From positions 164,573 through 196,572 of the forward strand of contig NZ_FUWK01000001.1 of NCBI RefSeq assembly GCF_900167395.1: a DNA stretch of 32,000 nt, written 5' to 3'. Shown here one piece after another: positions 1-32,000 of this stretch. The notes below the pieces were generated by a model, which saw nothing but the letters and a program-made list of their open reading frames with translations, did not search any database and was not told the origin of the DNA. The DNA comes from Nitrosomonas europaea. Lineage in GTDB: Bacteria; Pseudomonadota; Gammaproteobacteria; Burkholderiales; Nitrosomonadaceae. The position numbers were made by a program, and so were the translations under genes. How positions within the stretch are numbered: the stretch's first letter is position 1; the number at the start of each line of letters is the position of its first letter.

Positions 1-282
1 GATTTCGCATGGCGAGCTGCCTTCGTCAGCGGATTATTGCTCGCCCCGTGGCTATGGCAGTGGCTGGGAGAATTACCGCCGGTTCACATTGAAACCAGCC
101 ATACTGTACTTGCGTTAGCCGGGCTGGCGGTCGGGATAGGAACCCGTTATGGTTCCGGCTGTACCAGCGGCCACGGTGTCTGCGGTCTGTCGCGGCTTTC
201 ACCGCGCTCGATGGTAGCGACAGTTTTGTTCATGATCATGGGGATGATGGTGGTTTACGTCGTTCGCCACTCCCTGAGTTGA
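1..282 (+). CDS. YeeE/YedE-family sulfur-compound transporter protein, 5' end cut by window edge
   Basis: Frame 1 is open from base 1. The translation contains the conserved Cys loop [26 protein letters not shown] of YeeE/YedE (DUF395) proteins and is hydrophobic throughout. Confidence 0.7.
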
Positions 283-309
283 AAACACATTCACTGAGAA
301 AGGGAAAAC

Positions 310-777
310 ATGCTCATACCGTTCACCGCATTACTTTCCGGCCTGGTGTTTGGTCTGGGCCTGATACTGTCCGGCATGACCGATCCTGCAAAAGTGCTGT
401 CTTTTCTGGATGTCGCCGGGCTATGGGACCCCTCGCTGATGTTTGTCATGCTGGGTGCGATAAGTATCGGGTTTTTTGCCTTCAGAGCAGCAAAACGGCG
501 CGGCCGAACGCTGCTGTCCACACCGGTTCATCTGCCCGGAACCCGCACCGTCGATCTTCGCCTGATCCTGGGCAGTCTGTTGTTCGGTATGGGATGGGGG
601 CTGGTTGGCATCTGTCCTGGTCCAGGGTTGGTTCTGGCAGCATCGGGTCATACTGGAGGTATCGTATTCATGGTCGCCATGCTGCTGGGCATGTTCATTT
701 TCGATCGGCTGGAAAAACACCGTCAGTCAGATTCGAATGTAAACTATCGACAACCGGGAAATATTGAAAGAAAATGA
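310..777 (+). CDS. YeeE/YedE-like (DUF6691-type) membrane protein
   Basis: 155-aa polytopic hydrophobic ORF (MLIPFTALLSGLVFGLGLILSGMTDPAKVLSFLD...), typical partner of the upstream YeeE/YedE gene. 27-nt gap upstream and ATGA overlap with the downstream regulator. Confidence 0.7.
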   Translation: MLIPFTALLSGLVFGLGLILSGMTDPAKVLSFLDVAGLWDPSLMFVMLGAISIGFFAFRAAKRRGRTLLSTPVHLPGTRTVDLRLILGSLLFGMGWGLVGICPGPGLVLAASGHTGGIVFMVAMLLGMFIFDRLEKHRQSDSNVNYRQPGNIERK

Positions 778-1145
778 CGGACCAATATACGCAGCCGGAT
801 TTCTCGGTCATGGTGGAAAAAAAGGCTTCCGCAGCCAAAGCCTGCTCCATGCTGAAGATACTGGCCAATGAAGACCGGCTGCTGATCCTGTGTCAACTGA
901 TACAAGGAAAAAAAAATGTCGGCGAACTGGAACAGACACTTGGCATTCGGCAGCCCACCCTGTCACAGCAGCTCACTGTATTGCGTGATGAAAAACTCGT
1001 TTCTACCGAACGCCAGGGAAAATATATTTATTACAGCCTCGCCAGTCCGGAAGCGGTACAAATCATGAATACGCTGTTCAGTGTGTACTGTCAGAATGAG
1101 CATCATCATTCTCCGGATGACGTCACTCACAACGGCAGACAGTAA
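774..1145 (+). CDS. ArsR/SmtB-family transcriptional regulator, SqrR/BigR-like persulfide sensor
   Basis: Winged-HTH signature LKILANEDRLLILCQL...VGELEQTLGIRQPTLSQQLTVLRDEKLV. Cys40 (LILC) and Cys106 (VYCQ) sit at the positions of the sensing cysteine pair of SqrR (C41/C107) and BigR (C42/C108). Embedded in a sulfur-handling operon. Confidence 0.8.
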   Translation: MTDQYTQPDFSVMVEKKASAAKACSMLKILANEDRLLILCQLIQGKKNVGELEQTLGIRQPTLSQQLTVLRDEKLVSTERQGKYIYYSLASPEAVQIMNTLFSVYCQNEHHHSPDDVTHNGRQ

Positions 1146-1259
1146 ACGGTTCGGCTCCGTCCGGGGTTCGAATCCTGAATATGCTGCCTGCTATCATGCA
1201 GCCAGTATGTTGTTACTGGCAGCCTCAGAAATTTCATCTCTAAACAAGGAGAAAGTACC

Positions 1260-2999
1260 ATGAGCGTAGCTTCTGAAACAAACTGGAAAAAGCTGGATGA
1301 AAAAATAGCGATCTCAGGCCAGATCAGTGTGGACGATGTAGCAGCAATCGCTGCAGCCGGTTACAAATCCATCATTTGTAATCGCCCCGATGGAGAAGGA
1401 GGAGAACATCAGCCCGGCAGCACGGAGCTGGAAGAGGCAGCAAAAGCCGCGGGATTGCAATTTGCTTACTTACCGGTTGAAATCGGCCAGGTTTCAGATG
1501 AAAAATGCTCTGCCTTTCACCAGTTGATGGCAACCCTGCCCGGGCCGGTGCTGGCTTTCTGCAATTCGGGCAATCGCGCTCGCGCGTTGTACAGTCGTGA
1601 CGTGGGTACAACCACCACGCCTGCTGAAACCATTTCTGCAGCTTGTGACTGGGAACATGAGGCAGCAGCTGTCACCGAAGCAGAGAGTGAGGCAGCCGGT
1701 GCCGCCGCAGTGTCGGCTGCGTCTTCCCGCGATGAAGCGGCAGGCAAATCGATCCCTGTTACACCAGCCTGCAACTGGGATAATGCTTTCGACATCGTGG
1801 TGGTGGGAGGCGGCTCAGCCGGCCTGGGGGTCACTGCCAGCCTGCTGCGCCGGCGTTCATCCCTGCGTATCGCCATCATCGAACCGAATGACAAACATTA
1901 CTATCAACCTGCCTGGACACTGGTCGGTGGCGGTGCTTATGCGGTGGATCAAACCGTTCGCAATACGGCCGATGTCATTCCGCACGGCGCTGAGTGGATC
2001 AAGGCGGAAGTATCCGGATTTTCCCCGAATGACAATCTGGTTCATCTGGCCGATGGCCGCACCATCGGCTATCAGCAGCTGATCGTATGTCCCGGTATTC
2101 GTCTCGCCTGGGAAAAAATAGAAGGTATTCAGGAAACGCTCGGCAAGAACGGTGTCACCTCCAACTACCTATTCGATCTGGCACCGTACACCTGGTCACT
2201 GACACAACAGCTCAAAGGTGGCAAGGCGCTGTTTACACAACCCCCCATGCCGATCAAATGTGCCGGGGCACCGCAGAAAGCAATGTACTTGTCTTGTGAT
2301 TACTGGCAGCGCCAGGGTGTTCTGGACAAAATCGAGGTCGAATTCGATTCGGCCGGGGCGGTACTGTTTGGCGTGGCCGATTTCGTTCCGCCGCTGATGG
2401 AATATGTCCGTAAATACCATGCCAATCTGGTATTCAATTCCAATCTGGTCAAGGTCAACGGCCCGGAAAAAATTGCTACCTTCGAAATCAAGAATGAAGC
2501 GGGGGAAGTTACGCGCGTGGATAAACCCTTCGATATGCTGCATGTCACACCACCCCAGGCAGCACCGGATTTCCTGCGTGATAGTCCGTTGGCAGATGCC
2601 AGTGGTTACTGTGAAGTTAACCCAAAAACGTTGCAACATACCCGTTTCGCTAATATTTTCTCTTTGGGTGATGCTTGTTCTTCTCCTAATACGAAAACGG
2701 CAGCGGCCGTCAGAAAACAGATTGTCATTGTCGCTGAGAACCTGCTGGCAGCGAAAGATGGTCGGGAATTCCATGCTGTTTACGATGGATACGGTGCCTG
2801 CCCGCTTACGGTTGAAAATGGCAAAGTGGTGCTGGCCGAATTTGGTTTCGGTGGAAAACTGCTGCCGACATTTCCGCTCAACCCGGCTGTTGCCAGAAAG
2901 CTCTACTGGTGGTTCAAAGTCAAACTTTTCCCGTGGCTGTACTGGGAAGGTATGCTGAAAGGGCGTGAGTGGCTGACGCGCTCCACTGAAACCAAGTAA
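1260..2999 (+). CDS. Fusion protein: N-terminal DUF442 (TIGR01244 phosphatase-like) domain plus C-terminal type-II sulfide:quinone oxidoreductase (SQRDL-like flavoprotein)
   Basis: AAGGAG RBS 8 nt upstream. The N-terminus (SGQISVDDVAAIAAAGYKSIICNRPDGE...PVLAFCNSGNRA) matches DUF442. From ~aa 175 on, DIVVVGGGSAG...IIEPNDKHYYQPAWTLVGGG...PIKCAGAPQKAMYL...MLHVTPPQ...TKTAAAVRKQ...YDGYGACPL runs collinear with eukaryote-like type-II SQR. Confidence 0.88.
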   Translation: MSVASETNWKKLDEKIAISGQISVDDVAAIAAAGYKSIICNRPDGEGGEHQPGSTELEEAAKAAGLQFAYLPVEIGQVSDEKCSAFHQLMATLPGPVLAFCNSGNRARALYSRDVGTTTTPAETISAACDWEHEAAAVTEAESEAAGAAAVSAASSRDEAAGKSIPVTPACNWDNAFDIVVVGGGSAGLGVTASLLRRRSSLRIAIIEPNDKHYYQPAWTLVGGGAYAVDQTVRNTADVIPHGAEWIKAEVSGFSPNDNLVHLADGRTIGYQQLIVCPGIRLAWEKIEGIQETLGKNGVTSNYLFDLAPYTWSLTQQLKGGKALFTQPPMPIKCAGAPQKAMYLSCDYWQRQGVLDKIEVEFDSAGAVLFGVADFVPPLMEYVRKYHANLVFNSNLVKVNGPEKIATFEIKNEAGEVTRVDKPFDMLHVTPPQAAPDFLRDSPLADASGYCEVNPKTLQHTRFANIFSLGDACSSPNTKTAAAVRKQIVIVAENLLAAKDGREFHAVYDGYGACPLTVENGKVVLAEFGFGGKLLPTFPLNPAVARKLYWWFKVKLFPWLYWEGMLKGREWLTRSTETK

Positions 3000-3005
3000 T
3001 TTTTC

Positions 3006-3839
3006 ATGGAAATCCAGTGGCTGGCGATATTGCCCGGTGTTTTTACCGGGCTCGTGCTGGGGCTGACCGGTTCAGGCGGCGCCATCATTGCCGTCCCGCT
3101 ACTGGTTTTCAGCCTGCATACGACCATTGCGGAAGCTGCACCGGTTGCCCTGCTGTCGATCGCTGTATCGGCAGCTGTTGCCACCTGTAACGCCTTCATG
3201 CAGGGAATCGTCCGTTACCGGGCAGCCGCTCTTATCGCGAGTACCGGTATGCTGGTCGCACCGGCCGGGATCTGGATTGCCCGGCAACTGCCAGATTTAC
3301 TGCTGACAGTAGTGTTTTCCGCTGTGCTGGCTTTTGCAGCCGGCTATATGTACCGCCAGGGCAGGCGATCCGCGCAGCCGGCACCGCCGGAAGAAGCTGT
3401 TTACCCGCCCTGTCAGCTCAGTCTGGAAAGTGGCCGTCTGATATGGACCATACCCTGTGCCAAAGGGTTGCTGTTTTCCGGAGTGGCAACCGGTTTTCTG
3501 TCCGGCCTGCTCGGGGTGGGAGGCGGGTTCATTACCATTCCTGCACTCAGGAAGGTATCGAATCTGCCCATGCAATCTCTGACGGCAACTGCACTTGCCA
3601 TCACTACACTGATTTCTATCACCGGGGTCGTTTCGGCCACATCCATGGGCTTCATGAACTGGCCGCTTGCCCTGCCTTTTACTGTGGGAACGGTCATCGG
3701 CACGCTGACGGGCAGACGATATGCCCATCGTTTCGATGAAGCGAAGCTGCAATACGGTTTTGCCATTCTGGCCTGGTGCATCTCGCTTGGTATGATCGTC
3801 AAGGTGGTTTACTCCATCGATTTTTCCGCCCTTTCTTGA
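3006..3839 (+). CDS. TauE/SafE-family sulfite/organosulfonate anion exporter
   Basis: 277-aa multi-pass membrane protein with the duplicated GxxxGLxGxGGG motif (VLGLTGSGGAII and LSGLLGVGGGFITIP) typical of TauE/SafE (DUF81). 6 nt after the SQR gene. Confidence 0.75.
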   Translation: MEIQWLAILPGVFTGLVLGLTGSGGAIIAVPLLVFSLHTTIAEAAPVALLSIAVSAAVATCNAFMQGIVRYRAAALIASTGMLVAPAGIWIARQLPDLLLTVVFSAVLAFAAGYMYRQGRRSAQPAPPEEAVYPPCQLSLESGRLIWTIPCAKGLLFSGVATGFLSGLLGVGGGFITIPALRKVSNLPMQSLTATALAITTLISITGVVSATSMGFMNWPLALPFTVGTVIGTLTGRRYAHRFDEAKLQYGFAILAWCISLGMIVKVVYSIDFSALS

Positions 3840-3928
3840 CAATCCTGCTGCCCGGCAGGGAGAATCCAGCCAACCCTGCTCGACAAAAGCAATTCGCTGA
3901 TTCGTTTAATAACCTTTTCTGCTCGCTT

Positions 3929-4339
3929 ATGACCGAAAAGAGTGCACAGTCTGCAGACGAGAAATTCCGTATCGACAAATGGCTGTTTGCCGCCCGCTTT
4001 TACAAAACGCGTTCACAGGCTGCCGATGCGGTCGAACGCGGGCAGGTACAGGTCAATGGGATGCGAGCCAAGCCTTCCAGGATTCTGAATACGGGTGACC
4101 TGCTTGCTATTCGTATCGGGCCTTATCACTACTTGGTAAAAGTGCTGGCGTTGTCCAACCAGCGCAGATCCGCCACTGAAGCTCGCCTGCTTTATCAGGA
4201 AACGGAAGAAAGCCGGCAGGCGCGTGAGGCCGTGGCAGAAAACCTTAAATCGCAGCCGACCCCGCCGCATTACGCCGGTAAAGGCAGACCCACCAAACGT
4301 GCCCGGCGTGATCTGGAGCGTTTCATGAGCGAGAAATGA
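3929..4339 (+). CDS. hslR: Ribosome-associated heat-shock protein Hsp15 (S4 RNA-binding domain)
   Basis: Internal ATG at 3929 of the 3776..4339 ORF. FRIDKWLFAARFYKTRSQAADAVERGQVQVNGMRAKPS...RRSATEARLLYQETEES...RRDLERF is collinear with E. coli HslR. ATGA overlap with recQ. Confidence 0.88.
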   Translation: MTEKSAQSADEKFRIDKWLFAARFYKTRSQAADAVERGQVQVNGMRAKPSRILNTGDLLAIRIGPYHYLVKVLALSNQRRSATEARLLYQETEESRQAREAVAENLKSQPTPPHYAGKGRPTKRARRDLERFMSEK

Positions 4340-5985
4340 TCTCGCACGCCCAGACACTGCTCAGGGAAATTTTCGGTTACAGCGAATTTCGCGGCCAGCA
4401 GGCCGAAATCATTACTCATGTGGTGAATGGAGATAGCTGCCTGGTACTGATGCCGACCGGCGGTGGCAAATCATTGTGCTACCAGATTCCTGCATTATTG
4501 AGAAAGGGTACGGCTATTGTCATTTCGCCACTGATTGCGCTGATGGAGAATCAGGTGGCCGTACTGTGCCGGCAGGGGGTGCGGGCAGTGTATCTCAATT
4601 CAGCGCTGACACCTGAAGCGGCGGCGGCTGTCGAACGGAGGATGCTGGCGGGAGAGTATGATCTGGTCTACGTTGCACCGGAAAGACTGTTGACCGTTCG
4701 GTTCCGTGCGCTGCTGCAGCGCATCCCCATCGCCCTGTTTGCCATTGATGAAGCGCATTGTGTTTCTCAGTGGGGGCATGATTTCCGGCCGGAATACGGC
4801 AAATTGTCGATTCTGCCGGAGAAATTTCCGCAAATACCGCGCATTGCCCTGACCGCCAGTGCCGATGCCAGAACTCGTGCGGATATCCTGCGTTGTCTCG
4901 ATTTACACCAGGCCCGCTCCTTTATCAGTAGTTTCGATCGCCCCAACCTTTGCTACCGTATTACGGCCCGATCCAATAGCCGGATACAGTTGTTGAACTT
5001 CATCCGCAGCCAACATGCTGGAGAGGCTGGTATCGTTTATTGTCAATCCCGCAGAAAAGTCGAGGAAACAGCTGCCTGGCTCAATAGCAATCACATACCG
5101 GCACTTGCCTACCATGCCGGTATGGAAACCTCCATTCGCACCCGGCACCAGAAAAAATTTTTGCAGGGACATGGTATCGTGATGGTTGCCACTTCCGCAT
5201 TCGGGCTGGGTATCGACAAATCGGACATACGTTTTGTCGCACATCTGGATTTACCTAAAAGTATCGAAAGCTATTATCAGGAAACCGGCCGTGCCGGGCG
5301 TGATGGTCTGCCGGCCAGTGCCTGGATGGTTTACGGGCCCGGCGACATCATCCGGCTGCGGTCCCAGACCGAATCCGGCACAGAACGGTTGCCTGCCCCG
5401 ATCAGACAAGCAGCGGCCGCTCGACTGGATGCGCTGCTGGTGCTGTGTGAAACGACGGTTTGCCGCAGAAAGCCGCTACTCGACTATTTCGGTGAACCAA
5501 CCGGTAGTCTGCCGTGCGGCAATTGTGATGCCTGCCTGGAAACGATACCCGTTCAGGATGTCACGATCGCTGCCCAGAAAGCATTGTCCTGCGTCTACCG
5601 GACGGGCCAGTGCTTTGGCATGGAATATCTGATCGATATCCTGTCCGGAAAACGAACAGATCGTGTCAGGCAATGGGGGCACGATTGCATCAGCACTTTT
5701 GGCATCGGCCATGAATTGAGTACCGAAGGGTGGCGTATCGTTTTCAGGCATCTGCTGGCGCTGGACTATCTTGTCGCCGGTGAGGATCGTGCTGGCGGAG
5801 AACGCATCGCCCTGCAGTTGACATCGGCAGCCAGGAGCGTGTTGCGTGGAGAGACCCGTATAAAACTTCGGCTTTCACATCATCACCATTCAGCGCCATA
5901 CCAGCAGATTTCCACGGGTTTATCCGTACCATCGTCACGCTGCCAGGCTTTTAGCTGCGAACCACAAACAAAGTGTGGCGGGTAA
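4336..5985 (+). CDS. recQ: ATP-dependent DNA helicase RecQ (helicase, Zn-binding and RQC regions; no recognisable HRDC domain)
   Basis: FGYSEFRGQQAEII, PTGGGKSLCYQIPAL (Walker A), DEAHCVSQWGHDFRPEY (DEAH), SFDRPNL, VATSAFGLGIDKSDIRFVAH, YYQETGRAGRDG and the Cys cluster CRRK...CGNCDAC. The C-terminal ~40 aa are non-homologous. Confidence 0.9.
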   Translation: MISHAQTLLREIFGYSEFRGQQAEIITHVVNGDSCLVLMPTGGGKSLCYQIPALLRKGTAIVISPLIALMENQVAVLCRQGVRAVYLNSALTPEAAAAVERRMLAGEYDLVYVAPERLLTVRFRALLQRIPIALFAIDEAHCVSQWGHDFRPEYGKLSILPEKFPQIPRIALTASADARTRADILRCLDLHQARSFISSFDRPNLCYRITARSNSRIQLLNFIRSQHAGEAGIVYCQSRRKVEETAAWLNSNHIPALAYHAGMETSIRTRHQKKFLQGHGIVMVATSAFGLGIDKSDIRFVAHLDLPKSIESYYQETGRAGRDGLPASAWMVYGPGDIIRLRSQTESGTERLPAPIRQAAAARLDALLVLCETTVCRRKPLLDYFGEPTGSLPCGNCDACLETIPVQDVTIAAQKALSCVYRTGQCFGMEYLIDILSGKRTDRVRQWGHDCISTFGIGHELSTEGWRIVFRHLLALDYLVAGEDRAGGERIALQLTSAARSVLRGETRIKLRLSHHHHSAPYQQISTGLSVPSSRCQAFSCEPQTKCGG

Positions 5986-6298
5986 CGATTCAGTGTCCTT
6001 TGTTATATCTGACTGATTTGTTCCACGAGTTATGCAGCAAGTTGAAAGAAATTTTACGGATATTGCCAGGGTGTTGCAATAACGCAACATAATTTGGCTG
6101 TAAGAGCGTAAAAAGCTTGTTTAATGTTGCACAACAGATTCTGCTTGGGCACAATCCATTCAACCCTTCTGACCGAAAGGCAGGAAGCACGCAACACTTT
6201 CAGTCAGGTTGGAACAGAAGTAGTGAAAAATGTGGGAAGCACGGTATTACGATCTATCTTTATTGACCCAGGTTGTTTTTCTTTAAGGAGAGTTTCAA

Positions 6299-7513
6299 AT
6301 GAATAAAAGACTGATGGCACTGGCAGTGGCCGGCGCATTGGCAGCTCCGCTGGCAGCTTCAGCGGAAGGTACGCATGTCACCATTTTCGGTCGCTTGCAG
6401 GCTGAATACGCAACTGTCGATATGGACGGGTTCAATGCACAAACCGCTGTAGCGGATGATGCACTGCAATCCCGCTGGGGTCTGCAGATTGCTGAAGATC
6501 TGGGTGCAGGATTACGTGCCATTGGCCGTATCGAGTACTCACTCAACCCAGGCGGTGGTGAGGATAAACACCTTGCCCGTGAACAATGGGTTGGTCTGGG
6601 TGGCGATCAATGGGGTGAACTGAAATTTGGTCGCGTTCAATCTGTACTCAAAGATTTTGCCGGCGGTCATACTATTGATCCATTTGCCTACACCAGTTTG
6701 CACGCAAATGGTAGTGGCGGCTTGATGGCCTCATCCGATAATGGTTATGGTTCAGGTGATCACGGTTTCGTCAACAGTGCGGTGCGTTTTGATTCACCGG
6801 TAGTGGAAGGTTTCTCGGTTGCCGGTTTGCTGATGCCGGGAGATGCGGATAAAAATGATCCAACACGCGATCCATCGTATGCTGGTGGTGAGAATGGTGA
6901 ATGGGATTTCCAGGTTGCTGCCAAGTACAGCGGACAGTTTGATGCGGTTGGCGTAGATGTGTTTGGTGCTTACTCCAGAGATAACGTCAGTAAACTGCAA
7001 AAATCGCTGGGCGCATCCAAGGATGAGCAAATCTGGCGTGGTGGTGCGATTTTCAGTGTAGGAGATTTTCGTCTGCGTGGCCAGTATGAGCGTGTGTACG
7101 ATGCCAATCCATTTGGTGGCGCGGCAAGTTGTACCCATGCATCTGCTTTCGGGGATTATAACCCGCTCAGTCCTACTCAAAGTGCTGATGGTGGCCGTGG
7201 CCAGTGTAACTCCGCTATGAATCCGAACGGTAATGGTAGTCTGTGGATAGCGGGTGCTGACTACACCATTGGCAATACCACGCTGATTGCCCAAGGTGGT
7301 ATGGCGGTAGCGAAAAAGACGGGTGATATTTTGACATTGGATCCATACTATGCAAAACGTAATGTCGAGAACATCACTGTCGGTGTGATTCATAATCTGA
7401 GCCGTCGTTCCAGCCTGTTTGGTGGTTACCAGCGTGTTTGGGTGAAAGACAGAAATATCGCAACAGATACTGATCGCAACGTCTATTCGGTAGGTGTACG
7501 TCACGATTTCTAA
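6299..7513 (+). CDS. Gram-negative general porin (outer-membrane beta-barrel)
   Basis: AAGGAG RBS. Signal peptide MNKRLMALAVAGALAAPLAASAEG. Alternating beta-strand pattern, Gly/Asp-rich loops and a C-terminal ...YSVGVRHDF ending in Phe. Followed by a strong terminator. Confidence 0.85.
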   Translation: MNKRLMALAVAGALAAPLAASAEGTHVTIFGRLQAEYATVDMDGFNAQTAVADDALQSRWGLQIAEDLGAGLRAIGRIEYSLNPGGGEDKHLAREQWVGLGGDQWGELKFGRVQSVLKDFAGGHTIDPFAYTSLHANGSGGLMASSDNGYGSGDHGFVNSAVRFDSPVVEGFSVAGLLMPGDADKNDPTRDPSYAGGENGEWDFQVAAKYSGQFDAVGVDVFGAYSRDNVSKLQKSLGASKDEQIWRGGAIFSVGDFRLRGQYERVYDANPFGGAASCTHASAFGDYNPLSPTQSADGGRGQCNSAMNPNGNGSLWIAGADYTIGNTTLIAQGGMAVAKKTGDILTLDPYYAKRNVENITVGVIHNLSRRSSLFGGYQRVWVKDRNIATDTDRNVYSVGVRHDF

Positions 7514-7543
7514 TCGGTAACGATCAGATAATCGAACGGTTGT

Positions 7544-7574
7544 AAAAAGGGGCAGAGTAATCTGCCCCTTTTTT
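7544..7574. terminator. Bidirectional rho-independent terminator shared by the porin gene (+) and rnpB (-)
   Basis: aaaaa-GGGGCAGA-gtaa-TCTGCCCC-tttttt: perfect 8-bp GC-rich stem with an A-run on one side and a T-run on the other. Confidence 0.8.
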
Positions 7575-7607
7575 GTATCTGCTTGAACCTGTTGTTGAGA
7601 TTGTTCA

Positions 7608-7896
7608 TGGGGAAGCCGGCCGATAAGCCGGGTTCTGTCGTGGACAGTCATTCCTCTAGGCATACAGTTACCCGTGTGCTCGAGCGATCTACCCGCAGAC
7701 TCAGCGAGCAGCGTCATCATCTGCCTATTTGATCTTGCTCCGGATGGAGGTTACCGCGTTTCACCGTAACTTAATACGCTCGTCTCTGTGGCCCTGTTCC
7801 TCACCTCACGGCGGCCGGCCGTTAACCGGCATCCTGCTCTGTGGAGCCCGGACTTTCCTCTCCCTGTCACCAGGCAGCGACTGTCTGACCGGCTTC
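7608..7896 (-). ncRNA. rnpB: RNase P RNA (bacterial type A), compact ~289 nt
   Basis: The reverse complement reads GAAGCCGGTCAGACAGTCGC...GGGAGAGGAAAGTCCGGGCTCCACAG...CCGGAGCAAG.TCAAATAGG...GAATGACTGTCCACGACAGAACCCGGCTTATCGGCCGGCTTC, near-identical in the universally conserved blocks to E. coli M1 RNA. The 5' and 3' ends pair as P1. Confidence 0.9.
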
Positions 7897-8294
7897 GCTG
7901 GTGATTCTAACAGAGTTTGCAGACAGACTGCAGCATCGAGCTCATCGTGAAGGAGCCAATCATTCACTGTCTCACTCGCCTTGCATTCCGTTTGCAAAAC
8001 ACAATGTGCGACTATGTGGTATTTGATCAGAAGTTCTCTAAATTTCCAGCAGAAAAACCTTGACCCGTTTTTTTAAATCAGTTATAAAAAATTTCACTTC
8101 ATAACGTGGAGTGAAAAGAAAAAATTTAGTCAACTACCGGTCTGACTACTCAGACAGTTCATTAGTTTATTAGTTCACGGGTAGCCATTTTACGGTCAGT
8201 TATATTGTTAATCGTTTTTCTGGTCAGGGGGAGTGACGTTGTCTGACCTGGAAAAACAATAATTTCAATTTTATATTGAGAAAGGTACTCATCG

Positions 8295-9167
8295 ATGAAA
8301 AAGCAGATAGCGGGTCTGGTGCTTCTGGGTCTAGCATGTACTGCAACAAGTGTGTCTGCCGAGGAAGACAGGGAGCTCAGGCAGAAAGTGGAGGCCTTGG
8401 AGGCAAAGATTGCTAATCTTGAGGGACGTTCAGAAAACGAAGAGCATGGCGATAGCCACGGATTTGATAAACATAAGTTTCATGGAGGGGTAGTTCTGAA
8501 GCAGGATGCTTTTTTTGGCTTCCAGACTATCTTAGATGCGGGTTATGAAGTTGCTGATAATATCGATTTCACGTTCTACTCGTGGTTATGGACCAATCCT
8601 AATTTCGGGAAAAGCAGCGTGGTATCAGGTGGTAACAATGTGGGCGGACAGGGGCTCTGGACAGAGTTTGGTATTGGTCTGAATTTCAGATTTCTTGACA
8701 ATACGTTGAGCATCAATCCCAATATCGGGATGCTGAACGGCTCGCTGTTATCTTCTGAGGTTGTCGGTGAAGATATTCGTGCTGGGGAAGGGGTTGTACC
8801 TAATCTGGTCGTTAATTATGATAACGATTATTTTGCAGCGAATCTCTACGTTGCTTACTACATGGCAACACGCGGTCCGCGTGCCAGGGATTTTTTGCAT
8901 AACTGGATCAATGTCGGGGTAAAACCCGCCTTGTTTGGTCTTGGCAAGACATTACCGATCAATTCTGTCGGAATTCACTGGGAACACCTTTGGGCGGCTA
9001 AAAACCGTATAGACAGCAGCCTGGAAGGCGTTGTGTATAACTGGGTAGGTCCTTACATCGAATTTGGTCTGCCGAAAAATCTCGCTTTACGTTTTGCAGG
9101 TGGATTCGACGTGAAGAGTGATGTATCCAATAATTTTTATCAGGCCAGTATCAAGCTTAATTTCTGA
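8295..9167 (+). CDS. Putative outer-membrane beta-barrel protein with N-terminal coiled-coil segment (function unknown)
   Basis: Signal peptide MKKQIAGLVLLGLACTATSVSAEE, then the heptad-like stretch DRELRQKVEALEAKIANLEGR, then alternating aromatic/Gly beta-strand pattern ending ...YQASIKLNF (C-terminal Phe). Gene and upstream 300 bp are visibly AT-richer than the flanks. Confidence 0.6.
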   Translation: MKKQIAGLVLLGLACTATSVSAEEDRELRQKVEALEAKIANLEGRSENEEHGDSHGFDKHKFHGGVVLKQDAFFGFQTILDAGYEVADNIDFTFYSWLWTNPNFGKSSVVSGGNNVGGQGLWTEFGIGLNFRFLDNTLSINPNIGMLNGSLLSSEVVGEDIRAGEGVVPNLVVNYDNDYFAANLYVAYYMATRGPRARDFLHNWINVGVKPALFGLGKTLPINSVGIHWEHLWAAKNRIDSSLEGVVYNWVGPYIEFGLPKNLALRFAGGFDVKSDVSNNFYQASIKLNF

Positions 9168-9187
9168 TAAAAACAATCCGCTGCTCC

Positions 9188-9215
9188 GTAACCCCATTTT
9201 CTGAAATGGGGTTAC
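9188..9215. terminator. Possible hairpin terminator between convergent OMP gene and pncC
   Basis: GTAACCCCAT-tttctga-ATGGGGTTAC is a perfect 10-bp stem, but there is no clean U-tract on either strand. Confidence 0.3.
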
Positions 9216-9345
9216 ATAAATAATCTCCAGTTTCTACCTTCCTGTCACTGTACTAAATCGACTCGTCGATAATTACTGATTAATCCGTAACACGAACAAT
9301 TACCTGTCCAACTATGGCCGCAGGCAATATTTTATCCGGCTTTTG

Positions 9346-9888
9346 TCAGGCAAGATTCAGCGGTGTAGTATTTTCCAGCAATTCGAGCATGCCTTGCAGT
9401 GCTATGGCGACGGATTGTCGCCGAATAGCTTCGCGATTGCCGCTGAACCGGCAGATTTTACTGTTTGCCGATGTCGCAGAGGCACTTTCAAGCATCCAGG
9501 CGAAACATACAGTGCCGACCGGCTTTTCTGCAGAACCGCCGGCAGGGCCAGCGATGCCGGTCACGGATACGGCTACCTGTGCCTGGCTCAGAGTAAGTGC
9601 GCCCAGCGCCATTTCCCGGGCTGTCTGTTCGGAGACGGCACCAGATTGTGTGAGAGTGGATGGTTGTACATGCAGCATTTGTTGTTTGGATGAGTTGCTG
9701 TAGGTAATGAAGCCACGGTCATACCAGGCGGAGCTGCCAGGAATGGCGGTGATGATCTGCCCGATCCAGCCACCGGTGCAGGACTCTGCTGAAACCAGCT
9801 TCAATCCGTTTTGTTCGAGTAACTTTCCGGCTCGCCGAGCAAGTTCCAGTAGAGTTTCGTCATCCGGAACGGTTGGGTAAGTACTCAA
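9346..9888 (-). CDS. pncC: Nicotinamide-nucleotide amidohydrolase PncC (CinA C-terminal domain protein)
   Basis: ESCTGGWIGQIITAIPGSSAWYDRGFITYSNSSK...VSEQTAREMALGAL...AVSVTGIAGPAGGSAEKPVGTVCFAW are canonical CinA/PncC motifs. 4-nt overlap with pgpA. Confidence 0.85.
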   Translation of the reverse strand: MSTYPTVPDDETLLELARRAGKLLEQNGLKLVSAESCTGGWIGQIITAIPGSSAWYDRGFITYSNSSKQQMLHVQPSTLTQSGAVSEQTAREMALGALTLSQAQVAVSVTGIAGPAGGSAEKPVGTVCFAWMLESASATSANSKICRFSGNREAIRRQSVAIALQGMLELLENTTPLNLA

Positions 9889-10427
9889 AAGTAGCTTTCA
9901 AACAGAACCATCGATTTCCAGCCAGCGAGGCAAAGCAGCGTGTAGAACGCAGCCAGCAAATCATCCAGCATGACACCCAGCCCACCTTTGAGTCTGGCAT
10001 CCAGATAACCGATGGGTGCGGGTTTGACGATATCAAAAAACCGGAACAGGAAAAAAGCAGCGAGCTGCCAGGTCCAGTGATCCGGTGTGAAAAACAGTAC
10101 CAGCATGAAAGCGACGATTTCATCCCATACCATGCCGGAATGATCAGGTGAATTGAGGGCTCGACCGGTGACTGCGCATGCCCAGATGCCCATGATGAAA
10201 AAAACATCGATGATCAGCAGCAGCGATACCGGCTCGATGATTGAATCGAGAAAACGGTAAAACGGAAAGGCGGCAATAGTGCCAGCGGTACCCGGCATGT
10301 AGCGGATCAGGCCGATACCGGCGCCCATGGCAATGAAATGTGCGAGCCGGACATGTACGAAAGTGATATCCGGTTTGATCGGAATTTGACGTTGTGGCGA
10401 ATAATTATCGGGCAGAGAAGTGATCAT
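9885..10427 (-). CDS. pgpA: Phosphatidylglycerophosphatase A
   Basis: GAGIGLIRYMPGTAGTIAAFPFY...DHSGMVWDEIVAFMLVLFF...FRFFDIVKP match PgpA motifs. Sits in the conserved thiL-pgpA arrangement. Confidence 0.85.
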   Translation of the reverse strand: MITSLPDNYSPQRQIPIKPDITFVHVRLAHFIAMGAGIGLIRYMPGTAGTIAAFPFYRFLDSIIEPVSLLLIIDVFFIMGIWACAVTGRALNSPDHSGMVWDEIVAFMLVLFFTPDHWTWQLAAFFLFRFFDIVKPAPIGYLDARLKGGLGVMLDDLLAAFYTLLCLAGWKSMVLFESYF

Positions 10428-11403
10428 AGCCTTTATTCTTAAAGATTAGCGGGTTACTGTCAGTACCGAGAACAGTCAATCCTTTTCCCGGTATGATTTT
10501 TCCAATGCGGGAAAGCAGGATACCGGATTCCTGTGCCAGTTGTATGACAGCATCGCGCTTGCTTTCCGGTACGGTGAAACACAGCTCATAATCATCACCG
10601 CCTGCCAGTAAACAGTCAATGGCTAATTGACAGATGGTATTTGTGACGGTGTTTTCCGGCTGTAGTTTATTTTTCAATGCCGGGGAGCGAGGGATGTGGT
10701 CAAAATCAATCGTGGCTGCAACACCGGAGCGATCCAGAATATGGCCCAGATCAGCCAGCAGACCATCCGAAATATCAATGGCACTATGCGCTACATTTAC
10801 CAGTGCTTTTCCAAGGGCGACGCGAGGCATGGGGGTATGTAATGCAGCCAGACAAGGTGCGGCTTCCTGCGCTGTCAGTGTCACGTGCTGTTGCAGGGAT
10901 TGCAGCGCCAGAGCGGCGTCACCCAGATGACCGGATACCCAGATATCATCTCCCGGTTGGGCACCACTGCGCCGGAGGGCTTTTCCCCGTTCGACTTCAC
11001 CGATGATCTGTACGCTGATATTGAGCGGACCACCTGTCGTATCTCCCCCGATCAGTTCGACCTGGTACTGGTCGGCCAGTGCAAAAAATCCGCTGGAAAA
11101 AGCCTTTAGCCAGATATCATCCTGCGCGAGTGTTTCGGTCAAAGTCAGGGAGAGGGTTGCCCAGCATGGTGTGGCACCCATGGCGGCCATATCGGAAAGA
11201 TTGACAGCCAGCACTTTATGCCCCAGCGTGGCAGGATCGACATCGGGAAAAAAATGTCGCCCTGCAACCAGAGTATCGACCGATATCGCCCAATCCATTC
11301 CCGGTTTGCAGGCAATCAGCGCGGCATCATCACCCGGCCCAAGCAAGGCATTACGCCTGGGACGGGTAAAGTAGCGATCGATTACATCAAACTCTGAGTT
11401 CAT
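10405..11403 (-). CDS. thiL: Thiamine-monophosphate kinase
   Basis: EFDVIDRYF...GPGDDAALI...VDTLVAGRHF...LAVNLSDMAAMGA...GGDTT...ISDGLLADLGHIL...GGDDYELCFT are AIR-synthase-fold ThiL motifs. Confidence 0.9.
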   Translation of the reverse strand: MNSEFDVIDRYFTRPRRNALLGPGDDAALIACKPGMDWAISVDTLVAGRHFFPDVDPATLGHKVLAVNLSDMAAMGATPCWATLSLTLTETLAQDDIWLKAFSSGFFALADQYQVELIGGDTTGGPLNISVQIIGEVERGKALRRSGAQPGDDIWVSGHLGDAALALQSLQQHVTLTAQEAAPCLAALHTPMPRVALGKALVNVAHSAIDISDGLLADLGHILDRSGVAATIDFDHIPRSPALKNKLQPENTVTNTICQLAIDCLLAGGDDYELCFTVPESKRDAVIQLAQESGILLSRIGKIIPGKGLTVLGTDSNPLIFKNKGYDHFSAR

Positions 11404-11470
11404 GGCCGCTTATCGTAAGTACGGCAGGAAGACTGTCGACGGGTTCGGCGCCGGTGGACTGCCTGATGAT

Positions 11471-11974
11471 TTAACCGGAATCTTTATTTCGCGCAGGCGG
11501 GTGCTGGAGTTCGACGGCACGTAACCGGGTGGCCAGTTTATCCAGCACGCCATTGACGTATTTGTGTCCATCCGTTCCGCCATAGCTTTTGGCCAGTTCG
11601 ATGGCTTCGTTGATGATGGCACGACAGGGAATTTCAGGGCGGTAAACCATTTCATAGGTACCAATCAGGAGAATCGAACATTCCACCGGACTGAGCTCAG
11701 CTATTTGCCGATCGAGATGCGGCTGGATCTGCGTTTGCAGGTCGGCAGCGTGTTCCAGGACACCCTGCAGCAAATCGGAGAAATAGGGGCCATCTGCCTT
11801 GCTGAAAAAGCTGACTTGCTGCAGTTGCATACCAATGTCCCGAGCGTTACCTCCGGTGACTTGCCATTGGTAGATCCCCTGCAAGGCAAGTTCACGTGAC
11901 AGACGACGACGGTTTTTGTAGCCTTTGTGGCCTTGTACCCGTTTTACGGGGGGAACGGTTTCGGTTGACATCAT
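11471..11974 (-). CDS. nusB: Transcription antitermination factor NusB
   Basis: [15 protein letters not shown]...[14 protein letters not shown]...[29 protein letters not shown]. Start overlaps the ribH stop by 4 nt (ribH-nusB operon). Confidence 0.9.
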
Positions 11975-12465
11975 GTGGGAGCAGATTGATCCATTTCATC
12001 AAGGGTCAGCACCAGGTTGGCCATTTCTATCGCGACACGTGCTGTCTCCCCCCCCTTTTCAGCCATGCGGGCAGTCGCCTGATCTTCATCATCGGTCGTG
12101 AGAATACCGTTTGCGATTGGAATGTTGTATTCCCGTCCGACGGCCGCCAGTCCCCGTGCCGATTCATTGGCTACCACTTCGAAATGATAGGTTTCGCCAC
12201 GGATTACCGCACCCAGGGCGATCAGGGCATCAAACCGATCCGATTCAGCCAGCTTCTGCAAGGCAACCGGAATTTCCAGTGCGCCGGGTACGGTTGTCAG
12301 AACGATGTCCGCTTCCTGTACACCCAGTCTGGTGAGCTCTGCCGTGCAGGCTCCGAGCAATCCTTCGCTCACGTCGATATTGAAACGGCTCATGACAATA
12401 CCAATGCACAACCCGTTTCCGTCGAGGTTTGAATCTATTTCCAGGATATTGTCATAATAGGACAT
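11971..12465 (-). CDS. ribH: 6,7-dimethyl-8-ribityllumazine synthase
   Basis: IGIVMSRFN...[10 protein letters not shown]...[24 protein letters not shown]...[11 protein letters not shown] are canonical RibH motifs. Confidence 0.92.
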
Positions 12466-12520
12466 AACGTGTACCTCCTTGTTGGGATCGGCTTATCGAC
12501 TACTGATAGAAAAAACGGTT

Positions 12521-13630
12521 TTACTTGCGAATACGGTTTCCCGGTTCCAGATACCCGGCAACTTCCAGACTGAAACCGGTCATGCTGGGCATACGGCGGG
12601 GAGTGGCCAGCAGGCGCATTTTACTGACTCCGAGGTCCTTGAGAATCTGCGCGCCGATACCATGCTGGCGCAGATCCGGCACGGGTTTGTCCGGTTGCCG
12701 CGGCCTGGCTCGCAAAATCCGGTCGGTCAGCACACTGGCATCATTCTTGCGGTGCAGCAGCACGACCACTCCTTTCCCGGCTTGTGCAATGACCGCCATG
12801 GCGTCATGAATGCTCCAGGAGTGGCTGTGATCATCGGCTTCCAGCAGATCGATCACCGACAGAGGTTCGTGCACTCGCACCAGTACTTCCTCACCGGTAT
12901 TCCATGTGCCTTTTACCAGCGCGATATGAGTTACACCGGCAATCTTATCATGGTAGGCAATCAGCCTGAATTCGCCGTGGGCAGTGTGCAGGGGACGCTC
13001 GGCAAAACGTGATACCAGACTTTCCGTGAGATTGCGATGATGGATGAGATCAGCAATCGTCCCGATCTTGAGAGTGTGTTTGCCGGCAAATTCGATCAAA
13101 TCCGGCAATCGTGCCATTTCGCCATTTTCTTTCAAAATCTCGCAGATCACCGCAGCTTCAGTCAAACCTGCCAGACGTCCCAGATCACAGCCTGCCTCGG
13201 TATGGCCGGCACGCGCCAGTACACCCCCTTTCTGTGCCTTGAGCGGGAAAATATGACCCGGTTGAACCAGGTCTTCCGGTCTGGCATCGGCTTTGACGGC
13301 TGCCTGAACGGTACAAGCTCGGTCGGCGGCGGAAATACCGGTCGTCACACCCGTTGCCGCCTCGATGGAGACGGTGAAATTGGTGCCAAGTGGTGAATGG
13401 TTGTCTGCCACCATCATAGGCAGTTTGAGCTGATGACAGCGTTCTTCCGTCAATGTCAGGCAGATCAGTCCTCTGCCATATCGAGCCATGAAGTTGATCG
13501 CTTCGGGTGTGACAAAGTCGGCAGCCAGCACCAGATCACCTTCATTCTCGCGATCTTCCTCATCGATCAGAATAACCATTTTTCCATTTCTGAAATCTGC
13601 CAGAATTTCTTCAGTCGAGGAAATCGTCAT
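12521..13630 (-). CDS. ribBA: Bifunctional 3,4-dihydroxy-2-butanone-4-phosphate synthase / GTP cyclohydrolase II-like protein
   Basis: [22 protein letters not shown]...GLICL...[19 protein letters not shown]...PGHIFPL...GGVL.RAGHTEA is the RibB domain. The C-terminal half is RibA-like (...LLHRK...[17 protein letters not shown]). Confidence 0.9.
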
Positions 13631-14232
13631 GGTTGTCTGCCTTGGGCCTGATCGAGTAAACGTGCCACGTATTTCGCTATCATATCGGTTTCCAGATTCA
13701 CTTTCCTGTCAGGGTTAAACTGCCCGAAAGTCGTATTGGCCAATGTATGGGGGATCAGGTTGATTTCAACCCGTCCGGCCTCTATTTGATTTACAGTGAG
13801 GCTGACACCATCGACCGTGATTGAACCTTTGGGGATGACGTATTTGAGCAGTTGCGTAGGCAATTCGATTGCCAGCAGGCAGCGGTCACCCGTCTGCGTG
13901 AATTCCACGACCTCGCCGATCCCTTCCACATGGCCGCTGACCAGATGACCATCCAGCCGGTCGGAGAACCGCAGCGCTTTTTCCAGATTGACCGGATTGC
14001 CGGGAATATCCAGCCCATGTGCGCAGCTCAGGGTTTCACCGGAGACATCGACGGTAAAGCATCCCTCTTCAAATGCAGTGACAGTCAGGCAGGCGCCATT
14101 GACAGCAATACTGTCGCCAATGGCGACATCCGCCAGATCCAGTTTACCGGGATCGATATAGATACGTACCGCATCCTTTTCCGGATGGACGTGTCGGATA
14201 TTGCCAACTGCTTCGATAATTCCTGTGAACAT
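13627..14232 (-). CDS. ribE: Riboflavin synthase (alpha chain)
   Basis: Start chosen at the internal ATG giving the canonical N-terminus [10 protein letters not shown]. The duplicated lumazine-binding repeat is visible ([13 protein letters not shown] / [12 protein letters not shown]). 4-nt overlap with ribBA. Confidence 0.9.
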
Positions 14233-14361
14233 GTTTTTCCGGGTTTTGAATGAATTCTGCCGCAAACAGATGAGACCCCGGTCAATCGGGCAGCTCGATC
14301 ACTGATATAATTCACAGTTTGTCTGGAATCGTCCAGACCGACTGCCGAGGAACTTTCAATT

Positions 14362-16176
14362 ATGACACGCCTGCTCCGTAATATCGCCATTATCGCCCAT
14401 GTGGACCATGGCAAGACCACGATGGTGGATAAGCTGCTGCACCAGGCCGGCACCTTCGCCGCTCACCAGACTGTTGCTGAACGAGTGATGGATTCGGATG
14501 ATATCGAGCGCGAACGCGGAATCACGATTTTTTCCAAGAATTGTGCAATCGACTACGCGGGTGTACATATCAATATCGTGGATACGCCGGGCCATGCCGA
14601 TTTCGGTGGAGAGGTCGAGCGCGTACTGTCGATGGTGGATGGCGTGCTGCTGCTGGTGGATGCCGTTGAGGGTCCCATGCCGCAAACCCGGTTCGTGACC
14701 CGTAAAGCACTGGCTTCCGGTTTGCGTCCGATCGTGGTCGTCAACAAAATCGATCGTCCTGGCGCACGGCCGGACTGGGTCGTGAACCAGACGTTCGATC
14801 TGTTCGATAAATTGAATGCTACTGAGGAGCAGCTCGATTTTCCGGTGGTTTATGCTTCTGCACTCAACGGCTATGCCACGCTGGATGCCAATCAGCCTGG
14901 CAGCGACATGCGCCCGCTGTTCGACATGATACTCAAACATGTTCCGGCGCCGGTGGGTGATCCCGACCAGCCGCTGCAGCTGCAGATCAGTGCGCTCGAT
15001 TATTCGAGTTTCGTCGGACGTCTCGGTATTGGAAGGATCAATCGTGGTCGCCTGAAGCCGGGGCAGGAAGTCATGGTGCTGACAGGTGAGCGGGCACCGA
15101 AAAAAGCACGTGTCAATCAGGTATCCGGATTTCGCGGGCTGGATCGGATCCAGCTGAGCGAAGCCGCGGCCGGTGACATTGTGCTGATCAGCGGTATCGA
15201 GGAACTCGGTATCGGAACGACCCTGGCGGATATCGATCATCCGGAGGCATTGCCGATGCCGGTAGTCGATGAACCGACGCTTTCGATGAATTTTCAGGTC
15301 AACACCTCGCCTTTTGCAGGTAAGGAAGGTAAATTCGTTACCAGCCGCCAGTTGCGTGAACGTCTTGAAAAGGAGCTGCTGACCAATGTTGCGTTGCGGC
15401 TGGAAGAAACCGGTGAAACCGACTCGTTTCTCGTTTCCGGCCGCGGCGAATTGCATTTGACGATTCTGCTCGAAAACATGCGCCGGGAAGGTTATGAACT
15501 GGCGGTGTCCCGTCCCAAGGTGGTGATCCGTGAAATTGATGGTGAAAAGTGTGAACCGTTCGAGGTTCTGACCGTCGATATCGATGAAGCCAATCAGGGC
15601 GCGGTAATGGAAGCGCTGGGAACACGCCGTGGTGACCTGCTGGATATGGTGACTGACGGGCGCGGTCGGGTCAGGTTGGATTACCGTATTCCCGCACGCG
15701 GCCTGATCGGATTCCAGTCGGAATTTATGACGCTGACGCGTGGTACCGGCATCATGAGTCATGTTTTTGATGAATATGCACCAATGCGGCCGGATATGGC
15801 CTCACGCAAAAACGGGGTGCTGATTTCAGCAGAAATGGGCGAGGCGGTGGCCTACGCGCTGTGGAAGCTGCAGGAACGCGGACGTATGTTCGTCAGCCCC
15901 GGAGAGCCATTGTATGAAGGCATGGTGATTGGTATCCACAGCCGTGAGAATGATCTGGTTGTTAACCCGATCAAGGGCAAGCAACTGACCAATATCCGGG
16001 CATCCGGCCATGACGAGGCAGTGGTGCTGACACCGCCGATTCAGTTGACGCTGGAATCAGCCATCGAATTCATCGCAGATGACGAGCTGGTTGAAATTAC
16101 GCCGAAAAGCATTCGCATCCGTAAACGCTTCCTGCTGGAACACGAACGTAAACGGGCATCCCGCAGCGCAGCCTGA
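14362..16176 (+). CDS. typA: Translational GTPase TypA/BipA
   Basis: [29 protein letters not shown] and NKIDR G-motifs, followed by the EF-G-like domains and BipA C-terminal domain. 604 aa. Confidence 0.95.
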
Positions 16177-16188
16177 CATTCTTGGCTA

Positions 16189-16827
16189 ATGGCCATGGAA
16201 AAACCGGTTCTGTGGTATATAGCCGACCCCATGTGTTCATGGTGCTGGGGGTTTGCACCGGTAATCGAGAACATCCGGCAGGAATATTCAGCATTTTTAA
16301 CGGTGAAGATAATGCCGGGTGGATTGCGGCCGGGAACGAACACGCCGCTTTTACCGGAAAAAAGAGCACAAATCCTGCATCACTGGCATTCAGTACATAT
16401 CACTACTGGCCAGCCTTTCACTTTTGAAAATGCTTTGCCGGAAGGTTTCATTTACGACACCGAACCTGCCTGCCGGGGTGTCGTCAGTGTTTCACTGATC
16501 GAACCGGAAAAGGTATTTCCTTTTTTTGCCGCGATACAGCGTGCTTTTTATGTCGGGCAGGAAGATGTTGCGCAACTTGCCATTTTGAAAAAACTTGCAG
16601 TAGATCTGGGCATACCGGAATCACGATTTACTCCGGTATTTCAATCTGATGAGGCGAAACAGCGGACACTGGCAGGTTTTCAGCGTGTGGCACAATGGGG
16701 AATAAGTGGATTTCCGGCGCTTGTGGTTGAAAGCGGAACAGATCGCTATCTGATTACTACAGGTTATCGTCCGATCGAAGCATTGCGCCAGCTGCTGGAC
16801 ACCTGGCTGCAGCAGCATGGAGTTTGA
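16189..16827 (+). CDS. DsbA-family thioredoxin-fold protein (CxxC = CSWC)
   Basis: N-terminal YIADPMCSWCWGFAP active-site motif and size typical of cytoplasmic DsbA-like/COG3531 proteins. No signal peptide. Confidence 0.75.
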   Translation: MAMEKPVLWYIADPMCSWCWGFAPVIENIRQEYSAFLTVKIMPGGLRPGTNTPLLPEKRAQILHHWHSVHITTGQPFTFENALPEGFIYDTEPACRGVVSVSLIEPEKVFPFFAAIQRAFYVGQEDVAQLAILKKLAVDLGIPESRFTPVFQSDEAKQRTLAGFQRVAQWGISGFPALVVESGTDRYLITTGYRPIEALRQLLDTWLQQHGV

Positions 16828-16845
16828 TTGAAGCTGACTGATTTT

Positions 16846-17661
16846 TTAGTGCTGACACCGTGCACAAAAGAAAGTGGACCGCTGGCCTTGCCGGGTTTTA
16901 CTCACAAGCTCTCCGCATTGCCGGCATGACTGGCCGGCTCGCCCGTACACCCAATATTGCTGCTGAAAATAACCCGGACTGCCTTCACAATCAGTGAAGT
17001 CACGCAGACTGCTTCCTCCAGCCTTGATTGCACGCAGCAGAGTCGCCTTGACAGCATCAACCAACCGTTCGCATTGCATGGTATTCAGACTGCCAGCCGC
17101 GGCCAGAGGGGAAATCCCGGCTTGAAACAAAGCTTCATTGGCGTAAATGTTGCCTATACCGACCACGATGTGCTGGTTCATGAGCACTTCCTTGATACTG
17201 GCGTTGCGCCCTCGTGTTTTTGTATACAGAAACTGTCCATCGAAATCATCGCTCAAAGGTTCGGGACCCAGTTTCTGTAATAGCGGATGCTGACGAATAT
17301 CGCCATCCCACCACAGGATGGCGCCAAACCGCCGCGGATCACGAAAACGCAGCATCATTCCATTGTCCACTTGCAGATCGAAATGATCGTGCAATTGTGG
17401 TGGAGTCGATTCAGGCAACACACGCAAATTGCCGGACATGCCCAGGTGCATGATGAGCGTTCCTCTGCTGCAGGCAAACAGCAGATATTTGGCTCGCCGG
17501 GCGATTGCATTGATCCGCTGTCCGGGTAACAGGGCAATCAACCCGGCAGATATCGGCCAGCGCAGAACGGGATTGCGAATGCTGATCTGCGTGATGACCC
17601 TGCCGGCCAGATGGGTGTCGATTCCGCGCCGGGTGATTTCGACCTCAGGTAATTCCGGCAT
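16846..17661 (-). CDS. mutM: Formamidopyrimidine-DNA glycosylase
   Basis: N-terminal MPELPEVE catalytic Pro2/Glu3, H2TH region, and C-terminal zinc finger CRQCG...FFCARCQ. Confidence 0.95.
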
Positions 17662-17706
17662 GATCGGGCAGGAGCCAGCAATGAGCGGCAGAGACCGGAT
17701 CGCACG

Positions 17707-19068
17707 TCATCTGCGCTTGCGGTACCAGTTAATAGAAATTCCGCCGATAAGAAACACCAGCGGCAGGATGATAAGGAAGCCGGTGACGATCAGGGTCAAT
17801 TGCAGTTCGCTCAGCGCCAGCTGGCTGTCGAGGGTGGCACGTGGCTGAATCGGGATAAACGCTTCATCACCGGCGAGCCAGTTGATCATGTTCATGCCCA
17901 GATCCAGATTGCCACCATTACCGAGATAGCCATTGGCCAGAAAATGCCCGCTGCCCGCCACGATGATCCGCTGTTCGCGATCTTCCACCACCCGGCTCAA
18001 TGCCACGGCAACACTTATCGGGCCTGAAACGTCGTTTTCCTCATCGAAGGTGATTTCACCTTCCGACGAATCGGTTGAGCCGGTTTCCACCCAGCCTTCA
18101 GGCGCAGCTTCTGCCAGGATGGTACGGTGCCAGTCGGTACCTTCCTCCAGGATGAGCTGGCGCGCAAAAGGAAATACTGTGATGTAGTCAAAGTTTTCCG
18201 TTACGGCATGTGCGCCGTAGCGTGTTGCCAGTGCGAAAGTGGTAGGTACTCTCAGCCGGTTTGCCTGAGGATCGACAATGACGCCGGGGGTAAATACGAT
18301 TCCCAGTTTCTCGGCCAGAGGCAGTAATCCGTTCAATGAACCGATATCTACCAGCCACAGCAGATTCCCGCCGCGGGCAAGGTAATCCAGAATCTTTTTC
18401 ACTTCCCCTTCCAGCAATTCGATTTGCGGGGAGGCGATGACCAGTACGCCGGTATCCGGAATCTCAGGTGGATCGGTAAGGCTGAATAGTGTGCTTTCGA
18501 AGCCGGTTTCCTGCAGTTTTTTACCGAAATTTCCCAGATCCCGCTGGGTGATACCATCCATTTTCCGCTCACCATGGCCGGACAATATCAGCAGTTGTTT
18601 TTTTTCAGTGCGTGCCAGCCGCACCAGTGCGTTTGAAAATGCCTGTTCGTTGATAGAGGTAAGGCGCTCCTTGCGCTGTTTATAACTGATGACGATTTCA
18701 CCATTGAGCCTGACTCCTGCGCTTTGTGCCTGTTGTGGTTGCTCTACCGGATCGATGAAATTCAGGGTCAGGTCGGGCTTGATTCGCTGATATACACTGA
18801 TGAAGTTGCTGATGATTCCGCGAATATCTCCCAGCTGCAGATCTTGCTGCGTTGCATAAACCGTGACATGCAGAGGATCATCGAGTGTTTGTAGCAGATC
18901 GATACTGGCCTGGCTCAGGCTGTTGCGGTTGTTCTGGCTGATATCCCACTGTATGCGGAATTCCTGCGCCAGATAGCCCAGTGTCCCTACCAGTATCAGA
19001 AACAGGGCGGTGAATATACCGCTCTGCCAGCGGGATCGTAACCGTAACTTTTTATTGAAGCGTGCCAT
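17707..19068 (-). CDS. GldG-like ABC-transporter auxiliary protein
   Basis: N- and C-terminal TM helices flank a large periplasmic domain. Sits downstream of the ABC-2 permease and ATPase in the GldA/F/G-type order. Confidence 0.7.
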   Translation of the reverse strand: MARFNKKLRLRSRWQSGIFTALFLILVGTLGYLAQEFRIQWDISQNNRNSLSQASIDLLQTLDDPLHVTVYATQQDLQLGDIRGIISNFISVYQRIKPDLTLNFIDPVEQPQQAQSAGVRLNGEIVISYKQRKERLTSINEQAFSNALVRLARTEKKQLLILSGHGERKMDGITQRDLGNFGKKLQETGFESTLFSLTDPPEIPDTGVLVIASPQIELLEGEVKKILDYLARGGNLLWLVDIGSLNGLLPLAEKLGIVFTPGVIVDPQANRLRVPTTFALATRYGAHAVTENFDYITVFPFARQLILEEGTDWHRTILAEAAPEGWVETGSTDSSEGEITFDEENDVSGPISVAVALSRVVEDREQRIIVAGSGHFLANGYLGNGGNLDLGMNMINWLAGDEAFIPIQPRATLDSQLALSELQLTLIVTGFLIILPLVFLIGGISINWYRKRR

Positions 19069-19091
19069 AAAAAACCGGTTGGAAGGAAAGT

Positions 19092-19838
19092 TCAGCCATT
19101 CAGTCGTTCACCTTCCAGATGACGGATGGTCAATACCAGAAAGGTAATGGTGAACAGGAGAAAAAAGACGAGGCTGAACGAGTCGATCAGGCCGATATTG
19201 AAACTTTCGAAATGTCTGAACAGGGAAAAGTGATGCGCGGCGCTTTCCGACTCGATTGCCACGATATCCATTACCCACAGGCACAGCAGCACGCCCAGGC
19301 AACCCAGTGCTGCAACGGTCGGGTGGGATGTGAGGCTGGAAATATACAGCCCCAGTGCAGCAAAACAGCCTGCCAGCAGGATCAATCCGATCACATTACT
19401 CCCCAGCAGGCCAAAATCCAGCGTTCCCCCGGTCAGTAATGAAATGGCCAGTGTTACGATCAGCAGGGGTATCAGGCAGAAGAAAATCATCAGTGCCATG
19501 AATTTGCCCAGTACGATGGCTGATGTGGAAACCGGTGCAGAAATCAGCATGGCCAGTGTATGGTTGCGGCGCTCTTCCGCAAACAGGCGCATGCTCAGCA
19601 CGGGTGTGACGGCCAGCAGTACGATAGAGGCTACGGAAAAAACGGGTGAGATGATCACTTCAGTAACACCTGGCGGGTTGGCCAGTTGTGCCAGTTGGGG
19701 TTGTATTTCGAGAAAAGTGTTCAGCCGTCCCAGAAATACCCAGGCCAGTACCAGTTGCATTCCCGCCAGAAAGATCCATACCAGTGATGACGCGAACAGC
19801 AGTTTCAACTCCTTGCCGGCAATGGTAAGCATCATCAT
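19092..19838 (-). CDS. ABC-2 type transporter permease (GldF-like)
   Basis: 248-aa six-TM hydrophobic protein. 4-nt overlap with the upstream ATPase gene. Confidence 0.75.
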   Translation of the reverse strand: MMMLTIAGKELKLLFASSLVWIFLAGMQLVLAWVFLGRLNTFLEIQPQLAQLANPPGVTEVIISPVFSVASIVLLAVTPVLSMRLFAEERRNHTLAMLISAPVSTSAIVLGKFMALMIFFCLIPLLIVTLAISLLTGGTLDFGLLGSNVIGLILLAGCFAALGLYISSLTSHPTVAALGCLGVLLCLWVMDIVAIESESAAHHFSLFRHFESFNIGLIDSFSLVFFLLFTITFLVLTIRHLEGERLNG

Positions 19839-20605
19839 TGCACTGACTCCCCGGTGGGTGTATTTCCGGCAGTGAGTTGGATGAATATGTTTTCCAGATT
19901 CATGTTTTGCCGTTTCAGGTTATCCAGACTGTCATCCAGCACCAGTTTGCTCTGATGCATGATTTGCACGCGATTGCATACACTTTCCACTTCTGAAAGG
20001 ATGTGCGAGGAAAGAATGATGGCGTGAGTCTTGCCGAGTTCACAAATCAGTGCGCGCACTTTCTGGATCTGATTGGGATCGAGGCCGACTGTGGGTTCAT
20101 CCAGGATGATCAGTTGCGGCCGGTGGATGATCGCCTGCGCAATTGCAACGCGCTGCTGATAACCTTTCGACAGAACGCCAATCAGTCGTTTTCCCACATC
20201 ATTCAGTTCACACTGCTGTTTTACTTCATCCAGGGCAATTTGCAGCGATGTTTTGGCAAGACCATGCAGCCGGGCGGCAAAGCGTAAATACTCATCTACC
20301 GTCAGTTCCTTGTAGAGTGGCGGAATTTCAGGCAGATAACCAATATGGTGTTTTGCTTCCAGCGGATCATCCAGCAGATTGGTTCCGCAAATATGCACGC
20401 TTCCACTGCTCGGTGCCAGATTGCCGGTCAGCATTCGCATGGTGGTACTTTTGCCGGCGCCATTTGGCCCCAGAAACCCGAGAATGTCACCACGGTGCAA
20501 TTTCAGGTTTACATCATGTACGGCGACACGATCACCAAAATGACGGCTTAACCCATTGGCTTCAATGACTGGATGAGGGCTGTTCGAGGTCACATCAATA
20601 AACAT
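19835..20605 (-). CDS. ABC transporter ATP-binding protein (GldA-like)
   Basis: Walker A GPNGAGKSTT, Q-loop, signature LSKGYQQRV, Walker B LIILDEPTVGLD, H-loop SSHIL. Confidence 0.9.
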   Translation of the reverse strand: MFIDVTSNSPHPVIEANGLSRHFGDRVAVHDVNLKLHRGDILGFLGPNGAGKSTTMRMLTGNLAPSSGSVHICGTNLLDDPLEAKHHIGYLPEIPPLYKELTVDEYLRFAARLHGLAKTSLQIALDEVKQQCELNDVGKRLIGVLSKGYQQRVAIAQAIIHRPQLIILDEPTVGLDPNQIQKVRALICELGKTHAIILSSHILSEVESVCNRVQIMHQSKLVLDDSLDNLKRQNMNLENIFIQLTAGNTPTGESVQ

Positions 20606-20961
20606 TATCAGATCCGCACCTCATTATATTACTCATCCCGGCAGATTTTTTCGATAAAAGGGCTGCTCCCTCAATCTCGCGGCTATCATAGGGTCATGAA
20701 TAAGGTCATGAAATTTACTGTATTAACACTTTCCGCAGTTTAGTCCATTCTGAGTCATTTGCTTTGATACAGTGTTGTGCAGAAGATACACTTCGGTTTG
20801 ACAAAGGTAAAAGGATCAAATCATAATCGACGCCGGTAGTATGCGAGCAGTTATGCTGATTGCGATGAGCGGGAGGATCGTGACAGTGCGAGTGGTCGTA
20901 TAAAAAGAGTGAGTGTGGTGATTGACACAGTATTTTTATACCTGAGGATAAGGACAACAGC

Positions 20962-21657
20962 ATGAAAAAAATGATATTAGCCAGGAAATACCTGATGGGA
21001 GCCGTTATTTTGCCCGGATTGCTGGCATCCGGAGCCGTAATGGCCAATACACATGAGGAAGAAAGACAGGGTTTGAGTGCGGTGGACAAAGCTGAGGCTT
21101 ACGCTGTGGATGATCGTGGTGTCGTAGCGAGAAATTCGACTGGCCTGTGCTGGCGTACCGGCTACTGGACACCTGCCAAAGCCATCTATGAGTGCGATCC
21201 TGATCTGGTCAAACAACCTGAACAAGTGGTTGAGGCACCACCACCGGTAGTTCCTGTTGTTACCGAACCTGAGAAAGTATCTTTTTCTGCTGATGCCTTG
21301 TTCGATTTTGACAAGGCCGTCCTGAAACCAGCCGGCAAACAGGCACTGGATGATTTTGCTGCTAACTTGGAAGGCGTGAATTACGACTTGATCATTGCTG
21401 TAGGTTATACCGACCGTATCGGTTCGGAAGCTTATAACAAAAACCTGTCCATAAAACGCGCGGAAGCAGTCAAGAGCTATCTGGTTTCCAAAGGAATCGG
21501 CTCTGATCGTATCTTCACGGATGGTAAAGGTGAAGCCAACCCGGTTACGGGTGATTCCTGCCATGGAACCAAGGCAACCAGAGCTTTGATCGATTGTCTG
21601 GCGCCGGATCGTCGTGTGGAAATTGAAGTTGCCGGTACGAGAGAAACCGTTAACTAA
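20962..21657 (+). CDS. OmpA-family peptidoglycan-associated outer-membrane protein
   Basis: Signal peptide, Pro-rich linker [14 protein letters not shown], and C-terminal OmpA domain ([10 protein letters not shown]...[23 protein letters not shown]...[11 protein letters not shown]). Confidence 0.88.
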
Positions 21658-21685
21658 AATTTGATTCATATTCGTTTGGATCGCT

Positions 21686-21715
21686 AAAAAGCCCTGCCGG
21701 TGTGCAGGGCTTTTT
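21686..21715 (+). terminator. Rho-independent terminator after ompA-family gene
   Basis: aaaaa-GCCCTGC-cggtg-tGCAGGGC-ttttt. Confidence 0.8.
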
Positions 21716-21833
21716 AGTATTGAAAGAGATCCCGATCGGGAACTTGTTATACTGGGATCAAGCTACGAATCACCCAAGCGTATGGTTTATTGGCAAAAGC
21801 ATTTTTCCGGTTAATTTTCAGGTAAGTAATCGT

Positions 21834-22541
21834 ATGGATAATGATGGTATCAATGCAGATCCAATGGAGCTGGAAAAATTCAGCCAACTGGCACACCACT
21901 GGTGGGATCCAAACAGTGAATTCAAACCGTTACATGAAATCAATCCGCTCCGGCTGAACTATATCGATGAAATTATTGGCGGGCTAAGTGAGAAAACAGT
22001 CATCGATGTTGGCTGTGGTGGCGGAATATTGTCAGAATCCATGGCAGCACGTGGCGCCAGCGTGACGGGAATCGATCTGAGCGACAAGGCGTTGAAAGTA
22101 GCGAAATTACACCTGCTGGAAAGTGGTAATCAGGTTGATTACCGTAAAATAACCGTGGAAGCACTTGCAACGGAACGTCCCCGCTACTACGACGTCGTTA
22201 CCTGTATGGAAATGCTGGAGCACGTGCCTGATCCTGCCAGTGTGATTCAATCTTGTGCTCGCCTTGTGAAAAGTGGTGGATGGGTATTTTTTTCGACGCT
22301 GAACCGTAATCCGAAATCCTATCTCTATGCCATCATCGGCGCTGAATACATCCTTCGGCTGCTGCCGCGGGGAACGCACGAATATGCAAAGTTCATCAAG
22401 CCTTCTGAATTGGCACACATGGCTCGCAGTGCCGGACTCATGGAATCCGGAATCGTCGGTATGACCTACAATCCGATTACAAAGGTTTATGCACTAGAAG
22501 CAGATACCAGTGTCAATTACATCATGGCGTTCCGGGCCTGA
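21834..22541 (+). CDS. ubiG: Bifunctional 3-demethylubiquinol 3-O-methyltransferase / 2-polyprenyl-6-hydroxyphenol methylase
   Basis: Start at the internal ATG 21834. [33 protein letters not shown] and the SAM motif [13 protein letters not shown], then [15 protein letters not shown]. The upstream part of the 21702 ORF overlaps the terminator. Confidence 0.9.
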
Positions 22542-22567
22542 TTCGAGGTTAATGCATTTAACGACGG

Positions 22568-23215
22568 ATGATCGAAGCCGTTTTATTTGATTTCGACGGC
22601 ACCCTTGCGGATACCGCACCGGATCTCGGTCGCGCACTCAACCGGCAACGTACTGCCCGCAATCAGCCTCCTCTGCCGATCGAACTGATCCGTACCGAAG
22701 CTTCTGCCGGAGCACGCGGGTTACTAAGTCTCGGTTTTGACCTGAAACCGGGCGACCCTGAATATCAGGCTATGCGAGAGGAATTTCTTTCGTTTTATAC
22801 CGAGCAGTTATGCCAGGATACTTGCCTGTTTCCGGGAATCACCGAACTGCTCGAACAACTGGATAGCCGGGCCATTCCATGGGGAATCGTCACCAATAAG
22901 CCTGCAAAATTCACCGGACCACTGATGCATCTGCTGGGTTTACACCATCGTGCAGCCTGTATCATCAGTGGAGATGATACTCCTTACAGCAAACCACATC
23001 CTGAGCCGTTACTTACTGCCTGTCGCCAGATAAACATGGCTCCTGATCATTGTATTTATCTGGGTGACGATATTCGTGATGTACAGGCCAGCCTCGCTGC
23101 CGGGGTGAAACCCATCGTGGCACTCTACGGCTATCTTGGCAATTGTGCGCCACCGGAGACGTGGGGTGCTGCTGAACTGATCGATCACCCGCGTGATCTG
23201 CTGCATCACATTTAA
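22568..23215 (+). CDS. gph: HAD-superfamily phosphoglycolate phosphatase
   Basis: HAD motif I VLFDFDGTLADT, motif II VTNK, motif III/IV KPHPEPLL...YLGDDIRDVQA. Conserved ubiG-gph pairing. Confidence 0.8.
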   Translation: MIEAVLFDFDGTLADTAPDLGRALNRQRTARNQPPLPIELIRTEASAGARGLLSLGFDLKPGDPEYQAMREEFLSFYTEQLCQDTCLFPGITELLEQLDSRAIPWGIVTNKPAKFTGPLMHLLGLHHRAACIISGDDTPYSKPHPEPLLTACRQINMAPDHCIYLGDDIRDVQASLAAGVKPIVALYGYLGNCAPPETWGAAELIDHPRDLLHHI

Positions 23216-23288
23216 TCTGTTACAATCCACCCCCCCGGTTGAACTTTCTCATTAATACTAGCTCTTAAACGACAAGAATTTATTATTA

Positions 23289-23648
23289 GGGGGCGATCCG
23301 GTTTCGACGTGGGTTGCAAAGCAGCGCAGGGCATACCGAGGTTCAGTACCCTCGTAAAACAGCTGAAAAAAAATAGTCGCAAACGACGAAAACTACGCTT
23401 TAGCCGCTTAATCCGGCTAAACTCCACACCGGTGGGCCTCAACGCCGGGTCTGGCAACAGACAGTGGAGTCATTAACGAGGATCGCGTTTTGCAGGGTTA
23501 CTTTGCAGAGCGCTAAAAAATAGGTAACTCGCCTGTCATCAGCCTGCCGGTTGGCGGATGCCAGGTCAAATTAAATAACATGGCTAAGTATGTAGAACTG
23601 TCTGTAGAGGACTTGCGGACGCGGGTTCAATTCCCGCCGCCTCCACCA
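23289..23648 (+). ncRNA. ssrA: tmRNA (SsrA)
   Basis: 5' GGGGGCGATCCGGTTTCGACG, internal tag frame, and 3' tRNA-like end GGACGCGGGTTCAATTCCCGCCGCCTCCACCA. Collinear with E. coli ssrA. Confidence 0.95.
23379..23411 (+). other. tmRNA proteolysis-tag reading frame ANDENYALAA-stop
   Basis: GCA AAC GAC GAA AAC TAC GCT TTA GCC GCT TAA, preceded by the conserved AAAAAATAGTC resume region. Confidence 0.9.
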
Positions 23649-23657
23649 ATAACAAAA

Positions 23658-23685
23658 CCCCAACCATTCTCGGTTGGGGTTTTTT
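23658..23685 (+). terminator. Rho-independent terminator of ssrA
   Basis: CCCCAACC-attctc-GGTTGGGG followed by TTTTTT. Confidence 0.85.
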
Positions 23686-23981
23686 CTTGCCTGATCGCAC
23701 CGGTTCCCGCGTGTTCTTGCGGGTTCCTGCGGAAGCCTGCGGACTGCACCGGTCAGCCTCTCAGCCCGTTCCGGACCACATTCCACTCTCTCCTGGCCAT
23801 TCCTCGCTCCGACCTCGCTCCCTGAAACCGGCCCGAAGTCCGCAAAGACCGCAAGTCAGCCCCATACAAATCAGAGAGTTACGCGCGGACGAATCAAGCC
23901 GTTGGATTGCAGCATCGGGTGGCGGAGGAAACAAGTTCGCGCAGACGACCCGTCTGCATCAACGCTTACAGCAGTGTCTTT

Positions 23982-24007
23982 CCTTGTGAACCTACCGCTT
24001 CACAAGG
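23982..24007 (+). promoter_or_regulatory. 9-bp perfect inverted repeat (possible operator or RNA hairpin) 50 nt upstream of the first cassette gene
   Basis: CCTTGTGAA-cctaccgc-TTCACAAGG, followed by three GTCAA(C/T) copies at 24009, 24028 and 24040 and the GGAG RBS at 24047. Confidence 0.3.
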
Positions 24008-24056
24008 TGTCAACTATACTGTAAAGTGTCAATCCCGCCGTCAACTGGAGAGTGCC

Positions 24057-24860
24057 ATGGGCCAAAAAATGAAGAACGCACCGGTGTACTTCACCATTGC
24101 CCAAGTCCGGCACAACCCCGTCCTTCGGCTCGGCTCCTACGCACCCGACATCCAGGATCGTATGCGGAAAGCGGGCTACCCCGACTTCAAGAAAGGGATC
24201 GCCATGGCATTTACGCTTGCGCCACAACTGGGAGACGCCCCACAAACACAGCCCCCGGTCGTTGAACAAGTCGAGCGACTGATGTTTTTTAGCACTGACA
24301 GCACCAGGGGGTTCATCGTCGAACAGAATGCCCTATCGTTTCACACGACAGAGTATGAAACGTTTGAAGCGCTTGCTGACGAATTCATGCGAGGGTTGGC
24401 CATCGTTCACGAATGCGTCACGTTGGCCCACTCCGAGCGGATTGGTCTACGGTACCTCGACGCAGTCGTTCCTCCTGGTGGTGAGACAGGGCTCGCTGAG
24501 TACTTGGCGCCTGGCGTGCTCGGGCTGAGCAGCCGTTTGCCGGAAGATGTCACGGTCTCTCACTCGTTTTCCGAAACACATATCCAAACAGCCAAGTGCG
24601 CCGTTCTCGCACGAACGATCATCCAATCTGGGCCGCTAGGATTTCCAATGGATCTTCAACCCATTGGAGTGAAGGTTGCCGATCGATTCCGCGAGATCAA
24701 TGGCGTTCATGCCATCGTTGATACCGATGCTTCAATCGAAGGCCGGCACCCTTTCAATCTGGAACTCATAAAATCTCAGCTGCAAGTGTTGCGTGATGGT
24801 GTCGGCATTGCATTTGACGCAACTGTTACGCCGATCGCGGTCTCAGCGTGGAATAGCTAA
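24057..24860 (+). CDS. TIGR04255-family protein (uncharacterised)
   Basis: Start at the ATG with GGAG 6 nt upstream. N-terminal NAPVYFTIAQVRHNP and the central ERIGLRYLDAV resemble the family hallmarks (aPLvEvifEirF ... RiGLRYiN). Recalled from memory, not searched. Confidence 0.65.
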   Translation: MGQKMKNAPVYFTIAQVRHNPVLRLGSYAPDIQDRMRKAGYPDFKKGIAMAFTLAPQLGDAPQTQPPVVEQVERLMFFSTDSTRGFIVEQNALSFHTTEYETFEALADEFMRGLAIVHECVTLAHSERIGLRYLDAVVPPGGETGLAEYLAPGVLGLSSRLPEDVTVSHSFSETHIQTAKCAVLARTIIQSGPLGFPMDLQPIGVKVADRFREINGVHAIVDTDASIEGRHPFNLELIKSQLQVLRDGVGIAFDATVTPIAVSAWNS

Positions 24861-24879
24861 AAACGCAAAGGAGATAAAC

Positions 24880-25548
24880 ATGTACGCAGCCTATCAGACC
24901 AATGGTCCAGCAAGACCCATAGCCCGAACTGCCGCATTTACGAAAGAAGATGATCTTCTTGTGGACATGGCGCGGCAGAATAATCTTCGAGGGCGCATCT
25001 TGACCTATTGCGTAGCTGGTACGTTTGGATTGCTGTCGCCGAACTATTTGCACGCTAGCGCGGCTACTGCAAATTGGGACATCAACCAGATCGAGATCAG
25101 CGGACTGAGCGAGAGCTCGGTAGGCGCCATCAGCGAATCTGCTCGAGACATCGCACACATTCGTGCGGTCACGAAGATCTCAGTTTCCGAGCTTTCCAGG
25201 GTATTTGGCGTATCGCGACAAGCAGTACATGAGTGGATTAAGGGAGGCACTCTTTCGCAGCGAAACGCACAACGTCTTTCAGAGCTGGCACGAGCGACTG
25301 ACGTATTCATTGAAGCTGAGATCGAGGCATCCCCTCAAGTTTTCCGCAGAAAGATTGCTGGTGGCCAGTCCATTTTGGACGCCGTCAGAGAAAACGGAAA
25401 TGCCGTGGAGTTGGCAAAAACGCTCGCCGCCACTCTGGTCAGGGAATCCCAGCAACGCCAGCGCCTCGCTGCACGTCTAGCGGGAAGATCTGCGACTCCC
25501 GGTACTTCCACAGAATTTGGTTCTCCTCACCTTGATGAAGATGCGTGA
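24880..25548 (+). CDS. Xre-like HTH protein with DUF2384-like C-terminal region (MbcA/ParS/Xre antitoxin-type architecture), unusual ~95-aa N-terminal extension
   Basis: AAGGAG RBS 7 nt upstream of ATG 24880. HTH is ISVSELSRVFGVSRQAVHEWIKGGTLSQRNAQRLSEL, followed by FRRKIAGGQSILDAVRENGNAVELAKTL, which resembles the toxin-binding DUF2384 motif. Confidence 0.55.
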   Translation: MYAAYQTNGPARPIARTAAFTKEDDLLVDMARQNNLRGRILTYCVAGTFGLLSPNYLHASAATANWDINQIEISGLSESSVGAISESARDIAHIRAVTKISVSELSRVFGVSRQAVHEWIKGGTLSQRNAQRLSELARATDVFIEAEIEASPQVFRRKIAGGQSILDAVRENGNAVELAKTLAATLVRESQQRQRLAARLAGRSATPGTSTEFGSPHLDEDA

Positions 25549-25559
25549 GGGGCCAGTGC

Positions 25560-26411
25560 ATGGCAGACAATGATCGGCAGTTTTCATGGCGCCAAGGCAA
25601 TGTCGTAACTCTTGAAGCAGCGAAGGCGCTCAATCTGCTGGCTCCCGAATGTGATGATCAGCACTTCGCTGTGGTCGCTTCCCACGACTGCGACCTATCA
25701 GCATCGCAGGACAAAGAACCATGCGTTGAGGTCGTGGTCGGCAAACGCATTGACAAGCTTGGCGGAGATTCATTCGGCAAAACTGCCAGGCGCCTGCACA
25801 TCGAATATCAGTCAGAGGCCGGACCCGTAGCAATCGAACTATTGGCAACGAGTAAGCGGCCAGTAGCAAAGCATGAACTATTTTCCACTCACCCCCGCCA
25901 AGACATATGGCTTGATGGCCAGGGTATCGGAATACTTCAGCGGTGGCTCGCGTCTCGTTATCACCGCGCCGCGTTTCCAGAAGCTTTTGAGGACCGCCTG
26001 CGTAGTGCCAACCTACCAGGAAAACGAACCTTTCTTAAACGCATAGAGGGCATCCTGGCAGACGGTGGCGATCACATACGCGCACTGCTTTTCGATCTTG
26101 ATGAAGGTAAAGACGTTGAGCGCGATGGGCCGGATGACGTCTATCAGCTTGGGATTGTCGTGCTCTATGACAGCCTTCGAGACGAGCCTGCTGCTGCACA
26201 AGTCGCAGGCAAGGCAGCTGAAGCGCTGGAAGAGCTTTTCGAGGCAGCCTTTCACCCCAAGGACTCAGGATGGAAAAACATCTGCCTCATGTATTGCGAC
26301 CCAATTTCGGACAGTGCCATTACCGTCGCTCAACGTGAGATGCTGAAGCAATGGCGCCTGGAGCATATGAGCCTTCAAGAAGACCCTCCACAACCAATGA
26401 TCACACCTTGA
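25560..26411 (+). CDS. Hypothetical 283-aa protein, no recognisable domain (candidate effector/toxin)
   Basis: Long ORF with island-typical GC3 bias. ATG 25560 is preceded by GAGGGG; an alternative GTG at 25545 overlaps the upstream stop. Notable motif FAVVASHDCDL...EPCVEVVVGKRIDK. Confidence 0.6.
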   Translation: MADNDRQFSWRQGNVVTLEAAKALNLLAPECDDQHFAVVASHDCDLSASQDKEPCVEVVVGKRIDKLGGDSFGKTARRLHIEYQSEAGPVAIELLATSKRPVAKHELFSTHPRQDIWLDGQGIGILQRWLASRYHRAAFPEAFEDRLRSANLPGKRTFLKRIEGILADGGDHIRALLFDLDEGKDVERDGPDDVYQLGIVVLYDSLRDEPAAAQVAGKAAEALEELFEAAFHPKDSGWKNICLMYCDPISDSAITVAQREMLKQWRLEHMSLQEDPPQPMITP

Positions 26412-26432
26412 TCCAACTGAACGGAGCGACTC

Positions 26433-26900
26433 CTAAGCGTCCTGCATGAGACGGGAAGTGCTAAACGAAGTGTCCCAGACTTTTCTCCGCTGCTCATCCC
26501 ACAACGCGGGCGGGTCCACCGCCAGGTCAAACAGCGTGACGTGGTTCGGCAATGCGTCGTCCAGGATGGCCGCCACGATGTCGGGCGCCAGCGTGGTCAG
26601 GTTGACCATCCGGCTGACGTAGCTGTTGTCGATTCCTTCCCGCGTGGCGATCTCCTTCAAGGACTTCGCCTCTCCTGATTCGAGCATCGCCAGCCAGCGG
26701 TGACCCCTAGCCAGCGCCAGTTGGATGGAGGTCGGTGCCACGTCCCACGGCCTGACCGGCGCAGTTTCGCCGTTTGGCAAGGTGACCAGTTTGCGGCCGC
26801 TGCGGCGTTTGATCTGGATCGGCACTGACAGGGTCAGCCTGCCGTCGCTGGTCTGCAGGATGTCCGGCTCACCGGTCTTCTGGATTCGGATGTCGCTCAT
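26433..26900 (-). CDS. ParB/KorB-like HTH DNA-binding protein, last gene of recombinase operon
   Basis: SLKEIATREGIDNSYVSRMVNLTTLAPDIVAAILD resembles the ParB-type HTH plus following helix. ATGA-type overlap with the recombinase stop. Confidence 0.55.
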   Translation of the reverse strand: MSDIRIQKTGEPDILQTSDGRLTLSVPIQIKRRSGRKLVTLPNGETAPVRPWDVAPTSIQLALARGHRWLAMLESGEAKSLKEIATREGIDNSYVSRMVNLTTLAPDIVAAILDDALPNHVTLFDLAVDPPALWDEQRRKVWDTSFSTSRLMQDA

Positions 26901-28252
26901 GCCCGTGCTACCTCCTGTTGCTCGACCGGTTCGGGGCGCAGCTCCAGCACCAGACGCTCAATGCCGTTGGCGCGCAGCCGCACTTCGAGGTCATTGGGCG
27001 ACACGATGACTTTCTCCACCAGCAACTTCACGATCCGGGTCTGCTCGGCCGGGAACAGTTGATCCCAAATCGCGTCGAGCCGGGTCATGGCCACGGTGAT
27101 CTTCGCCTCGTCCAAAGTAGGATCGAGCTTGATCGCCTGCGGCAACATCTCACCCAGGAGATTCGGGGCACGCAGGATTGCGCGCAGTTGATCGAGCACC
27201 GCCGACTCGAGTTCTGCGGCCGGCAATCGCGGCAACCCCGAGGCACCCGCGTGTTCCTTGGCGTCGCGCTGGGGCACGTAGTAACGGTAGCGCCGGCCAT
27301 TCTTCTTGGTGGTGTGCCACGGCGACAGTGCGCGGCCGTCGTTGCCGAACACGATGCCCTTGAGCAGATAGGGAACCTTGGCCCGCGTCGTGTTGCCCCG
27401 CACTCGACCATTCGTCTCCAGGATCGCATGGACGCTGTCCCACAGTTCGCGGTTGATGATGGGCGGGTGCTCGGCCTGGTACCACTGGTCCTTGTGACGC
27501 AACTCGCCAAGGTAAGTCCGGTTACTGAGGAGCTTGTAGATGTGGCCCTTGTCGATCAGCCTGCCATCGCGAGTCTTGCCGTCTTGTGTGGTCCACGCCT
27601 TCGACGTCACGCCATCCAGTTTCAGCTCCTTGACCAGTGCGGTGCTGGAACCGAGCTCGACGAAACGCTGGAAGATGTGCCGGATCAGTTTGGCCTCGCG
27701 CTCGTTGGGCACCAACCGCCGGTTCTCGACGTCGTAGCCCAGCGGCGGCACGCCACCCATCCACATACCCTTGCGCTTGCTGGCCGAGATCTTGTCGCGG
27801 ATACGTTCGCCGGTGACTTCGCGCTCGAACTGCGCGAAGGACAGCAGGATGTTCAACATCAACCTGCCCATCGAGGTCGTCGTGTTGAACTGCTGGGTGA
27901 CCGACACGAACGACACAGCGTAGCGCTCGAACACTTCGACCATCTTGGAGAAGTCGGCCAGGCTGCGTGTCAGGCGGTCGATCTTGTAGATGACGACCAC
28001 GTCGATCTTGCCGGCTTCGATGTCCGCCATCATGCGCTGGAGCGCCGGGCGTTCCATGTTGCCGCCGGAAAAGGCGGGATCGTCGTAATCGTCGGCGACC
28101 GGAATCCAGCCTTCGGCGCGCTGGCTGGCGATGTAGGCATGACCGGCATCGCGCTGCGCGTCGATCGAGTTGTACTCCTGGTCCAGCCCTTCATCGGTGG
28201 ATTTGCGCGTGTAGACCGCACAGCGCATGCGGCGCTTCAAGACTTCGCTCAT
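26897..28252 (-). CDS. Large serine recombinase (resolvase/invertase catalytic domain plus recombinase domain)
   Basis: CAVYTRKSTDEG...SIDAQ (catalytic Ser), DVVVIYKIDRLTRSL, GRLMLNILLSFAQFEREVTGERIRDK, GGVPPLGYD, then a recombinase/coiled-coil C-terminus. 451 aa. Confidence 0.9.
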   Translation of the reverse strand: MSEVLKRRMRCAVYTRKSTDEGLDQEYNSIDAQRDAGHAYIASQRAEGWIPVADDYDDPAFSGGNMERPALQRMMADIEAGKIDVVVIYKIDRLTRSLADFSKMVEVFERYAVSFVSVTQQFNTTTSMGRLMLNILLSFAQFEREVTGERIRDKISASKRKGMWMGGVPPLGYDVENRRLVPNEREAKLIRHIFQRFVELGSSTALVKELKLDGVTSKAWTTQDGKTRDGRLIDKGHIYKLLSNRTYLGELRHKDQWYQAEHPPIINRELWDSVHAILETNGRVRGNTTRAKVPYLLKGIVFGNDGRALSPWHTTKKNGRRYRYYVPQRDAKEHAGASGLPRLPAAELESAVLDQLRAILRAPNLLGEMLPQAIKLDPTLDEAKITVAMTRLDAIWDQLFPAEQTRIVKLLVEKVIVSPNDLEVRLRANGIERLVLELRPEPVEQQEVARA

Positions 28253-28755
28253 CGCCCACCTCTCTTCTTGGGGGACGGCTTGGCCTTGGCGTTGGACGGC
28301 GGCTTGAGCCCGAAGAACAGCGGACCCGACCAGCGCATGCCGGTGATTTCGCGGGCGATCATCGAGAGGCTCGGGTATATGCGTCCCTGGAAGTCATACT
28401 GGCCGTCGGCGGTCGCGATCACGCGGTACTCGACGCCTTTGTATTCCCGAACCAGTACCGTGCCTGCGGCCGGACGGTAATCGCGGTCGCGTTTTTTCAC
28501 CTTGCCGGTTTCGACCAGTGATTCGATTCGACGCTGGTTGCGATCCAGCAGGTTGGCGTCGGCCTTGCGGAATTCCAGCTCCTGCAGCCGGTAGGCAATC
28601 CGGCGCTCGAGGAACTGGCGGTTGTGGGTGGGCGTGTCGCCACCGACCAGCTTCTGCCAGAGTGCCCGGATTTCTGCCATCGGCATCTCGGGAAGCCTCG
28701 CGATCTGCGCCGCCACCGATGGCGGCGTGGAAAATGATGGTGTTTGCGTGCTCAT
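28249..28755 (-). CDS. DUF2924-domain protein (recombinase-associated)
   Basis: EIRALWQKLVGGDTPTHNRQFLERRIAYRLQELEF...GTVLVREYKGVEYRV...FQGRIYPSLSMIAREITGMRWSGPLFFGL matches my recollection of DUF2924. 4-nt overlaps on both sides. Confidence 0.7.
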   Translation of the reverse strand: MSTQTPSFSTPPSVAAQIARLPEMPMAEIRALWQKLVGGDTPTHNRQFLERRIAYRLQELEFRKADANLLDRNQRRIESLVETGKVKKRDRDYRPAAGTVLVREYKGVEYRVIATADGQYDFQGRIYPSLSMIAREITGMRWSGPLFFGLKPPSNAKAKPSPKKRGGR

Positions 28756-28970
28756 TTCGACTCCGTAGTTGTCTTGTTGACGGGGTCTGTATGAACGCGC
28801 TGGTTGCCAGAGAAGCCAAGCTCAAACCCGCTCGCTTCTGGCTTGTTTGCGGACTCTTCTGCGCCGGTGATACGCAAGCGTGCCAGGCCGTTGGCCAGCA
28901 ACGACGCGATCTCGTGGCGACGCTGTTCCGGCGTCATCCGCTCCGGTGGTAGATGGTTGATTTGATGCAT
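28752..28970 (-). CDS. Small hypothetical protein (72 aa), first gene of recombinase operon
   Basis: ATG with GAGAGGA upstream. Stop overlaps the DUF2924 start (ATGA). No recognisable domain. Confidence 0.5.
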   Translation of the reverse strand: MHQINHLPPERMTPEQRRHEIASLLANGLARLRITGAEESANKPEASGFELGFSGNQRVHTDPVNKTTTESK

Positions 28971-29095
28971 CGGTGGCGGTCCTCTCGGTCAAACTCACAT
29001 GCAGTGAAATTGTCCGGATGGACTGCCGCCGACACCATGAGGGAGTTTCGGAGCCGTGCGAACCGATGCGGGTTGCTGCGAAAAGCAGGTCCCTT

Positions 29096-30310
29096 TTAGT
29101 TCGCCAGATGACGGGCGAGGATGGTCTTCATCAACGAATTGCCGGGCTGGGTGCTGGCGATCATGTCCCGGATCTGCTCGTTGACCTGCTGGGTTGGCAC
29201 AACAGCGTTCACCGCCGCCTGCGTGACTGCCGAATAAGCATCGAGCACATCAGTGCCGGTAATTTCATAGCCGTGTCCAAGAGAGATCCAGCGCAACGCG
29301 GCCAAGCCGGCTGCGAGCGCGAATGCTGGCTGCTTCTCGGCATAGTCACGGGCAGCGCGTGTCAGCGTGCGCGGATCGGTCGGGCTGCGCGTGGCCAGTT
29401 CGATCGCCACATCAAACAGGCCCGCATCCTTCGCAGCGGCGAACCATTTGCCCTCGGCGCCAGGCGTGCTGGCTACCAGGTCGCGTAGGATCTCTTCCGG
29501 CTGCTTGTGGGGATACTTCTTGGCGATGGCGCGAAACGTCGCCAGGTTCGTCGTGCCCTGATTTGCCTCGATGGCATAGCGGCGGTAGGCCTCGTCGAGA
29601 AAACCGGAGGACAACAGGATCTCTTCGCAGGCCTGGGCAATCTGCCAGCCAGGATCATTGAGACCGCGCGACTCCTCGGCGTAGCGGATCGCCTCCGCCT
29701 TCTTGCCCATCGCTGCCAATGCCTTCACGCCCCAGCGCCGGTCGTGCCACCATTTGAAGGGTGCCTTATCGAGCAGCGCCCACAGCTCCTGATGGCGACC
29801 TGCAGCGTACATCGATGCCAGGCAAGCGCTGGTGCCTTTGAAGAATCCGTGTCCGGAAGCCTTCGGGCTCCACACGCTCTCGACGACCGGCAAAAACTCA
29901 TCGGCCCAGTGCGACGCCAGTTCCGGCGTCACGCACAACTCGCCCCAGTAATCGCCGAGCACTTCGATGTAGGGCATTTCGTCGTCCTGCAGCGCTTGCC
30001 ACAAGCGTTCGAGCCAGCGTTGTCGCAGCTTCGGCTCGACGTCAGCCTTGACGATGATGGGCACCAGGGTATCGATGGCCTTGTTGACGGCCGACCCCAG
30101 TGCGCCCGATGAACTGTCCACCTGCTCCAGCGCTGGGGAGAGCTTTTCCAGCAGGGTGATGGCTCCTTCAGCCGCGAGTACAGGCTCCTTGCGGGCGACC
30201 TGCTTGATCTCCGTGATGGCTTCCTTGATCCGCTGCACCGGCGTATCGGAGCGCCAGCCAAACGCATGACGGCGGAAACGGGAAGCGAATTGCCACTTGT
30301 GGGCGCTCAT
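29096..30310 (-). CDS. Hypothetical 404-aa all-alpha (repeat-like), Trp-rich protein
   Basis: Long ORF with strong GC3 bias. GGTGGA RBS 6 nt upstream of the ATG. 17 nt downstream of the ImmA-like gene. Helix-forming composition throughout and no catalytic motif recognised. Confidence 0.65.
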   Translation of the reverse strand: MSAHKWQFASRFRRHAFGWRSDTPVQRIKEAITEIKQVARKEPVLAAEGAITLLEKLSPALEQVDSSSGALGSAVNKAIDTLVPIIVKADVEPKLRQRWLERLWQALQDDEMPYIEVLGDYWGELCVTPELASHWADEFLPVVESVWSPKASGHGFFKGTSACLASMYAAGRHQELWALLDKAPFKWWHDRRWGVKALAAMGKKAEAIRYAEESRGLNDPGWQIAQACEEILLSSGFLDEAYRRYAIEANQGTTNLATFRAIAKKYPHKQPEEILRDLVASTPGAEGKWFAAAKDAGLFDVAIELATRSPTDPRTLTRAARDYAEKQPAFALAAGLAALRWISLGHGYEITGTDVLDAYSAVTQAAVNAVVPTQQVNEQIRDMIASTQPGNSLMKTILARHLAN

Positions 30311-30327
30311 GATCGATCCACCATGAG

Positions 30328-31239
30328 CTACCGCACCGGGTACTGGCCGTTGCGGATGAAGCGGTCGTAGGTGTCTTCCTCCGGTTCCTCATCATCGTGC
30401 CGCGCTCCCTGCCACTCGGCCTCAGGCAGCAATAGCAGTGTCAGCGTGTAGTCGTACTGACCCGCGACGCGCGTCATCTCCGTGACCGGCATGCTGGCAG
30501 GTTCACGGGCAAACCAGGACTGAGCGCGCCCCGTCCGGTTGTCGCACATGTCAAAGGCGTTGTAGCTGTGCGCCAGCGCATCGTGCGGAAGCTCGATGGT
30601 GTTCTTGCGCGTCGCGAAGTAGGCGCCGGACTTGAGGGCCGCCTTGTTCGACTTGGCCCACAGCATGTGATCGTCGCGGCTGGCCACCAGTATCGCGCGC
30701 TTGGGTGCGATCTCAGTCCAACGCAGGGCGGCAGCCGTCAGCGATACCCCATAGCGGTCGGCGCAGTGGCCGAGCAGATCGAAGCTGATCGGCTGTCCAT
30801 CCACTTGGCGCCGGAAGTCGTCCAGCGGCATCAGCAGGGTTGAGGCGAACAGATCCGCCTCGGCCTCGATGTCGCGCTCGTTGTTGTCACCCGTCTCGAT
30901 GTCGTCGCCGCCGCACTCGAAGAGGTCCTGCTGGTGGCGGTGCAGTATGTAGTGGCCGAACTCATGCGCAATCGTGAAGCGCTTTCGGCCTTCCGACGGG
31001 GTGGCGCTGTTGTAGAGGATCAGCCACTTCGAGCGCGCCTTGTTGGCCTTCAGCAGACCATCGAAACCTTCCAGATCCTCGCCCCGAACCGTGTCGATCG
31101 GCGAGTCCGAAAAGCACTGGCGGGAATACTCCAGCGCCAGCTCGTCAACCTTGACCGGAAAGCGATCCGCACCGAGAACCGTGTTGAGCATGGACGAGAT
31201 GCGGTTGGCCTCGGCCATGGGCTTTTTCGCGTCCGTCAT
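30328..31239 (-). CDS. ImmA/IrrE-family (COG2856, DUF955) zinc metallopeptidase with ~150-aa C-terminal extension
   Basis: HEXXH motif in FTIAHEFGHYILHRH plus the downstream EAEADLFASTLLMP motif. ATGA overlap with the upstream XRE gene. Confidence 0.85.
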   Translation of the reverse strand: MTDAKKPMAEANRISSMLNTVLGADRFPVKVDELALEYSRQCFSDSPIDTVRGEDLEGFDGLLKANKARSKWLILYNSATPSEGRKRFTIAHEFGHYILHRHQQDLFECGGDDIETGDNNERDIEAEADLFASTLLMPLDDFRRQVDGQPISFDLLGHCADRYGVSLTAAALRWTEIAPKRAILVASRDDHMLWAKSNKAALKSGAYFATRKNTIELPHDALAHSYNAFDMCDNRTGRAQSWFAREPASMPVTEMTRVAGQYDYTLTLLLLPEAEWQGARHDDEEPEEDTYDRFIRNGQYPVR

Positions 31240-31640
31240 TCATCTTCCCAGGCATCGAGGATCTTGCGGATCTTCTTCTTGTCGGGCTCGGACATGTTTT
31301 TGTACTTACGGAAGAAGGCCTCGTCGAGCACTTCCTCGTCCGGGGTGGTTGCCGACTCGGTCAGCAGGAACTCCGTGGTGACCTCGAGGACGGTAGCGAT
31401 CTTGCCGATCTTCTCGGCCGATGGTTTCGGGTCGTCTTTGTTTTCCAGTTCCCAGATGTAGCTCTTGCTGGAGTCGGTCAGTTCGGCCAACTGTTCCAGA
31501 CTGAGCTTCTTTTGCTTCCGCAATGCGCGGATCTTGTCCCCCAGGGGCGATGGCACCGGTCTCTCCTCATGTGTTGGCGTCAGGCCGAAAATAATACCAC
31601 TACGCCGAACGGATTCGTACCTGCTTGACAAACTCCGCAT
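31236..31640 (-). CDS. XRE-family HTH transcriptional regulator (ImmR-like); true start may be GTG at 31556
   Basis: LGDKIRALRKQKKLSLEQLAELTDSSKSYIWELENK is a classic Cro/C1 HTH. GAGGAG lies 6 nt upstream of the in-frame GTG at 31556. The annotated ATG at 31640 lies in the lower-GC junction next to the IS. Confidence 0.8.
   Translation of the reverse strand: MRSLSSRYESVRRSGIIFGLTPTHEERPVPSPLGDKIRALRKQKKLSLEQLAELTDSSKSYIWELENKDDPKPSAEKIGKIATVLEVTTEFLLTESATTPDEEVLDEAFFRKYKNMSEPDKKKIRKILDAWEDE
31591..31599 (-). promoter_or_regulatory. Candidate extended -10 promoter element for the XRE-ImmA operon
   Basis: The minus strand reads TGGTATTAT (TGnTATAAT-like) ~35 nt upstream of the GTG at 31556. 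The -35 is weak. Confidence 0.3.
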
Positions 31641-31645
31641 TACTC

Positions 31646-32000
31646 CTAGATGTTTAGTCCCACTTTGTGATGGTATGGATTGATGATAAAACGTTCAGGT
31701 TCGTTTTGCCAGCATTTGATGATGTATTCGTAAGGTGTGAGTCCTCGTAAGGTTTTGAGTCGCCTGGCGAAGTTGTAGGCATTCAGGAAGCTGTAAAGAT
31801 GCTCTCGCAACTGTTGATGATTTTCATAATGATAGCGTTTGACGGTTGCTTCCTTGAGGGTGCGGTTCATGCGTTCGACTTGACCATTGGTCCAGGGGTG
31901 ATTTGGCTGGGTCAGGCGATGTTCCGTACCATTTTCCAGGCAGACACGGTCGAAGATATGCAAGAAAGCATGCCTGTCTGTTTTGCGGTGGGTGAACTGG
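31646..32000 (-). CDS. IS481-family (rve/DDE) transposase, C-terminal part; continues beyond the window
   Basis: ...ENGTEHRLTQPNHPWTNGQVERMNRTLKEATVKRYHY...LREHLYSFLNAYNFARRLKTLRGLTPYEYI is the conserved integrase-core C-terminus of IS481-type transposases. The frame is open to base 32000. GC drops back to a backbone-like level. Confidence 0.8.
   Translation of the reverse strand, partial: QFTHRKTDRHAFLHIFDRVCLENGTEHRLTQPNHPWTNGQVERMNRTLKEATVKRYHYENHQQLREHLYSFLNAYNFARRLKTLRGLTPYEYIIKCWQNEPERFIINPYHHKVGLNI

Follow-up and report, generated by a model that had tools for sequence, protein, structure and literature searches.

A conserved three-gene cassette beside ssrA in Nitrosomonas europaea, a candidate defence or toxin-antitoxin-type operon

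Three closely packed genes on a genomic island of Nitrosomonas europaea raise the question whether they belong together as one unit and, if so, which role such a unit might have. The genes lie in the window, the whole stretch of 32,000 nucleotides that was analyzed, and occupy positions 24057-26411. All three are intact, coupled and encoded on the + strand. The first gene, g1 (24057-24860, +), encodes a TIGR04255-family protein of 267 aa, the second, g2 (24880-25548, +), an Xre-type HTH regulator of 222 aa and the third, g3 (25560-26411, +), a protein of 283 aa, counted from its ATG, that belongs to an uncharacterized family. The Shine-Dalgarno sequence of g1, GGAGAG, is located at 24047-24052, and the gap of 19 nt between g1 and g2 contains AAGGAG at 24868-24873. 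The gap between g2 and g3 is 11 nt, and the Shine-Dalgarno sequence of g3, GAGGGG at 25547-25552, has its first two bases inside the stop codon of g2. An alternative GTG start of g3 is present at 25545, at which a GTGA overlap with the stop codon of g2 is formed. Because alignments of g3 homologs begin at the ATG (M-A-D...), it is concluded that the real product of g3 has 283 aa. Upon re-reading of the sequence, the tight same-strand packing, both gaps and the GTGA overlap were found exactly as given in a preliminary description of this locus.

The tmRNA gene ssrA (23289-23648, +), identified by ARAGORN and Rfam, is located upstream of the trio, and its 3' end, at ∼23580-23648, serves as the island's attachment site on the left. 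DNA homology with islands of other genera begins at 23580-23640. An ssrA-specific island was found in at least six hosts, and a tmRNA gene is located directly 5' of the trio in five of the homologous loci (L001, L002, L004, L006 and L030). Downstream, the end of g3 is separated by 21 bp from the stop codon of a convergent ORF (26433-26900), which agrees with the earlier statement that the cassette stops 21 bp before a recombinase operon. According to Pfam searches, this operon (26433-28755, -) encodes an unknown protein of 155 aa, a large serine recombinase of 451 aa and a DUF2924 protein. It was likewise found 3' of the trio in four loci (L003, L005, L009 and L063), and it is probably the integration module of the island and lies outside the cassette. 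A CapH/CapP pair is encoded elsewhere in the same island and is distinct from the cassette. The trio had been described as cargo of a high-GC island beside ssrA. It is indeed island cargo, but its own GC content of 54.1% is near the 52.1% of the host and unlike that of the remainder of the island (61-63%).

The neighborhood comparison that had been proposed for this cassette was carried out on genomes, viral contigs and plasmids, and the trio was found to be kept together in the same order. The order g1-g2-g3 was present in 57 of the 57 genome loci having all three genes, in 44 viral contigs (every IMG/VR contig that continues downstream of g1) and on five plasmids, from Klebsiella, Pseudomonas, Acinetobacter, Gloeocapsa and Meiothermus. 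It was also present in P2-like prophages of E. coli, in which HMMs made from the window families recovered all three genes. The trio spans Pseudomonadota, Acidobacteriota, Cyanobacteriota and Deinococcota, with the same order and spacing in each locus examined, and a g1 homolog with a Methylacidiphilaceae name adds Verrucomicrobiota as a fifth phylum. The carriers are unrelated to each other and include serine-recombinase islands, P2-like prophages, Tn7-like transposons and megaplasmids. In megablast searches, the cassette gave no match to plasmids and the E. coli-type trio gave no match to phage records. Flank clustering and a Pfam census revealed no fourth conserved gene. The cassette had been called an orphan; this does not hold, since at 50% identity g3 alone falls into 1915 clusters and the E. 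coli homolog had already been catalogued in a survey of the P2 hotspot. On the level of sequence comparison, the view is supported that the trio functions as a single unit, carried as mobile-element cargo among defence and toxin-antitoxin genes.

The family assignment of g1 could be confirmed over the full length of the protein. Residues 4-266 aligned to positions 1-252 of the 252 positions of the TIGR04255 HMM with 162.9 bits (NCBIfam E-value 1.2e-47; the curated cut-off is 30 bits), and g1 homologs carry the name TIGR04255 at JGI and NCBI. Searches in Pfam and profile searches against the PDB gave no match for g1, and a literature search with TIGR04255 and eleven RefSeq accessions returned no paper. 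DefensePredictor Table S3 names a ‘TIGR04255 family protein’ twice, and no conclusion is based on these entries. Across phyla, the residues Q33, R37, Y100, R132, D135, D222 and D224 are invariant in the alignment. The AF2 model of g1 (pLDDT 87, pTM 0.84) has a predicted order of secondary-structure elements that fits two beta-alpha-beta4-alpha halves. In a Foldseek search of the PDB, TBP (1tbp_A) was the top hit with a probability of 0.89, but with a TM of 0.26-0.35 and an rmsd of 11 Å, and no match was obtained at E≤0.001. An internal duplication of g1 is invisible in the sequence, as the comparison of profiles of the N-terminal and C-terminal halves gave a probability of 0.4%.

For g3, 658 homologs were collected, nearly all of 260-290 aa. 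In 127 diverse representatives Q12, C44, D45, W129 and R136 are invariant, and W10, G13, H42, D43, E53, E57, R77, R133 and Y134 are conserved in ≥90%; the H-D-C-D motif is coded at 25683-25694. Nothing significant was found for g3 in Pfam, NCBIfam and PADLOC, the only PHROG family obtained, 34320, has function unknown and was likewise not significant, and in a Pfam census of the 127 representatives no family was matched by more than two members. Profiles of g3 gave no sequence match in the PDB, and its AF2 model (pLDDT 78) gave no Foldseek match at E≤0.001 in the PDB and BFVD. The weak Foldseek leads for g3 and g1, to NTase/MNT, MamM-CTD, PemK-like proteins and TBP, had TM values of ∼0.2-0.35 and were treated as noise or leads. 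In the preliminary description no motif of g3 could be placed, and profile, PDB and Foldseek searches, which all ended without a significant match, assign g3 to no known toxin, housekeeping or defence family. Neither g1 nor g3 showed significant likeness to known toxins, nucleases, proteases or NTases. Two candidate assignments of g3 were rejected: a MazF/PemK fold, for which weak BFVD leads existed, had an hhalign probability of 0.15% in the comparison with MazF, Kid and EndoA sequences, and an HEPN Rx4-6H motif was dismissed because its His is not conserved in the alignment.

The second protein, g2, consists of a variable N-terminus, a hydrophobic segment (aa 40-58, 24997-25053, by hydropathy), a linker, the HTH (aa ∼90-135, 25147-25284), a helical C-terminal region and a conserved C-terminal tail, FGxPHLxED. 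The window copy matched HTH_3 only weakly, with 21.8 bits, under the Pfam cut-off of 23, PF01381 is recorded in many homologs, and a PHROG transcriptional regulator was matched with an E-value of 6e-5. The only residues invariant across phyla, R113 and W119, are both in the HTH recognition helix. Of the Xre-HTH/DUF2384-like architecture first proposed for g2, the HTH part is borne out by PF01381 in the homologs, but the DUF2384 part is not: PF09722 gave no match in g2 at E≤1 and was found in none of the 120 homologs listed. The hydrophobic segment is weak in the window copy (KD19 0.90) and missing in the Gloeocapsa and Meiothermus homologs; for the E. coli homolog, Phobius indicates ‘1 TM in protein 2’ (PMC9122126 Table S5B). 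The segment is probably a membrane anchor, as judged from sequence. What had been described as an extra N-terminal region of ∼95 aa is instead this conserved hydrophobic, probably membrane-anchoring segment and a variable linker.

The region upstream of g1 contains a perfect 9 bp inverted repeat (23982-24007), as noted before, in which CCTTGTGAA (23982-23990) and TTCACAAGG (23999-24007) are separated by 8 nt. Its right arm includes the -35 hexamer of a sigma-70-like promoter, TTCACA-17 nt-TAAAGT (23999-24027, +), the only promoter-like site obtained when 23600-26950 was scanned. This promoter is overlapped by four phased direct repeats of TGT(C/A)AA (24008-24044, +), located at 24008-24013, 24020-24025, 24027-24032 and 24039-24044 with a spacing of 12/7/12, of which the fourth reads CGTCAA in the window copy. 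The GTCAA repeats mentioned in the preliminary description are real and are part of this phased array. Within the left arm of the inverted repeat, a variant form of the TGT(C/A)AA unit, TGTGAAC (23985-23991), is present. The inverted repeat is kept in close relatives only. Of the 81 unique upstream segments from which the consensus TGTCAAccaaagTGTAAACTG was derived, 31 have a GAAC remnant 20 nt 5' of repeat 1. Conserved across the 81 segments are a -10-like TAAACT/TAAAGT within repeat 2 and also a weak -35 (T....a); that repeat 2 is retained may partly reflect the -10 element alone. Across loci, TGT(C/A)AA is enriched ∼100-fold upstream of g1, with a mean of 3.07 copies per 90 nt compared to 0.03 in the background and 0.04 on the opposite strand. 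For the paired motif, 130 occurrences were counted upstream of g1 and none elsewhere in 1.79 Mb, and the array is retained even where the proteins share only 30-45% identity. It is read as the putative operator of the cassette. The repeats are direct, yet Xre-type dimers usually bind palindromes. Within ∼10 kb, the paired motif was absent away from the cassette promoter in 124 loci, and this cis-element is confined to the cassette's own promoter. Therefore, g2 would not regulate the element that carries it.

Since proteins without assigned function are encoded by a mobile trio whose E. coli version is found at an anti-phage hotspot, the cassette is a good candidate for a new phage-defence or toxin-antitoxin-type system. 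We consider the trio to be a self-contained, autoregulated accessory operon moving among mobile elements, and its likeliest role, to which we give about an even chance, is defence against phages by an abortive-infection or toxin-antitoxin type of mechanism. The class suggested in the preliminary description, a new toxin-antitoxin or abortive-infection-type system with a novel effector, thus stays the most plausible one, because the trio is conserved as a unit in a mobile and defence context and g3 has no known family. The argument from a DUF2384 antitoxin falls away, and the effector could be g1 or g3.

In the proposed mechanism, the Xre-type HTH protein g2 would be tethered to the membrane, in most homologs, via its hydrophobic N-terminal segment. 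It would bind the TGT(C/A)AA repeats, which extend across the promoter spacer, the -10, the transcription start and the 5' UTR, so that the operon may be held low and limit itself. Probably, g2 would also neutralize its partners and keep one or both of them inactive. Sensing and effector activities would be supplied by g3, with a cluster of H-D-C-D / E / E / R and an Arg-rich helical hairpin, and by g1, predicted to be a two-lobed alpha+beta protein, whose R/D/D-x-D surface is invariant, and either g3 or g1 could be the toxic or enzymatic component. Infection, or the loss or degradation of g2, would then free g1 and g3, and the phenotype would be anti-phage. A more detailed version, which is speculative, describes a previously unrecognized anti-phage system of several phyla in which the membrane-tethered g2 might couple an envelope event, for example the injection of a phage genome or a disturbance of the membrane, to operon de-repression and to the release of a TBP-like g1 and an H-D-C-D / E / E enzyme g3.

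Alternatively, the cassette might be a tripartite toxin-antitoxin (addiction) module that stabilizes its mobile element and has no anti-phage function, which we regard as unlikely. The labile antitoxin/repressor would then be g2 and the toxin g3 or g1, with the remaining protein acting as chaperone or adaptor in the manner of TAC or HipBST. A compact autoregulated operon on islands, plasmids and prophages would fit such a module, other toxin-antitoxin pairs often adjoin the cassette, and the g2 tail FGxPHLxED could be a docking or degron peptide. In toxin-antitoxin-like modules, the regulator or antitoxin usually evolves fastest. Indeed, the mean identities of g1, g3 and g2 are 82, 76 and 67% in the closest band and 37, 37 and 32% in the most distant one, which makes g2 the fastest-evolving and g1 the slowest-evolving member of the trio; this order of rates speaks equally for the anti-phage reading preferred above. 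However, likeness to known toxin or antitoxin families does not go beyond the generic HTH, a first gene of 267 aa and a middle regulator of 222 aa with a membrane segment are odd for a type II system, and the cargo sites in the P2 old/tin hotspot and in Tn7-like elements suit defence better. Moreover, toxin-antitoxin and abortive-infection functions are not mutually exclusive.

A non-defence accessory module, for example one in which g2 is a membrane-linked sensing regulator and its two partners are enzymes or ligand-binding proteins, could alter the physiology of the host or aid the life cycle of the element itself. None of the three proteins has an assigned function, the conserved polar surface of g1 could hold a ligand, g2 is probably located at the membrane, and the P2 hotspot also houses non-defence cargo, for example partition systems and the CDT toxin (PMC9122126 section 10). 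The restriction of the operator to its own promoter argues against this explanation, as do the carriage by unrelated element types, with no metabolic or transport gene conserved beside the cassette, and the sporadic distribution (18 of 5426 complete E. coli genomes). A non-defence role is therefore considered decidedly doubtful.

If the cassette does act in defence or abortive infection, a widespread system (∼1,900 g3 clusters at 50% identity; the trio in at least five phyla) that reaches E. coli, Klebsiella, Pseudomonas and Acinetobacter would be added to those known, TIGR04255, a family of unknown function, would receive a role, and one uncharacterized cargo type of the P2 hotspot would be accounted for. 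The envelope-linked version would provide the first function for TIGR04255 and define a new effector fold. For g1 and g3 no relatives were found in Pfam (by sequence), PADLOC and the PDB (by sequence or fold), and TIGR04255 in NCBIfam applies to g1 only. The combination of a deeply conserved putative operator, TGTCAAC-N5-TGTAAAC, with a probably membrane-anchored HTH protein would be an unusual regulatory design.

Among known systems, Xre-RES, MbcTA and ParST resemble the cassette in that an Xre-type HTH gene lies directly 5' of a larger, translationally coupled partner on mobile elements, and autoregulation is likely here as well. That g2 is an antitoxin of the MbcA/ParS Xre-DUF2384 type neutralizing g3 in place of a RES or ParT toxin is nevertheless improbable: it is consistent with the helical region after the HTH and with weak matches to Xre_ParS_antitoxin (NF049845, E 0.008) and MbcA (6fkg_C, E 0.23), but these matches are restricted to the HTH (positions 4-59 of the profile and residues 24-67 of MbcA) and lie far below family cut-offs (16.3 bits compared to 90 for NF049845), g2 is about twice as long as MbcA/ParS and has a hydrophobic N-terminal segment that those lack, DUF2384 is missing from g2 and its listed homologs, Pfam and NCBIfam gave no RES or ParT signal in g3, and the conserved g1 is an extra gene with no counterpart in Xre-RES or ParST.

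Tripartite toxin-antitoxin systems such as TAC and HipBST consist of three co-transcribed genes including an HTH regulator or antitoxin. The likeness of the cassette to these is organizational only, namely three genes with an HTH, with no likeness in sequence or fold to SecB-like chaperones, HigB/HigA or HipS/HipT; by analogy, the g2 tail could act like the chaperone-addiction segment of TAC antitoxins. In PADLOC-DB v2.0.0, which contains the Rousset, Millman, Gao and Vassallo systems and PDC candidates, g1 and g3 of the window, E. coli and Klebsiella copies had no match at E≤1. Weak matches were obtained for g2, to mad1 with the window protein (E 6e-4) and to RmrA with the E. coli homolog (E 6e-4), and these span ∼25-60 residues of the generic HTH only. 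Rosmer RmrA, CapH/CapP and MADS mad1 are similar in having an HTH protein in or beside a defence operon; in contrast to the HTH-bearing defence systems compared, g2 has no M78 peptidase domain.

Two systems of the P2 gpA-gpQ (old/tin) anti-phage hotspot of E. coli were compared with the cassette. Rst_3HP (‘hp + hp + hp’, pFR109), which was validated against phage P1 (Rousset 2022), also consists of three hypothetical-protein genes. Its proteins are about 336, 350 and 225 aa long, and identity with the cassette was rejected because lengths and sequences differ (Table S2A, compared by eye). The closest counterpart is system #59 (HTH_31) of the same survey (Rousset 2022, Cell Host Microbe 30:740; PMC9122126 Table S5B), which was catalogued with 69 occurrences and is absent from the cloned-and-tested systems of Table S2 (PMC9122126). 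In the E. coli locus (L124), the trio is flanked by gpA/DinI and the portal gene, and the encoded proteins are those of Table S5B row 59. A copy of the E. coli P2 version spans NZ_CP027462, 1006820-1009258. Like the cassette, system #59 consists of a TIGR04255-type protein 1, an HTH protein 2, for which one TM is predicted, and a protein 3 with WRQG...ITHDCDL, and the identity to the window proteins is ∼31-38%. The upstream TGTCAAC-N5-TGTAAAC is shared, with an array of two repeats compared to four in the window. System #59 is a distant ortholog on P2-like prophages of E. coli, whereas the window copy is carried by an ssrA island.

The cassette is composed of three genes on the forward strand, g1 (24057-24860, 267 aa), g2 (24880-25548, 222 aa) and g3 (25560-26411, 283 aa), which were identified both in the ORF listing and by direct reading. 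The ATG codons used here are those at which the homologue alignments begin; an alternative GTG start of g3, overlapping the g2 stop, is present at 25545. The gap between g1 and g2 is 19 nt, with AAGGAG at 24868-24873, and that between g2 and g3 is 11 nt, with GAGGGG at 25547-25552. The end of g3 lies 21 bp from a convergent ORF (26433-26900), and the tmRNA gene ssrA (23289-23648) is located upstream of the trio. A sigma-70-like promoter, TTCACA-17-TAAAGT (23999-24027), was the sole match within 23600-26950. A 9-bp perfect inverted repeat is also present (23982-23990/23999-24007), the left arm of which includes TGTGAAC (23985-23991), a variant of the repeat unit discussed below; this palindrome is retained in close relatives only. 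Reading of the sequence confirmed the tight packing on one strand, the gaps, the 21-bp distance, the inverted repeat and the GTCAA repeats reported in the preliminary description. The window also encodes the bacterial class A RNase P RNA on the reverse strand (7608-7896; Rfam RF00010, 243.9 bits), an ordinary housekeeping gene.

The trio forms a single, compact and strictly conserved operon. Contigs from one genome per species contributed 61 loci; in each of the 57 that carry all three genes, g3 directly follows g1 and g2, and the order g1-g2-g3 is retained down to ∼32% identity. With g1 as query, 48 loci were recovered from viral contigs, and wherever DNA was available downstream, the next two genes were identified by HMMs as g2 and g3. 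Plasmid-borne trios, annotated as 'TIGR04255 / HTH or hypothetical / hypothetical', were found in Klebsiella pneumoniae, Pseudomonas putida, Acinetobacter baumannii, Gloeocapsa PCC 7428 and Meiothermus taiwanensis, and one g1 homologue is named from Methylacidiphilaceae. Clustering of all flanking ORFs revealed no fourth conserved gene. Conservation is highest for g1 and lowest for g2, and the mean identities of g1/g3/g2 fall from 82/76/67% in the closest band through 48/46/39% in the middle one to 37/37/32% in the most distant, where only ∼114 g2 residues (the HTH core) can still be aligned. The cassette, initially regarded as an orphan, is thus conserved across genome loci, plasmids and viral contigs, and one member had already been listed by Rousset et al. 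(2022). A few distant loci (L032, L051, L053, L057, L058 and L060) have a partial g3 or g1 match, or an insertion separating it from g2; these copies may be decayed.

The region upstream of g1 contains an operator or promoter element that is private to the trio and deeply conserved. On the coding strand, TGT(C/A)AA occurs with a mean of 3.07 copies in the 90 nt upstream of g1, compared to 0.03 for the locus background and 0.04 on the opposite strand, and the spacing of the repeats is fixed at 12/7/12. All 130 occurrences of the paired motif TGTMAA-N5-7-TGTMAA on both strands of 1.79 Mb of loci lie no more than 130 nt upstream of g1. Its core, TGTCAAC-N5-TGTAAACT, is kept at 30-45% protein identity, among others in Klebsiella, Pseudomonas, Meiothermus and E. 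coli-type prophages; the copies of Gloeocapsa and Acinetobacter have a degenerate version. The 81 unique upstream segments gave the consensus gaa-N8-T....aa.gTGTCAAccaaagTGTAAACTG..aa......tgtcAA. In the window, the first of four forward-strand repeats, R1 (24008-24013), lies within the promoter spacer, R2 (24020-24025) overlaps the -10, and R3 (24027-24032) and R4 (24039-24044, here CGTCAA) cover the expected start site and 5' UTR. The only g2 residues that are invariant across phyla are R113 and W119 in the HTH recognition helix, which fits the invariance of the DNA motif. Because the motif is private to the g1 promoter and these residues are invariant, we infer that g2 represses its own operon via the repeats. 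The surroundings of the cassette hold no further copy of the motif, and g2 is therefore predicted not to regulate the carrying element.

The proteins had been described as a TIGR04255 member (g1), a protein with an Xre-type HTH (g2) and a protein of no placeable family (g3), and these assignments held up. In g2, HTH_3 scored just under threshold in the window copy (21.8 bits, cut-off 23), and PF01381 is recorded in many of 134 homologues. After its variable N-terminus, the protein continues with a hydrophobic segment (aa 40-58, 24997-25053, ILTYCVAGTFGLLSPNYLH) and, beyond a linker that also varies, the HTH (aa ∼90-135); its C-terminal region is helical and ends in a conserved tail, FGxPHLxED. 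The hydrophobic segment is weak in the window copy (KD19 0.90), reaches 1.3-2.0 in most homologues and is missing in those of Gloeocapsa and Meiothermus; in most homologues a G-T-G motif follows the N-terminal hydrophobic stretch. For the E. coli homologue, the Phobius result '1 TM in protein 2' was recorded (Rousset et al., 2022). It is unusual for an HTH regulator to have one membrane anchor with the DNA-binding domain on its C-terminal side.

g1 and g3, both of which lack a hydrophobic segment, showed no relation to any characterised family or solved fold. g1 matched TIGR04255 over its full length (NCBIfam, E 1.2e-47), with no match in Pfam or PADLOC. Its AF2 model (pLDDT 87, pTM 0.84) has two beta-alpha-beta4-alpha halves, no internal repeat is visible at sequence level, and the best Foldseek match was TBP, though with a TM of only 0.26-0.35. 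Residues Q33, R37, Y100, G130, R132, D135, D222 and D224 are invariant across phyla and fall in the motifs RxGLRYLDA and HAIxDTD. g3 had no match in Pfam, NCBIfam or PADLOC, matched in PHROG only family 34320 (function unknown) and gave nothing at E<=0.001 with Foldseek against PDB and BFVD. A word-indexed search yielded 658 g3 homologues, almost all of 281-285 aa, and a profile search 1915 clusters at 50% identity, nearly all of 260-290 aa. The AF2 model (pLDDT 78, pTM 0.53) has an N-terminal domain rich in beta structure and a C-terminal domain of beta-beta-alpha-beta type, together with a conserved helical hairpin rich in Arg (ILQRWLAxRYxRAAFPExFExRLR). Over 127 representatives with 27-53% identity, Q12, C44, D45, W129 and R136 are invariant, and W10, G13, H42, D43, E53, E57, R77, L79, L130, R133, Y134, F139, F143, L197, W265 and S271 are at least 90% conserved. 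Judged by this pattern, the conserved residues look like an active or metal-binding site, which could not be assigned to a known class.

DNA homology of the window to islands of Lysobacter, Burkholderiales, Steroidobacteraceae and other MAGs has its start within the 3' end of ssrA (23580-23640), and in five of the loci with homologous islands the trio follows a tmRNA gene. The cassette therefore comes first among the cargo of an ssrA-targeting island, counted from the island's left attachment site. Directly 3' of ssrA, and inside the stretch common to other islands, lies a palindromic hairpin with a 13-bp stem (23654-23683, AAAACCCCAACC...GGTTGGGGTTTT), which is probably the tmRNA terminator. 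The island, of ∼8 kb or more, is present at the ssrA 3' end in at least six different genera (window 23580-31633; L001-L006, L009 and L030). Homology with Pokkaliibacter and Ectothiorhodospira extends to 31633, where homology to other islands ends, adjoining the fragment of an rve_3 integrase at 31646-31963; the window yielded no direct repeat for the right end. The probable integration module, a reverse-strand operon (26433-28755) for an unknown protein of 155 aa, a large serine recombinase and DUF2924, falls within the shared stretch, as do CapH (31236-31640; PADLOC E 6.4e-32) and CapP (30328-31239; Peptidase_M78, PADLOC E 4.6e-73), followed on the same reverse strand by a 404-aa ORF (29096-30310) that had no match in Pfam or PADLOC. 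CBASS is among the defence operons known to be controlled by CapH/CapP pairs, and by analogy the 404-aa gene may encode a second uncharacterised defence effector of the island. All three genes also follow the trio in L003 and L005, and L009 retains the 404-aa gene. The GC content of the trio is 54.1%, compared to 52.1% for the host and 61-63% for the remaining island (recombinase operon and CapH/CapP region), which points to a mosaic origin.

Many unrelated mobile elements carry the trio, and its neighbourhoods are rich in defence genes; a validated anti-phage hotspot is among them. It adjoins DISARM-like genes, serine recombinases and RelB/ParE in Ralstonia, a RES toxin within a Tn7-like element in P. 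putida, SLATT in Gloeocapsa, and an integrase, PIN/HTH and a methyltransferase with DUF262 in Meiothermus; McrBC, TacAT, DndB and transposases are found as other neighbours. In E. coli, a homologue (g1 identity ∼31%) is present in 18 of 5426 complete genomes. Its site in NZ_CP027462 is a P2-like prophage, where it is flanked by the gpA replication endonuclease with a DinI-like gene on one side and by the portal gene on the other; this is the old/tin locus, described as an anti-phage hotspot (Rousset et al., 2022; PMC9122126, section 10). Exactly these three E. coli proteins are system #59 in their Table S5B (Pfam 'HTH_31', 69 occurrences, 1 TM in protein 2). The sequences are absent from Table S2, the list of cloned systems; therefore, system #59 was catalogued but not tested. 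The published hotspot work raises the prior for such cargo, with the trio itself outside that testing. Among the papers searched, none mentioned TIGR04255 or the RefSeq accessions. In DefensePredictor Table S3 (PMC13092281), a ranked list of product names and scores, 'TIGR04255 family protein' occurs twice; these entries may reflect a contribution of neighbours to the defence prediction.

A defence or abortive infection system has about an even chance of being the correct reading of the cassette. g2 would act as autorepressor, possibly as antitoxin-like partner, g3 and/or g1 would be an enzyme or effector, and the phenotype would be protection against phage, through abortive infection or in a TA-like manner. 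A purely addiction-type TA is unlikely, and a non-defence accessory module slightly more so. The specific Xre-DUF2384 model is very improbable: the DUF2384/MbcA/ParS architecture proposed for g2 was not borne out, as the matches were far under cut-off and restricted to the HTH (NF049845, 16 bits, cut-off 90; MbcA, E 0.23, over its HTH), and PF09722 was found in none of the g2 homologues listed. Of the new TA/Abi-type system with a novel effector that had been proposed, the class is plausible and the DUF2384 argument was wrong. The defence/TA reading would make the cassette an HTH-regulated accessory system in which all components are uncharacterised, one distant member being already catalogued as system #59. 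Identity with the validated system Rst_3HP ('hp+hp+hp') is ruled out, as its proteins are different from those of the trio.
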